Shown here: piece after piece, positions 1 to 64,000 of the stretch
How positions within the stretch are numbered: the first letter of the stretch is position 1
How the letters are laid out: every line of letters starts with the position of its first letter
Notes under the pieces: model-generated
Database searches by the model: none
Told to the model about the DNA's origin: nothing
Seen by the model: only the letters and a program-made list of their open reading frames with translations
From: Gemmatimonadales bacterium UBA7835
Lineage (GTDB): Bacteria; Gemmatimonadota; Gemmatimonadetes; Longimicrobiales; Gaopeijiaceae
Direction of reading: 5' to 3'
Assembly: GCA_002500925.1 (NCBI GenBank)
Contig: DLTN01000123.1
Coordinates: forward strand, 5,291-69,290
Length of the DNA stretch: 64,000 bases
Made by a program: the position numbers and the translations under genes

Positions 1-13
1 GAATCGCATCACT

Positions 14-517
14 ATGGCCCGCTGCATAGGAACTCTCTGCCTCGCTGGCTTGGTGACCTATGCAGAGTCGCTCGGCACTTTGGGCCGTTGGTCCATCGTC
101 GGGCTAGGCACGGGAATCATGTTGCTCGATGGGGTCGATGGCTGGGTCGCTCGTCGGACCGGTACATCAACAGAGTTCGGTGCGCGATTCGATATGGAAA
201 CGGATGCGGCGCTGATGCTCGTACTTTCAGCCCTAGTTTGGGCTGAAGACAGGACGGGAGCGTGGGTCCTTCTCATAGGTGCGATGCGATACCTCTTTTT
301 AGGTGCAGGATTGGTCCTGCCGGCCCTCCGTGGCGAACTTGCCCCTAGCTTTCGAAGAAAACTGATCTGCGTCGTCCAGGGTATAGCACTCCTCATCGCA
401 CTCGGCCCTATCATCCCCGACTTTATCGCAGTTAGTGTGTCCGCTTTAGCAATGGCTATGTTGACTTGGTCATTCTCGATTGACGCGGTGTGGCTCCTCC
501 GACCCCGGCCTTTGTGA
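14..517 (+). CDS. CDP-alcohol phosphatidyltransferase family protein (may extend off the 5' window edge)
   Basis: DGVDGWVARRTGTSTEFGARFDMETD fits the D-G-x2-A-R-x8-G-x3-D-x3-D signature. The protein is a multi-TM hydrophobic protein. The frame is open back to nt 2. Confidence 0.8.
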   Translation: MARCIGTLCLAGLVTYAESLGTLGRWSIVGLGTGIMLLDGVDGWVARRTGTSTEFGARFDMETDAALMLVLSALVWAEDRTGAWVLLIGAMRYLFLGAGLVLPALRGELAPSFRRKLICVVQGIALLIALGPIIPDFIAVSVSALAMAMLTWSFSIDAVWLLRPRPL

Positions 518-1938
518 ACCTTCCAACACCTGCCCAGCACAGCTCCGACGTGAACCGCACCGTACCGCTGGGTTTTCGTGGAGGAGCAGCAGGCGCGCTC
601 GCCCCATTCCTCGTCTTCATCGGCGGTGTTTCCTGGCTTGGGATATCGGGCGCTTCCGATGAGACTGGCTTCGGTCCAATCCTGATTGCGTCACTCGGAG
701 CAGGCATTCTCCTAGCCAGAAAGCCCAGCCAGTACGCCGAAGCGGTGATCGAGGGAATGAGTCACCGAATCGTGATGATGCTCATTCTCGCATGGCTGCT
801 AGCGGGTATAATGGGGGTCGTCCTGCGAGAAAGCGGGCTCATCGACGCGCTAGTATGGACGGCCTCGTCAACCGGATTACAAGGCGGCGGTTTCGTAGTC
901 GCCACGTTCGTGGTCTGCTCCATTTTCTCTACAGCGACCGGGACCAGCCTGGGAACCATCTTGGTCTGCGCCCCCCTTCTATACCCGACTGCGGGATTAA
1001 TGGGCGCTGACGGGGCATTTACCATCGGTGCAGTCCTAGCCGGCGCTACTTTCGGCGACAATATCTCACCGATCTCTGATACTACCATCGCGTCGGCAAC
1101 GACTCAGGGAGCCGACCTCGGCGGAGTCGTCCGCTCACGTATGCGTTATGCTTTACCAGCCGGAGCAGTCGCGGTCACAGTCTTCGCACTGTTCGGAGGA
1201 GCATCGGGGACAGAGGTGCATCTCAGCCCCCAGGGGAACCCCGCGGGCCTGATCATGCTCTTGGTTCCCGCAGGAGTTCTCACTCTGCTACTCAGACGCA
1301 CTCATCTCGTCGTCGGACTTTTCGCGGGCATAGGATCAGGAATACTGCTCGGCCTAGTTCTAGGTCGTTTCGGGCTCTCTGATCTGCTGGTCTTAGACCG
1401 GGAGAACTTCATCGCTACAGGTATCATACTCGACGGTATGAGACGGGCGTTTGGTGTCTCAATCTTTACGATTCTGCTCATGGGCTTGGTAGGAGGCCTA
1501 ACAGCTTCCGGGCTCCTAGAACGGGTAATCGCATGGGTTACAGAACGTGCCACAAAGCGTCGCGACGCCGAGTGGTGGATCTTTGGCTCAATCAGCGGAG
1601 CTACACTCCTGACGACGCACTCAGCTGTCGCGATCCTGACCGTCGGGTCACTCGCAAGACAGGTAGGGATCAACGCCAATGTGGATCGATATCGCAGAGC
1701 AAACATTCTAGACGTAACCGTCTGCACATACCCGTTCCTGCTACCATTCTTCATTCCGACCATTCTTGCCGCATCCATGACTGCAGGGATCGACACTATG
1801 CCGACGATTTCGCCATGGACTGCGGGACTGCACAATGCGCACTCGTGGAGCCTCTTGATGGTCTTGGTCGCGACAATCGCCATGGGACAGCGGCAGCGTG
1901 GTCAAGACAACACCGAAGTGCCACCCTCTCTGGTTTAG
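490..1938 (+). CDS. NhaC-family Na+/H+ antiporter-like membrane transporter
   Basis: A 482 aa polytopic membrane ORF with a GDNISPISDTTIASATTQG block typical of the NhaC family. The start is uncertain: the GTG at 490 overlaps the upstream gene end. Confidence 0.75.
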   Translation: MAPPTPAFVNLPTPAQHSSDVNRTVPLGFRGGAAGALAPFLVFIGGVSWLGISGASDETGFGPILIASLGAGILLARKPSQYAEAVIEGMSHRIVMMLILAWLLAGIMGVVLRESGLIDALVWTASSTGLQGGGFVVATFVVCSIFSTATGTSLGTILVCAPLLYPTAGLMGADGAFTIGAVLAGATFGDNISPISDTTIASATTQGADLGGVVRSRMRYALPAGAVAVTVFALFGGASGTEVHLSPQGNPAGLIMLLVPAGVLTLLLRRTHLVVGLFAGIGSGILLGLVLGRFGLSDLLVLDRENFIATGIILDGMRRAFGVSIFTILLMGLVGGLTASGLLERVIAWVTERATKRRDAEWWIFGSISGATLLTTHSAVAILTVGSLARQVGINANVDRYRRANILDVTVCTYPFLLPFFIPTILAASMTAGIDTMPTISPWTAGLHNAHSWSLLMVLVATIAMGQRQRGQDNTEVPPSLV

Positions 1939-1953
1939 AAGAATGCACTGAGA

Positions 1954-2388
1954 TCAGGTAACAGTGATCCTTCCCTGCGCTTCTATGCAAACGTCTGCTC
2001 GATCTGGGAAACGAACAATGTCAGTCCTAGTCACCTCAAGAATCGGTATCGGAGCGTACCCAAGCTCTAGTCCCACGATACTGCCCAGTGCAAGAATTGC
2101 GTCCGCCTTACCCATCAGGATCGCGGCAGGTGCAGTACCCTCGCGAAGAAGTTCCAGCAGGATCGCACTTGAGGAACTAGAACCCACCGCCCCGGGGATA
2201 AGCAAAACAGTACCAGTTATGCAGAGCTCGAACTCGGGGTGCCGTGGATCTACTATAAGACCCGAAACGGGATCAACACCGCCCCAGAAACTTATCGGTC
2301 GGGTGAGCTTGAGCAGCGGCCCTCTAGCCTGCCCTTCCACGAGCGGCCTTCCCTTCAGTTCAATGGATGGCTCACCGACCCTTACCAC
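1954..2388 (-). CDS. Aconitase X swivel-domain small subunit (DUF126, AcnXS)
   Basis: ISFWGGVDPVSGLI ... IPGAVGSSSSSAILLELLREGTAPAAIL is the DUF126 pattern. The start overlaps the stop of the upstream DUF521 gene by 7 nt. Confidence 0.85.
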   Translation of the reverse strand: MVRVGEPSIELKGRPLVEGQARGPLLKLTRPISFWGGVDPVSGLIVDPRHPEFELCITGTVLLIPGAVGSSSSSAILLELLREGTAPAAILMGKADAILALGSIVGLELGYAPIPILEVTRTDIVRFPDRADVCIEAQGRITVT

Positions 2389-3695
2389 GTCCAGACCTCG
2401 TGATTTCGCACAACGGAACCAGTAATAGACGACTCCACACAGTCTTCTAATGAACCGTAAAGAACGTCATACCCGGTATTAGACGGACCGTAATGAGCAA
2501 ACTTACCTGAGTTAGTCATGAGTACCCCACCCTTCGCTTCTAGAATCGGGGTAACCACCACACACGTGTCCGCTACAATCTCAACGCCCGACTCTCTAAG
2601 GTCTTTCGAGATCCCAGCTGCATCCATTTCAGACAGCGTATCCCTTGCCGTGCATACGTAGAAGGGCACCCCGAGACGGCGACCTCGCAGGCATCGATGA
2701 AGTGCTCGGAATTCTAAGTCGCTGAAGTGTGGACTTCCTAAAGCAACCGCATCAATGCGTTCGGTATCACCTGCAGTACTCAAGCGCTCCAGGGCAGCCT
2801 GGATACCATGAGGTTCAAGTTCAATCGTTCGAACTAGGTCAGCGCCAGCAAAACTATTCTCGTCTGTCAGATTGGCGACGGGCCGATCGGAATCTGACTT
2901 AAGAATAGACTCCACCGTAGGTGCCTCTGGGGTCACTCCTTCTACGTGAAACAATGCGACAGCACCCGACGAAGCACCTGCGGCACCCAGCGCTTTTAAC
3001 TGGTCTCGCGTCGTCGTGCTTGGTAGGCCCCTGATCACAGAAATTTCACTACCTAACTCCAAGCCGAGCCACGTACCCAAAACCGGGTAAAAAACGTCCC
3101 GTGACTTCAAAGTCACTGGGACGCGGGTGGCATCCACCACTACAGTCGCTTTCCTATTCTCTTCTACGTGCAGGCCATAGAACGGCGCTCGTGCAGTCAG
3201 CGCACAGCAGGCGTCCAAAAAATCACCGTAACGCTCGGTGCGAGCGCCAAGAACTGAGTTAACAAACGCGATCGCATTTGACTCACCCCAAGCAACCTGC
3301 TCACCAACCTTAGGTTCGTGGCCAACTTGATACGGCGCACAGGTAAACGTCGGCTGAGCACCCAGCGCTACGTACGCTTCCATTTGTCTGCGCGCCATAT
3401 CGGTCTTGTGAGCATCCGCTTGGACGACATCGGGATGCAAAAGATCGAGTGCCCCCACGTTAAGCGTCGTCGGAACCGCTACTTGACCCCCACCTTTCAC
3501 GAGCGCCTCTGCGAACTCCACCCCACCATCCCCGTGGTAGAGGCATCCGTCTATATGGGAAGACGAAATCTCTACCAGCGACTCCACGCCAAGAAGCTCG
3601 GCCGCCGCGATAACTACACGCATACACATCGCTGTAGCTTCCCCGGAAGATCCGGCTAGGAGTTCACGCTCAGTCTGAGTAAGGTGGAGTGGCAT
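2382..3695 (-). CDS. Aconitase X catalytic large subunit (DUF521, AcnXL)
   Basis: A 437 aa ORF. The N-terminus LTQTERELLAGSSGEATAMCMRVVIAAAELLG...SSSHIDGCLY matches the DUF521/AcnX catalytic domain. It is translationally coupled to the DUF126 gene. Confidence 0.87.
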   Translation of the reverse strand: MPLHLTQTERELLAGSSGEATAMCMRVVIAAAELLGVESLVEISSSHIDGCLYHGDGGVEFAEALVKGGGQVAVPTTLNVGALDLLHPDVVQADAHKTDMARRQMEAYVALGAQPTFTCAPYQVGHEPKVGEQVAWGESNAIAFVNSVLGARTERYGDFLDACCALTARAPFYGLHVEENRKATVVVDATRVPVTLKSRDVFYPVLGTWLGLELGSEISVIRGLPSTTTRDQLKALGAAGASSGAVALFHVEGVTPEAPTVESILKSDSDRPVANLTDENSFAGADLVRTIELEPHGIQAALERLSTAGDTERIDAVALGSPHFSDLEFRALHRCLRGRRLGVPFYVCTARDTLSEMDAAGISKDLRESGVEIVADTCVVVTPILEAKGGVLMTNSGKFAHYGPSNTGYDVLYGSLEDCVESSITGSVVRNHEVWTW

Positions 3696-3766
3696 GAATG
3701 AGAGGCTACCCTACACTGACGCTCCAGACCAGCTTGATTGCATTCGGTCTCAAAAACCCCCAGGAA

Positions 3767-4231
3767 ATGTCCCTCTTCACAATTAACGAACGTGTCCGCT
3801 GGTCAGCGGTCGATAAAGCTGGAATCATCTTCTATGGCGCGTATGTACGCTTCTTCGAACTCGCCGAGATGGAACTCTTCCGCAGTGCAGGCGTGCCCTA
3901 CTCCGAAGTCTTCGACCGATGGGATATGTGGCTCCCCAGGGTGCATCTTGAGTCGGACTTCCATTACCCATCACGGCTAGACGACGAACTACGCGTCGCT
4001 GCCTACTTTACTAAGTTCGGAACCAGCTCCCTGCAGATCAACTTCGACGTGCTCCACCTAGACGCCGGGCGACTTGCCGTATCGGGACACGAAGTGCTCG
4101 TTTGCACGACACGGGACACTCTTGAGACCCGGCCGCTGCCGAAAGAACTCATCAAGATCCTCCGACCCTACTGCATGACCGTGGAGGAGGCTCGTGCAGA
4201 ACTGGCTCTGCAGGGCGATCTGAGCCAATGA
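3767..4231 (+). CDS. 4HBT/YbgC-like acyl-CoA thioesterase
   Basis: Hotdog-fold pattern VRWSAVDKAGIIFYGAYVRFFELAEMELFR ... PRVHLESDFHYP. I prefer the ATG at 3767 (154 aa). The ORF-track start at 3698 would lie only 2 nt from the divergent AcnX start. Confidence 0.75.
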   Translation: MSLFTINERVRWSAVDKAGIIFYGAYVRFFELAEMELFRSAGVPYSEVFDRWDMWLPRVHLESDFHYPSRLDDELRVAAYFTKFGTSSLQINFDVLHLDAGRLAVSGHEVLVCTTRDTLETRPLPKELIKILRPYCMTVEEARAELALQGDLSQ

Positions 4232-5205
4232 GCACATCTGACCCCATTCCGATTCCATCGACCCAAGAAATCTACGAAGCACGCGAACGCATAACCGAAG
4301 ACGTCACCTGCTCACCACTGATTCCATTGGACGGATACGGACGGGGTCAAGGTGGGATCTGGCTTAAGCTGGAATGTTTGCAATCGATCGGATCGTTCAA
4401 GATCCGGGGAGCAGCCAATGCGATCGGTCTAGCAGATTCCGCACAACTAGAGCATGGGGTCTATACAGCCAGTGCTGGCAACATGGCTCAAGGCGTCGCC
4501 CTCGCGGCAAAACGACTGGGTCTGCCTTGTCGTGTCATCGTTCCAGACACAGCCCCCAAAGCAAAGACGGATGCGATAAAACAGCTTCAAGCAGAAGTGG
4601 TTTCAGTTCCATTCAACGAATGGTGGCAGGTTCTAGTAGAGCACGGGCACCCGTCGGAGACAGGTTTTTTCATCCATCCAGTGAGCAATCCAGACGTGAT
4701 CGCAGGGAATGGCACAGTTGGCCTAGAGATTATGGAACAACTTCCCGATGTCGATGCCATCGTGGTTCCGTTCGGGGGAGGAGGCTTGAGTTGCGGGATC
4801 GCAGCGGCCATTCGAGAACGTACACCCAGCATCCCAGTGTACGCTGCTGAAGTCGAAACAGCGGCCCCTCTTTCTGCTTCCTTTTCTTCGGGTGCCGCGA
4901 CCGCGATCAGGCGCACCCCTACCTTCGTCGACGGAATCGGGGGGACTAGTGTGCTGGAAGACATGTGGCCACTGGCTCGCGTGCTTATCGAAAGCTCACT
5001 GATCGTTTCAATTTCTGAGGTCTGCGATGCCATTCGCACCCTTGTATCCAAGGCTCACGTTATCGCAGAGGGGGCAGGTGCTAGCTCCGTTGCGGCCGCG
5101 CTCCATCACCTGCCGAGCAATCAACGGACGGTCGCTGTGGTATCCGGCGGCAATATCGATAGAAGCGTACTGAAACAAATTTTGTCTGGCGAAACACCCC
5201 GCTAA
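4228..5205 (+). CDS. PLP-dependent threonine/serine dehydratase family enzyme (Trp-synthase-beta fold)
   Basis: Has the SFKIRGA PLP-lysine motif and a GGGGL glycine loop. It is 325 aa. The start shares an ATGA overlap with the thioesterase stop. Confidence 0.85.
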   Translation: MSTSDPIPIPSTQEIYEARERITEDVTCSPLIPLDGYGRGQGGIWLKLECLQSIGSFKIRGAANAIGLADSAQLEHGVYTASAGNMAQGVALAAKRLGLPCRVIVPDTAPKAKTDAIKQLQAEVVSVPFNEWWQVLVEHGHPSETGFFIHPVSNPDVIAGNGTVGLEIMEQLPDVDAIVVPFGGGGLSCGIAAAIRERTPSIPVYAAEVETAAPLSASFSSGAATAIRRTPTFVDGIGGTSVLEDMWPLARVLIESSLIVSISEVCDAIRTLVSKAHVIAEGAGASSVAAALHHLPSNQRTVAVVSGGNIDRSVLKQILSGETPR

Positions 5206-5282
5206 CTACAACGTCCAGCTAAGCCCTCACAAACTGACGGACCCTGGTGACCAAGCATCGGTGACCACCCATGATTCGCCCG

Positions 5283-8200
5283 TCACTTTTCGAAAGAACG
5301 GACCTTTTGGAACTGTTCGAACTCAGGTGATACAACATCACCCGTATGTTCTTCCGCCCACGCCGCAAGCGGCGAAGAAACATTCCCATATTCGTCCCGA
5401 CGTGCACGACATATATCTGAGAAGTCGCAGTACTTGCAGTCTTCGGGATCGTCAGTAGGCACAAAGCGCCCTCTCACTACGCCATCCAAGAGAAATTCGA
5501 GGAGATCCTCGAGCCGGCTCATCTCATCCCGATCATAGATGAACCTTTGATTCTGACCGCTCCTTGTCGGAAAGTGGTACTGACCGTCTACCACCTCTAC
5601 ACCAAGCCGCTCCTCAGCAACCCTGGCATATATGGCGTGTTGTAGACGGCGGCCTCCTCCAAATACATCCGCACCATAGCGTTTCGCGCTGCCGGTCTTG
5701 TAATCAATCACATGTAGACCGTGAAGATCTTGGTCCACTCGATCGATGGCACCTCTGAGACGCAAGCGCCCTCCCTCTAATTCGATTGCCACTGGCTCAT
5801 CACCGTCAATCCCGAATTTCAGCTCAAGGGCGATACTGTCAGCGCTGTCACTCCGAATCATCCGGACAAACGAGCGCACGTCTTCCCTAAGACCGGCGAC
5901 CTCTCTGCTGAGTGCACCCTCTCCCGGAGCCGGGACTTGGGACCGGAATACATCGACCCGTTCTTGTAGAATATCCAGTGCTCGCATCTCAAATTCGGCT
6001 TCGTCTGGCTCGATCCCATCTGCCCGAGACGTTCGCAGAGACGCTTCGAACACGCTGTGAAGCAGGCTGCCACGCTGACGTGGGTCCAACCACCGGTCTG
6101 GGTCCAGTTCCGGATCATCCGGCGAACGAATTCCCAGAACCACACTGTGCAGGTACCGAAGCGGACAGCTGGCCAGTGCCTCCAGGCGACTGGCTGAAAG
6201 GACAACTCCGTCCTTCGCACGAGGATCTAATTCCTCAGGTCGTGGCTGGATTATCCCGTGAACCTCGCCTGGCTCACCAAACATTCTCTCCTCAGCAGCA
6301 GCTAGGCCACGATCAAGCCCTGGAAACGATCCACGCACCGACTCGACACCTCGCTTGATACTTGAGCTAGTTCCTAACGCCCGCATCCACACATCATCTC
6401 CATCAAGCGCTGGACTCTCTGCCCCCGGGATCGCGCTGATGACGGGACCGATCACCTTCTGAAGATCGTCAAACGTCAACGATACATCACCGCGCGCCAA
6501 CCGAAGCGCGTGCAGCAAGATAGAAGAGGGGGCAATGGTCTGAGCCCCGGAAACATCCCACGCTCCAAAGCTCATCGTGACGACGCCCCTAAGACGTGCG
6601 AACATCGCAGCGAAGCTGAAAAGCCTCTCACGAAAAAGCTCAGTTGAAGTGAGCAGGCCGGTTCCGAGCACTCTGCGATCGCTGTCCAGGAGCACTGCGT
6701 CCTGCCTCACTCCTCCTGGCATCCTTTCCGCATCGAGCCCTACAACGAAAACTGCCTCACGACCCGAGTAACCTCCATGCTCCAAATCGCTCAGGTGAAG
6801 AGCCCCGCCTGTCGACGTCCAAGGTGCCCCTGCCCCGTCAGGATCATCACCAAAGATCTCCGGACGTACTCGGAGGTCCAAGTGACGTCGAAGAATCGAG
6901 ACCGCAGAACGAAACTCCGTCCTGCGATTTAGCGTAGCCTCAATCCGCTCAAGAACTCGGGATACCTCCTCTCGCGCGCGGCGATCTGCCCCACGTCCAC
7001 GTGGTACTCTACGTAAAAAAGACCGAAGACCACGCGCGATCTCTGCGGGTGAGACGCGATCGCCCTCTCCACCCATACGATCAGGGATCGCCGGTGTCTC
7101 CTTGAGAGGCGGGAACAGGATCGCCCGGATCGCTTCTGTTTCCTCTCGCACTCGGTTCCGGCGACGTTCGAAACTGTCTACGGGCTCCGCCTGGCCCCTC
7201 TCCATGCGGTCTACCCCCTTTAGGGCCTCCTGAATCTGAGTGCGGTAGCGTTTACGACCCCAACCGACTCTTAAACTCCGGAACCTCCGAGCCAATGCAG
7301 CCGGCGCATGATTTCCTCTGCCTTTGGGTGGCCGGAGGTCTCCAGCTTCAAGAAGACGGCGGATCAACGAAGCATGAAAACCCTCTTCGATCCAGTCCAG
7401 GTATGCTTTCACAACACGACCCGTTCGGGTCCGGCTAATCGGCAGTCCTCCTGCGTATGTGACCGGAATCCCAAGCTGACTCGCTATAGCATGAAGCGCC
7501 GAACCATAAGTCGTCCCGTCTGCGGCTATGATCTCAACTTGGTCCCACGAGAGGCCACGCTCTACCACGCGCCTCAAGACCTCACGCAACTCGGCGTCAA
7601 TTGATGCTGCGCTGAAGAAGACAAGCTCACCTCCTCCAACTGCTTCTCCGGGCGCGTATAGGTGGGATCCTGAGGATGGCTCTCCGGATCGACCCCAAAG
7701 CAGCGACCTAGGAACATCCAGCCCGATCACAGGATCAGTCTCGAGCACACGACCTCCGCGCGCAGACATCGCCGAGATCAAGTTGCCATAAAGTCCCCGC
7801 ATCGATAATCCCGGCAGGAGGAGAAGCTGATCGGCTTCCAGCGCCGCTGGCATACGGCCTCCCTCCGTTTCTAGCTCCGCCATCGCGAGTCGAAGCACCG
7901 TCGCCGTATCTGCTCGACACCGCTCTGTCAACAAACGCTCATACCGCTGGAGCACCCGAACTAAGAAGAGCTTTTTTCCCCACTGAACAAAACGGGCATC
8001 GTCAAGCTTTCGTGGACAGACTTCCGCCAACCTTAAAGCTAGGATTGCTCCATGTACTCGATCCCGGAACCCAACCCCTTCCGACAGCTCACCAAAAACT
8101 CCTTCCTCATCAGTTAGGGCAGAATCTAAAGCACGATCCAGAAGCGCTGCCTGCTCGAACTTATCGACAACATCAAGGTTCTCTCGGTCTAAGCCTCTCT

Positions 8201-8417
8201 GTGCCAGCTTCTGAGCAAGCCTCTGGAGTGTGAGCACCTCAAACCCAACCCAGCCTTCTCCAACTATTGCCAGTCGCCTTAATAGTTCTCGTCCGGCCGC
8301 ATGCGTAGGCGCGACGATAAGCTTCCGAGCAAGTCGATGCCGCCGAGATACGGCAGCAAGAGAATCGACGAGTCGAGGTGTGGTAGTGGTGTCGATCATT
8401 TTACGGTGAAAACCCAT
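5283..8417 (-). CDS. AddB-like PD-(D/E)XK helicase-nuclease subunit with C-terminal Fe-S cysteines
   Basis: A 1044 aa ORF. Nuclease motif HVIDYKTGSAK. Cysteine set SCPLRY ... CKYCDFSDIC is typical of the AddB iron-staple nuclease domain. I saw no GxxxxGK[ST] P-loop on reading. Confidence 0.78.
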   Translation of the reverse strand: MGFHRKMIDTTTTPRLVDSLAAVSRRHRLARKLIVAPTHAAGRELLRRLAIVGEGWVGFEVLTLQRLAQKLAQRGLDRENLDVVDKFEQAALLDRALDSALTDEEGVFGELSEGVGFRDRVHGAILALRLAEVCPRKLDDARFVQWGKKLFLVRVLQRYERLLTERCRADTATVLRLAMAELETEGGRMPAALEADQLLLLPGLSMRGLYGNLISAMSARGGRVLETDPVIGLDVPRSLLWGRSGEPSSGSHLYAPGEAVGGGELVFFSAASIDAELREVLRRVVERGLSWDQVEIIAADGTTYGSALHAIASQLGIPVTYAGGLPISRTRTGRVVKAYLDWIEEGFHASLIRRLLEAGDLRPPKGRGNHAPAALARRFRSLRVGWGRKRYRTQIQEALKGVDRMERGQAEPVDSFERRRNRVREETEAIRAILFPPLKETPAIPDRMGGEGDRVSPAEIARGLRSFLRRVPRGRGADRRAREEVSRVLERIEATLNRRTEFRSAVSILRRHLDLRVRPEIFGDDPDGAGAPWTSTGGALHLSDLEHGGYSGREAVFVVGLDAERMPGGVRQDAVLLDSDRRVLGTGLLTSTELFRERLFSFAAMFARLRGVVTMSFGAWDVSGAQTIAPSSILLHALRLARGDVSLTFDDLQKVIGPVISAIPGAESPALDGDDVWMRALGTSSSIKRGVESVRGSFPGLDRGLAAAEERMFGEPGEVHGIIQPRPEELDPRAKDGVVLSASRLEALASCPLRYLHSVVLGIRSPDDPELDPDRWLDPRQRGSLLHSVFEASLRTSRADGIEPDEAEFEMRALDILQERVDVFRSQVPAPGEGALSREVAGLREDVRSFVRMIRSDSADSIALELKFGIDGDEPVAIELEGGRLRLRGAIDRVDQDLHGLHVIDYKTGSAKRYGADVFGGGRRLQHAIYARVAEERLGVEVVDGQYHFPTRSGQNQRFIYDRDEMSRLEDLLEFLLDGVVRGRFVPTDDPEDCKYCDFSDICRARRDEYGNVSSPLAAWAEEHTGDVVSPEFEQFQKVRSFEK

Positions 8418-8534
8418 CGGCTAGCATTAGAGCCAAGATACGTTTATCGCACGGCGTGGGGGAGAGCCCGTAGCGCCAAGGTCGCATCTCCCGTAGCCTT
8501 TCCAATGTCCATCACGATACGACGTGAGCTTACC

Positions 8535-9782
8535 ATGATTCGATGCACCCTAACCTCCAAATTCACCGTAGCAATGCTCTTCACATTGGCAACTGCGGTT
8601 ACTCCCTCACTTTCAGCTGGTCAGGACTACTGGCCTGGCGCTCACCTCGACTGGGAGCGGCTAGATCCGGCCTCAGCAGGTTTTGATCCTGTAAAGCTCG
8701 CCGAAGCGGTCCGGTTCGCTATAGCCGCGGAGTCAACCTCACCCAGAGATCTGGCACTCAATCACGACATGTCATTTGGCCGAGAGCCGAGAGGCGAGGC
8801 GATCGGGCCATTCACGGTTCGTGCCCCTCAAAGTGGTGTCATCGTTCACAAGGGATATATCGTCGCTGAGTGGGGTGACCCCGAAAAAGTCGACAACACA
8901 TTCAGTGTAGCCAAAAGCTTTCTGTCCACGACTGTTGGCTTAGCTTGGGACCGAGGATTAATACGAAGCGTGGATGACCGGTTGCGTTCTTACATGCCGC
9001 CGATTGTCCTCGAGCCGGGGGATGGTGAGCCGAACGATCAGGAGGGGAGGCGCCCAAAGCTACTTTTCGAATCTGACAACAACCAGAAAATCACTTGGGA
9101 TCACCTGCTTCGGCAGACCAGTGATTGGGAGGGCACTTTATGGGGAAAGCCCGAATGGGCAGACCGGCCCGACCAAGATCGATCAACATGGCTAACGAGG
9201 GAACGTGTTGAACCCGGAACAGTGTATGAATACAACGACACTCGAGTGAACCTCCTCGCATTAGCCGCTACGAGTGTGTGGCGTCGTCCTCTGCCGGAGG
9301 TCCTGCGCGAATACGTTATGGACCCGATCGGTGCGTCACCCACCTGGCGCTGGCATGGTTATCAGAACTCTTGGATCATCATGGACGGGGTCATGGTGCA
9401 GGCGCCAAGCGGAGGGAGCCATTGGGGTGGAGGCATGCTAATCAATGCCTACGACCTCGCTCGCTTCGGATTGCTCACTATGCACAAAGGCATGTGGGAT
9501 GGGAAAAGGATCATCTCTGAGGAATGGATCGACCTGTCCACGACGCCAGGTGATGTAAACGAGTCATACGGCTTCATGAACTACATGCTAAACCCAGACG
9601 GCAGCCGCTACTCTAATGCGCCTGATTATACATGGACTCACTCAGGCGCGGGGTCAAACCTCGTTTACGTCGACCCTGCTAATGAGCTTGTGGTGGTTGC
9701 CCGCTGGATCCGAGGCAACCAAATGAATGACTTGCTCGGCCTAGTCTTTGACGCAATGGGAGACCTAGCAACCGCACGCTGA
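8535..9782 (+). CDS. Secreted serine hydrolase (beta-lactamase/transpeptidase-like family)
   Basis: Signal-peptide-like start MIRCTLTSKFTVAMLFTLATAV at the ATG at 8535. SxxK motif FSVAKSF. The longer track ORF from 8301 would overlap the AddB-like gene. Confidence 0.75.
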   Translation: MIRCTLTSKFTVAMLFTLATAVTPSLSAGQDYWPGAHLDWERLDPASAGFDPVKLAEAVRFAIAAESTSPRDLALNHDMSFGREPRGEAIGPFTVRAPQSGVIVHKGYIVAEWGDPEKVDNTFSVAKSFLSTTVGLAWDRGLIRSVDDRLRSYMPPIVLEPGDGEPNDQEGRRPKLLFESDNNQKITWDHLLRQTSDWEGTLWGKPEWADRPDQDRSTWLTRERVEPGTVYEYNDTRVNLLALAATSVWRRPLPEVLREYVMDPIGASPTWRWHGYQNSWIIMDGVMVQAPSGGSHWGGGMLINAYDLARFGLLTMHKGMWDGKRIISEEWIDLSTTPGDVNESYGFMNYMLNPDGSRYSNAPDYTWTHSGAGSNLVYVDPANELVVVARWIRGNQMNDLLGLVFDAMGDLATAR

Positions 9783-9852
9783 CCGGCAGTGTGAACGCCA
9801 CTCTGACGGTGGAGCCAGAAACAATAAGGAGAGGGGTCTCATTCTCTATTCT

Positions 9853-10224
9853 ATGATGAGAAGGTTCTCCTTAATCACACTGCTCATTTCAGTGGGTTGC
9901 TCGACAGGTAGCTCAACAGAGCCTGCCGCGTGCACAAAAGAGTATGTCTATGGGTTACATGCCCAAATCAAGGACGCTCGGAGCGACAGTGCTATCGCAC
10001 AAGGAACGATCCTCACACTTCAGGAGGGCAGCTATCAGGAAGTCGTGACCGAATCATGGGATGGATTGATGATGTTCGGCGCTGGTGAACGTCCGGGCGA
10101 GTACACAGTGACGGCCGAGCGTCTCGGCTACGATGAGTGGACGATGAGCGGAGTAGAGATTTTGTCGGACGGTTGCCACGTCATCCCGGTTTCATTGAGA
10201 GTTCAAATGGCACCGGCATCATGA
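9853..10224 (+). CDS. Small lipoprotein with carboxypeptidase-regulatory-like beta-sandwich
   Basis: Lipobox LLISVGC follows a basic N-terminus. The GEYTVTAERLGYDEW pattern resembles CarboxypepD_reg-like domains. Confidence 0.55.
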   Translation: MMRRFSLITLLISVGCSTGSSTEPAACTKEYVYGLHAQIKDARSDSAIAQGTILTLQEGSYQEVVTESWDGLMMFGAGERPGEYTVTAERLGYDEWTMSGVEILSDGCHVIPVSLRVQMAPAS

Positions 10225-10254
10225 CCCATCACCTAATGGAAAATCCGGCTGGGT

Positions 10255-10301
10255 AAGAACAAAAGCAGGAGGGAGTGGCGAATCTATTCGCCACTCCCTC
10301 T
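10255..10301 (-). terminator. Rho-independent terminator downstream of glnN, placed between convergent genes
   Basis: A perfect 14 bp stem GAGGGAGTGGCGAA/TTCGCCACTCCCTC (10269-10300) with a TCTA loop. On the minus strand it is followed by TGCTTTTGTTCTT. Confidence 0.8.
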
Positions 10302-10344
10302 CCCTTCAGGTCACAACACCCCCGCTCGGACGCCTGTCCTGCCT

Positions 10345-12513
10345 CTACTTCACAAAGAGCATGTCCCGATAAGCAGGTACCGGCCAAAGGTCATCAGGCA
10401 CCACGCGCTCAAGACGATCTACTACGTCACGGACGTCATTCATCGCGGGTATAATGTTCGTTCTCATGTGTTCGGCTTTTGAGACCACGTCGTCACCGCC
10501 AAGCTCTTGGTTCACTGACGCTAACAATCCAGTCTTCTCGTTGAGCGCGTCGACTAAGTCATTAACTCGTTGCGCCGTCGCCAGAACACCGCCGGCCTTC
10601 ATACCGAGATCGTCCGCGCGCTCCGCTGTGGTGAGCAAGTTATTCAAGTACCGAACCGCAGCCGGTAAGAACATCGTCTCTGCCATGTGCTGCGCCGTCT
10701 CGCCTTCGATGTTGATAGCTATGAAGTACTGTTCGACAAAGATCTCGAAACGGCTCTCCAGTTCGCGATTAGATAGCACGCCGTATTTCTCGAAGAGTTT
10801 TAGATTCTTCTCGTCCACCATCTTAGGCAAAGCGTCCATGGTGCTGCGCAGGTTCAGTAACCCACGACCCTCTGCCTCAGTAACCCACTCATCCGCGTAG
10901 TTGTCACCGTTGAAGATCACGTGTTTGAATTCGTGGATCTCCGAGGCTAGCAAGGAACGGAGCGCATCATCAAACGATGTGCCTTGCTCGAGTTCAGCTT
11001 CGAGCTTCGTACACAGATCATCAATCGCCTCGGCGACTACGGTATTTAGCACCATAGCCGGAAAAGAAACGCTCTGCGACGAGCCGAGCGCACGGAACTC
11101 CCACTTGTTACCCGTGAAAGCGAAAGGAGAAGTTCGGTTCCGGTCACCCGCGTGCTTAGGGAGATTTGGGAGCGATTTCACTCCAAGGCCAAGAAGGCCA
11201 GAAGGCATACTACTGGTGGCCTCACCTGCCTTCTCAATCTGCTCAAAAACATCCTGAAGCTGATCACCGCAGAAAGCCGAGATAATGGCTGGAGGCGCTT
11301 CGTTAGCGCCAAGACGGTGGTCATTCCCTGCATGGGCTACGGCTGCTCGCAGCAGATCCTGGTGCTTAGCTACAGCCTTTAGTGTAGCCGAGCAGAAGAA
11401 CAGGAACTGCATGTTATCGTGCGGAGTCTCACCGGGTTCCAGAAGGTTCTGATCTTCCGTGCTAAGCGACCAATTCAGGTGCTTACCGCTGCCGTTCACA
11501 CCCTGGAACGGTTTCTCATGCAGTAAGCAAACGAGTCCATACTTTCGAGCCACCCGGAGAAGCGTAGACATTACGAGTTGCTGATGGTCCGCTGCCTGGT
11601 TGGCATCTTCATAGATAGGAGCCATCTCATACTGACCCGGTGCCACCTCATTGTGACGTGTGGTGATCGGCACCCCGAGCCTATAAAGCTCAAGCTCCAC
11701 CTCATTCATGCATTCTAGGACGCGCGATGGGATCGACCCGAAATAGTGATCGTCAAGCTCCTGACCCTTTGGCGGTTTTGTGCCAAATAGCGTTCGGCCC
11801 GCAGTTTGAAGGTCTGGTCGTCGGTAGTAGAACTCCTCGTCGACCAGAAAGAACTCCTGCTCAGCACCACAAGTCGCGGTAACGGGCTTCGATGGAGAGC
11901 CAAATAGTTCAAGGGCACGACGCGCCTGAACGTCAATCACATCCATCGAACGAAGTAAGGGCGTCTTCTTGTCGAGTGCATCGCCCGCCCACGATGCAAA
12001 AACAGTAGGAATGCATAGATACGCCCCGCCCGGACCCTCCATAATAAAGGCTGGTGAGGTCGGATCCCATCCTGTGTATCCCCTCGCTTCGAAAGTGGCT
12101 CGCAGGCCGCCGGTAGGAAATGAGGACCCGTCAGGCTCACCCTGCACAAGCTCCTTACCTCGGAAGTCTGTAATAGCACGGCCGTCCCCAGTCGGCTTTA
12201 AAAAGGAGTCATGTTTTTCAGCTGTGCTGCCGGTCAATGGCTGAAACCAGTGGGCATAATGGGTGGCACCCTTCTCTAGAGCCCACTCCTTCATAGCGGA
12301 CGCTACTGCGTCCGCAACTGACTCGTCCAGCTCTGTCCGGTTCTGGATCGTAGAGAGCAAAGCCTCATACTGCGCACTAGGCATACGAGCTTTCATCTCG
12401 TAGAGACCGAAAAGATTTTCACCAAACACCTCTTCAAGGTTTGTGCGGGTTCGCTTCTCAATCGCAGTTGTCGAGTCGTATTTCGCTGCAGCCAGAGTGT
12501 CGAAGCGTGACAT
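10345..12513 (-). CDS. glnN: Glutamine synthetase type III
   Basis: About 722 aa from the ATG at 12513, which is preceded by GGAG. Size and sequence ([36 protein letters not shown]) are typical of GSIII. Confidence 0.92.
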
Positions 12514-12602
12514 GGAAACTCCAAATAGGGTGAGGTGCCTTAACTGTCCGAGAACCTGCGAAAGACAGGACACACTCTCAACCCCACAATAAGCTATTTT
12601 AT

Positions 12603-12631
12603 GCTAACTTTTATTACGCTAATATTTATTA
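12603..12631. promoter_or_regulatory. Tandem direct repeat in the AT-rich divergent promoter region between glnN and the ATPase gene
   Basis: GCTAACTTTTATTA (12603-12616) and GCTAATATTTATTA (12618-12631) are 15 nt apart. They lie inside an 84 nt very AT-rich intergenic region. Confidence 0.25.
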
Positions 12632-12657
12632 TTTCCTTATATCTAATGGTATAGAGC

Positions 12658-14136
12658 GTGCGCTTTACAGGAAGATCCCGTGAACTCGGCATTCTCCGAA
12701 CCGGATTCGATAAGCTAGAAGCTCAGTGTCATTTTGTGAGCGGACCGCCTGGAGCAGGCACCTCCACACTAGTACGCCATGCAAGCAAAGGCCGATCCGG
12801 GCTTTCATTTCGGTGTCCACCCCGCCCCGATCCACTCATCCGGCTCTCACTCCGAGACCGCATAGAACAAACGTTCCATCAGGCACCCATAAGCAGCGAC
12901 CTTCAGCAATCCGAAACGACACACGAGTCAATCACACAGTCGAGTGGCGCGACCCTAGGATGGGCTCAGTTGTTCTCGCTCCTTTTGGGACAGGCTGAGA
13001 AGAGTAAACCCTTCATCTTGACCCTGGACGACGCCCATCGGCTGACCGAAGCGAGATCACGATTTGAGGTTGCACTTGCAGATGCCTTGAGGAAGGCTCA
13101 AGGATCAGGGATCCCATTCCACGTGGTCCTCGCAGGAAGAGCCGGATCCATGCCAAAAGTCGGCCTAGACTTGCCGATCACAGCACCCAAGACTCGGATT
13201 CACGTGGGCCCCCTCCCTCTGCGAGCTGCAGCCCCCCACCTCCCCGGCAACGAAGCGTACGAGAAAATCCGAGCTTACGGTGTCTTTGGTGGCTATCCCG
13301 GAGTCCTCACACACCTCGACACTAAGGTAACCGTCGGGACGAACGTCCGGCGCCTCCTGCTTCCCGATACCGGAAGCCTAGGGGACCTGCCAATGACATG
13401 GCTTGAAACAGCGATTCACACTCCCACTCGCTACATCGCCGTGCTTGAATCATTGTCACAAGGCGAAGCCGGATGGGCTCAACTATCCAAGGCGATCCCA
13501 GACCTTACGAAGGCTGGACAGATAGCCCCCTACCTAAAGAAGCTCTCAGAACTCGGATTAATCCATGCTCATCGCTCGCTCGATGCGAGGCCGCGTGGTC
13601 GTAACACAAGGTATGCCCTTTCCGACCCATTCCTTGCCTTCTGGCTCCGCTTTATTCTGCCGTGGCGCTCTTCGGAGCGAGATGAGGAGATCGTTCCTTA
13701 CTACGCGTCGGAAGTCCGACCCAGAATCCGCGATCATCTCCAGCAGGTCATGGCTCCAGTATGCCGCCGACACATGGAGATAGATGCATTAGAGACATTC
13801 GGGTCCAACGCACGCGACGCTGGAGCAATCTGGAACAACGAAGCCGAGCTGCCCATAGCCGGGACGCTGGGCACCGGAGCTACATACTACGGCCTCTGCC
13901 TCTGGGACCCTCCAGCAAACAGACCCCGCAAGCCAGAGCTCACTCCCCTAGAAAAAATCGACCGGAGTATTCGAAATACCCGATACGGCTTTGGGCGCGA
14001 GCAAAGACTCAGGGTTGTGTTCACTGGGAAAAACACACCAAACTGGCTACGACGGGAGGCCGCCCGACGGAGTGACGCCCGTATCATCAATGCGTCCGAC
14101 ATGCTCGGGGATAAGTCAGATCAAGGAACGTCCTAA
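12658..14136 (+). CDS. AAA-type ATPase with DUF234-like C-terminal domain
   Basis: Walker A GPPGAGTST and Walker B-like FILTLDDAH. The 492 aa architecture resembles the archaeal-ATPase/DUF234 family. GTG start. Confidence 0.7.
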   Translation: MRFTGRSRELGILRTGFDKLEAQCHFVSGPPGAGTSTLVRHASKGRSGLSFRCPPRPDPLIRLSLRDRIEQTFHQAPISSDLQQSETTHESITQSSGATLGWAQLFSLLLGQAEKSKPFILTLDDAHRLTEARSRFEVALADALRKAQGSGIPFHVVLAGRAGSMPKVGLDLPITAPKTRIHVGPLPLRAAAPHLPGNEAYEKIRAYGVFGGYPGVLTHLDTKVTVGTNVRRLLLPDTGSLGDLPMTWLETAIHTPTRYIAVLESLSQGEAGWAQLSKAIPDLTKAGQIAPYLKKLSELGLIHAHRSLDARPRGRNTRYALSDPFLAFWLRFILPWRSSERDEEIVPYYASEVRPRIRDHLQQVMAPVCRRHMEIDALETFGSNARDAGAIWNNEAELPIAGTLGTGATYYGLCLWDPPANRPRKPELTPLEKIDRSIRNTRYGFGREQRLRVVFTGKNTPNWLRREAARRSDARIINASDMLGDKSDQGTS

Positions 14137-14186
14137 GCCCGAACTGTCACGCCTGTGTCAACTAATTCCTGAAGATACACCCGTAC

Positions 14187-16136
<1,950 letters not shown>

Positions 16137-16157
16137 TTATGCGGCGCGGCGTGGCGC

Positions 16158-16517
16158 CTATTCAGTCTCCGCCTGCACGAAGACAATGCGCTCAATCGGT
16201 GTGTCCGGCATGTAATCGTTCACACGCCGGACAAAGTCACCCTTCATCATGTTTAATTCCATCAACCACGGACTGCTGCGAACCTCTACTATAAGAACCC
16301 CATCTTCTACGCTACGGGCCCGGGTCACCCTGGCCACAGCATCTCCTACTAACGCGGACCACTCATCCAACACAGACATGCGGCGAACCTGATCTAACAC
16401 GCCATGGTCCTCAAGAATCTTGTCTACTATCGAGCCCAGAGCTACCGGTTTTTTAGAACCTTCCTCTCCACCGAACTCGAAACGAGCGAAACCCTCGTCA
16501 GCGCTGGCTCTCATCAC
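16158..16517 (-). CDS. DUF721 (DciA-like) protein
   Basis: A 119 aa ORF in the conserved recF-DUF721-gyrB position. The start shares an ATGA overlap with the recF stop. Confidence 0.75.
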   Translation of the reverse strand: MMRASADEGFARFEFGGEEGSKKPVALGSIVDKILEDHGVLDQVRRMSVLDEWSALVGDAVARVTRARSVEDGVLIVEVRSSPWLMELNMMKGDFVRRVNDYMPDTPIERIVFVQAETE

Positions 16518-17638
16518 GTCGTGATCTCCCCAGCCTCAATCTTCCAGCGTGGCAAGGCGTCGCGTCGGACCCTGACATCCGCGTCCTTGGGTGCTGTTAA
16601 GACAACCTGTCCCGTATCTTCCGCTTCCATCACCTCAAGAATCCGTTCGCTTCGCCCCGCATCGAGTTCCGCAAAAACATCATCAAGAAGAATCATGGGT
16701 CTCCGACTCCGACGCTCACGTATCGTCATCGCTTCGACCAATCGCAGAGCAAGTGCAGCCGTGCGTCGCTGACCACCTGAACCGTAGTCCCTGAAATCCA
16801 AGTCGTCACCCGTGCCACACACCTGTAAACGCAGATCGTCCCGATGCGGTCCGACCAACGTTATTCCGCGACGCGCCTCTCTGTCACGGGAACCCTCTAG
16901 TGCCTCACGGAATGACTCCCTCGACGCTGCTATGTCAGCTCCGCTCTCCAACGATACGTTCGGTCGGTAGGACATCCGCGCGCTCCGTCCGCCACTAATA
17001 CGTCTATAGTAGCCGTCGAACGCACTGGATCGTGATTCGATCCAGCTTCGTCGCCAAATCATGATCTCGGCGCCGGCCTCGGTCAGGCCCGGATCCCAGG
17101 CTGAGACAACCGACGCAGGCTGACCCGCTTTCAGGGCCGCGTTTCGGCTCACAAGATTTTTCTTGTAGCTGGACAGGGACTTGACGTAGCCTGGCTCGTT
17201 GAGCGCAAGGACGATATCCAAGAAACGTCGCCGATCCGCAGGCCCGCCGCTGACTAAGTCGACGTCCGAAGGTGAAAAGATCACGGCCGAGAAGTGACCT
17301 AGGCCATCGGCAAGCCGATCAGAGTTAGCACCGTTGACCGACACCCTCTTTCTCTTGCCCTTCTTTTCGAAGGCAGCCGCAACACGGGTTCCATGAGGTT
17401 CGTCCGATTGTCCTTCCGTCTTTCCTACAACTCGGAAAACCTCCTCTCCGAACGCAACCATCTGAGAATCACGAGCTCCCCGAAAGGAACGCAGTGTCTC
17501 AAGATAGTATATGGCTTCGAGAAAATTAGACTTTCCCTGAGCATTGTCCCCGATCAGCGCCACCCCTTCACGAGGCACCTCCAAATCCTGATTTTTGAGA
17601 TTTCGGAAGTGCCTTACAGAGAGCTCGCTGAGATACAC
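16514..17638 (-). CDS. recF: DNA replication and repair protein RecF
   Basis: Walker A GDNAQGKSNFLEAI, signature SGGQRRTAALALRL and Walker B ILLDDVFAELD. Confidence 0.95.
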   Translation of the reverse strand: MYLSELSVRHFRNLKNQDLEVPREGVALIGDNAQGKSNFLEAIYYLETLRSFRGARDSQMVAFGEEVFRVVGKTEGQSDEPHGTRVAAAFEKKGKRKRVSVNGANSDRLADGLGHFSAVIFSPSDVDLVSGGPADRRRFLDIVLALNEPGYVKSLSSYKKNLVSRNAALKAGQPASVVSAWDPGLTEAGAEIMIWRRSWIESRSSAFDGYYRRISGGRSARMSYRPNVSLESGADIAASRESFREALEGSRDREARRGITLVGPHRDDLRLQVCGTGDDLDFRDYGSGGQRRTAALALRLVEAMTIRERRSRRPMILLDDVFAELDAGRSERILEVMEAEDTGQVVLTAPKDADVRVRRDALPRWKIEAGEITT

Positions 17639-17767
17639 GGTTAACTAGTCTGGAGAGTCTCAAATGCCATTCGGAAATCTAACGATTTCGTGCCCCACCG
17701 CGAACTCCAAAAAAGCGCTAAGGCTAGGGTCTTCGGGGGAAGACATCGCCCCTTGGACTTAAGGTGG

Positions 17768-18544
17768 TCACGACCCCTTAAACTCAGCTTTCCGCTTATC
17801 AAGAAACGCTTGCATCCCTTCCTTCATATCTTCGGTCGACGCGAGCAAGCCGAACGCCGACGACTCAAAGCCAAGGGCGGCTTCAGTCCCAGTATCCAAA
17901 GCCCGGTAGATGGACTCTAGCGCGAGCCTAACGGCTACAGGTCCATTTTTTGTGATTTTTCTTGCGAGTATTTTCGCTTCGTCCATAACAGCATCTGGCT
18001 TCGCCACCAGGGACACTAGTCCTATGGCTTGAGCCCTCTCTGCCCCGATGACCTCACCAGACAATGTCAATTCGATAGCTCGCCCCAGGCCCACAAGTCT
18101 CGTCAACCTGACAGTACCCCCGTACCCAGGGATGATGCCCAGCCCAACCTCCGGGAGACCGAAACGAGCGTTCTCGCTCGCAACACGCAGGTGACAGGCA
18201 AGGGCCAGCTCACACCCACCTCCGAGCGCATATCCTGAAATGGAAGCTATTACCGGTTTGGGAAACAATTCGATTGCTCGAAACACTTCTTGTCCTGCCC
18301 TACTCACGGCTACGCCCGACATCGAACTCATGGTCGATAACTCACCGATATCGGCCCCGGCAACAAATGCTTTCTCCCCAGCACCACTGAGTATCACAGC
18401 GCGTACAGTATCATCGTCACCCAAGCGGGTGAATACTTCGCCAAGCTCTTGAACTACTTCACCGTTAAGGGCATTGAGCTTCTCCTGCCGGTCGATGCTA
18501 ACGATTGCTAGCTCATCGTCGTGCTGGACCTTGATGTATGTCAT
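17768..18544 (-). CDS. Enoyl-CoA hydratase (crotonase family)
   Basis: ILSGAGEKAFVAGADI and GYALGGGCELALACH motifs. I chose the start MTYIKVQHDD (ATG at 18544) by comparison with typical crotonase N-termini. Confidence 0.88.
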   Translation of the reverse strand: MTYIKVQHDDELAIVSIDRQEKLNALNGEVVQELGEVFTRLGDDDTVRAVILSGAGEKAFVAGADIGELSTMSSMSGVAVSRAGQEVFRAIELFPKPVIASISGYALGGGCELALACHLRVASENARFGLPEVGLGIIPGYGGTVRLTRLVGLGRAIELTLSGEVIGAERAQAIGLVSLVAKPDAVMDEAKILARKITKNGPVAVRLALESIYRALDTGTEAALGFESSAFGLLASTEDMKEGMQAFLDKRKAEFKGS

Positions 18545-18733
18545 ATCGCCCATGTCTAAAGCGTCTCCCGAAAGCATGATCGAACGTCGAGGTGGGCCGA
18601 AAGATAGCTACCTCGAACCTCATGGAAAAACATTGACGACAGCCTTACCTTGGGCCCTGCTTCGACGCCCTAAAGAGAAGCGTCAAATTCCTTACCGGCC
18701 TCTGGGCCGCCCCGAACTAGGAGTCTTGTTTCC

Positions 18734-19165
18734 ATGAGTCGCTCGCTAAATAAGGTCATGCTGATCGGCAACGTGGGGAACGACCCAGAGATCCGTGCTA
18801 CGAGCTCTGGAACACGAGTTGGTAAAGTCTCTCTGGCAACTAACCGGTCCTGGACCGATCGATCAGGCGCAAAAGCCGAAAAAACTGAGTGGCACCGACT
18901 GACCTTCTTCGGTCGGCTGGTGGACATCGTCGAGCAGTACGTGAAAAAGGGAGATCGACTCTACGTTGAGGGTCGAATAGAGTACTCGCAGACCGAAGGA
19001 GACAACGGGCCAAAGTACTGGACCGACGTTGTAATAACGGAAATGGTGATGCTCGGATCCTCGGGAGTAGGAGGCAGTGATTTTGGGGGAACGAGCGGAG
19101 GCGATTTCACCGGTGGTGGCTCAGCCACACCCGGACCCGAGCCAGACGACGACCTGCCATTCTGA
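18734..19165 (+). CDS. ssb: Single-stranded DNA-binding protein
   Basis: OB-fold start NKVMLIGNVGNDPEIR, a Gly-rich tail and the acidic tip DDDLPF. AGGAG lies upstream. Confidence 0.93.
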   Translation: MSRSLNKVMLIGNVGNDPEIRATSSGTRVGKVSLATNRSWTDRSGAKAEKTEWHRLTFFGRLVDIVEQYVKKGDRLYVEGRIEYSQTEGDNGPKYWTDVVITEMVMLGSSGVGGSDFGGTSGGDFTGGGSATPGPEPDDDLPF

Positions 19166-19211
19166 ATCACCCTCAGCACGGGACCCCTTACTACTATTCG
19201 TGCCTCCCGCC

Positions 19212-19532
19212 TTACCCCTCGTCTTCCTGTCGCTTCCAGAGGCCTAGTAGGTATGCATCATAGCGCTTAGGGTGGCGCCTATAATCCTCAACCCAAACCT
19301 CGAACGGCGGGAGTGCTACACGACGGCTAAGCCACTCCGTTGCTATCCCAACCATCTCAGTGTACGAGATATCATCGGCCTTCGCTTCCTCGGTCAGGAC
19401 ACTGTGAGCCAGGGTGTAAATCTCATCAGGGCTCATGTACACGAGTAGATCCGCCACCTGCGCAGAACAGTAGTCATGATACTTCGCGCGCAGGATGTGA
19501 AGCGGCTCTTCCGAACCTCCTGCTCCATCCAC
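19212..19532 (-). CDS. Hypothetical protein, paralogous to the C-terminal half of ORF 21730-22428
   Basis: A 106 aa ORF. ALPPFEVWVEDYRRHPKRYDAYLLGL aligns with PLPDFESWARDFLARPEAYRLYTHTL of the 232 aa ORF. I recognise no known family. Confidence 0.6.
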   Translation of the reverse strand: MDGAGGSEEPLHILRAKYHDYCSAQVADLLVYMSPDEIYTLAHSVLTEEAKADDISYTEMVGIATEWLSRRVALPPFEVWVEDYRRHPKRYDAYLLGLWKRQEDEG

Positions 19533-19656
19533 CGCGATGCCTCCGCCGGACGTGAATAAGCCCCGCCAAGTTCACATGGCTAGCCAAGAAAGGGCTCTAG
19601 GTCTCCGTCTACTGTTGTCGGCAAAGACTCACTAAAGCAAGCCTTTTGGAGCCTAG

Positions 19657-19869
19657 CTAGAGTGAAGGGGGCCCAACCTGAAGGTCGACTTCCGCGAGGC
19701 TGGACTCTTTTTGACGAAGGTGTCGGTATATAGAACGGCGCGTCAGCCCATACAAAATCACCCTGCTCATGAATTCCGGGTCGTCGGCTTGAAGCTCCTC
19801 CGCCTGGTCTGCGATTTCACGCGGAAGCTGGACAGACAGTTCCACGGAGCGCGTCTCCCACATAGACAA
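19657..19869 (-). CDS. Small ribbon-helix-helix-like protein (putative DNA-binding)
   Basis: A 70 aa ORF. VELSVQLPREIADQAEEL ... EFMSRVILYGL has a strand-helix-helix pattern. A GAGGGCGAGGA Shine-Dalgarno lies about 6 nt upstream of the ATG. Confidence 0.55.
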   Translation of the reverse strand: MSMWETRSVELSVQLPREIADQAEELQADDPEFMSRVILYGLTRRSIYRHLRQKESSLAEVDLQVGPPSL

Positions 19870-20054
19870 TCCTCGCCCTCAATTGACTGTGAAAAATTAC
19901 ACTTCTCTGGGAATCCCTCAGCTCCGCAGAAAACAATCAGCGGAGCCGATGAGAGGCGCTAGCAACCTCAGGGGCAGGAATCCTAAAGAGGTCCGAGAGC
20001 GTGCGCAACCCCTTTTTGGATGAGATTTTACGCAATTACTGCATATGCTAAGCT

Positions 20055-20067
20055 GTTGCAGTGCAAC
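20055..20067. promoter_or_regulatory. Perfect 13 bp palindrome GTTGCA-G-TGCAAC (operator-like)
   Basis: Seen directly in the ORF-free region. The half-site GTTGCAG recurs at 20446-20452. Confidence 0.2.
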
Positions 20068-20568
20068 GACTTAAGAATTTGCCTAAATCCAATAATCAAC
20101 TGTTCCCAAAGATGATCGCAGCTTATACTCTGATGACACTAATAGCCGGAAGCTCAAGTCTTGCATTGCCTTGCGACTCCGGCATGTAGACCAAAACGAG
20201 CAGGACCCGTTGAGATTTTTTTACAAAAACTGGCCAGATAAAAACATTGCGAAGAAAGTGAGTTCGGGGGCTCATTTGCGAATCAAAAAAATCTTCGCGA
20301 GCCTCTCACGGCGCCTTTTCATCTGAGCCGACTCAAGCTAATTGGCCAAGCCCAGCCGACTGAGCACACGAACTCTGTGCAGTCTCGTTAGGACCACGAT
20401 CACGGCAAAGTAAAATGGACTTTCGACGCTTACAAAGATCACGCGAGTTGCAGCGGTCGCGAACGTCGCTAGCGCCAACAGTCCTCTCCGTCCGGTAGCG
20501 ACCCACCGGTCCTAATCAAAGCCCGAAATGGAATCCAGGCGACACTAGTTAGGCACAGAGAACATCAA

Positions 20569-21462
20569 TCAGTGGATGAAGTCAGATCCCGCCATCGGTG
20601 ACTGGATGCGGACGGTACTCACGCTCGGTTCTCGGATCTGAAGCCCTGCCAGAGTCTCACGTGCGCCAAAGGTGTTCATCAAAGCTTCGATCGAAGAGAA
20701 GCGTTCTGCCTCAAAGCGCGCCATCAAAGCAACCAGGCCACGTCTCATCTGTCCCAATACTAGACGGGCTTCTCCAAGACCTACTGGAACCGGGAAGCGG
20801 ACGTGATAGGATACCGCATCAGTTCGGGAAGACGGGTCCTCCCGATGGATATCCGCTTCGGTGAACGCCACGCCGAGAGCGTGCTCAAGCTGACGGTCAG
20901 CCGCCTGGAAGGCTGTCTTGAACAACAGTGAACACGTGTCGTAATCCAGATAAGCCCGTGTCAAACGTCCCCGCCCCATCACAAATCGGATCGAAGTTCC
21001 TTCATGCAGATCAAGATCACGACAGATATCGCGGAACCCGACCCGAAGAAAGGTCGGGCGAGAGAGTGGGCCAAATCCGATACGCTCAAGGACCGTAAGT
21101 CCGAGCTTCCGGCTGTAGCTTCTAATGGCATCGTACTCCTGCTTGGAGGAAGACTCGGTAATTAAAGCCGCGACATATTCCACCGTCGGCTCGTACACCC
21201 AGTCAAGCACTACTAACTCCGTACTCAAATCCAGCACCTTCACATTGCCGCTGCCTAGGTCAACAGCTGCTGACGTCGAGGCAAAACGCCCGTCGACGAT
21301 CAGAGCAAGGCCGATATCTTCAATACGGCCACCTGAGGCGTCCGTCTCATGAAGATTCCTATACTGAACAACCGCACGTGTTAGTGGAATCTCACAAATA
21401 CCCGGTACGTCACCCATGGCGTCCGGGCGAGTCTCGGCCTGAGTCATCGAATGAAGCTGCAT
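20569..21462 (-). CDS. Hypothetical protein (297 aa, no recognisable family)
   Basis: A long ORF with coding-like G+C. The ATG at 21462 (MQLHSMTQ) is preceded by GGAGGAG with a 5 nt spacer. The track start at 21567 lacks a Shine-Dalgarno. Confidence 0.65.
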   Translation of the reverse strand: MQLHSMTQAETRPDAMGDVPGICEIPLTRAVVQYRNLHETDASGGRIEDIGLALIVDGRFASTSAAVDLGSGNVKVLDLSTELVVLDWVYEPTVEYVAALITESSSKQEYDAIRSYSRKLGLTVLERIGFGPLSRPTFLRVGFRDICRDLDLHEGTSIRFVMGRGRLTRAYLDYDTCSLLFKTAFQAADRQLEHALGVAFTEADIHREDPSSRTDAVSYHVRFPVPVGLGEARLVLGQMRRGLVALMARFEAERFSSIEALMNTFGARETLAGLQIREPSVSTVRIQSPMAGSDFIH

Positions 21463-21729
21463 CGCGGCTCCTCCGGAGCTTGGCGAAGTGCGTTTAGCAG
21501 GGGAGAGCGCCCCTGTCACAAGGCAAGGTGCTCTAAATATCCAGTATGAATCCACCACCCTGAGCACATAACTGTTTTACAGTTTTCAGAGAGGGGTCAC
21601 CAAATAACAATCTGTTTAAGTCCATCGCAAGGAAAAAAATTTGAATAGGATCTGATGGTTGCACCGGATTCGTTACTCAAGCATCATTCAACCGACGATC
21701 GACCGTATGTCACCGGGGTACACTGATAC

Positions 21730-22428
21730 TTGAAGGCGTATCCGAGCCAAAAGCCGCCCACCCCAGCCGAAAGAAGGCGATCGCTGGGCTTTATTCAGAC
21801 TAATGAGAGCTCATGGGCCTGCTTCCTCGTAACGTTCGAGGCCACCGGCTCGACATGGCACGGCTACATAGCGTTTCGTCCCAGCCATTCAGAAAACAGT
21901 TCGGACGAAGTATGTACCACGCACATCTTCGTAGAGAGTTCAGAGGCACAGATCCACGACAAAGCCCGGGGCCTAGGACGTCCACTTTTGAATGGGCTAC
22001 TAGAGTCAGCGCTGCATACCAAAAGTCTCTTGGAGAACAAGCCGACTCCGCTCCGCGGACAATTCAGGGCCCTTCTCAACACAAATTCGGCAAAGTTGGC
22101 AGGGCACTGGGCCGACAACGACATTTCGAGGGACGAGCTTGAACGTCTCCGCTCTCTATACGAGTCGTATCGGATCGATCAGGTATGTCATTTTATATCG
22201 ATGGTAGATGCGGATGACTTTGCGCATGCTGTGGACCGCATACTAGAAGGAGAACGGATAGACTTCCGCGCTAAAGACCGGCTGCAGTTCGCCCGTATCG
22301 TGATCGATCACATAGAGGAGCTTATGCCCCTGCCCGACTTCGAATCTTGGGCAAGGGACTTTCTTGCGCGCCCTGAGGCATATCGCCTTTACACGCATAC
22401 GCTACATCGTGAAGGTCGATTGCCATAG
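21730..22428 (+). CDS. Hypothetical two-domain protein; the C-terminal domain is paralogous to ORF 19212-19532
   Basis: A 232 aa ORF. The only start that keeps the conserved domain is the TTG at 21730, the first codon after an in-frame TGA. There is no in-frame ATG or GTG before residue 157. Confidence 0.55.
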   Translation: MKAYPSQKPPTPAERRRSLGFIQTNESSWACFLVTFEATGSTWHGYIAFRPSHSENSSDEVCTTHIFVESSEAQIHDKARGLGRPLLNGLLESALHTKSLLENKPTPLRGQFRALLNTNSAKLAGHWADNDISRDELERLRSLYESYRIDQVCHFISMVDADDFAHAVDRILEGERIDFRAKDRLQFARIVIDHIEELMPLPDFESWARDFLARPEAYRLYTHTLHREGRLP

Positions 22429-22544
22429 CCGCTCAACCAAACGACGATCCGCGGGTCAAGAAATAACAAGGTCCAAGGCTGTTGCCCCTGTAAGCAGCCA
22501 TATTTAGCTTTGGCAGCTATACTGTAAAGGTCTATCACAAGGAT

Positions 22545-22748
22545 GTGATTGTCTTGGAAGTCGTCGTACAGGACAACGAGAGTCTCGACCGCGCCCTGCG
22601 CCGTTTTAAGCGGAAAGTGCAGCGGTCGGGACTTTACTCGGAACTACGCAAGAGGCGCTACTACGAAAAGCCAAGCGCCCAACGGAAACGGAAACGCGAG
22701 GCGGCAGTTCGTCGTGAACGAAGGCGCCAACGCCGCAAGCGCCCGTAA
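22545..22748 (+). CDS. rpsU: 30S ribosomal protein S21
   Basis: [19 protein letters not shown]...[10 protein letters not shown] is the S21 signature. GTG start and a basic C-terminus. Confidence 0.92.
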
Positions 22749-22775
22749 GCGTCCAAAAGCGCTAAACGTATAGGA

Positions 22776-22818
22776 AAAGGCGGCCCCCATGTGTTCTGGG
22801 AGCCGCCTTTCTCTTTTC
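22776..22818 (+). terminator. Rho-independent terminator after rpsU (possibly bidirectional)
   Basis: AAAGGCGGC ... GCCGCCTTT forms a 9 bp stem (22776-22810) followed by CTCTTTTC. The reverse strand also ends in a T-run. Confidence 0.7.
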
Positions 22819-22903
22819 AAGCCGCCGGGTAGCCCTCGAAGAATCTTCGAGTCATTGAACATGTGCGACTTGGCCTTTATACCAAGCAGAGGCCGAGTGC
22901 CCC

Positions 22904-23779
22904 TCAGAGCGGAAGCGGGACCGGAGTTTCTCCACTCCAGTCGTAGAATCCTTTTCCTGTCTTTCGACCATAGCGGTTCATAGCGACAATCCGTTTCAGG
23001 AGAGGAGGAGGTGCGTAACGCTCCTCCCTATATTCATCGAACATGATCTCCGAGATCTTGTAGAGCGTGTCGATCCCGACAAAATCACACAGCATGAACG
23101 GTCCCATCGGGTATCCGCAGCCTAACGACATCCCGGTGTCTATATCCTGGACACTCGCAACGCCCCGCTCCAGCTGCCGAATTGCATCGAGCATATAAGG
23201 AACGAGCAGGAGGTTAACTACGAAGCCTGAGTTATCCTTGGCAGCTATCGGGACTTTCCCGAGAGCCTTGGCAAACTCGAATGCCCGGTCGTAGGTCTCC
23301 TCACTCGTTGCTATCGTGCGCACAACCTCGACCAACTTCATCACCGGTACCGGATTGAAGAAATGCAACCCTACAAAGCGGTCTGCACGCGCATTGGCAG
23401 CCATGTCTGTAATAGTGAGCGAACTTGTGTTAGACGCAAAAATCGTGTCAGGCGAGCATAACCCGTCCAGCTCACTGAAAAGTGCATTCTTGAGCTCTAA
23501 GCTCTCTACGATCGCCTCAATAACAATGTCGCAGTGAGCGATATCTTCCAAAGCCGTCACAAACGTAAGACACTCCCAAGCAGCATCGCGCTCCTCAGGT
23601 GTCAGCTTCTCTTTCTCCACCGCCCGATCCATTGACTTCCGGATCCTTTTCTGTCCGGCCTCTAGAAGGTCGCTGTTCATCTCGCGAACAGTCACCGTGA
23701 AGCCACTCTTAGCCGCCACCTCCGCAATACCACTACCCATGAGCCCGCACCCTACGACTCCAACATTGGTGATGCTCAA
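22904..23779 (-). CDS. hbd: 3-hydroxybutyryl-CoA / 3-hydroxyacyl-CoA dehydrogenase
   Basis: Rossmann VGVVGCGLMGSGIAEV and the FFNPVPVMKLVEV motif. 291 aa. Confidence 0.9.
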   Translation of the reverse strand: MSITNVGVVGCGLMGSGIAEVAAKSGFTVTVREMNSDLLEAGQKRIRKSMDRAVEKEKLTPEERDAAWECLTFVTALEDIAHCDIVIEAIVESLELKNALFSELDGLCSPDTIFASNTSSLTITDMAANARADRFVGLHFFNPVPVMKLVEVVRTIATSEETYDRAFEFAKALGKVPIAAKDNSGFVVNLLLVPYMLDAIRQLERGVASVQDIDTGMSLGCGYPMGPFMLCDFVGIDTLYKISEIMFDEYREERYAPPPLLKRIVAMNRYGRKTGKGFYDWSGETPVPLPL

Positions 23780-23801
23780 CTCTTCCTCCTTATAGTGAAT
23801 C

Positions 23802-24734
23802 TCACTCTACGCCTTCTTCTGTTCGTGAAAAATCACGGGCAACCCCGTGAAAATGTCGCTTGACCCAGCGTCTCCATGACGCAGGTGGAGGCTCTAACGC
23901 CTCTCCCGTCTCAAGACGGTCCAATACACCATCGATCTCCGCTATAACCTGCGCGATTTTCATTCTACGCCGTTGCACCACCCCATTCCCAATAGCTACC
24001 CACACTCCTAAGCAGGTGACAAGTCCCGCAACGCTCGCCAAAGTGATTAAACCCCCAGTCACTATGCCCCCAAGAACAGTAACCAACGCCCCGGCTGCCG
24101 CACCCACAACACCTCCTCCCAAAGCCGCCTGAGCGATCCAGGCAGACCTGTTTCCGTGATCGACAAGTAACTCTACCAATACACGCTCATTGTCGAGCTT
24201 CTCTAGACGAACCTCGACAGACTTCGCTGAGGCGATGTAATGTTCCTGGGACGTCAAGCTCGCTGCTCGAGCGAGCCGAGAAACCCAATCGACAGCCGGC
24301 TGGTAGACGAGGAGGTCGGGGGTCCTGCGCACAGGGCGAAGTAGCTGCGAGGCTACTAAGAAATCGTCTAACCGATCTTTCAAGTTGACTCTAGCATCAG
24401 ACACTACACGCGAAGCAGTCACGGTTTCAAACCCAAAGATACGATCGAGGGTCGTACCTCCTCCACTGCTTCGAACCTCCATAAGGGCCCTGCGCACGTC
24501 GGTTTCACGTAGCCCCACCTCTGACGCTATTCGAAAAAGTTCGACTTCACTCACTCGTCCCTCTTTGGCATCCAGATCCCCAGTCGCCAGCTCTGCGGCA
24601 CGTCGAATGACCGAGTCGAACTGCTGCCGACTCAGATTACTACCGGTCTCGTCACTCACGAGAGAGAGGACCCCGATGGCACGACCTAGAGCGCTTCTAC
24701 GATGACAGCGCCACCCTGACCCCCGCCAATACAA
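23802..24734 (-). CDS. Hypothetical membrane protein
   Basis: Gly/Ala/Val-rich TM segments AALGGGVVGAAAGALVTVLGGIVTGGLITLASVAGLV. The start is ambiguous: the ATG at 24734 overlaps the thiolase 3' end by 49 nt, and a GTG at 24659 is the alternative. Confidence 0.55.
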   Translation of the reverse strand: MYWRGSGWRCHRRSALGRAIGVLSLVSDETGSNLSRQQFDSVIRRAAELATGDLDAKEGRVSEVELFRIASEVGLRETDVRRALMEVRSSGGGTTLDRIFGFETVTASRVVSDARVNLKDRLDDFLVASQLLRPVRRTPDLLVYQPAVDWVSRLARAASLTSQEHYIASAKSVEVRLEKLDNERVLVELLVDHGNRSAWIAQAALGGGVVGAAAGALVTVLGGIVTGGLITLASVAGLVTCLGVWVAIGNGVVQRRRMKIAQVIAEIDGVLDRLETGEALEPPPASWRRWVKRHFHGVARDFSRTEEGVE

Positions 24735-25894
24735 GCAGAACCTAGGCCAAGCCTCTCACCACGGCGTCGCAGTTCGTGAAGAAGATGAATCGTGATCCGT
24801 GCACCCGATGCTGCTAAGGGATGTGTGAGCCCTATTGCCCCCCCGTTCACATTCGTTCTGTCAGGATCTAGACCAAGCTCTTTTTCGACAGCTTTGTACT
24901 GTGGTGCAAAAGCTTCATTCACTTCGACCAGGTCGATGTCTTCGAGAGACAGGCCAGCTTTTTCAAGGGCCATCCGGGCAGCCGGAGCTGGGCCAATTCC
25001 CATGACTTTAGGCTCCACGCCGACGAAACCCCATGACAGTATCCGACCGATCGGATTGACTCCGTTTGCCTCCGCCCACTCGGCGCTCGCGAGAACCGCA
25101 CTTGCCGCCCCGTCGCCAATCCCGCTGGCATTCCCAGCTGTTACAAGTCCGTCTTTGCGGAAATAAGGGCGCAATCCGCTCAGAGATTCCAGGTTCGTGT
25201 CAGGGCGTATGTGCTCGTCGGTCGCGTAGACCCTCTCACCTTTTCTGGACTTTATAACGATCTCGGCAATTTCGGCGTCGAAGTACCCATTGTCCCAAGC
25301 TGCCTTTGCTCGTTGATGAGAACTCACAGCCACCTGATCGGCCTCTTCCCTCGTGACCGCGTAGCGGTCTGCAAGCTCCTCGGCAGTTTGAGCCATCGTG
25401 AGGTCGCAGTTAGTGTCTAGCAGGGCCTCCCAGAGCAGATCTTCGAGGTTGGAGCCGGCCGGGCCCAATCGGAGTGCCTTCCCCCACCGAGCGCCACGAA
25501 CAACATGTGGTGCCTGACTCATAGACTCCGTTCCACCGGTCAGGCACACATCTGCTTCACCGAGAACAATTTCTTTCGCTCCTTGGACAACCGCCTCGAA
25601 ACCCGAACCGCAAAGCCGGTTGACGGTCAGCGCAGGGCGATCTTGGGGTACGCCAGAGCGGAGCGCTACGTGCCGAGCCAAGTAAATCGAGTCGGCCGAC
25701 GTTTGCAGGGCGTTGCCCACAAACGTTTGATCCACCTGACTAGGTGTAAGACCTGCTGCCTCGATCGCAGCTTGGCTACTGAATACACCCAGGTCAGTAG
25801 CAGTAAAATCCTTGAGTGAGCCACCGAAGGTACCGAAGCCGGTACGCTTCCCGGAGAGAACGACTACTTCGCGTGAATGACCCTGCGTTGCCAT
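24686..25894 (-). CDS. Acetyl-CoA acetyltransferase (thiolase II)
   Basis: Active-site NRLCGSG, NEAFA, and C-terminal CIGGGQGGAVIVE. Confidence 0.93.
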   Translation of the reverse strand: MATQGHSREVVVLSGKRTGFGTFGGSLKDFTATDLGVFSSQAAIEAAGLTPSQVDQTFVGNALQTSADSIYLARHVALRSGVPQDRPALTVNRLCGSGFEAVVQGAKEIVLGEADVCLTGGTESMSQAPHVVRGARWGKALRLGPAGSNLEDLLWEALLDTNCDLTMAQTAEELADRYAVTREEADQVAVSSHQRAKAAWDNGYFDAEIAEIVIKSRKGERVYATDEHIRPDTNLESLSGLRPYFRKDGLVTAGNASGIGDGAASAVLASAEWAEANGVNPIGRILSWGFVGVEPKVMGIGPAPAARMALEKAGLSLEDIDLVEVNEAFAPQYKAVEKELGLDPDRTNVNGGAIGLTHPLAASGARITIHLLHELRRRGERLGLGSACIGGGQGGAVIVEAL

Positions 25895-26063
25895 GAAGCC
25901 TCGAATAAATGTTTAAGAAACCGAGCTTAGTTACTGAAAAGAGCGTTACCCCTAGCGGCGCAAGCGGTTCACTCCCCTATGAGAGCCTGTATGAAGGTTA
26001 GCGTGTGCTATGGTTATTACTCCGAACCGCGCACACAAAAATAGGCCTAGTAGATCGACCCAG

Positions 26064-27128
26064 TTATGCACTCGCGGCGTAAGCCACACGAATGTGCTCA
26101 ATGATCGCAGTCGCCGTCTCGGTTGTAGAAAATTTGCCACCAATGTCCGGCGTTACCTGACCCATCTTGTACGCGGACAGAACTGCGGCTTCGATGTGAT
26201 CTCCTGCGGCATAGTAGCCGAAATGATCCATCATCAGCGCAACGCAACGAATTGCTCCGATCGGGTTCGCCTTCCCCTGACCCGCGATGTCAGGAGCAGA
26301 TCCGTGAACGGGCTCGAAAAGAACGTTGCGGCCAGGATGGACGTTGGCTGACGGTGCCATACCGAGACCACCCGTTATTTCTGCCGCTAGGTCGCTGATG
26401 ATGTCACCAAAAAGGTTTGACGTCACAAGCACCTGGTAACGCTCCGGTCTGCGCACGAGGTCCATCGCCATGGCATCGACATACATCTCGTCTACCTCTA
26501 TGTCCGCATACTCGGAAGCTACATCGGAAAAAGTACGTCTCCATAGGTCGCCGACGTACCGCATAACGTTCGCTTTATCAACCAACGTCACCCTGTCGCG
26601 TCCTCTTGACTCTGCAAACTGGAAGGCAGCCCGAATTATTCTTTCCACACCATGTCGCGTCGCGAGGTTCTCCTGGATAGCGACCTCGTCCGGCGTATTC
26701 TTCCTGGTTACCCCACCCATTCCGGTATACTCGCCTTCCGTGTTTTCACGAAAAATCTCAAGCCGGAGAGGGGAAACGGCCGCTAAGGGAGACAGCTCGG
26801 GCGAAATCAGGACGCAAGGCCGGAAATTCACATAGAGGTCCAGCTTGAAGCGCATTCCAAGAAGGATGTCCTTAGCGTGCTGGTTACTCGGAACCCGAGG
26901 GTCCCCCAGGGCTCCCAAAAGAACGGCATCGTGATCCCGATCAAGCGACACGAACTCGTCTTCGGTTATAGTGATTCCATCCCTGAGGAATCGATCTGCT
27001 CCGAGATCCCATTCTACTAGTTCGAAGGGTACACCCTCGGCTTCCGAGACGAATTCGAGCACCCGCCGAGCTTCACGAACGACTTCGACTCCAATTCCAT
27101 CACCAGGGATAAGTGCTATGCGTGGCAT
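26064..27128 (-). CDS. Isopropylmalate/tartrate/D-malate dehydrogenase family enzyme
   Basis: IALIPGDGIGVEV and NLFGDIISDLAA motifs. 354 aa. No other leu genes are nearby, so the substrate is not assigned. Confidence 0.85.
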   Translation of the reverse strand: MPRIALIPGDGIGVEVVREARRVLEFVSEAEGVPFELVEWDLGADRFLRDGITITEDEFVSLDRDHDAVLLGALGDPRVPSNQHAKDILLGMRFKLDLYVNFRPCVLISPELSPLAAVSPLRLEIFRENTEGEYTGMGGVTRKNTPDEVAIQENLATRHGVERIIRAAFQFAESRGRDRVTLVDKANVMRYVGDLWRRTFSDVASEYADIEVDEMYVDAMAMDLVRRPERYQVLVTSNLFGDIISDLAAEITGGLGMAPSANVHPGRNVLFEPVHGSAPDIAGQGKANPIGAIRCVALMMDHFGYYAAGDHIEAAVLSAYKMGQVTPDIGGKFSTTETATAIIEHIRVAYAASA

Positions 27129-27176
27129 TCAATGATGTTTCGGTTTGTGACAGACGAGCGGAAACCACTCGGCAGA

Positions 27177-27632
27177 TTACGGTATGCCCGAGGGAGACGC
27201 CACCACGATTACACCGAATCCAGGCTCACGGTTACCCTCAAGCAAAAAAGGATAAGCACCGGGCACAGCTTCGACGAACGAGATCACGAACCGCGCTCCA
27301 TTCTGAAGTAGCGGCGGGGACGCAGCCTGATTATTCAAAACCATGAACTCCCAAGCCGGCTCACTCATAGCTGTTGAGTCAAAACGCACTTCATGAAGGA
27401 ACCAGTCATCGGACACAAACTGGATGTAATCCCCTTCCTGAACGAGGATCGAATCTGGATGAGCCCGCTCTTGGCCCGCCATCGTGAGTCTCACTGTATG
27501 AACCCGATCAGTTCCCGACAGACCCAACTCTTCCATCAGCTGCAAGTCCGGACGCAACGCCGGATTTCCTTGCTCGCAAGCTGCACTGCCCATTAACAGA
27601 AAGGCTGCGATATAATGCCCGCACAGCCTCAA
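27177..27632 (-). CDS. Hypothetical lipoprotein, cupredoxin-like without an obvious Cu-ligand Cys
   Basis: Signal/lipobox LLMGSAAC. A beta-rich GDYIQFVSDDWFLHEVRF pattern. Confidence 0.5.
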   Translation of the reverse strand: MRLCGHYIAAFLLMGSAACEQGNPALRPDLQLMEELGLSGTDRVHTVRLTMAGQERAHPDSILVQEGDYIQFVSDDWFLHEVRFDSTAMSEPAWEFMVLNNQAASPPLLQNGARFVISFVEAVPGAYPFLLEGNREPGFGVIVVASPSGIP

Positions 27633-27659
27633 CTGGACGCCCCAAAAAACGTCAGAGTC

Positions 27660-28763
27660 CTATTCCTCGAGTTCCAGGCGAATGAGGCCTGCTTCGACGG
27701 CGGCACGAAGAAAGTACTCCGGATCAGCACTCGGTACACTGACACCGGCCTGATCTTGCCATCGTTCAGCAAGTCTACGCATATAGTCCTGCACCGTTTC
27801 GTGGCCGAAGCCAGCCTGATCGCGCATTTGGCGAATTATTTCAGCCCAGTCTCCGCGCAACAGATGCCCGTCGGCAAGCCGGATCATACGGGAGTCCACA
27901 CTGCCATCTTCCTGGAGTTCGAAAAGCTCGAGCTGGCTCGGGTCAAGATAGACATCCGTGTGAGCCGCATCCATACTGTTTTCGACGTCTGCAAGGAGTC
28001 GGTCTATGGGGTCCTCCATCTCCTCCAGCTCATTGAGCCTCTGCTCCCATGGCGCAAGCCTCGGATCCCCGGACTCTACGTGCCAGAGTGTCCGCTTGAG
28101 TTCCATCAGGCGCCATACGGCAAGAGGATCCCAATGCTCTTGAGGCGGAACCTGTTCCAACTCTCTCAGGGAGCCCTCCCAGTCACCGCGGTCATAAAAC
28201 AAGTGACCGAGAAAAATACGTGCCTCATAGAGATCGGGATTTAGGCGAAGTGCTCGTCTAACCTGACGGCCAGCTCTCACCTCATCACCGAGCCGGTGCA
28301 ACGTATAGCCGAGTGCTGCTGCCGCATCTGCGGAATCCGGACGGCTCGCCGCTGCCTTCGCAAAGATGTCGTAACAATCTGTGTACAGAGCGGCCCCATA
28401 CAGGGCTCGGCCGATCGTGAGCATCAGTTCGACATCATCATCGAGCCCCATCGACACAACACGATCAAAGAGACGAAGGGCCTGACGGTGCTCCCCAAAG
28501 CGCAAAAGAGTTTCACCCAAACCAACAAGAGCATCTTCGTGAGCTGCATCCAGTGAGACTGCCCTTTCAAATGCGTGCCGCGCCCAAGCATACTCCTCAC
28601 GGGCAAGCCGGGCATAGCCGAGACCAACGCAGAGATCGACTGCTTTTGGGTACCGTGACAGACCCTCCTTGAGCACCTCGAGAGCGCCGTGGTAGTCACC
28701 TTTACTGTAGAGTTGGTGGGCCCGCTCGTCGTATTCCTCAGATGAGAGGAACAATTCGGACAT
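27660..28763 (-). CDS. Tetratricopeptide (TPR) repeat protein
   Basis: Repeated A-x3-(F/Y)-x2-A-(L/V)-x-L-(D/N)P patterns, for example WARHAFERAVSLDAAHEDALVGLG and AGRQVRRALRLNPDLYEARIFLG. Confidence 0.8.
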   Translation of the reverse strand: MSELFLSSEEYDERAHQLYSKGDYHGALEVLKEGLSRYPKAVDLCVGLGYARLAREEYAWARHAFERAVSLDAAHEDALVGLGETLLRFGEHRQALRLFDRVVSMGLDDDVELMLTIGRALYGAALYTDCYDIFAKAAASRPDSADAAAALGYTLHRLGDEVRAGRQVRRALRLNPDLYEARIFLGHLFYDRGDWEGSLRELEQVPPQEHWDPLAVWRLMELKRTLWHVESGDPRLAPWEQRLNELEEMEDPIDRLLADVENSMDAAHTDVYLDPSQLELFELQEDGSVDSRMIRLADGHLLRGDWAEIIRQMRDQAGFGHETVQDYMRRLAERWQDQAGVSVPSADPEYFLRAAVEAGLIRLELEE

Positions 28764-28885
28764 CTACTAGACTCCGGGTTGAGACACGGGCAATCGCACA
28801 GCAGAGGTCATGCGGGCAATTCTAACGTGCGTGCTCGATTCAGGGTATACCACCACCGGGTCCATTCTGCTCCCAGCCCAGTCCC

Positions 28886-29242
28886 TCAGACCTTACCGTA
28901 AGCGATGCCGCAGTGATTGCAAACCAGAGACTTGCCAGCCCGGACCAGGCGCGCGCTCATCACGCACCGCGGGCATGCAGGTTCTTCACCCGATGTAAGC
29001 GCATCCCTGACCTTCTTTCGTTCGGTCCGAGTCGCTTTACGTATGGCCACCTCGTAGCGAAGCCAGGACGCGTTGCACTCAAATATGCCGACCGCATCCC
29101 CCGTCTCCTCTTGGCGAATCCCGAGACAAATGAGAAACCCCCCGTTAGGGGATTCCATCTGCTGTCCAGCATAGTATTGCTTTAGCAGCTGTTTCTCGCG
29201 GTCCAGCCGAAACGCGTCGCCCAAGTGCTCCCCCTCGGTCAC
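28886..29242 (-). CDS. Hypothetical protein with C-terminal CxxC...CxxC zinc ribbon
   Basis: CPRCVMSARLVRAGKSLVCNHCG lies at the C-terminus. 118 aa. Confidence 0.5.
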   Translation of the reverse strand: MTEGEHLGDAFRLDREKQLLKQYYAGQQMESPNGGFLICLGIRQEETGDAVGIFECNASWLRYEVAIRKATRTERKKVRDALTSGEEPACPRCVMSARLVRAGKSLVCNHCGIAYGKV

Positions 29243-29453
29243 TGTCCGAAAGTCTCAGAAATCTTTAGTAACTCTAGGGTTCCCAAGCGATTTTAGACAG
29301 AAAAGTGGGCGGAAGTATACCGCATCCCAACAACGGGTCAACCAGCCTACTCTAGTCCAATTGTCGTATTCGAAAGAAACCAAGGCCGAAAGTGGCTGTA
29401 GACCTACTCGGCCCCGCCCCTAAAAGCGTAATCCATGGTACTAGAGGGATGTC

Positions 29454-29708
29454 TCAGGTGACAGCTTCTTCAACCATCCGAGAGGTGGCTTCGCCGTGCC
29501 CTATGGCAGGCTTGCAAAAACGGATCCCAATGTCGTGTAACCCTCGAAGATCAGAATCCGATAAATCAGGGTAACGCTCCCCGATGTAGTCTATAGTTTC
29601 GTCCATCCAATGCACCTGATCGTCTTCAGCTGCCTTCAGGACGCCGCAGCGATGCACATGACTAAATAGTTCGTCACGTGCACGCTCGAGGAGCTTCTCG
29701 TGGGACAA
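29454..29708 (-). CDS. Hypothetical protein (84 aa)
   Basis: An ORF with coding-like composition and no recognised motif. Confidence 0.4.
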   Translation of the reverse strand: MSHEKLLERARDELFSHVHRCGVLKAAEDDQVHWMDETIDYIGERYPDLSDSDLRGLHDIGIRFCKPAIGHGEATSRMVEEAVT

Positions 29709-29820
29709 ATCATTCTCCTTTAAGAGTATTGCCGTTCGCGCCTTCAGCGCGGTGCCTCAACGTCTTAGTTTCAGCCTCGGAAACTAATCGTGATCGGTTC
29801 TCAGATAAACCGGAGCGCCA

Positions 29821-31416
29821 GTGGAACAAAGCGACGGCCTTAACGCAGTCGAACTCGAAGTGTTTCGGCACCTCTTCACCGCACTCGCGGACGAAATGGG
29901 TGCCGCTCTCAAACGTGCTTCCTTCTCGCCGAATATAAAGGAGCGCCGCGACTATTCGTGTGCACTCTTCAACCCGGCTGGAGAGGCGGTTTCATTAGGC
30001 GACCACATGCCGGTCCACCTCGGTGCCATGCCGATGAGTGTCACAGCGGCGCTCAAAGAAGTAGGAGTGATTGATCCAGGCGATGTGATATGTCTTAATG
30101 ATCCGTTCTGCGGGGGGACGCACCTCCCGGATATCACTCTTATCTCGGCGGTGCATAATCCCACTGGAACCCTAATAGGTTATGTAGCCTCCAGGGCGCA
30201 TCACTCAGACGTCGGAGGATCCACCCCGGGTTCAATGCCACTAGCGCGGGAAATCTTCGAGGAAGGTCTGCGCATACCGCCAATCCGACTCTACAGGGGG
30301 GGCACTCTGAATCAAGCAGTATGGGCCCTTCTGCTTGCGAATGTCCGAACCCCTGTCGAGCGTGCAGGAGACCTCGATGCCCAGATTGCAGCACTCCACA
30401 CGGGATCGACTCGACTTCTGGAGATCGTTGAAAGACGCGGGACCACCCGAACGCTCTCTGCCATGGACGAACTGATCACTTATGCGGATCGACTAGTGGC
30501 CACCGGTCTCAAAGAAATTCCGGACGGGACATACAAAGGAGCAGACGTAATCGAAGATGATGGCTTTGGATCGGGCCCAGTGCCGATCCTCGTCCGCATA
30601 GATGTGAAAGGATCCCTGCTTGAAATCGATTTCTCCGGCACCTCCCCCCAAGTCCCGGGAGGAGTAAACGCTGTGGAGGCCATAACGTCTTCAGCCACAC
30701 GATACGTAGTCCGTTGCGTAGTAGAAGCACTACTAGGAGAGCAGTTGCCAGCAGGTGGCGGCTCCATGTCCTCCGTAATGCTCCACCTACCTGAACGCAG
30801 CGTAGTCAACGCCGCCGCTCCCGCGTCTGTAGCCGCAGGAAACGTTGAGACCAGTCAACGAATCACCGACGTACTATTCCGGGCTTTCGGGAAAGCCCTT
30901 CCCGACCTGATACCGGCACTCTCCCAGGGCACTATGAACAACACAACGATCGGCGGCACAGACCCGAGAACAGGTGAGGCATTCGCGTATTATGAGACGA
31001 TCGGTGGTGGGATGGGAGCAGGCCCTACTGGTGACGGTCTAAGTGGTGTGCACGTGCACATGTCTAACTCGCTCAATACTCCCATTGAAGCGCTTGAGCA
31101 CGCATACCCCTTCCGTATCACCCAATATGGCATCCGTCGAGAATCTGGTGGCAGCGGGAAACACAGGGGCGGTGACGGCCTACGTCGCGATCTCCAGGTG
31201 ATCGGTCCGTGTAGGGTAGCGCTCCTAAGCGAACGGAGAGAACATGGGCCCGCAGGTGCCCAGGGTGGGGCAAGCGGTGCACCAGGTGAAAACGTACTCA
31301 TCCGGCACGGGGAGGAACGCGTGCTTCGAGGGAAAGACACCTTTTGGGTTGAAGCCGGGGATATTTTGAGTATTCGCTCACCCGGAGGCGGGGGCTGGGG
31401 CCACGCCGAGGACTAG
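29821..31416 (+). CDS. Hydantoinase B / oxoprolinase family protein (HyuB-like)
   Basis: N-terminus LEVFRHLFTALADEMG and the C-terminal GGGGWG block are typical of Hydantoinase_B. The GTG start is preceded by GGAG. Confidence 0.88.
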   Translation: MEQSDGLNAVELEVFRHLFTALADEMGAALKRASFSPNIKERRDYSCALFNPAGEAVSLGDHMPVHLGAMPMSVTAALKEVGVIDPGDVICLNDPFCGGTHLPDITLISAVHNPTGTLIGYVASRAHHSDVGGSTPGSMPLAREIFEEGLRIPPIRLYRGGTLNQAVWALLLANVRTPVERAGDLDAQIAALHTGSTRLLEIVERRGTTRTLSAMDELITYADRLVATGLKEIPDGTYKGADVIEDDGFGSGPVPILVRIDVKGSLLEIDFSGTSPQVPGGVNAVEAITSSATRYVVRCVVEALLGEQLPAGGGSMSSVMLHLPERSVVNAAAPASVAAGNVETSQRITDVLFRAFGKALPDLIPALSQGTMNNTTIGGTDPRTGEAFAYYETIGGGMGAGPTGDGLSGVHVHMSNSLNTPIEALEHAYPFRITQYGIRRESGGSGKHRGGDGLRRDLQVIGPCRVALLSERREHGPAGAQGGASGAPGENVLIRHGEERVLRGKDTFWVEAGDILSIRSPGGGGWGHAED

Positions 31417-31431
31417 GAAAAAGGGGATCTT

Positions 31432-31848
31432 ATGAAGCTTCGATTTTCGGCCGTCTGCGAGGACGCTCAACCAAGGACAGATGGACGCTTGGACGTCCAC
31501 GGAATATTTCACTCTCTACCCGCGCCTGGGTTCCCAGCACTCCAAGACCACATGGTCCTTGTGATCGTAATCGAATGGGATCGTGAGGACTACGGCCGTT
31601 ACCGTTTTCAAGTAACTCTCGACCATGAGACAGCACCGTTTTCTGAACGGGTCCTGGACGTCGAAACAGAGGTGCGTAAGCCTACCGCATTTGAAGCGGG
31701 CGCCAAAACGCCAGTCATAGTCCCGATGCACGAGGTCCTGTTCCCTCATCCGGGGCAGTACACGTTCCGGATTAAAGCTAAAGGCAATACAATCGACGGC
31801 CCGGGCGTATACCTAGTCGAAGTCCCAGAAGCCCAGACCGACACCTGA
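31432..31848 (+). CDS. Hypothetical protein (138 aa)
   Basis: The ATG lies 15 nt after the hyuB stop with an AAGGGG Shine-Dalgarno. The protein is beta-rich. I cannot confidently assign a family. Confidence 0.55.
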   Translation: MKLRFSAVCEDAQPRTDGRLDVHGIFHSLPAPGFPALQDHMVLVIVIEWDREDYGRYRFQVTLDHETAPFSERVLDVETEVRKPTAFEAGAKTPVIVPMHEVLFPHPGQYTFRIKAKGNTIDGPGVYLVEVPEAQTDT

Positions 31849-31859
31849 CGGAGGCTTCC

Positions 31860-32633
31860 GTGGCAACTAGCCTCGCTCCAAAAGGCTATATCAGTTGTCA
31901 GCACACCCATGGCGAGTTCATGTCGTGGGAAGGAGCTGCAGGTCACATCGCTCCAATTCTCGAAAAGACCACACTCTACGACTGGGCAAAATCCCAAGAA
32001 GATCGTGTCGTTCTCTCAGGCCGGGGCCTCGTCCATTCAATCCCAGCCCCTCTACCAGGTCCGGAAGCAAGGTCCCGCTGGGCAGTCCGCCATTACCTTC
32101 GCGGGGGTCGAGTGACGACGCATCTCGGGGACCTATATCTAGGAATTGGGAAGCCGCGACCCTTTTGGGAGATCAAGGCAATCGAAACAGCCCGAGCCCG
32201 GGGCATTCGCACCCCAGCAGCCGTCTGTGGCGCAACCTACTCATTCGGTGCGGCTTATCGTTGCGATCTCGTCACCGAAGCAATACCCGATGTTCGCACA
32301 CTCACCGACCTTCTTCTCGAACAAAACGATCTGATCCAATCATTAAACAGTCTGGCCCGAGCCGGCGATCTGATCCGATCACTCGATGACGCGGGCGTCT
32401 ACCACGTCGATTTGAACGCAAACAACATCCTCCTGCCGCAAAAGCTCGATGGACCTGCTTGGGTTGTGGACTTCGATCGTGCACGGGTGACCGCACCAGG
32501 GTCGATAAGCTTCGCTGGCCGAATGAAGTGCCGCCTAGTGAGGTCAATCCTGAAGATCAGAGCACCTATAGGCAGAGAGTGCGGAAAGAGCGAACTCTTG
32601 AACGCCCTTTCCGCGACAAATGGGCACCAATGA
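31860..32633 (+). CDS. kdkA: 3-deoxy-D-manno-octulosonic acid (Kdo) kinase-like LPS kinase
   Basis: RHYLRGG and YHVDLNANNILL motifs. The GTG at 31860 has a GGAGG Shine-Dalgarno 5 nt upstream. Confidence 0.8.
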   Translation: MATSLAPKGYISCQHTHGEFMSWEGAAGHIAPILEKTTLYDWAKSQEDRVVLSGRGLVHSIPAPLPGPEARSRWAVRHYLRGGRVTTHLGDLYLGIGKPRPFWEIKAIETARARGIRTPAAVCGATYSFGAAYRCDLVTEAIPDVRTLTDLLLEQNDLIQSLNSLARAGDLIRSLDDAGVYHVDLNANNILLPQKLDGPAWVVDFDRARVTAPGSISFAGRMKCRLVRSILKIRAPIGRECGKSELLNALSATNGHQ

Positions 32634-33739
32634 GCATCATCTCGGGGAGCAATGACGGAGGGCAGACGATCGAGGGGCGTATCGTTTCAGGAATGGGTTG
32701 GCAGGGCCCGCCACCTAAAGAAATCTGTATCGTGATGCTCTCTGCTATAGGAGACGCCGTCCACGTCCTACCTGTGGCTACAGCTCTGAAAAGAGTTTGG
32801 CCACAAACCAGAATCACGTGGGTGATTCAACCAGCCGCAATGAGCATGGTGCAAGACCATCCAGCGGTAGACGAGTTCATCATCTTCCACCGTCGGCGCG
32901 GATTATCTGCGTGGAGAGGGCTTCACGACATTGCGAAGGAGATGCGAGGTCGCCAATTCGACCTTCTTATTGGTTTGCAGGTGTACTTCAAGGCCGGGCT
33001 CATCACGGCCCTAGCACCCGCTCGGATCAAACTGGGCTTCGATCGCCTCAGAGCTCGTGATGGCCAGTGGCTCTTCACGAATGTCCGAATCCCGGCCCGG
33101 GGGCAGCGCCACGTTCAAGACCAATACCTAGAGTTTCTGGAATACCTTGGGATCGATACTAATCCAGTCGAGTGGGGACTGACCTTCACTCAGAATGAGC
33201 GAAGCCTGCAGGCAGACTTCTTTGAAAGAATTCAGCGTCCCGTATGTGCCGTGGCCATCTCTACGAGTAAGACCAAGAAGAACTGGCATGTCGAAGGGTA
33301 CGCGCGGGTCCTTGAAGCCCTAGAGAGGGATCACGGCTTCCAGCCAGTAATCGTTGGTGGAGGCTCGATGACAGAACGAAGAATCGCTTGCGAGATCCTC
33401 GAGCAAACCGAAGCTCAGGTGATCGACAAGCTGGGCGATGACCTCCGGCGCCTTATGTGGATCATAGATGGTGCTGTGCTTCTCATCTCTCCGGATACGG
33501 GTCCTCTCCATATCAGTCGTGCCCTTGGCACACCTGTGGTGTCACTCTTTGGGCATACAAACCCAAAGCGTTCTGGTCCTTGGCGCGCCTTCGAAGACCT
33601 AATCGTAGACGGTTACGCTGATTACCCTGGAGAGAACTACCCGTTAATTCCTGCATACCGCGACGGGATGAGCCGAATCCGCGTCGCCGACGTATTGGAA
33701 AAAATCCACGTCGCAGCCGCGCGCTACATCTACCCATGA
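32630..33739 (+). CDS. Glycosyltransferase family 9 (LPS heptosyltransferase-like)
   Basis: LSAIGDAVHVLPV and DTGPLHISRALGTPVVSLFG motifs. The start shares an ATGA overlap with the kdkA stop. Confidence 0.85.
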   Translation: MSIISGSNDGGQTIEGRIVSGMGWQGPPPKEICIVMLSAIGDAVHVLPVATALKRVWPQTRITWVIQPAAMSMVQDHPAVDEFIIFHRRRGLSAWRGLHDIAKEMRGRQFDLLIGLQVYFKAGLITALAPARIKLGFDRLRARDGQWLFTNVRIPARGQRHVQDQYLEFLEYLGIDTNPVEWGLTFTQNERSLQADFFERIQRPVCAVAISTSKTKKNWHVEGYARVLEALERDHGFQPVIVGGGSMTERRIACEILEQTEAQVIDKLGDDLRRLMWIIDGAVLLISPDTGPLHISRALGTPVVSLFGHTNPKRSGPWRAFEDLIVDGYADYPGENYPLIPAYRDGMSRIRVADVLEKIHVAAARYIYP

Positions 33740-33770
33740 CCGATGATAAGCCGAGCGAGCAGACTTAGGC

Positions 33771-34325
33771 CTAAAACGCCCACACCACCTTAGCGCAAAG
33801 AACCATGAAAACAGAGATAAAGCCGACAGAGGCCTCCCACTCTTTATTTCGGTGATATTGGGACCAGCAAAATCCACCGAAATCCATCTCATTTCGACTA
33901 GACCAAGCAGTAATCTTAGGGAAGAACGTCGGCACACTCGACGCATACTCCCTGTACACGTCTGGAAACAACTCAGTGAGATGGCGGACCTCGCTCTCCA
34001 TCGTTTTAGGATAGATGACGATGTAAAAAGCTAAAAAGGCTAGGGACCAAAACCACTGCCCACCCGCCAATGCCACACCTAAGCCGATACAAAATGACCC
34101 TAAGTAGAGTGGGTTCCGAGTTAATGCGTAGGGACCGGTCATCGCAACCTTTTTATCCTTGTGAATCGTGCCTGCAGACCAGCCTCTAATCCAGAGACCG
34201 GGCAAAGCGAGGCCGGCTCCAAGCAAAAGCGAAACCGTGTCAGGACTCGACATCCACAAGAAAGGGAACACCGCCAACCACACGGTCTTCAAGCGCAACC
34301 TACGCATGGTTCGTCGCGCTATCAT
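33771..34325 (-). CDS. ICMT/PEMT-family membrane methyltransferase
   Basis: GPYALTRNPLYLGSF motif. Multi-TM, 184 aa. Confidence 0.75.
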   Translation of the reverse strand: MIARRTMRRLRLKTVWLAVFPFLWMSSPDTVSLLLGAGLALPGLWIRGWSAGTIHKDKKVAMTGPYALTRNPLYLGSFCIGLGVALAGGQWFWSLAFLAFYIVIYPKTMESEVRHLTELFPDVYREYASSVPTFFPKITAWSSRNEMDFGGFCWSQYHRNKEWEASVGFISVFMVLCAKVVWAF

Positions 34326-34341
34326 CTGAGGCCATCAGAAG

Positions 34342-35334
34342 TCAGTGAAGCCCTGAGCCCGGGGCTTCAGTCTGCCCCCCCCTCGACGCCCGGCCTTCCT
34401 TAGCGGCTAACCGTGACACAGGGTTCAGCGGATGCCCTTCAGTGATGCTTTGAAGATGAAGCGTCAGTGACCCTGGGAAATTCGGGATATCCGACTTGAC
34501 ATAAACCGGGATCCGCCGTTCATCGTCGGTGAAGTGAATCTCACCCTTCCCCCCCTGTCCAAACAACCCATCCGTCTGAATCTCCGGCGACACGACAATA
34601 GTGTTATAGAAGACGCCCTCGGTCTCCCTCCGATCCTTGCGCAAGACCGTCACCTTCACCGGATTGCCCTCTTCCTTGAAGTAGCGGTTCAGGGTGTAAG
34701 TCTTGCCCACTTCGAGGGGCAGGGTCCGTATGAAGTATATGAACGCTATTTCATCAAGCGGTAACGCAGACCCCAAGTCACCTCCACGATCAAAATCGAT
34801 CCGCTCCCATCGCATTATTTCCGGATAGAATTCCCAGTGTCGATAGCTTTGGTAGCCAACTTCGTCGATGTCTCGGATGTAACGCCAAGTTTGCAGGGTG
34901 GTCACGTCGAACCAGGTCTGATACATGTCGTTCACCCTAGCTGGCCCGATGCCACCCTTAATGCCGAGGTTGACTCGGTAAACCGGACTTCCTTCATGCT
35001 CCTCTATGCCCAAGACACTCATGTAACCATCGCCGGCGTTAAAGATGCCGACCTTTACCTTGTATTCTAAATGCTCTCCTGGACCGAAAGGAGCAGGAGC
35101 GGCGAACTGATCGACCGGAACATCTCCTTCCTCAAGAACCGCGGGCACCTGACCTTCCCAGATGTCGTAAACTGACCGCAGAGAGTCGACAAGAATATCT
35201 CGTAAGACTCGTTCCTCTTGAGCTTGGAGGGGTGGTACGAGTGAAGTGGTTAAAAGAGCGACAACTAGCACGAATGGTCGAAGCAGAGGAATCACAGAGA
35301 CTTTTCTCACGCTTCTTCTGCCTTTGATGACCAT
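34342..35334 (-). CDS. Secreted DUF3108-like protein
   Basis: An N-terminal signal peptide. The YKVKVGIFNAGDGYMSV pattern resembles DUF3108. This assignment is tentative. Confidence 0.5.
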   Translation of the reverse strand: MVIKGRRSVRKVSVIPLLRPFVLVVALLTTSLVPPLQAQEERVLRDILVDSLRSVYDIWEGQVPAVLEEGDVPVDQFAAPAPFGPGEHLEYKVKVGIFNAGDGYMSVLGIEEHEGSPVYRVNLGIKGGIGPARVNDMYQTWFDVTTLQTWRYIRDIDEVGYQSYRHWEFYPEIMRWERIDFDRGGDLGSALPLDEIAFIYFIRTLPLEVGKTYTLNRYFKEEGNPVKVTVLRKDRRETEGVFYNTIVVSPEIQTDGLFGQGGKGEIHFTDDERRIPVYVKSDIPNFPGSLTLHLQSITEGHPLNPVSRLAAKEGRASRGGQTEAPGSGLH

Positions 35335-36050
35335 AAGCTCTTAGGTAACCGGGCAAGTTCTAGAAAAGTCCGCCAAGGCCGGAAACGCGAAGGTCGCGTT
35401 CTCAGATCGTAATGAAGCCGCGCGGGAACTTCTACGATCCGACGTGCGTGCGGAGCCAAGTATCCAAGCATCTCTGCATTGGCCGCCCACCTCTCCGCAG
35501 AGATTAGGGGCTTTTGCTGGGAGCTGTCCCGAAAAGCCTTCTTGAGGACAATCACACGATACACTCGCAGTCCGGCCAGAGGATCCGAGACCGGGGCTTT
35601 TGCGAAGATTCTATGCAAAAAAGTCCGAGAAGCCCAATGAACTGCCCTAGTTACGCGATGCAACTCCCCAAACTCTATCGACCCAACAACGATATCCACT
35701 CCACCTTCTAAGATCTTAACCGCGGCAACCACATCATCAGGACGTTCAGTAAAATCTGCCTGGAGCACAACGGCGCAATCACGCTTGGGGTATGGGGCTG
35801 CTTTACTGACGTGCCTAAGAAGTTTCTCGACTGAACGGCCATACCCGAGGTGCTCATCTGATCGCAGCACGGTGAGTGGCAGAGAGCGCCTGTATCGCTG
35901 AAGGACCTCAGGCGTCTCATCAGACGATGCATCGTCATGCACCACTATACGATAGTCTCTCCCGAACTCACCCAAGACGTTCCTAACCTTCCATAGGAGC
36001 ACTCCGACAGTCGATGCTTCGTTATGGGTTGGAATGCAGATGTAGATCAC
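35307..36050 (-). CDS. Glycosyltransferase family 2
   Basis: ICIPTHNEASTVG and VVHDDASSDET (DxD-type) motifs. Confidence 0.82.
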   Translation of the reverse strand: MIYICIPTHNEASTVGVLLWKVRNVLGEFGRDYRIVVHDDASSDETPEVLQRYRRSLPLTVLRSDEHLGYGRSVEKLLRHVSKAAPYPKRDCAVVLQADFTERPDDVVAAVKILEGGVDIVVGSIEFGELHRVTRAVHWASRTFLHRIFAKAPVSDPLAGLRVYRVIVLKKAFRDSSQQKPLISAERWAANAEMLGYLAPHARRIVEVPARLHYDLRTRPSRFRPWRTFLELARLPKSLWSSKAEEA

Positions 36051-36170
36051 GTCTTGGTCTCTTAGGGCGGCGTTGCTTCGATTAGGATATGAGAGCGCCG
36101 AAACGACTTCGACGCGAGTAATTAACTTCTAACCAAGGGCTCTGAGGCCTGTTCCTCACTTTTAGGATTG

Positions 36171-37121
36171 TTACGTAGCGTCCTCTTCGGGAGGCCTCGT
36201 CTTCCAGCGTTTATGGTGCCAGAAGTATTGATCCGGGGCAGAAACAATCGCCTTTTCGAGGACCCTGTGGTAGGCGGTCAGGATTGACCTCGTGTCGACC
36301 TTGAAATCGCCAGTTCGTTCGAAGTCCAGCTGAAAAGCTTCAATGACATAACGTTGGGCTCGCCCAGGCTGTCGAATCGCGAACCCGACAAAGACCGGGA
36401 CGTCGCCGCGGAGGGCAAATATAGCGGAGCCCCGCGATGTAGAAGCATCAAGACCAAAAAACCTCACAAACACTCCGCTTCGGCCGGCGTTCTGATCGCC
36501 AAGCAACGCAACGAGTCTACCCGATCCGAGTGAACGCAGCACTGCCTTCGGCGCATCGGCGACATCGATCATCCTCATTCCGATCCGCTCTCTCATCTCA
36601 AAAATATCCGCTCCAACCCGTCGATTAGTCATCCGCTTGCCCACAACGTCAATTGGAATGCCTGACGCCACGATGCTTGCACCAGCCACCTCCCAATTCC
36701 CGAGGTGTGCTGTGAGAAGCACAACGCCTCGATCTCGCTCCGCCGCATCCCTAAGAGGGGCAAAGCCAAGCATCTTAACTCGAGCCGAAATTTCTTCGGA
36801 TGACCATCGGGACATCCGAAAGAAAAAGGCTGCCTCCCGCCCGAAATGCATATAACTCCGCCTAGCAATCTCACTTCGCCACACCTGCGTCCGTCCTGGA
36901 AAGGCTCTCTCTAGATTATTGTCTACCTCGTTACGTCGAATACGGAAAACCACTCCGGCGAGCCAACCGATACTAGAGCCGAGGCGCAACGACAGGTCCT
37001 CGGGTAACGTCATCAGTGCCGCCCGAACGATCCGGTAAACCTCGCGTTCGAGCCGTTGCCGGAGCGATCTTCGGACGTCCGCACAACGAGAGGATACTTC
37101 TGTCGAATGGACCCCGTTCAC
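36171..37121 (-). CDS. Lipid A late acyltransferase (LpxL/HtrB family)
   Basis: LLTAHLGNWEVAG is the catalytic H-x-GNWE motif. The start overlaps the msbA stop by 4 nt. Confidence 0.8.
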   Translation of the reverse strand: MNGVHSTEVSSRCADVRRSLRQRLEREVYRIVRAALMTLPEDLSLRLGSSIGWLAGVVFRIRRNEVDNNLERAFPGRTQVWRSEIARRSYMHFGREAAFFFRMSRWSSEEISARVKMLGFAPLRDAAERDRGVVLLTAHLGNWEVAGASIVASGIPIDVVGKRMTNRRVGADIFEMRERIGMRMIDVADAPKAVLRSLGSGRLVALLGDQNAGRSGVFVRFFGLDASTSRGSAIFALRGDVPVFVGFAIRQPGRAQRYVIEAFQLDFERTGDFKVDTRSILTAYHRVLEKAIVSAPDQYFWHHKRWKTRPPEEDAT

Positions 37122-38947
37122 TGCTTCACCACCGTGGGGGTCAGGCCAAACTGGAGGTCGTAAAGAGCCCTGTACCGGCCGCTTTGGGCCAAGAGCGTCT
37201 CGTGATCACCATACTCGACAAGACCACCATCCTCGAGGACGAGGATCTGATCAGCACGCTGAACTGTCGATAGTCTGTGGGCAATGACAAGTACCGTACG
37301 TCCTTCGACAAGTCGGGCTAAGGCGTCCTGAATGAGCCGTTCGGATTCGGTATCCAGAGCGCTTGTGGCCTCGTCGAAGATCAGAATCGGAGCGTCACGA
37401 AGGATGGCGCGAGCTATCGCTATCCTCTGACGCTGTCCACCAGAAAGTTCCACGCCCCGTTCGCCAACGACAGTGTCGTACCCATCAGGAAGTCCCACGA
37501 TGAACTCGTGCGCATTCGCAGCGTGAGATGCCGCTGCGACCTCCTCGGCTGTCGCCCCCGGTCGACCGTATGCAATGTTGCAGGCTACCGTGTCGTGAAA
37601 GAGCACCGTCTCTTGCGCCACGACCGCCATGAGGGAACGCAGATCAGATACCCGCACATCCCGCACATCTACTCCGTCGATTGAAATAGAGCCACTTGAC
37701 ACCTCAAAGAAGCGGCTCAGAAGATCGACTACGGTGCTTTTTCCTGCCCCGCTCGGCCCTACAAGGGCCAGGACAGTTCCCTGGGGGACTCTAAAAGATA
37801 GATCCTCTAGGACGGGAGCCCCTTGGTGATAGGAAAACGAGACTCGGTCATAGACAATCTCCCGCTCTAAGCCTTGAACGGCTTTCGCGTGTGGTCTGTC
37901 TTTGATTTTAGCATCGGTATCTAGGAACTCGAAGACTCTCTCAGCGGCTACAAGCCCAGGCTGCGCTACCGCCGGAAACTTTGCGACGTTTTTCACTGGA
38001 GCATACAGCTTTAGCGATAAACCAAGGAAGCCGACAAACTGAGCTCCAGTGACCTCAGCGTTAACCACCAACCGGGATCCATACCAGAGGATCACCGCCG
38101 TGCCTAGGGCAGCTAGTACCTCGGTCATGGGCCCCGCCAAAGAGCGCGCCGATTCAGCTTTCATAAAATGGCGGTAATAGTCAGCGGTGAGACGGTTAAA
38201 GCGTCCCCGCTCTACTTCCTCAGCAGAAGAGGATTTCACTAGCCGGACTCCGGACACAGTCTCAACAATATGCGCGTTGAGTTCCGCCCCAAGGTCGACT
38301 GCACGTCTGTCCCGCCGACGCAGTATGTGGACCAACGGACCCCAAACCCCCATCGCCAAAGGGATCACCAAGAAAGCGGCCAGCGTTAGTTGCCAAGAGA
38401 TCAAAAGCATGAAGACGAGTGCGGCCAAAAACTCGAAAACAGATGAAAACAAGCGCCCAACTTCGCGAGTAACCAGAGTCCGGAACTGCTCTATCTCGGT
38501 AGTCAGTCGACTGACTATCTGTCCTGTCCGCGTCCGCGCAAAGAAGCCTAAATCCAGACCCAAAAGATGATCATACACCGCATTTCGCAGATCCCGACTT
38601 ACGCCCTGCTCAGCTTGGGCTAGCACGTAACCGCGAGTGAACGCAAAGACATTCTTCAATAGAAAGGCGCAAAGGATCAGGACAATAATCCGCTCAATAG
38701 CAATAAGTGGATCACCGGTAAGGTCCACCCACGAGTATACAGTCGCGTCTAGTAGAGCTTGCGCAGCGTTGTCACCCGAAGACCGCGCGGTCGCCCCACC
38801 GCTCACAAAGAGAGCGTCAACGAACGGGATCAGAAGCACATAGGTCGCAGCGTCCAGAGCCGCGTAGCTCACGGCAGCGACTGTGGCCAGCAGAATTGAC
38901 CCAGAGTGCGGCCGGACAAACCCGACCATACGCGGGTAGACGCTCAT
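37118..38947 (-). CDS. msbA: Lipid A export ABC transporter permease/ATPase
   Basis: Six-TM N-terminal half, Walker A GPSGAGKST, signature LSGGQRQR and Walker B ILIFDEATSALD. Confidence 0.88.
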   Translation of the reverse strand: MSVYPRMVGFVRPHSGSILLATVAAVSYAALDAATYVLLIPFVDALFVSGGATARSSGDNAAQALLDATVYSWVDLTGDPLIAIERIIVLILCAFLLKNVFAFTRGYVLAQAEQGVSRDLRNAVYDHLLGLDLGFFARTRTGQIVSRLTTEIEQFRTLVTREVGRLFSSVFEFLAALVFMLLISWQLTLAAFLVIPLAMGVWGPLVHILRRRDRRAVDLGAELNAHIVETVSGVRLVKSSSAEEVERGRFNRLTADYYRHFMKAESARSLAGPMTEVLAALGTAVILWYGSRLVVNAEVTGAQFVGFLGLSLKLYAPVKNVAKFPAVAQPGLVAAERVFEFLDTDAKIKDRPHAKAVQGLEREIVYDRVSFSYHQGAPVLEDLSFRVPQGTVLALVGPSGAGKSTVVDLLSRFFEVSSGSISIDGVDVRDVRVSDLRSLMAVVAQETVLFHDTVACNIAYGRPGATAEEVAAASHAANAHEFIVGLPDGYDTVVGERGVELSGGQRQRIAIARAILRDAPILIFDEATSALDTESERLIQDALARLVEGRTVLVIAHRLSTVQRADQILVLEDGGLVEYGDHETLLAQSGRYRALYDLQFGLTPTVVKQ

Positions 38948-38955
38948 ACCCGAGC

Positions 38956-40530
38956 CTAAGCGCGCGGCTTCAGGCTCGCGACAGGCACAATCATCTCCTC
39001 CGGACTTATGCCACCGTGGAGGAAGGAGTTTCTGTAGCGTGCCTGGTACTCGCGGAGCTTGGTTGGGTACACGAAGAAATAATCCTCAAGAGCGATAAGA
39101 TACGACATGCCAAGGCGCCCCGCTGGTAGGCGAAGATGTCTCTCGTCACGTGTCACATAAGCTGTACTCTTCTGCTCGGCTCGCAGATCCTGTCCAAATT
39201 TGTAGCGGAGGTTACTCGTTGCGTCCTTGCGAGCGAAGACGGTCGATGGGTGTTGGCACAGAATCGACCCGTGATCGGTCGTGAGAATGACCTCGTGACC
39301 GCGCCGTGCCGCCTCCCGAAGTATGTCGAACGCGGTCGATCGCTCGAACCAAGTTCTCGTCAGATCACGCAGCGCTGCCTCATCCCTGGCTACCTCCATG
39401 AGAATCGGGGACTCGGAGCGACCGTGCGTCATCAGATCCACGAAATTGAAGACCAGCGCGATCACGGACCCCGGTTTTTTGAGGGCAGAGTTCACCCTAC
39501 CACGAACTTTCGCTCTTTGCCGGTCAGAAAAGATCTTATCGTAATGAACCGGCACATCTCGTCCAGTTAGCCGCCTCAGTTGCTCCGCAAGAAGCTCGTC
39601 CTCAAAAGTATTAAGGCTTCCCTCATCGTCTGACGCGTCCCACCAACCAGGGTGATTTTCTGCGATCTCGTCAGGATACTGACCTGAGAAAATCGCGTTC
39701 CGCGCGTAAGGCGTCGCGGTTGGGAGAATCGAGTAATGAATTGTTTCCTCGACATCAAAGAATTCAGAGAGCAACGGGGCGATGGCCCTCCACTGATCCA
39801 GCCGCATACAGTCTAGCACTACGAAGTACACTGGATCCGAAGACAAACGGGGCACTAGGAACTCTCGCACTAGGTCAACAGAGAGAAGCGGGCGGTCCGG
39901 TGCGCCGTCCATCCATTTTGGATAGTTACTGACAACCCACTCGCCAAAATCCCGACGCAGGGAGTTAACAAGAGACGCAACGGTATCTAATAATCCCTCC
40001 TCGCCAGCCTCTCCGAGTCGAAGCTGCCAATCGACTAGTTCTGTATAGACCGCAGCGAATTGATCTGCGTTCCGCGCCGCCTGAACGTTTGCGGACAGCG
40101 TGCTGAAAATCGCAGCGAAGTCCTGAGCCGCTTGAGCCTGTTGGATCGAGGAGCCTTCAAGGATTCTTGTAACCACGCTGAGCACCTGCCGAGGAGACGT
40201 TGGCTTCACTAGATAGTCGTCCACCCGTCGACCGATTGCCTCGGTCATCGTGTGATCTTCTTCGGATTTCGTGACCATGACGACTCGCTGATGCGGAGCC
40301 TCGCGGCGCATAATCTCCAACACCTCTAAACCACTCCGACCCGGCATCTGCTCATCTAGGAGTACTAAGTCGTATGGCGCTCCGCGCATCAGCTCTAGAG
40401 CGTCATCACCATTCGATATCGCATCGACGTGGTAGTTGCGAGCCTGCAAGAATAGTAGATGCGGCTTCAAAAGATCGACCTCGTCGTCGACCCAGAGAAT
40501 GCGCTTCATCGGGCGGGGAGCCTTCGTCAT
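38956..40530 (-). CDS. PorX-like response regulator: CheY receiver fused to a PglZ/alkaline-phosphatase-superfamily domain
   Basis: ILWVDDEVDLLKPHLLFLQARNY ... DLVLLDEQMPGRSGLEVL is a receiver domain with the phospho-acceptor Asp. A roughly 390 aa PglZ-like domain follows. The stop lies 8 nt before the msbA start. Confidence 0.8.
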   Translation of the reverse strand: MTKAPRPMKRILWVDDEVDLLKPHLLFLQARNYHVDAISNGDDALELMRGAPYDLVLLDEQMPGRSGLEVLEIMRREAPHQRVVMVTKSEEDHTMTEAIGRRVDDYLVKPTSPRQVLSVVTRILEGSSIQQAQAAQDFAAIFSTLSANVQAARNADQFAAVYTELVDWQLRLGEAGEEGLLDTVASLVNSLRRDFGEWVVSNYPKWMDGAPDRPLLSVDLVREFLVPRLSSDPVYFVVLDCMRLDQWRAIAPLLSEFFDVEETIHYSILPTATPYARNAIFSGQYPDEIAENHPGWWDASDDEGSLNTFEDELLAEQLRRLTGRDVPVHYDKIFSDRQRAKVRGRVNSALKKPGSVIALVFNFVDLMTHGRSESPILMEVARDEAALRDLTRTWFERSTAFDILREAARRGHEVILTTDHGSILCQHPSTVFARKDATSNLRYKFGQDLRAEQKSTAYVTRDERHLRLPAGRLGMSYLIALEDYFFVYPTKLREYQARYRNSFLHGGISPEEMIVPVASLKPRA

Positions 40531-40539
40531 GCTACTAAG

Positions 40540-41166
40540 CTACTCGCACGTTCCAAGAAACAGCACGGTGAGCCTGCGAATCAGTTCGTCCCTGACCGCC
40601 CTAAATGCAGTCACCTCCTGATCCGGTATATCACCTGAATGGGCCGGATCAGGTAAGCCCCAGTGGAGCCGCCATGCCGGTTCGAGCCACGCAGGACAAA
40701 CCTCCTCTGCGCATAACGTGATCACTGCATCCACAGTTCCCTCGACGCTAATGGAGTCACTCGAGGTATGCCCACTGATATCGAGTCCTAATTCAGAAAG
40801 AGCTTTGATCGCTTGACGGTGCGGTGCAGTCGGCTCAGATCCCGCGGACGAAATCCTTACGCCTTCAGAAGCCATCGACCGGGCGATCCCTTCTGCCATC
40901 TGGCTCCGAGCGGAATTCGCGACACACAGAAACAGAATGTGCTTCGGGGCAAGCGAGCGCAGAACAGCAGCCTCGATCATCCAACGGGGTGCATCAAGAG
41001 GCAGGATCACATCACCTACGACGGTTTCATTAACAACACCGTCACTAGACACAACATCTATTCCTAGAGTTCTTGCGACATCCCCTATCACAGCTGCGTG
41101 CGACACACTGTAGCCTAGTCGCACAGCAAGAGTTCTCCTTCTCTTTATTGATTTATCGGTTATCAC
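40540..41166 (-). CDS. arsC: LMW-PTP-type arsenate reductase/phosphatase
   Basis: ILFLCVANSARSQMAEG P-loop and LCAEEVCP. The 208 aa ORF has about 62 extra N-terminal residues. An alternative ATG at 40980 gives a canonical 146 aa protein. Confidence 0.75.
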   Translation of the reverse strand: MITDKSIKRRRTLAVRLGYSVSHAAVIGDVARTLGIDVVSSDGVVNETVVGDVILPLDAPRWMIEAAVLRSLAPKHILFLCVANSARSQMAEGIARSMASEGVRISSAGSEPTAPHRQAIKALSELGLDISGHTSSDSISVEGTVDAVITLCAEEVCPAWLEPAWRLHWGLPDPAHSGDIPDQEVTAFRAVRDELIRRLTVLFLGTCE

Positions 41167-41241
41167 GGTTTCTGTGCTCTAAATAATCAGTGTTATCGAA
41201 AATAGAAGCCTGCTACAGGATTCTACACCGCCCTTTTAGGG

Positions 41242-41910
41242 CTACATCTTGAGAGTGTAAAAGAACCAAGAACTAACAGGCCTCCCCCTGAAGGAGCCGG
41301 GTCGGAACGTCCATTCGGTCGCTTCGCCTATTAAGAGCTGTTCGTATAATCGATTTTGGGACGGTGGGTCGAGTCGAGTCGAGTCCGGTACCACCCTCCC
41401 CTTTTCGTCGACGAATACCCTGACTTTCAATTGAGTACCGCGAAGATCGCTCACCGCCAGTGGCAGAGTAAGCCTTATTGGAGATGCCGGTCGCAATCGA
41501 TCGACTCCTCTTTCAGCATTTCCTTCATCTCCTGCACCAGTATTCGTGTCTCCTGCTGGTTCCAGAGCAAACGGAGACACCGCTTTAAACCCCTTACCTA
41601 GCTCTTGCTCGAACTGGTCCTTCCACTCAACAGGCTGCATGCCAATTTCAACCTCAACAGGCCTCGGTGGCTGAATGATACCGAGACTTGGTAGCGTCCT
41701 CAGGATGATTACCTGCAACGATCCTGTAACAGCCGAACCGCTGGAGCTTCGAGAGCCAGATGCGGTTAGCATCGTTTGAGGGATAACATCCCCGTTCCAA
41801 CCGATAATAACGATCAGGTGCAAGAGGACCGAATAGACGAAACCTTTGCGCCAGGTCAGCTTGTCTTGACTTTGACGATGCTTGACTCTGATCTCCCAGG
41901 ACTCGCTCAT
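41242..41910 (-). CDS. TonB-family energy transducer-like protein
   Basis: An N-terminal TM helix FVYSVLLHLIVIIGW and a C-terminal TonB-like KVRVFVDEKGRVV...WTFRPGSFRGRPVSSW. Confidence 0.6.
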   Translation of the reverse strand: MSESWEIRVKHRQSQDKLTWRKGFVYSVLLHLIVIIGWNGDVIPQTMLTASGSRSSSGSAVTGSLQVIILRTLPSLGIIQPPRPVEVEIGMQPVEWKDQFEQELGKGFKAVSPFALEPAGDTNTGAGDEGNAERGVDRLRPASPIRLTLPLAVSDLRGTQLKVRVFVDEKGRVVPDSTRLDPPSQNRLYEQLLIGEATEWTFRPGSFRGRPVSSWFFYTLKM

Positions 41911-42084
41911 AATAGGCTTGTTCGCATTACTACCGGTAACACAATTTTGGAGTTTCCGCCCGCACACTCTCACAAAAACACGTATCTACTTCGCCCTTTC
42001 TTTCTCACCCTGTACATTCTCGCTCTGTAAGCGCCTCTGATTCTTACGGTCAAAGGTGTGTCGCTTTAACCCCGGCTCCATCGA

Positions 42085-42990
42085 ATGGCACAGGCCGACG
42101 CGAAAACAACGAATTCAATAAGATCTCGCCTACGCGCCTATTACGATCTAACGAAACCTGGGATCACAGGTTTCGTCATGGTAACCGCGGGAGTGAGCGC
42201 ATTTGTAGCGAGCCGCGGGCGACTAGAGCTCACCTTAGCCATGAACACAATAGCTGGCACAGGGATAGCCACAGCCGGCGCGCTGACGCTCAACCAGTTT
42301 GTCGAGCGCGAAGTCGACACCGTCATGCATCGCACCCAAGGACGTCCATTGCCCACTGGGCGTGTATCACCCATGGAAGCTCTCGGCTTCGGTTCCGCAC
42401 TGCTGATTGGGGGACTCATCTACATCGCGCTGGCGCTCGGGGTGTTGCCGGCAGCCATAACAGCAGCGAGCGGACTCATGTATCACGGCGTTTATACGCC
42501 TCTGAAGACCCGCTCTTACGTCGCGACCCTTGCTGGCGCCATCCCTGGGGCGCTCCCGATGCTCATCGGATGGAGCGCCGTAACAAGCTCGATAGACTCG
42601 GGTGCCTTAGCCCTCTTTGCCATAGGTTATTTTTGGCAGCTCCCCCACGTTCTGGGCTTAGCTTGGCTACTTAGAGAAGATTACGCTCGAGCTGGCTTCC
42701 AGCTTCTCCCGCCCGGGGGCGCCCGATCGATCGGTCTACAGATGGTGGCGTCTGTCGCAATCCTGATCCCTATCAGCTGGGCACCGACACTTCTCGGCTT
42801 CACGGCTCTACCCTACGCTGTCGGAGCTACAGTAATCGGAGGGGGCTTCCTGGTTACAGCCTTCAGGGCCCTTCGAGAAATGAGCGACAAAAACGCTCGG
42901 GGGGTCTTCTTTGCCTCACTCCTATACCACCCACTTCTGCTCTTACTCATGATATTTGACACGCTTCGACTACTCATGATCGAGCCCTAA
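42085..42990 (+). CDS. ctaB: Protoheme IX farnesyltransferase (heme O synthase)
   Basis: A polytopic UbiA-family protein with LNQFVEREVDTVMHRTQGRPLPTG and the YTPLK motif. Confidence 0.9.
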   Translation: MAQADAKTTNSIRSRLRAYYDLTKPGITGFVMVTAGVSAFVASRGRLELTLAMNTIAGTGIATAGALTLNQFVEREVDTVMHRTQGRPLPTGRVSPMEALGFGSALLIGGLIYIALALGVLPAAITAASGLMYHGVYTPLKTRSYVATLAGAIPGALPMLIGWSAVTSSIDSGALALFAIGYFWQLPHVLGLAWLLREDYARAGFQLLPPGGARSIGLQMVASVAILIPISWAPTLLGFTALPYAVGATVIGGGFLVTAFRALREMSDKNARGVFFASLLYHPLLLLLMIFDTLRLLMIEP

Positions 42991-42991
42991 A

Positions 42992-44173
42992 ATGAATCGC
43001 TACGTGCTCCGGAAGCCGATAAACATCGCCATCCTAATTGCCATCCTCGCTCCAAGTGTCGTTTGGGCTCAAGCCAATGAACGACTTAGAACACGAGAGC
43101 TAGGGATTCAAGTCGGAGTGTTCCCAACCGGCGTGCACAACGCAATCACGGATGTCAGCGGAGTTCAAGTCGGCCATTCTACTGTAGTTCAGGCTCCGAA
43201 CGTGCGGACAGGGGTGACCGCGATTCTGCCTCACGCGGAGAACGCATACATGAGCCGTGTGCCCGCGGCGCTCCACGTCGGTAACGGTTACGGAAAGCTC
43301 CTGGGGGTCACTCAGGTTCGCGAGCTAGGAGAACTGGAAACGCCAATACTACTTACGTGCACGCTCTGCGTCTGGAAAGCAGCTGATGCCATGGTGGAAT
43401 GGATGCTCGGACAAACCGGCATGGAGAACGTACGCTCACTAAACGCATTTGTCGGAGAGACCAACGACGGAAGGCTTAATGACATCCGTTCTAGACCGAT
43501 CGAACCCGAGCATGTCTTTGCCGCGCTGGAAAGTGCTTCAGGCGGTCCCGTGGCTGAGGGCGGAGTAGGTGCTGGAGCAGGAACTGTCGCATTCGGATGG
43601 AAAGGCGGAATCGGAACAAGTAGCCGAGTTCTGCCCTCGAGCTTAGGTGGATACACCGTCGGGGTTTTAGTCCAGTCAAACTTCGGTGGTATTCTCCAAA
43701 TCGGAGGAGCCCCAGTAGGGAGGGAGCTGGGACAGTACGCCTTCGCCAATCAGGTGGGGCACGACGACGAGTACGATCCAGACACAGATCTCCAAGAGTG
43801 GGGATCAATCATGATCGTGGTAGCCACTGACGCACCGCTATCGGACCGAAACCTTGAGCGTATTGCTCGACGAGCCATTATGGGCCTATCAAGGACTGGA
43901 TCATATGCCAGTAATGGCTCAGGTGATTACGTGATAGCCTTTTCGACCTCCGAACAGGTGCGAAGATCCACTGAGGACGGGATCCACCGATATAGCGATC
44001 TTTCGAACAGTAACGTTAGTGCTTTATTCGAGGCGACTTTGGAAGCTACAGAGGAAGCTATTTATAACTCCCTTTTCATGGCCGAGTCCGTGACAAGCAA
44101 CGGACGCACAATTCAGGCCCTTCCCATCGAACAAACAGTCGATATCCTCAGACGCTATCGGGTCATCCGTTGA
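42992..44173 (+). CDS. P1/DmpA-family aminopeptidase (peptidase S58)
   Basis: A signal peptide plus GETNDGRLNDI and GAGTVAFGWKGGIGTSS motifs. Confidence 0.82.
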   Translation: MNRYVLRKPINIAILIAILAPSVVWAQANERLRTRELGIQVGVFPTGVHNAITDVSGVQVGHSTVVQAPNVRTGVTAILPHAENAYMSRVPAALHVGNGYGKLLGVTQVRELGELETPILLTCTLCVWKAADAMVEWMLGQTGMENVRSLNAFVGETNDGRLNDIRSRPIEPEHVFAALESASGGPVAEGGVGAGAGTVAFGWKGGIGTSSRVLPSSLGGYTVGVLVQSNFGGILQIGGAPVGRELGQYAFANQVGHDDEYDPDTDLQEWGSIMIVVATDAPLSDRNLERIARRAIMGLSRTGSYASNGSGDYVIAFSTSEQVRRSTEDGIHRYSDLSNSNVSALFEATLEATEEAIYNSLFMAESVTSNGRTIQALPIEQTVDILRRYRVIR

Positions 44174-44183
44174 GGAGAGCTAA

Positions 44184-44867
44184 GTGAGCAACTCCGCAGC
44201 CCTGACCGAGTTCGATTGGGACGTTCGTACCCACATCTATAGGTCATTTGCCGAGTCCGGTCAGGCACCCACACTCGGAGATATAGCGGCAGCAGCCCGC
44301 AGCACCGAGAACCGAGTGCAGGTGTCACTTCAGAAACTCTTCGAAGCTCACGAGATAGCCCCTCTGCCTGATGGCAGAGGCATATGGATGGCTAACCCGT
44401 TTTCCGGCATACCCACTGATTATGTGGTCACAACACCAGAGGTGACTTGTTACGCTAATTGTGCCTGGGACGCACTCGGAGTACCGGCCATACTCGGCAC
44501 AGACGGCTGGACTCGCACAAAATGTGCCGAAAGCGGTACTGCACTCGAGTTCGGCATTCTAGACGGAATACTCGGTGGGGACGACGGGGTCATTCACCTT
44601 GTAACACCGTTGCGACGCGCTTGGGAAGACATCGGTTTCACCTGAGCCCACTACCTAGCCTTCCGGTCGGAAGGGCATTTGGATTCCTGGCTCAAGCGAA
44701 CCGGTCATACCGGCGGCGAGACCATATCTTTCTCACAAATGTGGGCACTAGTGCAGCCATGGTACGCTGGTCGTCTCGCGCGCGAGTGGCGAGGAAGAGC
44801 AGCCGTGGACGCCCAGATTATCCTTGAGACATTAGGACTTACAGGACCTTTCTGGGATCTGAGCTGA
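44184..44867 (+). CDS. Alkylmercury lyase (MerB) family protein with an in-frame TGA at codon 154 (candidate selenocysteine; alternatively a pseudogene or a sequencing error)
   Basis: ORFs 44184-44645 and 44679-44867 are in the same frame and are separated only by the TGA at 44643-44645. NCAWDALGVPAILG resembles MerB WCALDTLIFPALIG (Cys96/Asp99). GFT-[TGA]-AHYLAFRSEGHLDSW resembles MerB SFCCHVHFFASVPTAEDW. Confidence 0.72.
44659..44674 (+). other. SECIS-like hairpin downstream of the in-frame TGA
   Basis: CCTTCC-GGTC-GGAAGG is a 6 bp G/C-rich stem with a GGUC loop. The loop begins 19 nt after the TGA. Confidence 0.45.
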
Positions 44868-46095
44868 CAAGCACACCAGTACCGAGAAGGCGCCCAACCT
44901 CCTCTTCAGTATAACCCGCATCAAGAAGAACCGCACACGTGTGTTCACCCAGCATAGGAGCCGGAACTGATTGAACTTTTGGTATGGTCGAGGCAGTTGT
45001 CTCCTTCGTCGCCCCTGTGCCACGCCCCCACATCTTCACAGCGTTTCCGAGTGACCGAACCCGACCAGCAGTAGGATGCTCCGTTTCAACTACCATTGCT
45101 CGCGCAATCGTCTGAGGGTTCTCAAGCATCTCGCCGATAGAGGCTATTGGCCCAGCAGGCACGCCCTCACGAGCTAGCCGCTCAAGCCAAGTTTCGGTCG
45201 TTTCGGTCACCAGGTTCGAACCCAGTACCTCGGCTAGCTGATCTAGGTGTTTCATTCTACCAGCGTTGTCCTTGAAGCGCTGATCAGTAGTGAGACCTGG
45301 CATGCCAAGCGCACGCGTGAGCCCATGCCAGGTTGGGTCATTAGAAGCTCCTATGTTGATCCAACCGTCTGCTGTGCGGAACGCCTGATAGGGAGCCGCA
45401 AGTGGATGCGCCGACCCAAGTGGTCCAGGAGAGATCCCAGAGGCAAGTGCTATGGCGCTCTGCCAATAAGTCTGAGTTATACCTGCTTCGAACAGTGAAG
45501 TGTCTACTAATCGGCCTTCGCCAGTGCGCTCTCTTTCGAAGAGAGCTGATACAACTCCATAGGCAGCCAGTATTCCCGCAGTAACATCTGTTACCGGAGT
45601 CCCAACCTTCACCGGTTCACGGCGCTCAGCTTCACCGGTAACACTCATCAGTCCCGAATAACCCTGAGCTATCAGATCAAAACCGCCCTGTTGGGACATA
45701 GGCCCTGTCCGACCGAATCCAGTGATCTGGCAGTATACCAGTTTCGGATTCAACTCACTCAGTCCACTCCAGCCTAGGCCGATCTTTTCCATCGTCCCGA
45801 CTCGAAAATTCTCTATCACTACGTCAGCCTCTTGCAGGAGCCGACGCACAATCACCACACCTTCCTCCGATCGAAGATCGAGCGCTACACTTCGCTTTCC
45901 CCGATTGAGCATCATAAAGGCAGCTGACTCTCCCCCAATGTTCGGTGGGATAAAGCCCCTCGTCCCATCGCCTTGGGGGAGCCGTTCAACCTTGATGACA
46001 TCAGCACCCATGTCCGACAGCATGAGCCCGCAGACCGGTCCCGCCATGATGTGAGCCAACTCAATGACCCGAACGCCTGAAAGCGGCCCGGTCAC
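44839..46095 (-). CDS. Family III CoA-transferase (CaiB/BaiF-like)
   Basis: GVRVIELAHIMAGPVCGLMLSDMGADVIKVE is the class III CoA-transferase N-terminus. The 3' end overlaps the convergent MerB-like gene by 29 nt. Confidence 0.88.
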   Translation of the reverse strand: MTGPLSGVRVIELAHIMAGPVCGLMLSDMGADVIKVERLPQGDGTRGFIPPNIGGESAAFMMLNRGKRSVALDLRSEEGVVIVRRLLQEADVVIENFRVGTMEKIGLGWSGLSELNPKLVYCQITGFGRTGPMSQQGGFDLIAQGYSGLMSVTGEAERREPVKVGTPVTDVTAGILAAYGVVSALFERERTGEGRLVDTSLFEAGITQTYWQSAIALASGISPGPLGSAHPLAAPYQAFRTADGWINIGASNDPTWHGLTRALGMPGLTTDQRFKDNAGRMKHLDQLAEVLGSNLVTETTETWLERLAREGVPAGPIASIGEMLENPQTIARAMVVETEHPTAGRVRSLGNAVKMWGRGTGATKETTASTIPKVQSVPAPMLGEHTCAVLLDAGYTEEEVGRLLGTGVLVSSDPRKVL

Positions 46096-46126
46096 GTTGG
46101 GAGCCTCCCCTTAAGAGATGTCCATC

Positions 46127-46900
46127 TCATGAGCCTGTAAAATCCGGGTCCCGCTTCTCAACGAAGGCGGTTCGACCTTCGACGTAATCGTCCGTTTCAA
46201 AGGCGTCGTGCGCCTCCTCCCGCTCCTCCTCTGTGAGCATCCTCTGCTCCATCAGACGGTACACAAACTTCTTGTGCCATCGGTTGACTAGTGGAGCACC
46301 TTCTGAAATTCGTGACAGAAAACTGTATCCCTTTTCCAGGATATCCGCGTCTGGCCACACCCGATTTACCAACCCAACCGCTAACGCACGATCAGCATTA
46401 ATCAATTCCCCGGTCAGCAGGATCTCTAAAACAAAGTTAGGGCCTAAAATTTGAACTAAAGGCTCAATTTCATCATGAGACATAGTTAGTCCCAATCTGT
46501 TAATGGGAGCGCCGAATCGGCTTGATTCCGAGCAAACTCTAAGATCGCAGCAGGCCGCAATCTCGAGCCCTCCACCCACACACATCCCTTCAATGATTGC
46601 GACCGTAGGATGTCGGCAAGCGCGTATCGCCCTCATTCCCAGTGCGATCGCGTCTGAGTAATCACGAACATCGCGCGCGGATGAACGTTGCTCGGCGAAA
46701 GCACTTATGTCCGAACCCGCCGAGAACGCACGTCCGCCCGTCCCGCGAATCGCCAGTGCACGAATGTCGTCCCTCTCCGATAGAGTCCGCACAGCGGCGG
46801 CAAGCGCCAACCAGCCAGACATGTCCAGCACATTATGCTTTTTCGGATTATCCAGACGAACGGTCCCGATCCGACCTGTAACCTCAGCAACAACGCTCAT
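46127..46900 (-). CDS. Enoyl-CoA hydratase/isomerase family protein
   Basis: GRAFSAGSDI and CVGGGLEIAACCD motifs. The ATG at 46900 forms an ATGA overlap with the dctM stop. Confidence 0.82.
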   Translation of the reverse strand: MSVVAEVTGRIGTVRLDNPKKHNVLDMSGWLALAAAVRTLSERDDIRALAIRGTGGRAFSAGSDISAFAEQRSSARDVRDYSDAIALGMRAIRACRHPTVAIIEGMCVGGGLEIAACCDLRVCSESSRFGAPINRLGLTMSHDEIEPLVQILGPNFVLEILLTGELINADRALAVGLVNRVWPDADILEKGYSFLSRISEGAPLVNRWHKKFVYRLMEQRMLTEEEREEAHDAFETDDYVEGRTAFVEKRDPDFTGS

Positions 46901-48183
46901 CGGTAGAAAAGCTCCACCAGAGCCATTGGGACGATGGGCAGATATGTCACTAGCAATAGCATCGAAACCAAAACTCCGATAAACCAAAGGTTCACCTTAC
47001 TAACCTCCCAAACATCCGCTTTCGCAACGGAACACGCCGTAACCAGAACCGATGCGACCGGTGGCGTCTGCTGACCAATACCTAGGTTGAGCGTAACAAT
47101 CAGTCCGAAATGCACCGGATCGATACCTGCGGCCTGGACAAGTGGCATGACGATAGGGACGACAAGGATAATCGCGGCAGCAGAATGCAAAAAAAGGCCG
47201 ATGCCCAAGAAAAACACGTTAAGGAGTAGCAGAATCGCCCATCTGTCCTGGGTCATGCCCATAATCCCCTCCGCTACCTGCTGAGGAACTCGCACCTCGG
47301 TCAGGTAATCACCAAGAAGGGCCGAAGCCGCCACAAGAAGCATGACGACCGCCGTTTGCTGCCCCCCCTCAAGCATAGCCCTTTTCAGCAAAGCCAAATC
47401 CAGTTCACGATAGACTAGGCCCCCGATTAGTACCGACGCCACCACTGCGAGTCCGGCCCCTTCCGTCGCGGTTACCCAACCCGAGAAAATCCCCCCAAGA
47501 ATGATCAACGGGAGAGTGAGAGCCCAGCCAGCATCCCTGAAAGTTCGCCATACACGCCCTAGCTGAAACTCCTGCTCCCTTGGGAAGTCGTGTTTTCGAG
47601 CAAGGAAATAAGCAACTAGCATCATCAGGCCTCCACCAAGCACCCCCGGCACGATGCCTGCCACGAAGAGTTCGACGATCGAGGAGCCCGACATAACTCC
47701 GTATATGATCATTGGAATCGAAGGTGGGATGATCACTGCAAGCGTGGCAGAGGACGAAGTCACTGCTGCTGCGAACGCCTTCGAATACCCCTTCTCTCTC
47801 ATTGCTGGAATTAGAATCGACCCCAGAGCCGCTACATCTGCCACAGCGGACCCACTGATCTCAGCGAAAAAGAGAGATGCACTGATGGTAACCATCGACA
47901 GGCCGCCACGGATGAACCCAACCACAGCTGAAGCAAAAGCGATAAGCCGTCGACTAATCCCAGACGCATTCATGATCGCGCCCGCTAGGATGAACAGAGG
48001 GATCGCTATCAATGGAAAAGACGTCGCGCCATCAAACATCACCAGAGCGGTGTTGGGGAGTGAACCAGACCCGTCCGGCCCTGTAAGCATTGCGACTACC
48101 GCAGCTATCCCAAGCGCGATCGCGATCGGGATACCGGCGACGACAAGCGCCAGAAGAAGTAGACCAATGGCGAGCAGGCTCAC
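46897..48183 (-). CDS. dctM: TRAP transporter large permease
   Basis: A 428 aa polytopic protein in DctQ-DctM order with 4 nt overlaps. Confidence 0.88.
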   Translation of the reverse strand: MSLLAIGLLLLALVVAGIPIAIALGIAAVVAMLTGPDGSGSLPNTALVMFDGATSFPLIAIPLFILAGAIMNASGISRRLIAFASAVVGFIRGGLSMVTISASLFFAEISGSAVADVAALGSILIPAMREKGYSKAFAAAVTSSSATLAVIIPPSIPMIIYGVMSGSSIVELFVAGIVPGVLGGGLMMLVAYFLARKHDFPREQEFQLGRVWRTFRDAGWALTLPLIILGGIFSGWVTATEGAGLAVVASVLIGGLVYRELDLALLKRAMLEGGQQTAVVMLLVAASALLGDYLTEVRVPQQVAEGIMGMTQDRWAILLLLNVFFLGIGLFLHSAAAIILVVPIVMPLVQAAGIDPVHFGLIVTLNLGIGQQTPPVASVLVTACSVAKADVWEVSKVNLWFIGVLVSMLLLVTYLPIVPMALVELFYR

Positions 48184-48701
48184 CGGTCGACACCCTCTGG
48201 ATCGACGGCCACAAGCGTTCGTTCACCTGCAATAGTGTCTGTTCTCTTAACTGATCCCAATACGTCACCGATCGTCAGCAGCTGAGCCGCGATAAAGAGA
48301 ACCGCACCTATCGGAATAACCGACTGCGCCAAAGACATAGGCACTGAAGGAAGAGAGACTAGAGAGGTCCCTCCAAGGACCGTCAGCACCCTAACACCAG
48401 CCCACGTCAGCACTGCGAAGAAGGAAATGGTACAAACCTCCCCGAACAGAACGAGAGCAGTGCGAGAAGTTCCTCGTAACCGATCAAGCAGCGTAGGCAT
48501 ACCTATGTGTGCTCGATTGAGCGCTGCTAACGCGGCACCGTAATAGGTCAGCCAAGCAAGAAGAATTGACGCAACCTCGTCGTACCAGATCAACGAGGCG
48601 CCTGACTTACGAAATATGACGCCCACCACAACCACTACGGCCAAAACTGCCATCAGGACGAGGACAATGACCTCTAATAGCTTTCTGAGGCTTTGCCTCA
48701 A
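48180..48701 (-). CDS. dctQ: TRAP transporter small permease
   Basis: A 173 aa protein with 4 TM segments, sitting between the dctP-like and dctM-like genes. Confidence 0.8.
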   Translation of the reverse strand: MRQSLRKLLEVIVLVLMAVLAVVVVVGVIFRKSGASLIWYDEVASILLAWLTYYGAALAALNRAHIGMPTLLDRLRGTSRTALVLFGEVCTISFFAVLTWAGVRVLTVLGGTSLVSLPSVPMSLAQSVIPIGAVLFIAAQLLTIGDVLGSVKRTDTIAGERTLVAVDPEGVDR

Positions 48702-48712
48702 CGATTTAAGAG

Positions 48713-49720
48713 TCAGTTCGACCCCGCAGCGGCGGCCCGCTCAAGCAATGACTCACCTGAATCAACGGTCAAACCGAACTCCGTATACAGTTCAGCACTG
48801 GCATCCAGGAATGGCTTTCGATCCGGCTGGTTCACAAGAACTCCTGCCTCACGGATCTGGCCTACTAGCTCCGAGTCAAGTCGCTTAGCAGTCTCATGAA
48901 CATAAACCTGAGTTGCTCGAGCCTCATCTTGCAGAATCAACTGAATCTCGAGGGGAAGAGAGTCCCAGCGAGACGGAGAGGCCACTAGATACGCGGGCGT
49001 GTAAACATGGCCTGTCAGCGAGAGGTAATCCTGCACTTCATAAAATTTCGACCCCCAGATCTGGGCTAAGGGGTTCTCCTGTCCGTCAATCACACCAGTC
49101 TGCAAGCCAATAAAAACCTCTGACAATGCCATTGGCGTCGGATTAGCCCCGAGTGCCTGGAAAAGCTTGAGCCGCCAGACCCCACTCGGCGTCCGAAGCT
49201 TGATACCTTCTAGGTCATCCGGCGTTTCGACTGGCTTCGAGCTATTGGTAACGTGCCGAAACCCATTCTCCCAAACAGCAAGAACCTGGTAGCCCGCAGC
49301 CTCCGCCAAGGGAGCGAGATCCGTCCATACAACCTCTTTTTCAATCGACTGCATGTGCATCCGATCACGAACTAGATAGGGCATCTCGAATAGGCCGAAG
49401 GCATCCACCTGTGAAGACATAATCGTGGACGGCAACGCGAAATCGACCGTGCCAAGTTTAATTTTCTGCAGAAGCAACTCGTCTCCACCGAGTTGGCTAG
49501 AGCCATAAGTCACTATCTCCCAGCCCTCTGGGAGCCGTTCGTTGGCACGTTTCGCAAACTCGTCAGCGGAGAGTGCGAACAAAGATCCTGGCTCCCCTAC
49601 ATGACCGAACTTCAGTTCTCGTGGTGACGAGGCATCTGAGGAACAACCTGACAAAAAGGCCGCACACACAGCCAAGGAAAACCACTGCAGGCCCGAGTGG
49701 AAACCGACTCCATTAATCAT
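48713..49720 (-). CDS. dctP: TRAP transporter substrate-binding protein
   Basis: Lipoprotein-like signal peptide (FLSGCS). LKFGHVGEPGSLFALSADEFAKRANE is DctP-family-like. Confidence 0.85.
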   Translation of the reverse strand: MINGVGFHSGLQWFSLAVCAAFLSGCSSDASSPRELKFGHVGEPGSLFALSADEFAKRANERLPEGWEIVTYGSSQLGGDELLLQKIKLGTVDFALPSTIMSSQVDAFGLFEMPYLVRDRMHMQSIEKEVVWTDLAPLAEAAGYQVLAVWENGFRHVTNSSKPVETPDDLEGIKLRTPSGVWRLKLFQALGANPTPMALSEVFIGLQTGVIDGQENPLAQIWGSKFYEVQDYLSLTGHVYTPAYLVASPSRWDSLPLEIQLILQDEARATQVYVHETAKRLDSELVGQIREAGVLVNQPDRKPFLDASAELYTEFGLTVDSGESLLERAAAAGSN

Positions 49721-50886
49721 AGCACAGTGTCCTTGATCAGTGCCTCCATCGCAGCAGCCACCCCTCCGGCTCTGCTTATAACTCCAGCAAGCTGGAGGCC
49801 CATCTCCACACCCGCTAGCGTTCCTATTAGCTGCAACGGACCTAGGTCTCCGATGTGACCCACCCTGAAGACCTGACCTCGAAACGGGTCAAGTCCGGTT
49901 CCCAGTGACATGTCGAAACGATCTAGGATCAATGCACGAACCGCATCGGCATCATGCCCCTCGGGCACCAGGATGGCGGTAGCCGCCTGGCTCGCCTCCG
50001 ACTCGTTTTGTGAGATGACATCAAGCCCCCATCCCTTAACTGCTGCTCGCGTCACGCGTCCGAACAATGCATGGCGCGCGAAAACATTCTCAAGACCTTC
50101 TTCTGCGAGCATAGCGAGAGCTTCTTCCAGGCCGAACATAAGGTTGGTAGCTGGAGTGTAGGGAAAGAAACCTCGTTCATTGAAACGCTTCTGATCACCC
50201 CAATCCCAATAAGACCTGGGCAGCTTCGCACCCTCATGTGCCTTCATGGCACGTGGACCGACCGCGAGGACAGCAAGGCCGGGCGGCAACATCATACCCT
50301 TCTGTGACCCACTGACGGTCACATCGATGCTCCAAGCGTCATGCTGTAGGTCCGTAACAGCCAATGATGAAACTGCGTCTACAAAGAGCATCGCTGGATG
50401 GCCTGAGTCACACATTGCTCTTCCGATCGACTCAATATCAGTCGTGACACCGGTCGAAGTCTCGTTATGCACGATGCAGACCGCCTTTATCGCAGCGTCT
50501 TCCTCCAACTGCCGAATAACCTCTTCGGGTCTCACACCTATGCGTGGGTTCCACTCGACCTGCACTACATCAATTCCGAACCGACTTGCTACTTTCGCCC
50601 AAGTCTGCGCAAAGAAGCCCTGCTCGAACAAGAGAACCCGGTCACCCGGTGAAAGCGTATTAGTAATAGCAGCTTCCCATGCACCGCTGCCGGAGGCAGG
50701 GTACATAAAGACGTCATGCTCGGTCTTGAAGAGACAACGGAGCCCCTCCAAAAGGCGAGCCGTAAGATCGGCGAATTCAGGGCCGCGATGATCTATCGTT
50801 GCCTTTGCCATGGCCTGAAGCACACGAGCAGGCGTGTTAGTCGGGCCAGGAAGCTGCAGGAAATGGCGTCCACTTTGATATGTCAA
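49717..50886 (-). CDS. Class V aminotransferase (serine-pyruvate/alanine-glyoxylate type)
   Basis: RHFLQLPGPTNTPARVLQAM N-terminus and SGSQKGMMLPPG PLP-lysine motif. The start is uncertain. The TTG at 50886 gives about 390 aa, whereas the ATG at 51018 would run into the divergent gene. Confidence 0.82.
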   Translation of the reverse strand: MTYQSGRHFLQLPGPTNTPARVLQAMAKATIDHRGPEFADLTARLLEGLRCLFKTEHDVFMYPASGSGAWEAAITNTLSPGDRVLLFEQGFFAQTWAKVASRFGIDVVQVEWNPRIGVRPEEVIRQLEEDAAIKAVCIVHNETSTGVTTDIESIGRAMCDSGHPAMLFVDAVSSLAVTDLQHDAWSIDVTVSGSQKGMMLPPGLAVLAVGPRAMKAHEGAKLPRSYWDWGDQKRFNERGFFPYTPATNLMFGLEEALAMLAEEGLENVFARHALFGRVTRAAVKGWGLDVISQNESEASQAATAILVPEGHDADAVRALILDRFDMSLGTGLDPFRGQVFRVGHIGDLGPLQLIGTLAGVEMGLQLAGVISRAGGVAAAMEALIKDTVL

Positions 50887-50984
50887 GGCGCACTCACTTA
50901 GATGCGACAGAGAAAGACGATCGGTACGTTGACAACGTCCAAGAACGGGCCAACATAGGGTCCGGTAACCGATCACACGAACAG

Positions 50985-53900
50985 ATGGCGCTGACTCGAC
51001 TCTCCCCAGGAGATTCAACTCTCGAACGAAAACTCGCGCGAGCTATTGAGGGCGAGGTCCGCTTTGATCGTTTGACACGCGGCCTGTACTCGACCGACGC
51101 GTCGCATTATCAAGTGGAGCCGCTCGGTGTAGTCTTTCCCCGCTCAGTCGGCGACGTCCAGGCCATCCTCGAAGTCGCACGCTCCAATGATGTTCCGGTG
51201 CTTCCCCGAGGTGGTGGGACATCTCAGTGTGGTCAGACGATCGGCCGAGCTATAGTGCTCGATACCCATCGACACCTAAACGGCGTGGGAACAGTAGAAG
51301 CACTCGGCTACGGCGAAGAATCTGGCATTGGATCCCAGGCCTCCTTTTCAGGCCGTATTGATGTAGAGCCCGGTGTCGTACTCGACCATCTGAACGCGGC
51401 TCTCACCCCTGGCGGCATCTGGTTTCCCGTAGACCCTTCGACGGGCAGCCGAGCCACGCTCGGTGGGATGGCAGGAAATAACAGCGCCGGATCGCGATCA
51501 ATCCATTATGGGATGATGGTAGATAACGTGATCGACCTAGAAGTCATCCTCGCAGACGGGCGACGACTTTGGCTTGGCGACTCGGTCAGAACCGGTTGTG
51601 CCGACATCATCGCGGTAGAACGAGAGCGACTTCAGAGCCTCTATAGGAGTAACGAAGAAGAAATCCGTAAACGACAACCGCGAACGATGCGTAACGTCGC
51701 CGGATACAACCTGAACCGCATTGGCCCTGGCGCAGAGGCGCTGGCAAGGCTCCTGGTAGGGTCAGAGGGCACGCTCGCCTTCTTCTCGAAGCTTAGGCTG
51801 GGGCTTGCCGAGCTACCCAGAAAACGCGTTCTCGGTCTGTGCCACTTTCCGGACCTCATCCAAGCGTTGGACTCAGTCCAACACTTGGTCTCACTGGGCC
51901 CCTCCGCAGTAGAACTAGTCGACTCCAATGTCCTTACACTTGCTGCTGGGATACCAGACTTCCGATCTACCATTGCAAGGTTCGTCCGCGGCACTCCAGG
52001 AGCGCTTCTGCTCGTCGAATTCTCCTCGCCTGATCCAGGAGCGGAGTTGGAAAGAGAGCTAGGACACTTAGATGGCCTCATGACCGAAATCGGATATCCC
52101 TCATCCGTGACGAGTGCGATCACATCCGCTGAGCAGGCTGCTATCTGGAATGTAAGGAAGGCCGGACTGAACATTGTGATGTCTATGGCTGGACATCGAA
52201 AACCGATCTCTTTCATCGAAGACTGTGCAGTGCCACTCGAACATCTCGCCGAGTACGCCATGGAGGTCAACGCGATATTCCGACGTCATGGTACAGATGG
52301 TACATGGTACGCTCACGCTTCCGTGGGATGTCTTCATGTTCGTCCGGCTCTCAACCTTCGAGACCCCGAGGACATCGCACTTGTCCGCCGAATTGCGGAA
52401 GAAACGCACGAGGTAGTGCGGCGCTTTGGAGGGACTCACTCTGGTGAGCACGGCGACGGTATCCTTAGATCTGAATTTCTTCCGGCGATGGTCGGGGAGC
52501 AGGTGACCCGTGCGTATCGGGAGGTCAAAGACACCATGGATCCCCTTGGCATCCTGAACCCAGGAAAGATTGTCGACGCGCCAAAGATGGATGAGCTTTC
52601 GCTCTTCCGGTTCCATCCTCAGTACGATGAACAAAGAGCTGAGAAGGTGCTGCCTACTGTTCTAAGCTGGGAACCAGGAGGCCTACTCGGGGCAACCGAG
52701 CGGTGCAACAACAATGGCGCGTGCAGAAAGACGGACCCGGGTATCATGTGTCCGTCGTTTCGTGCAACCCGCCAAGAACAGCACTCGACCCGAGGGCGGG
52801 CTAACGCTCTCCGATTGGCACTGAGCGGACAGCTCGGAGACAGCGGATTGGATTCCCCCGAGATGGTCGAGGCGATGTCACTATGCATCTCCTGCAAAGG
52901 ATGTGCGCGTGAATGTCCGGCAGGTGTCGACATGTCCAGAATGAAGATTGAATGGCAGCACCGACGAAACAGGGTCACCGGCATTCCACTTCGCGAGCGA
53001 TTGTTGGGTGCCCTCCCACGGATCGCTCCTAGAATAGCAAGGCTATCACGGCTTCTGAACTTGGCCAGCGATCTGCCTGGGAAACGGCTTCTGGGCCTAA
53101 CGCCGAAGCGGCGGCTACCGCGCTGGTCAGAGCAGGCCTGGCGAGACCAAGAACTTGAGTCGGTAGCATCCTCTATCAAATCCGATGAGGAGCAAGGAAG
53201 CGCAGGGATCAAGGCAGACTCGACTAAGCCACAAGTAGCGCTGTTCGTGGACACCTTCTCTAGGTGGTTTGAGCCAGAGATCCCTCGAGCGGCAAAGAAC
53301 CTATTGGAGGCTTCCGGGGCCGACGTTATTCCGCTTCGATCGGAACCCGGGGAGCGTCCTCTGTGCTGCGGACGAACGTATCTCAGCGCAGGCATGGTAG
53401 ATGAAGCAATCCATGAAGCCGAGCGCTTAGTTAATGCAGCACGCAAGATGACATCCGGCGATATCAAGATTGTCGGGCTCGAGCCTTCTTGCCTCTACAC
53501 GCTCCAAGACGAAATACCCGCACTCCTAGACAACACCGAAGCGCACCGACTCGCCGAGCTTTCGGTAACCCTAGAGGATTATCTCGATCAAGCATGGGAA
53601 GAAGGACGAACAATATCTTTCAATAGCCAAGCCTATGAGGGCCCGGACGGAAAACCGCTCCGCATACTCAGACATGGGCACTGCCATCAGAAAGCTTTCG
53701 GAGGTGTTCCCGCAGTGGATCGGATGCTCGCTCGACTACCCGGCGTCGAGGCAACAGCGATTGAATCTGGTTGTTGTGGAATGGCAGGAGCCTTCGGATA
53801 CCATGCTGAGCACTATGAAACCTCAATGGCGATCGGAGAGCTGGACGTCTTGCCTCAGGTGAGGGCAGCGGAAGACGATGTGCGAATCATAGCAGACGGA

Positions 53901-53987
53901 ACTAGCTGCAGAGCACAGATCGAAGACGGGACAGGCCGGAATGCAACCCACGCGGCCATTTTACTCGCCGAAGGACTCGAGACGTAA
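50985..53987 (+). CDS. YdiJ-like FAD-linked oxidase fused to Fe-S/CCG domains (D-2-hydroxyacid dehydrogenase type)
   Basis: FAD-binding PRGGGTSQCGQ, ferredoxin-type CISCKGCARECP, and CCG-type PLCCGRT and SGCCGMAG. About 1000 aa from the ATG at 50985. Confidence 0.85.
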   Translation: MALTRLSPGDSTLERKLARAIEGEVRFDRLTRGLYSTDASHYQVEPLGVVFPRSVGDVQAILEVARSNDVPVLPRGGGTSQCGQTIGRAIVLDTHRHLNGVGTVEALGYGEESGIGSQASFSGRIDVEPGVVLDHLNAALTPGGIWFPVDPSTGSRATLGGMAGNNSAGSRSIHYGMMVDNVIDLEVILADGRRLWLGDSVRTGCADIIAVERERLQSLYRSNEEEIRKRQPRTMRNVAGYNLNRIGPGAEALARLLVGSEGTLAFFSKLRLGLAELPRKRVLGLCHFPDLIQALDSVQHLVSLGPSAVELVDSNVLTLAAGIPDFRSTIARFVRGTPGALLLVEFSSPDPGAELERELGHLDGLMTEIGYPSSVTSAITSAEQAAIWNVRKAGLNIVMSMAGHRKPISFIEDCAVPLEHLAEYAMEVNAIFRRHGTDGTWYAHASVGCLHVRPALNLRDPEDIALVRRIAEETHEVVRRFGGTHSGEHGDGILRSEFLPAMVGEQVTRAYREVKDTMDPLGILNPGKIVDAPKMDELSLFRFHPQYDEQRAEKVLPTVLSWEPGGLLGATERCNNNGACRKTDPGIMCPSFRATRQEQHSTRGRANALRLALSGQLGDSGLDSPEMVEAMSLCISCKGCARECPAGVDMSRMKIEWQHRRNRVTGIPLRERLLGALPRIAPRIARLSRLLNLASDLPGKRLLGLTPKRRLPRWSEQAWRDQELESVASSIKSDEEQGSAGIKADSTKPQVALFVDTFSRWFEPEIPRAAKNLLEASGADVIPLRSEPGERPLCCGRTYLSAGMVDEAIHEAERLVNAARKMTSGDIKIVGLEPSCLYTLQDEIPALLDNTEAHRLAELSVTLEDYLDQAWEEGRTISFNSQAYEGPDGKPLRILRHGHCHQKAFGGVPAVDRMLARLPGVEATAIESGCCGMAGAFGYHAEHYETSMAIGELDVLPQVRAAEDDVRIIADGTSCRAQIEDGTGRNATHAAILLAEGLET

Positions 53988-54085
53988 AAGAGTTTCACCA
54001 ATAGCTCTATGCCATTCTAGTCGAGTTTGAGCACTCAGTAATTGGGGGATCACTTTCCAATCTCACCTCCTGAGAATGGAGTGCA

Positions 54086-54547
54086 CTACTCACGCCAAGC
54101 ATCCATCCAGCGAGTATAGTGAACCACTACTATCCCAGCCCTTTCTAGAATCTCGACACCTGTGGGATCCCGGTACAACTCTCGAAAAAAGACGTACGAA
54201 ATATTCGCTTGAATTATCAGCTTGGCACACACGGCACACGGACTAGCTGTGATGAAGGCAACCTTGTCCCGCAGATGTCCTGGTGACTTTACAAGCGCGT
54301 TCATCTCTGAGTGAATGCATCCACACTTTCCTGCCCTATCCGAGTCACACCTGTTAGGGAAGCCTCGTGCGTTACCGTTGTATCCGATCGCAACCACGTG
54401 TTCGAGACGTGAATCGGTGATGACGGTGCCGACCTGCAAACGAGCACAAGTCGACCTCTTCGCTAGCTCTTCCGCCATACGCATGTAGACCTCGAAGAGG
54501 GGCGGACGGTCCACCGGAACCTCCGCAGTGTCAGCGGTCGAGTGCAT
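54086..54547 (-). CDS. dCMP (deoxycytidylate) deaminase
   Basis: Zinc motifs CIHSEMNAL and PCAVCAKLI. The ATG at 54547 gives 153 aa and avoids overlap with the upstream gene. Confidence 0.88.
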   Translation of the reverse strand: MHSTADTAEVPVDRPPLFEVYMRMAEELAKRSTCARLQVGTVITDSRLEHVVAIGYNGNARGFPNRCDSDRAGKCGCIHSEMNALVKSPGHLRDKVAFITASPCAVCAKLIIQANISYVFFRELYRDPTGVEILERAGIVVVHYTRWMDAWRE

Positions 54548-54627
54548 TTCATTCTCGACTAAATCGCCTTTCACCCTCTTAGCCACATTGAGTGGGTGCA
54601 CGTTTTCCGGCACGCCATCCTTAAACG

Positions 54628-56100
54628 TCAGCGCCAACGGAGTCCACCCATAAACACACGAGCCTGAAGCGACTCTACCGGTGCCCAAGCATCTGTCAGT
54701 GGAGTCCCCGCCGCAGGCACCGGCGATACGACCCATGACGCGTCTAGCGGATCGAGCACAACTTCAGACTCCGCCCCCAGCACAATAAGGTTTTGAGTTG
54801 CCTCCGGATCGCCTGAAGACTCCGTCATATAAATTCGGGTCGCAGGAAAAACAGATTCGAGTGTGGTTCGAAATCGAGCCAAGAAAGCGGTGCCCTCTCC
54901 CGCTAGAGGTGAAAGAATGTTCGCCATAAACACACCTCCAGTCTCAAGTCGTGCTCGCATGTCAACCAGCGCTTCTCGTGTGACCATCGTCCAGGGGACC
55001 GTCAAGAGATGATCAAAGACATCGAGATAGACGAGGTCATAACGGGTACTCCCAGAACGCAGAAACGTCCTCGCGTCTTCATGTTGCACCCTGATAGCGG
55101 GTCGTTCTCGCTCACCGAACGCGAAGTACATTTGCGCTAGCTCTGTCACCTTTGGATCAATCTCCACCACCACGATCTCCATTACCGGGCGCGCCTCCTG
55201 CATCGCGACTGGTACGGTGAGAGCAGCACCCCCGAGCACTAAGGCACGATCGACCTGGTCTATCCACAGGTTCAGCATATCCAAACTCGCCGAAGCATAC
55301 ACATGGGCGGGAGCGCCAGAATCAACGAACTCAGCCGAAGACGAGCCTCCATTCTGCCATAGCTCCCTAACGATCCGGCCATCCGTCCAAGGCCGCTCAG
55401 TTACTGCCACGGCCGTGTATAATGTCTGCCCCGCATAGAGCGTATCAGGCGGCGACCCGGAAGCTAGCACCCCGAGGATTGGAAGTCCGATTACCGCCAC
55501 TAGGGTTCGGCCGCGTTGCGATCGCCCACCTAATATCCTTCTGGATGCAGCCGCCATCAGCATTAGTGCTCCGGCAGTAACACCGAGGAGGACCGATAAC
55601 GGCATGATTGGGAGCAGAAAGAAACCGGTCACAAACGATCCTATGATCGATCCAGCTGTCGCAGAGGCACTTATATCCCCCGCCCGTCGTCCAACAGAGT
55701 CCAAATCGTCCGTATCGGCTTGAACTAAATATGGGACTACCGCCCCCAAACAAAGAACAGGTGGTGCGAAAAGCACCAAGGCACTAACTAGCGCGCCAGG
55801 TATAAAACCAAAGATTTCGCGAGCCAGCCACGGGAAACTTGACCCAATGACAGGAAGGACTCCCGTGATCGAAGCTGTCGCGAGCACGCTTGAAAGTGGC
55901 ACCCGACCTGCATCCGCCAGTCGGCCACCTATATGATTCCCAGCAGCGAGCGCCGTAAGAATGACACCAATGACGGCAGTCCAAGGCACTACCGAAAGCC
56001 CAAATACCGGCGCAATCAGGCGAGCCCCTGCAATCTCTATTGCAAGAACCGCAAAACCCGACCCGAATGCGAGGGCGAAGAATCCGAGGCGTCGTGACAT
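54628..56100 (-). CDS. Membrane-anchored spermidine synthase-like aminopropyl/methyltransferase-fold protein
   Basis: An N-terminal multi-TM region is followed by a SpeE-like fold (VLGGAALTVP, VVVEIDPKV, YDLVYLDVFD). Start ATG at 56100 (MSRRLGFF). Confidence 0.75.
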   Translation of the reverse strand: MSRRLGFFALAFGSGFAVLAIEIAGARLIAPVFGLSVVPWTAVIGVILTALAAGNHIGGRLADAGRVPLSSVLATASITGVLPVIGSSFPWLAREIFGFIPGALVSALVLFAPPVLCLGAVVPYLVQADTDDLDSVGRRAGDISASATAGSIIGSFVTGFFLLPIMPLSVLLGVTAGALMLMAAASRRILGGRSQRGRTLVAVIGLPILGVLASGSPPDTLYAGQTLYTAVAVTERPWTDGRIVRELWQNGGSSSAEFVDSGAPAHVYASASLDMLNLWIDQVDRALVLGGAALTVPVAMQEARPVMEIVVVEIDPKVTELAQMYFAFGERERPAIRVQHEDARTFLRSGSTRYDLVYLDVFDHLLTVPWTMVTREALVDMRARLETGGVFMANILSPLAGEGTAFLARFRTTLESVFPATRIYMTESSGDPEATQNLIVLGAESEVVLDPLDASWVVSPVPAAGTPLTDAWAPVESLQARVFMGGLRWR

Positions 56101-56105
56101 GATGG

Positions 56106-56633
56106 CTAGGATAGTCGGGTAGCCGAACTCATCACGTCCAGGATCTCTATGAGAGTCGTGCGCCCCCGATCCCTGGCGTACCAAGCTCTGATCACCTTAT
56201 ACCGATCAGCCGAAGACATCGAAAGTCCTTCGGCGCGGACCCAAGATTGGATCTCTGTAGGTCGAGGGCCCCACCAACCGATCTCTTTGAAATGTTCGTC
56301 ATAGAATATCACGATCGGAATTGACCGGCTTCGTCCGTCGCTCAGATGAGTATCCATGAGGTCCGGATTATCGTCCCGACCCAAGACACGAAGATCCCAA
56401 CCCACGCGCTCAGCAAGTCGCGCGATCACGGGAAGCGTGTTCACAGCGTCTCCGCACCAGTCCTCGGAAAGTGCTAGGAGGTTCCACACTCCACTAGTCC
56501 TCATTGCCTCTTCAACGACTTCCACCGGCAACCGAGCTCTCTCATACACCGCGCGCCACATATCACGATGTTCTTTCGCACTATCGAGAAACTGAAGGAA
56601 TGTGGACGCGTCATCGAAGCGTTTTTTGTTCAC
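56106..56633 (-). CDS. Thioredoxin-fold family protein
   Basis: LALSEDWCGDAVNTLPV and SIPIVIFYD patterns indicate a thioredoxin-like fold with a single Cys in place of CxxC. Confidence 0.6.
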   Translation of the reverse strand: MNKKRFDDASTFLQFLDSAKEHRDMWRAVYERARLPVEVVEEAMRTSGVWNLLALSEDWCGDAVNTLPVIARLAERVGWDLRVLGRDDNPDLMDTHLSDGRSRSIPIVIFYDEHFKEIGWWGPRPTEIQSWVRAEGLSMSSADRYKVIRAWYARDRGRTTLIEILDVMSSATRLS

Positions 56634-56829
56634 GTAGCCTTTCCGGGATTTCGCATCGCTTCACTTGTCATGCACTGCCACGACACCCTGATGGCTCTTT
56701 TCATCGCGAAACACTCTAGAGTTCCAAATCGTCGTGCACCAATTCTGCTGAAATCTCACTGACCCCCGTCAACCTAGAGAGCACACCTGGCTCCACACTT
56801 AAGCGCTTACCTCTAATTAACACAGGGGC

Positions 56830-58677
56830 TCAGCTCGACTGGCTTGCCTTCTTAGCGGCCTTTTTTCTCTGATTAGGGTCCAGAATCCGCTTCCGAAGTC
56901 GAATCGCATCTGGCGTAACCTCAATCAACTCGTCGTCTTCGATAAACTCAAGAGCAAGCTCAAGTGTAATCTTCCTGGGCGGCTCTAGCTTAATATTCTC
57001 ATCCGAGGCTGTAGTTCGCATATTGGTGAGCTTCTTTTCTTTACTGACGTTTACATCCATGTCGTCGGTTCGGACGTTCTCCCCCACAATCATTCCCCCA
57101 TAAGTTTCGTCTCCGGGGCTCACGAATAGGGTGGCGCGCTCTTGCAAGCCAAACAGAGCGAAGCCGACCGCCTTTCCGGGCCGATCCGCGACCAGGACCC
57201 CGCGGGTTCGCCCTTTTAGTGGGCCCGCCCAGCCACCCCAGTCTTGAAAAGTATGATGAAGAATGCCTTCGCCGCGTGTGTCTGTCATGAACTCAGAACG
57301 GTACCCGAAAAGCCCCCTCGCCGGAATCTTGAAACGAAGCCTCGTAGTACTCGATTCCCCCATCGGCTTCATCTCCGTCATCGCACCCTTCCGCGAGCCA
57401 AGCTTTTCTATAACCGCCCCTACCATCTCAGACGGAACCTCGATCACTGCCTCTTCATATGGCTCCCGTAGCTCTCCGTCTTCGTCTTTGCGCGTGATCA
57501 CTCGAGGCCGGGACACCTGGAACTCATACCCCTCTCTCCGCATAGTCTCCATGAGAATCGTGAGGTGTAACTCACCCCGGCCACTTACAGTGAATGTATC
57601 GGGCTGCTCCGTGTCTTCCACACGAAGTGATACGTTTCGCTCAAGTTCCTTGTAGAGTCGCTCCCGCAGTTGGCGGGTCGTTACATACTTACCCACCTGC
57701 CCTGCAAACGGGGAATTATTAACCGTGAAGTCCACGGAGAGAGTCGGCTCTTCAACAGCGATCCCTCTGAGTCGTTCTCTATGTTCGGGGTCGGTCACGG
57801 TCTTGCCAATCTCGACGCCCTCTAGTCCCGCCAATGCCACTATGTCTCCGGCCTCAGCTTCCTCAACTTCAATCCGCTCCAAGCCACTAAACGTGTACAG
57901 CCTTGAAACCCTTGCTCGCTCTGATGCCGAGGAGTTCTTAACCATCCCAGCACCTCCTAAGTCCAGGAGCATCACCTCCTCTCCTACTCGGACCGAACCC
58001 CGCTCTACCCGACCAATGGCGATTCTCCCCACATATGCTGAGTGGTCGAGCGTGGACACGAGCATCTGAAACGGTCCGTCCTCATCTACCTTCGGCGGCG
58101 GGAAGTAGTCGACGATTGTATCAAATAGCGGGGTCAGATCAACACCCGGTTTGTGAACATCGTACGACGCCCAACCCGCGCGACCCACAGCATAGAGAAA
58201 AGGTGCGTCTAGTTGCTGGTCAGTCGCCTCAAGGTCCATGAAGAGTTCAAGGACCTCGTCATGAACCTCATCCGGCCTCGCATCTCCGCGATCCACTTTG
58301 TTGATCACAACCAGAGGAAGCAGGTCCAGTTCCAAGGCCTTGCGGGTCACAAATCGAGTCTGCGGCATCGGCCCCTCCGCAGCGTCTACCAACAACACGA
58401 CTCCGTCTACCATCCGAAGGACCCTTTCAACCTCGCCACCGAAGTCGGCGTGGCCCGGCGTGTCGACAATATTGATCTTCACATCGTTCCAATGGACGGC
58501 GGTGTTCTTAGCGAGAATGGTTATCCCCCGCTCTTTCTCAAGCGGATTCGAATCCATCACCCGCTCCTCAACCGCCTGATTTTCGCGGAAGATTCCCGCT
58601 TGACCGAACATCTGGTCGACTAAGGTGGTCTTCCCGTGGTCAACGTGCGCGATGATCGCGATGTTGCGAATAGCCAT
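56830..58677 (-). CDS. typA: Translational GTPase TypA/BipA
   Basis: [31 protein letters not shown] and NKVDR motifs. 615 aa. Confidence 0.96.
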
Positions 58678-58734
58678 GGATCTTCAGACACGGGCGTTCA
58701 AGTGGGCAGCACAGAAAGCTAATCGAGCCTTGCC

Positions 58735-58777
58735 GTCCACAGTACTGGGGGGACCTGATCACCCCCGTACTGTGGAC
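58735..58777 (-). terminator. Strong hairpin between the Wzz-like gene and typA (terminator or leader structure; no clear U-tract)
   Basis: GTCCACAGTAC(T)GGGGG pairs with CCCCCGTACTGTGGAC. That is 16 bp with one bulge and a 10 nt loop. Confidence 0.45.
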
Positions 58778-58829
58778 CTCCTTCGCAAGCATGAGACCCC
58801 TAACGCTAGGTCACAGATCAAGCGCTCCG

Positions 58830-59894
58830 CTAATCCCCTCGGTCACCCAAGAGAGGAACCCCACGCACTGCTGCATCCCAACTCTCCTCAAACTCAGCAC
58901 GCGCAGGATCGCCGGTCCTTGGTCGCCGAATCGCCTCCGAAACAAACGCCAGCATGATACCGATCATGCCACCGATCATTGCACCCAGGACGGTCATGAA
59001 CACAAGCCGCCGTGGATCGTTGAGAGGCGGGAAGAATGGGCTCTGGAGTACTGTAATCACAGGCGTGTCACGAACCTCGGTGATTCGGGCCTGCTCATAA
59101 GACTGCACCATCGTCGTCAGTACAGATTGGCGGAGCCCTACCTCCCTTCGTAAACCATCGTGCTGGAAAGTCAACATAGGAGAGTTTTCCCACTGACGAT
59201 TAGTCTCAAGGAATGACCGGAGATTGCCCTCGGCCTCCTCCAAGTTGGCCTCAGCCTCCTCCACACGTGTCTCTATGAACACACGTTCAGAAGCAGCCTG
59301 GGACTGACGTGTATCCATATTGAACAGGGCTACCTCTGTAAGTAGCTCTTCCGCGATTTTCACCGACAGATCCGGCCACTCCGTCTTGACCGAGACCGTT
59401 ACCGTTCCTGTCTCTCGACTGGTCGAAACAGAAACAGCCTCTGTTCGAAGCCACTCTAGGACTTCTTCATCCCTGAGCGCTTCACTGTCCTCATCTATCT
59501 CGAGCAGGTCTTTCAGCTTTAAGATGCCCACTTCGTGCACAGCGAAAGGTTCGTCAGATACACTCGTCAGAATCTCTCTAGAAACAAGTAACTCCTGATA
59601 GAACTGCGGACTTGCTTCATCAGCGACCCCTCCCCCGACATTCACGCCAAGCTGGCCCGCCAGCGCCGCTAGCTGTGAGTTTCCGCCTTGCTCCGATCCC
59701 TGCGGCCGGAACGCTGCGCTTGTCGTGTAGGTCAGAGGTTGAACAAGTGCATAGACTGCGGCTAATGCACTCACAAATAGGGTGAAGACCACGACCGTTC
59801 CCCTGCGACGTACAAGGACCGCCATGATCTCCCAAAGAGAGATCTCGCCGTCGTTGGTCTTTCGAACGGGTGTTAGCGTTTCGAAGTCGGACAT
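58830..59894 (-). CDS. Polysaccharide chain-length determinant (Wzz/GumC-like) protein
   Basis: An N-terminal TM helix, then PLTYTTSAAFRP, a long coiled-coil region and a C-terminal TM helix (LGAMIGGMIGIMLAF). Confidence 0.75.
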   Translation of the reverse strand: MSDFETLTPVRKTNDGEISLWEIMAVLVRRRGTVVVFTLFVSALAAVYALVQPLTYTTSAAFRPQGSEQGGNSQLAALAGQLGVNVGGGVADEASPQFYQELLVSREILTSVSDEPFAVHEVGILKLKDLLEIDEDSEALRDEEVLEWLRTEAVSVSTSRETGTVTVSVKTEWPDLSVKIAEELLTEVALFNMDTRQSQAASERVFIETRVEEAEANLEEAEGNLRSFLETNRQWENSPMLTFQHDGLRREVGLRQSVLTTMVQSYEQARITEVRDTPVITVLQSPFFPPLNDPRRLVFMTVLGAMIGGMIGIMLAFVSEAIRRPRTGDPARAEFEESWDAAVRGVPLLGDRGD

Positions 59895-60030
59895 CGGGAA
59901 ATGGAGTAGGGCCTAACCGAACGCTATGTAAGCGTCCGATTACGGTGGTGTATACGGCCAGATTATCGCAGTCGTTAGTGTCAACAGCAAGCAACTTCTT
60001 ACAAGCGGTGAGCTTCCTCGGGCACCAGAG

Positions 60031-60054
60031 ACTGACTGACTGACTGACTGACTG
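60031..60054. repeat. Tetranucleotide microsatellite (ACTG)6
   Basis: Six perfect tandem ACTG units read directly. They are intergenic, 137-160 nt upstream of the Wzz-like start codon. Confidence 0.95.
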
Positions 60055-60147
60055 CTGAGTTGCTAACTGATCATTTAACGCAAACCGATCTCCGACCATT
60101 GTCTTTTCCGAGTAGGTCAACTTGGCCGTTACATGGCTCGCATCCAG

Positions 60148-61131
60148 TCAGTCTCCCATAACCCAGGAGAAGATCAAGGGCGCCACTATAGTTGCATCCG
60201 AATTGATCTCAAATCTTGGTGTCGAGGGTGAAAGCTTCCCCCACGAGATCTTCTCATTCGCGGGCGCTCCGGAGTACCCACCGTAAGACGGCTGTGCATC
60301 CGTGACCTGACAGAAATAGTCCCAATGTGGAACGTCACGACGAAGGTCTTGAATGATGCATGGCACAGCACAAATCGCGAAGTCTCCTGCAATTCCTCCG
60401 CCCAGCTGGAAAAACCCCACTGACGGAGCGTCACCGGCACCGTGGTTCTCCTGATACCACTCGATTAAGGACTCGAACTGCTCCGTTCCCGACTTCACAC
60501 ACGAATGGTCGGGAAGATTTCCCATCATGACATTAGCTGTGAAAATATTGCCCGTCGTGGAATCCTCCCACCCGGGCGCGTAGACCGGAATCCCGGCCTT
60601 CTTAGCTGCGAGGACCCAGGAGTTCTCTGGCGCGATCTGAAAGTGGCTCTCTAGCTCGGGGTCGCAGAGAATCTCGAAGAGGAACTCCGAGGGCATCTTA
60701 CGTTCTTCCAAGGCGGAAGCACGTTTCCAAGAATCGAGAAGACGTCCCTCTATATGACGCATGGCTGTCTCCGGAATGCATGTGTCCGTAACTCGATTCA
60801 TACCCCTTTCGTACAAAAGGCGCTCGTCAACGTCCGACAGGTCACGCCAAGACGGAACTATCTCGTAATCTGTTCCCGCAACCAGATTGAAAACGTCCTC
60901 CTCTAGATTCGCTCCCGTGCACGAAACCGCGTGCACCTTCCCGGCACTGATCATGCGAGCGAGCGAGACACCTATTTCGCCTGTAGACATCGCCCCGGCG
61001 ATTGCCACAAGCATCTTCCCGCCAGCCTCTACGTGTGATTCATACGCCTTCGCAGCTTCTACGAGCTCTCGCGCGTTGAAGTGCAGGTAGTGCTTTGACA
61101 TAAAGTCACGAATAGCGCCCAACTGCATCAC
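60148..61131 (-). CDS. Deoxyhypusine synthase-like protein
   Basis: LVAIAGAMSTGEIG, VSCTGANLEEDVF and FFQLGGGIAGDF blocks are typical of the DHS/homospermidine-synthase-like family. Confidence 0.82.
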   Translation of the reverse strand: MMQLGAIRDFMSKHYLHFNARELVEAAKAYESHVEAGGKMLVAIAGAMSTGEIGVSLARMISAGKVHAVSCTGANLEEDVFNLVAGTDYEIVPSWRDLSDVDERLLYERGMNRVTDTCIPETAMRHIEGRLLDSWKRASALEERKMPSEFLFEILCDPELESHFQIAPENSWVLAAKKAGIPVYAPGWEDSTTGNIFTANVMMGNLPDHSCVKSGTEQFESLIEWYQENHGAGDAPSVGFFQLGGGIAGDFAICAVPCIIQDLRRDVPHWDYFCQVTDAQPSYGGYSGAPANEKISWGKLSPSTPRFEINSDATIVAPLIFSWVMGD

Positions 61132-61160
61132 TCCTCTATGAACCCGATAATTGACTCAGA

Positions 61161-62756
61161 CTAATTCCCCTTACGTAGGACACGGCCCGGTCGCTGACCC
61201 GTAAAAGCACCGTCCGAAACAACGGGCACTCCGTTCACAAATACATGAACCATGCCCTCTGAGTAGTGGTGGGGATCCGTGTACTCCGCCACATCACGGA
61301 CCTTTTCCAGGTCAAATACTACTATATCCGCAATAGATCCCTCCTTAAGCATTCCCCTCTCCGGCATTCGGAAAACCGCCGCCGGCAAAGACGTCATGCT
61401 CCGAATCGCGTGAGCTAGGCCGACCGTACCTTTTTCTTTGACGTACAGGCGCAGCTTACGAGCAAACGCTCCATAAGTCCGCGGATGCGGGACACCTTCT
61501 CCCATCTGGACGAGGCCACCATCCGACGATGTGATCGTCCACGGCTGGACCATAAGCGTCTCCACATCATCATCATGCATGTTGTATGAGACGATGCTCA
61601 CACCACCACCTCTGATCAGCTCGACCGCCGTATCGATAGGATCCTGCCCCCTCTGTTCCGCTAGTTCACTAAGGAGACGCCCTTCGATCGTCGGGTCGGG
61701 CTGGTATCGGCGAAACTGAATTCGATCTGCTCCACCCCTACGTTCCAACCCCGCCTCCATACCCTCACGTATACGGGCCATTGTCTCCGGATTAGCCATC
61801 CGAGTTAGCAGGGCATCACGCCCACCCGCCTGCGACCAGCGCGGCAGAAGAGCTGCTTCCAGACCAGTCGCTGACGCTGTATACGGATATTGGTCAGCAA
61901 AAACCTGGACCCCCTCTTCACGAGCTCGATCAACTCGGCTGACTATTGCCCGACCAAATCCCCAGACCAGCGGCCCCAGCGCCTTCACGTGCGTTAGAAC
62001 AACTGGGAGCTCCGCTACCCGACCTACATTGATGACCTCATCAACCGCTGCAATCAATCCAACGCTGTAAGTCGACTCGTCTCTGTAGTGGCTGGTGTAG
62101 GTTCCACCGTAACGGGCCACATCTCTGGCCAGTTCTTCTATCTCCTCCGGAGGCGCATAGCTCCCAGGCACATAGAACGTACCGGATGACAGACCCCACG
62201 CGCCCTGCTCCATACCAGCGATCACGAGAGAGCGCATGCGCTCCATCTCTGCGGCCGACGCATGTCGATCCTCACTCCCTACCACCTCCCTACGGATCGA
62301 GCCATGAGGTACCAACTGAGCCACGTTCACGCCTAGTCCCTCGGCTAGGAGCATCTCCCGCTGTGTAGCCTGATCTACAGGCCCTCCTCCGTCAGGATTC
62401 ACGAATACAGTGGTCAAGCCCATCGCTAACAGTGGCTCTGCGTGGTTCAGCCCAAGCCAAGGAGAGGCCAAAGCCGATCCGGCGTGAGAGTGTACATCGA
62501 TGAAGCCCGGGGTCACGTAAAAACCACTCGCGTCGATTACCCGGTCCGGTCTCAGGTCGGCGGTATCTCCTATTCTAACAATTCGATCTCCCTCTATCGC
62601 AACGTTGGCATACTTCCATGGATTTCCTGACCCATCAAGCACACGCCCATTTTCGATTACAGTTACCCTGTCCTGTGCTCCGACTGGCGCGAAGACCAAG
62701 CCGACCGCGAAGATAGACGAGAAGAGCACTCCTCGAGTGCGATAATTGCAGGTCAT
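61161..62756 (-). CDS. N-acyl-D-amino-acid deacylase (D-aminoacylase) family amidohydrolase
   Basis: A signal-like N-terminus, metal motif GFIDVHSH, and a 531 aa size typical of the family. Confidence 0.82.
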   Translation of the reverse strand: MTCNYRTRGVLFSSIFAVGLVFAPVGAQDRVTVIENGRVLDGSGNPWKYANVAIEGDRIVRIGDTADLRPDRVIDASGFYVTPGFIDVHSHAGSALASPWLGLNHAEPLLAMGLTTVFVNPDGGGPVDQATQREMLLAEGLGVNVAQLVPHGSIRREVVGSEDRHASAAEMERMRSLVIAGMEQGAWGLSSGTFYVPGSYAPPEEIEELARDVARYGGTYTSHYRDESTYSVGLIAAVDEVINVGRVAELPVVLTHVKALGPLVWGFGRAIVSRVDRAREEGVQVFADQYPYTASATGLEAALLPRWSQAGGRDALLTRMANPETMARIREGMEAGLERRGGADRIQFRRYQPDPTIEGRLLSELAEQRGQDPIDTAVELIRGGGVSIVSYNMHDDDVETLMVQPWTITSSDGGLVQMGEGVPHPRTYGAFARKLRLYVKEKGTVGLAHAIRSMTSLPAAVFRMPERGMLKEGSIADIVVFDLEKVRDVAEYTDPHHYSEGMVHVFVNGVPVVSDGAFTGQRPGRVLRKGN

Positions 62757-62963
62757 GGCCCAAGAGTCTAAGGGGGAGATCTTGTACTGTGATTCAGTAG
62801 GAACCTACTCCCAGGACCATGCTCAAGGCGAATTGCAACACCTCGACAAGTACGAGACCCGCTGGATGACCGACCCAGATCTCTTCAATTGGTCTAGGTT
62901 ACTTCTGTTAGCGGACACAAAGCCCCCAAGACGAATCATACGGTCGTCTCTCCATCGATTCTG

Positions 62964-64000
62964 ATGACGCTTTCGATCCCCCCATTAGACCCGGCTCTTC
63001 CGGGCCTCTGCATCGCACAACGCGCGCTTCCCGAGCCCTTCTTGCTCGAAGGGGGCCGCGTGCGCTTAGCAGGACGTCAAACAAGGTGCGGGGGAGAGGC
63101 CCTCCTCTGCGACGAGAAAGGTCAAGTAAGCTTCACTCTCAGTTTGCAGGCGCCGAATCTAGGGCGAGCCGCCAATCTAGTTCTATACCCCGGAGTCGCC
63201 CGAAGAGACTTTGTAAGTAGTAGGGGTGCGACATCCGAAGCACTCGTCGCGTCCAGAACCCTCCCGATGCTCATATGGCAACTCTCCGGGTCTGCTACAC
63301 GAGCTAGCCGCATCCGCCTCAAGCTTTCGACCTCGACTATGCTTCCAGAGGTGGAGCATAGTGAGGATACCGTGACCATCCGCACCCAGGGAAAGTTGGC
63401 TCAATTTCGGATCGAGCCTTCGCCCACAGAGATCCAGATCGAAGCAGCCGGAGGAGCGGTCGACATCTATATAAAACTGTCAGACGCTGAGACCCATGCG
63501 CTGGCCTTCGCCTTTGGAAATCCCGAAGAAGCCAAAGTTGGCATGCGTGCGGCATCACACCTAGAGGGGCATGCACTGCGCGCAGCAGAGGGGCCCTACG
63601 GTGCTCTTCGCGTAAATACCGGGATCACGGATGTAGATGAGGGAGTAGCGTGGGCACTGTCACGCACATTCGGTCTGGTATCGGAACATTCATCGGCAGC
63701 CCTGAATCTAGGACTCGCGGCCTTAGCCCTCGGACACCCCAACGTCACAACTAGGGCGTTAAGGCACCTACAGAACACAAACTTTGTCGCCGCAGGTCTG
63801 CTAGCGGCGAGAGTGGGCTTGACTAGTGGAGACACCAAAGTCGCCGCAGACCTCGCTGAACGCCTTCTAGATGAAGCAGACACAATCGAGTCCGACTTAT
63901 TGCCACTCGCTGCTGGAAGCCTAGCCGAGGCACTTCACTACGGTGCGACAGCAGAAGTTATAGAATCACTCCGAAAAATGAGTCTCCTCTCCCCTGACCC
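62964..64000 (+). CDS. Hypothetical protein, 3'-truncated by the window edge (not in the supplied ORF track)
   Basis: By manual translation, the frame from the ATG at 62964 stays open for 345 codons to nt 64000. The frame opens after a TAG at 62895-62897. No Shine-Dalgarno is seen, so the start is uncertain. Confidence 0.6.
   Translation, partial: MTLSIPPLDPALPGLCIAQRALPEPFLLEGGRVRLAGRQTRCGGEALLCDEKGQVSFTLSLQAPNLGRAANLVLYPGVARRDFVSSRGATSEALVASRTLPMLIWQLSGSATRASRIRLKLSTSTMLPEVEHSEDTVTIRTQGKLAQFRIEPSPTEIQIEAAGGAVDIYIKLSDAETHALAFAFGNPEEAKVGMRAASHLEGHALRAAEGPYGALRVNTGITDVDEGVAWALSRTFGLVSEHSSAALNLGLAALALGHPNVTTRALRHLQNTNFVAAGLLAARVGLTSGDTKVAADLAERLLDEADTIESDLLPLAAGSLAEALHYGATAEVIESLRKMSLLSPD

Follow-up and report, generated by a model that had tools for sequence, protein, structure and literature searches.

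The window analysed here is a stretch of 64,000 nucleotides from Gemmatimonadales bacterium UBA7835, and the features described below lie on its forward strand unless stated otherwise. It carries, at 44184-44867, a candidate selenoprotein gene for a MerB-like lyase that runs from a GTG start to a TGA stop over 227 codons with one internal UGA. A probable Shine-Dalgarno-like motif, GGAG at 44174-44177, is seen on reading the sequence 6 nt 5′ of the GTG. The GTG at 44184 opens an ORF of 153 codons that is terminated by the TGA at 44643-44645; past this codon the frame is free of stops for 73 codons (44646-44864), up to the TGA at 44865-44867. The 62-aa ORF that is called separately from TTG 44679 is the in-frame part of this continuation after its first possible start codon. 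Sequence and translation agree with the preliminary description of the locus, in which the 153-aa and 62-aa ORFs share one frame, are split by the TGA at 44643-44645 and yield a protein of 227 aa when read through.

Two features of this read-through protein and its message define the case. The C-A-W-D codons at 44460-44471 encode Cys93 to Asp96 within an NCAWDALG block, and the in-frame UGA is codon 154, the predicted site of a selenocysteine (Sec). A putative SECIS-type hairpin follows at 44659-44674, within the codons of the peptide A-F-R-S-E-G. Its 5′ arm CCUUCC (44659-44664), GGUC loop (44665-44668) and 3′ arm GGAAGG (44669-44674) are read directly from the sequence, which places the hairpin 13 nt and the loop 19 nt past the TGA, as first described. 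TGA also serves as a true stop at the end of this same gene and elsewhere in the window, where genuine terminators of ORFs of at least 150 aa number 22 TGA, 14 TAG and 10 TAA (55% GC). Because TGA is the commonest genuine stop there, the genetic code in the window is standard. Every element of the preliminary observation that can be checked holds.

Two co-oriented genes, assigned by Pfam, occupy 42085-44173 immediately upstream, one for a UbiA-family prenyltransferase (42085-42990) and the other for a peptidase of family S58 (42992-44173). The same order on one strand is found across Gemmatimonadota, where the interval from the peptidase S58 gene to the MerB-like gene is a gap of 10 nt in the window and an overlap of 4 nt in locus L001; the three genes are probably one transcription unit. 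Genes for a CoA-transferase III, an enoyl-CoA hydratase (ECH) and DctMQP lie 3′ of the gene on the opposite strand. Synteny of these neighbours is kept in 14-26 Gemmatimonadota loci, with that of UbiA and S58 kept in 25-26 of them and not in other phyla.

Membership of the MerB superfamily

The Pfam MerB profile (PF03243) matches residues 73-194 of the read-through protein, that is, across the TGA, at 78.6 bits (cutoff 27) and over profile positions 1-125 of 126. When the protein is aligned by HMMER to the MerB sequences of 1s6l and 3f0p, C93 and D96 pair with Cys96 and Asp99, in accord with the equivalence first proposed for the CAWDAL block, and both residues are unchanged across 26 homologues. 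The preliminary description had also placed the TGA on Cys159 of MerB, using an ungapped alignment. HMMER alignment to the PDB sequences reproduces that column: the TGA falls on the first Cys of SFCCHVHFF in MerB (Cys159) and on the corresponding Cys of MerB2. The more specific family models do not reach their cutoffs. The NCBIfam MerB equivalog models NF009710 and NF033555 score 35.9 against a cutoff of 193 and 29.3 against a cutoff of 200, and the SaoL model NF040728 (cutoff 140) gives 23 bits, over the N-terminal residues 7-128 only. On these profile matches the window protein is classed as a member of the MerB superfamily that is neither canonical MerB nor SaoL.

For structure prediction by AlphaFold2 the input was P0001, a database protein that is 66% identical to the window protein and has W at the site of the UGA, together with a 24-row alignment (A4). 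The resulting model has a mean pLDDT of 89.6 and a pTM of 0.84. Its post-TGA segment is predicted with a pLDDT of 88-98, while the 27 residues that extend beyond the true stop drop to about 45-53. A Foldseek search of the PDB with this model returned MerB or MerB2 as all of the top 11 matches, and nothing else at E < 0.01; the best match is MerB2 (5C17), with a TM score of 0.76 and an rmsd of 2.9 Å over 194 columns. Since the P0001 model folds as MerB with a confident post-TGA segment, the C-terminal piece is expected to be integral to one MerB domain, and the full-length product is predicted to have the MerB fold. Conservation and the model together assign the 73-aa post-UGA segment to the C-terminal third of that fold. 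MerB of plasmid R831b (1S6L, 3F0P) and MerB2 (5C17) resemble the window protein in fold (TM up to 0.76) and in where the catalytic triad lies, but share only about 20% sequence identity with it. The window protein further differs from MerB in having a predicted Sec for Cys159, in lacking the adjacent Cys160 and in having no mer genes nearby.

Conservation across the UGA codon

A search of 5.8 billion proteins gave 218 relatives, and 118 of the best 120 of these end at ...DIG[F/C/S/L]T, where the 153-aa ORF of the window stops. With the exact N-terminal part of the window protein as query, HMMER was run exhaustively against 1.84 billion cluster representatives and gave 1,015 relatives; among the best 150 of these representatives (50% identity), 110 terminate exactly at the TGA site. 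In GenBank the N-terminal piece of about 153 aa bears the name "organomercurial lyase". The 73-aa C-terminal piece, used as a query, retrieved only ten fragments of 42-69 aa, two of them with a source name, "hypothetical protein", and this search returned no full-length database entry with U or C at the site.

The corresponding DNA was compared in a set of 82 sequences, the window and 81 further loci, 79 loci having come from a scan with one genome per GTDB species. The closest loci (94%) belong to the metagenome-assembled genomes (MAGs) of Gemmatimonadales UBA2975 and UBA2960, and others are from Gemmatimonadota and Longimicrobiales. Loci at 35-40% identity come from Acidobacteriota, Chloroflexota, Actinomycetota, Planctomycetota, Eisenbacteria and Anaeromyxobacteraceae. 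The homologous loci represent at least seven phyla (Gemmatimonadota, Acidobacteriota, Chloroflexota, Actinomycetota, Planctomycetota, Eisenbacteria and Myxococcota MAGs). The codon that follows a conserved [F/Y/H]-T is TGA in 82/82 sequences, never TAA or TAG. Protein conservation restarts at the codon right after it, as xxxLxFRSE...W...WRxR...GLxGxFW, so that the homologues are not cut off at the site and followed by a distinct gene, an outcome that the preliminary description had named as evidence against its reading. For the 73 complete sequences, the parts before and after the TGA are equally conserved, with mean pairwise identities of 44.6% and 45.5%, respectively. Downstream of the TGA, codons often differ without a change of amino acid; between the window and L009 there are 25 synonymous and 22 non-synonymous differences. 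As a negative control, 3,936 TGA junctions were inspected over about 1.3 Mb (the fetched loci and the window), and the MerB-like one alone is conserved on both sides. No second TGA-split selenoprotein candidate is present in the window or across all loci scanned. The same-frame pair at 31895/32459 in the window was considered as a TGA-split gene and rejected, as these are two separate genes.

The preliminary description had left to be seen whether homologues without the TGA have Cys at this column, and this is the case for three full-length proteins of about 230 aa, P0240, P0261 and P0270, in which the codons are TGC, TGC and TGT. Such Cys-forms are rare (3 of the 150 best representatives), and Sec-forms outnumber Cys-forms in the clade by roughly 35 to 1. 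They are collinear with the window protein, share its C-terminal motifs and are 31-35% identical to it over the part before the TGA, but they differ from the window gene in having TGC or TGT for TGA and in lacking the hairpin. P0240 reads ...LITT-C-ASMLLFRTE and keeps the C...D...C triad; in P0261 and P0270 the catalytic Asp is replaced by Cys (CAWCSLG). At the place of the hairpin the Cys-forms have the codons ttccgcaccgag, ttcgattccgag and ttccgatctgac, and the FRSE peptide motif is loosened to FRTE, FDSE or FRSD.

Could the UGA be read through as something other than Sec, by a near-cognate Trp or Cys tRNA or under an alternative code that gives UGA a sense meaning? The JGI gene call P0001, the only full-length match, does have W at the site, and contig L085 truly has TGG there with its hairpin intact. 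The case for P0001 as a Trp form was rejected on its DNA (L002), which has TGA at the site; because the second W of P0001 is the real TGA stop of the gene, the call is an artefact of gene calling under code 4. The TGG of L085 either derives from TGA by one base change or reflects an error in sequencing. Among the true stops of the window UGA is the most frequent, and it ends 38/76 of these genes, so the code is standard. Moreover, Cys occupies the aligned residue in 3 of the 5 non-UGA relatives, which is a signature of Sec; an fdhF-like GGUC hairpin at SECIS spacing would be unneeded for leakiness, and Trp is unable to act as a metal ligand. We regard read-through as a residue other than Sec as improbable.

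A second alternative takes the TGA as a true stop, so that the locus would encode a 153-aa MerB-like protein and a separate protein of some 62-73 aa, maybe as a split enzyme. Gene callers and the GenBank/PGAP annotation do give two pieces, in many distant members reinitiation is conceivable from an ATG three codons past the TGA, and in the window TTG 44679 opens the 62-aa ORF. Yet the site is always TGA, while the real terminators of these genes are mixed (38 TGA, 31 TAG and 7 TAA). The frame downstream never loses phase and follows without any spacing, and conservation sets in from the first post-TGA codon, before any start codon in Gemmatimonadota. The Cys-forms, which also have Met at +3, are single polypeptides. 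A split enzyme would be without the Cys159-equivalent ligand altogether, and it would leave the frozen codons of the hairpin (next section) unexplained. True termination at this codon is very improbable.

The hairpin 3′ of the UGA codon

In bacteria, SECIS elements (bSECIS) are stem-loops shortly 3′ of the UGA, with a G in the apical loop and the loop 16-37 nt from the UGA; the window hairpin, with its GGUC loop at 19 nt, agrees with this description. Across the 82 sequences there are zero indels between the TGA and the hairpin. In the helix columns 16-22/27-33 of the alignment, 91.6% of the cells are paired, compared with 47-65% when the 3′ arm is slid, and neither the observed pairing nor the observed covariation was matched in any of 500 column shuffles (0/500). 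The helix counts 6 bp in the window and can reach 7 bp in other loci, and RNAalifold independently predicted the same 6-bp helix with the GGUC loop. The two outer pairs alternate between U-A and C-G (pair 17-32: 48 UA, 19 CG) and do so across different amino acids; this covariation is partly clade-structured (C-G in Gemmatimonadota, U-A elsewhere) and represents few independent events. In L073 the closing pair has changed from C-G to A-U, a compensatory exchange.

Codon choice within the hairpin is restricted, too. Arg is encoded by CGG in 79/82 sequences, as against 28% in the rest of these genes, Ser by TCG in 79/81 as against 33%, and Glu by GAA in 71/82 as against 29%. The binomial P values for these three preferences are 1e-40, 1e-36 and 1e-27, respectively; they ignore phylogeny, although at 35-45% protein identity synonymous sites have reached saturation. 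That the hairpin is a by-product of a conserved F-R-S-E peptide, with no function in the RNA, might be argued from its position wholly inside the codons of that motif and from the single-sequence fold of the window hairpin, which is not significant (z = -0.89). Against this stand the near fixation of one codon each for the six-fold degenerate Arg and Ser (and GAA for Glu), the covariation of the outer pairs across different amino acids with the compensatory change in L073, and the Cys-forms, which use other codons and a looser motif. A purely peptide-level origin of the hairpin is highly improbable. Because the fold of the single sequence is not unusual, the support for the RNA element is comparative.

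A covariance model was built from the homologues, with the window and two nearly identical relatives of it excluded. It matched 44643-44690 at 49.4 bits (E ~4e-13), far more than chance would give, with the next match in the 64 kb at 11.4 bits, and the Cys-forms gave 15-17 bits or no match. The SECIS-like hairpin of the preliminary description is, on these results, a conserved and covarying element that is missing from the Cys-forms. At gathering thresholds the whole window has no Rfam match, and in E-value mode the interval 44560-44780 gives only a chance-level match to RF01547 (12.5 bits, cutoff 40). To our knowledge Rfam holds no bacterial SECIS model, so this negative result is uninformative.

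The resemblance to the SECIS of E. coli fdhF, proposed at the outset, is borne out by the E. coli K-12 sequence, in which the TGA is followed by 18 nt and a GGTC loop. Both elements are hairpins just 3′ of the UGA inside the coding sequence, with a GGUC apical tetraloop. They differ in the position of the loop (after 18 nt in fdhF and 19 nt in the window) and in the stem: the fdhF loop is flanked by gttgca and tgcac, whereas the window hairpin has another stem sequence, is short and has no bulged U on its 5′ arm. The covariance model of the MerB-like family does not detect the fdhF element.

The weakest explanation, that the gene is a pseudogene or that the TGA of the window stands for a TGC or TGT misread in sequencing or assembly, is the default impression from one in-frame stop in one sequence. 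A read error is ruled out, however, by the occurrence of the same TGA in 81 independent assemblies, which come from many different studies and phyla; purifying selection acts on both halves, and we consider this explanation negligible.

Probable selenocysteine insertion and the predicted lyase

Very probably, 44184-44867 is a selenoprotein gene for a MerB-like enzyme whose UGA codon 154 is read as Sec. The proposal of a MerB-family selenoprotein with Sec at the column of a catalytic Cys is supported by the invariant TGA of the 82 loci, by the Cys-forms and by the conserved hairpin, and of the refuting conditions that the preliminary description had set out, none that was put to the test was borne out. 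The machinery for Sec insertion was sought close to the gene. The 64-kb window has no tRNA genes, hence no tRNA-Sec, and no SelA, SelB or SelD; no sel gene was recovered when the E. coli proteins SelA, SelB and SelD were compared by tblastn with the window and with 1.3 Mb of flanks. A weak tblastn match pointed to the 615-aa ORF at 56830-58677 as SelB, which was rejected because the ORF is TypA/BipA. In the flanks of the loci, a tRNA-Sec was found in L061 only: in this Chloroflexia MAG the MerB-like gene is followed, at a distance of about 0.5 kb, by a tRNA-SeC (anticodon TCA) beside an integrase-like ORF. For two marine Gemmatimonadetes bins, Table S4 of Slaby et al. 2017 (PMC5649159) gives one SelA and one SelB each.

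In the mechanism that we propose, the hairpin would act as a bacterial SECIS and would be bound by the SelB-GTP-Sec-tRNA(Sec) complex, which would deliver Sec to the ribosome while the UGA is in the A site. The full MerB fold would be made in this way, and not a 153-aa fragment that misses one active-site ligand. The enzyme would then cleave a carbon-metal bond, which by homology to MerB may be the Hg-C bond as in methylmercury. In this reaction the metal would be bound by the thiolate of Cys93 and the selenolate of Sec154, with Asp96 as the proton donor. A selenolate has the lower pKa and the higher affinity for soft metals, and it could suit trace levels of substrate. A role as a carbon-metal lyase is suggested because the Cys-Asp-Sec triad is conserved in a MerB fold; the predicted reaction is most plausibly protonolysis of a carbon-metal bond, with Hg-C favoured.

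One Sec-containing relative has been described. SaoL is a MerB-like organometallic lyase selenoprotein (NF040728) of the nine-gene SAO locus with a C-U motif at its active site (Haft & Gwadz 2022, bioRxiv 10.1101/2022.07.06.499078); a statement in that preprint describes its hosts as exclusively anaerobic. The inventories of prokaryotic selenoproteins from 2022 and 2026 (PMC9312934, PMC13188914) list SaoL and no other protein of MerB type, and the BSepDB text does not mention MerB. Both SaoL and the window protein belong to PF03243, have an in-frame UGA some 50-70 residues before the C-terminus at the position of Cys159, keep the equivalents of Cys96 and Asp99 and are routinely truncated in databases. 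They differ in the motif, which is C-U in SaoL and [F/Y/H]-T-U in 82/82 loci of the window family (the T-U clade), and in genomic context, since the window family has neither an SAO locus nor a conserved partner outside Gemmatimonadota. They also differ in their hosts, anaerobes for SaoL according to the statement cited above, and MAGs of Gemmatimonadota, Acidobacteriota, Chloroflexota and others, from ocean and soil, for the window family. From its sequences the T-U clade is a predicted second Sec-containing MerB-like group, distinct from SaoL. Our literature search for an earlier description of the clade turned up SaoL alone, and the clade appears to be unrecognised so far as a selenoprotein.

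The neighbourhood of the gene points to no established mercury system. In none of the 82 loci does an HMA/MerP/MerA-type motif occur in the 6 kb to either side of the gene, and neither a mer operon (merR/merT/merP/merA) nor the SAO-locus neighbours (ABC transporter, SaoC/SaoE) were found near the gene. There is no recurrent neighbour outside Gemmatimonadota: no sequence cluster appears in more than four distant loci, and no Pfam family appears in more than three of the 46 distant loci whose upstream genes were compared. A link to aminopeptidases, suggested by the upstream S58 gene of Gemmatimonadota and the upstream peptidase M17 gene of L091, was rejected, as no upstream family recurs in more than three of these 46 loci. 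Tentatively, and with appreciable doubt, the T-U clade may be viewed as a lyase that acts alone, independently of a mer operon, on methylmercury or another organometal in aerobic bacteria of marine and soil habitats.

The change from Cys159 to Sec marks a clade that would be separate from and larger than SaoL and in which Sec would be the dominant state; it comprises at least 110 protein clusters (50% identity) from at least seven phyla and from ocean and soil metagenomes. Because public annotation splits these genes in two, both selenoproteome inventories and environmental merB censuses misrepresent them. The near-invariant GGUC hairpin offers a simple signature, TGA-N12-NNNTTCCGGTCGGAA, by which members of the family can be found and their annotation corrected. 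Should the clade indeed consist of organomercury lyases, merB surveys would miss or misjudge it, because its members are annotated as truncated proteins without Cys159. A selenolate ligand in the active site of a Hg-C lyase would bear on the long-discussed antagonism between mercury and selenium, and the clade is a candidate that can be tested for a part in organomercury turnover beyond the mer operons. If this role is correct, organomercury degradation in marine and soil habitats would depend on the supply of selenium.

Codons and residues at the predicted selenocysteine position

The gene call for P0001, a protein homologous to the window's MerB-like protein (locus L002:163-930, JGI contig Ga0589498_11181310), reads both its Sec codon and its true stop, each a TGA, as Trp. 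As called by JGI, P0001 overshoots the real C-terminal end by 27 residues, apparently because genetic code 4 was used in calling this short contig. One family member carries Trp in the DNA itself: at L085:684-731 (JGI contig Ga0604935_0777216) the Sec codon is TGG, not TGA. The SECIS hairpin is preserved despite this codon (50 bits with the covariance model R1). The TGG represents either a recent inactivating change from TGA or a sequencing error.

Two of the three Cys-forms have also exchanged the catalytic Asp for Cys, P0261 (L083:113-817) with the motif CAWCSLG and P0270 (L084:1922-2623) with CGFCSLG, which gives these proteins a three-Cys site. In MerB, the D99S change alters metal specificity, and the substitution in P0261 and P0270 calls this shift to mind.

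Neighbors of the MerB-like gene

In Gemmatimonadota the MerB-like gene is tightly coupled to a peptidase S58 gene. The gap between the two is 10 nt in the window (peptidase at 42992-44173, MerB-like gene from 44184), and at locus L001 the peptidase (8811-10004) overlaps the MerB-like gene (from 10001) by 4 nt. On one ENA contig the pair is called as a single 308-aa fusion (P0080). The same upstream slot is held at L091 by an aminopeptidase of a different family, M17.

In a Caldilineaceae MAG, ARAGORN places a predicted tmRNA (tag ANTGKAFNFGFASANQMAVAA; L048:10837-11240, minus strand) directly 3' of the MerB-like gene. Its second prediction at this locus, a permuted tmRNA overlapping the MerB-like gene, is probably spurious. 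In a Chloroflexia MAG, the MerB-like gene is followed after ~0.5 kb by a tRNA-SeC with anticodon TCA (L061:11169-11264, minus strand), and an integrase-like (tyrosine-recombinase-like) ORF (11391-12092, plus strand) comes directly after the tRNA gene. The selC gene is an integration site for genomic islands, and the L061 arrangement is reminiscent of such selC-integrated islands.

Other regions of the window

Among the non-overlapping ORFs selected for annotation, none of at least 90 aa falls in either of two stretches of 1.0-1.4 kb (8417-9853 and 19532-20569), and neither stretch has an Rfam match at gathering thresholds. Elsewhere, a TypA/BipA gene and a thioredoxin-like gene lie between two minus-strand genes, one of the deoxyhypusine synthase family (60148-61131) and one with a spermidine synthase domain (54628-56184); the group may constitute a polyamine (homospermidine-type) module.
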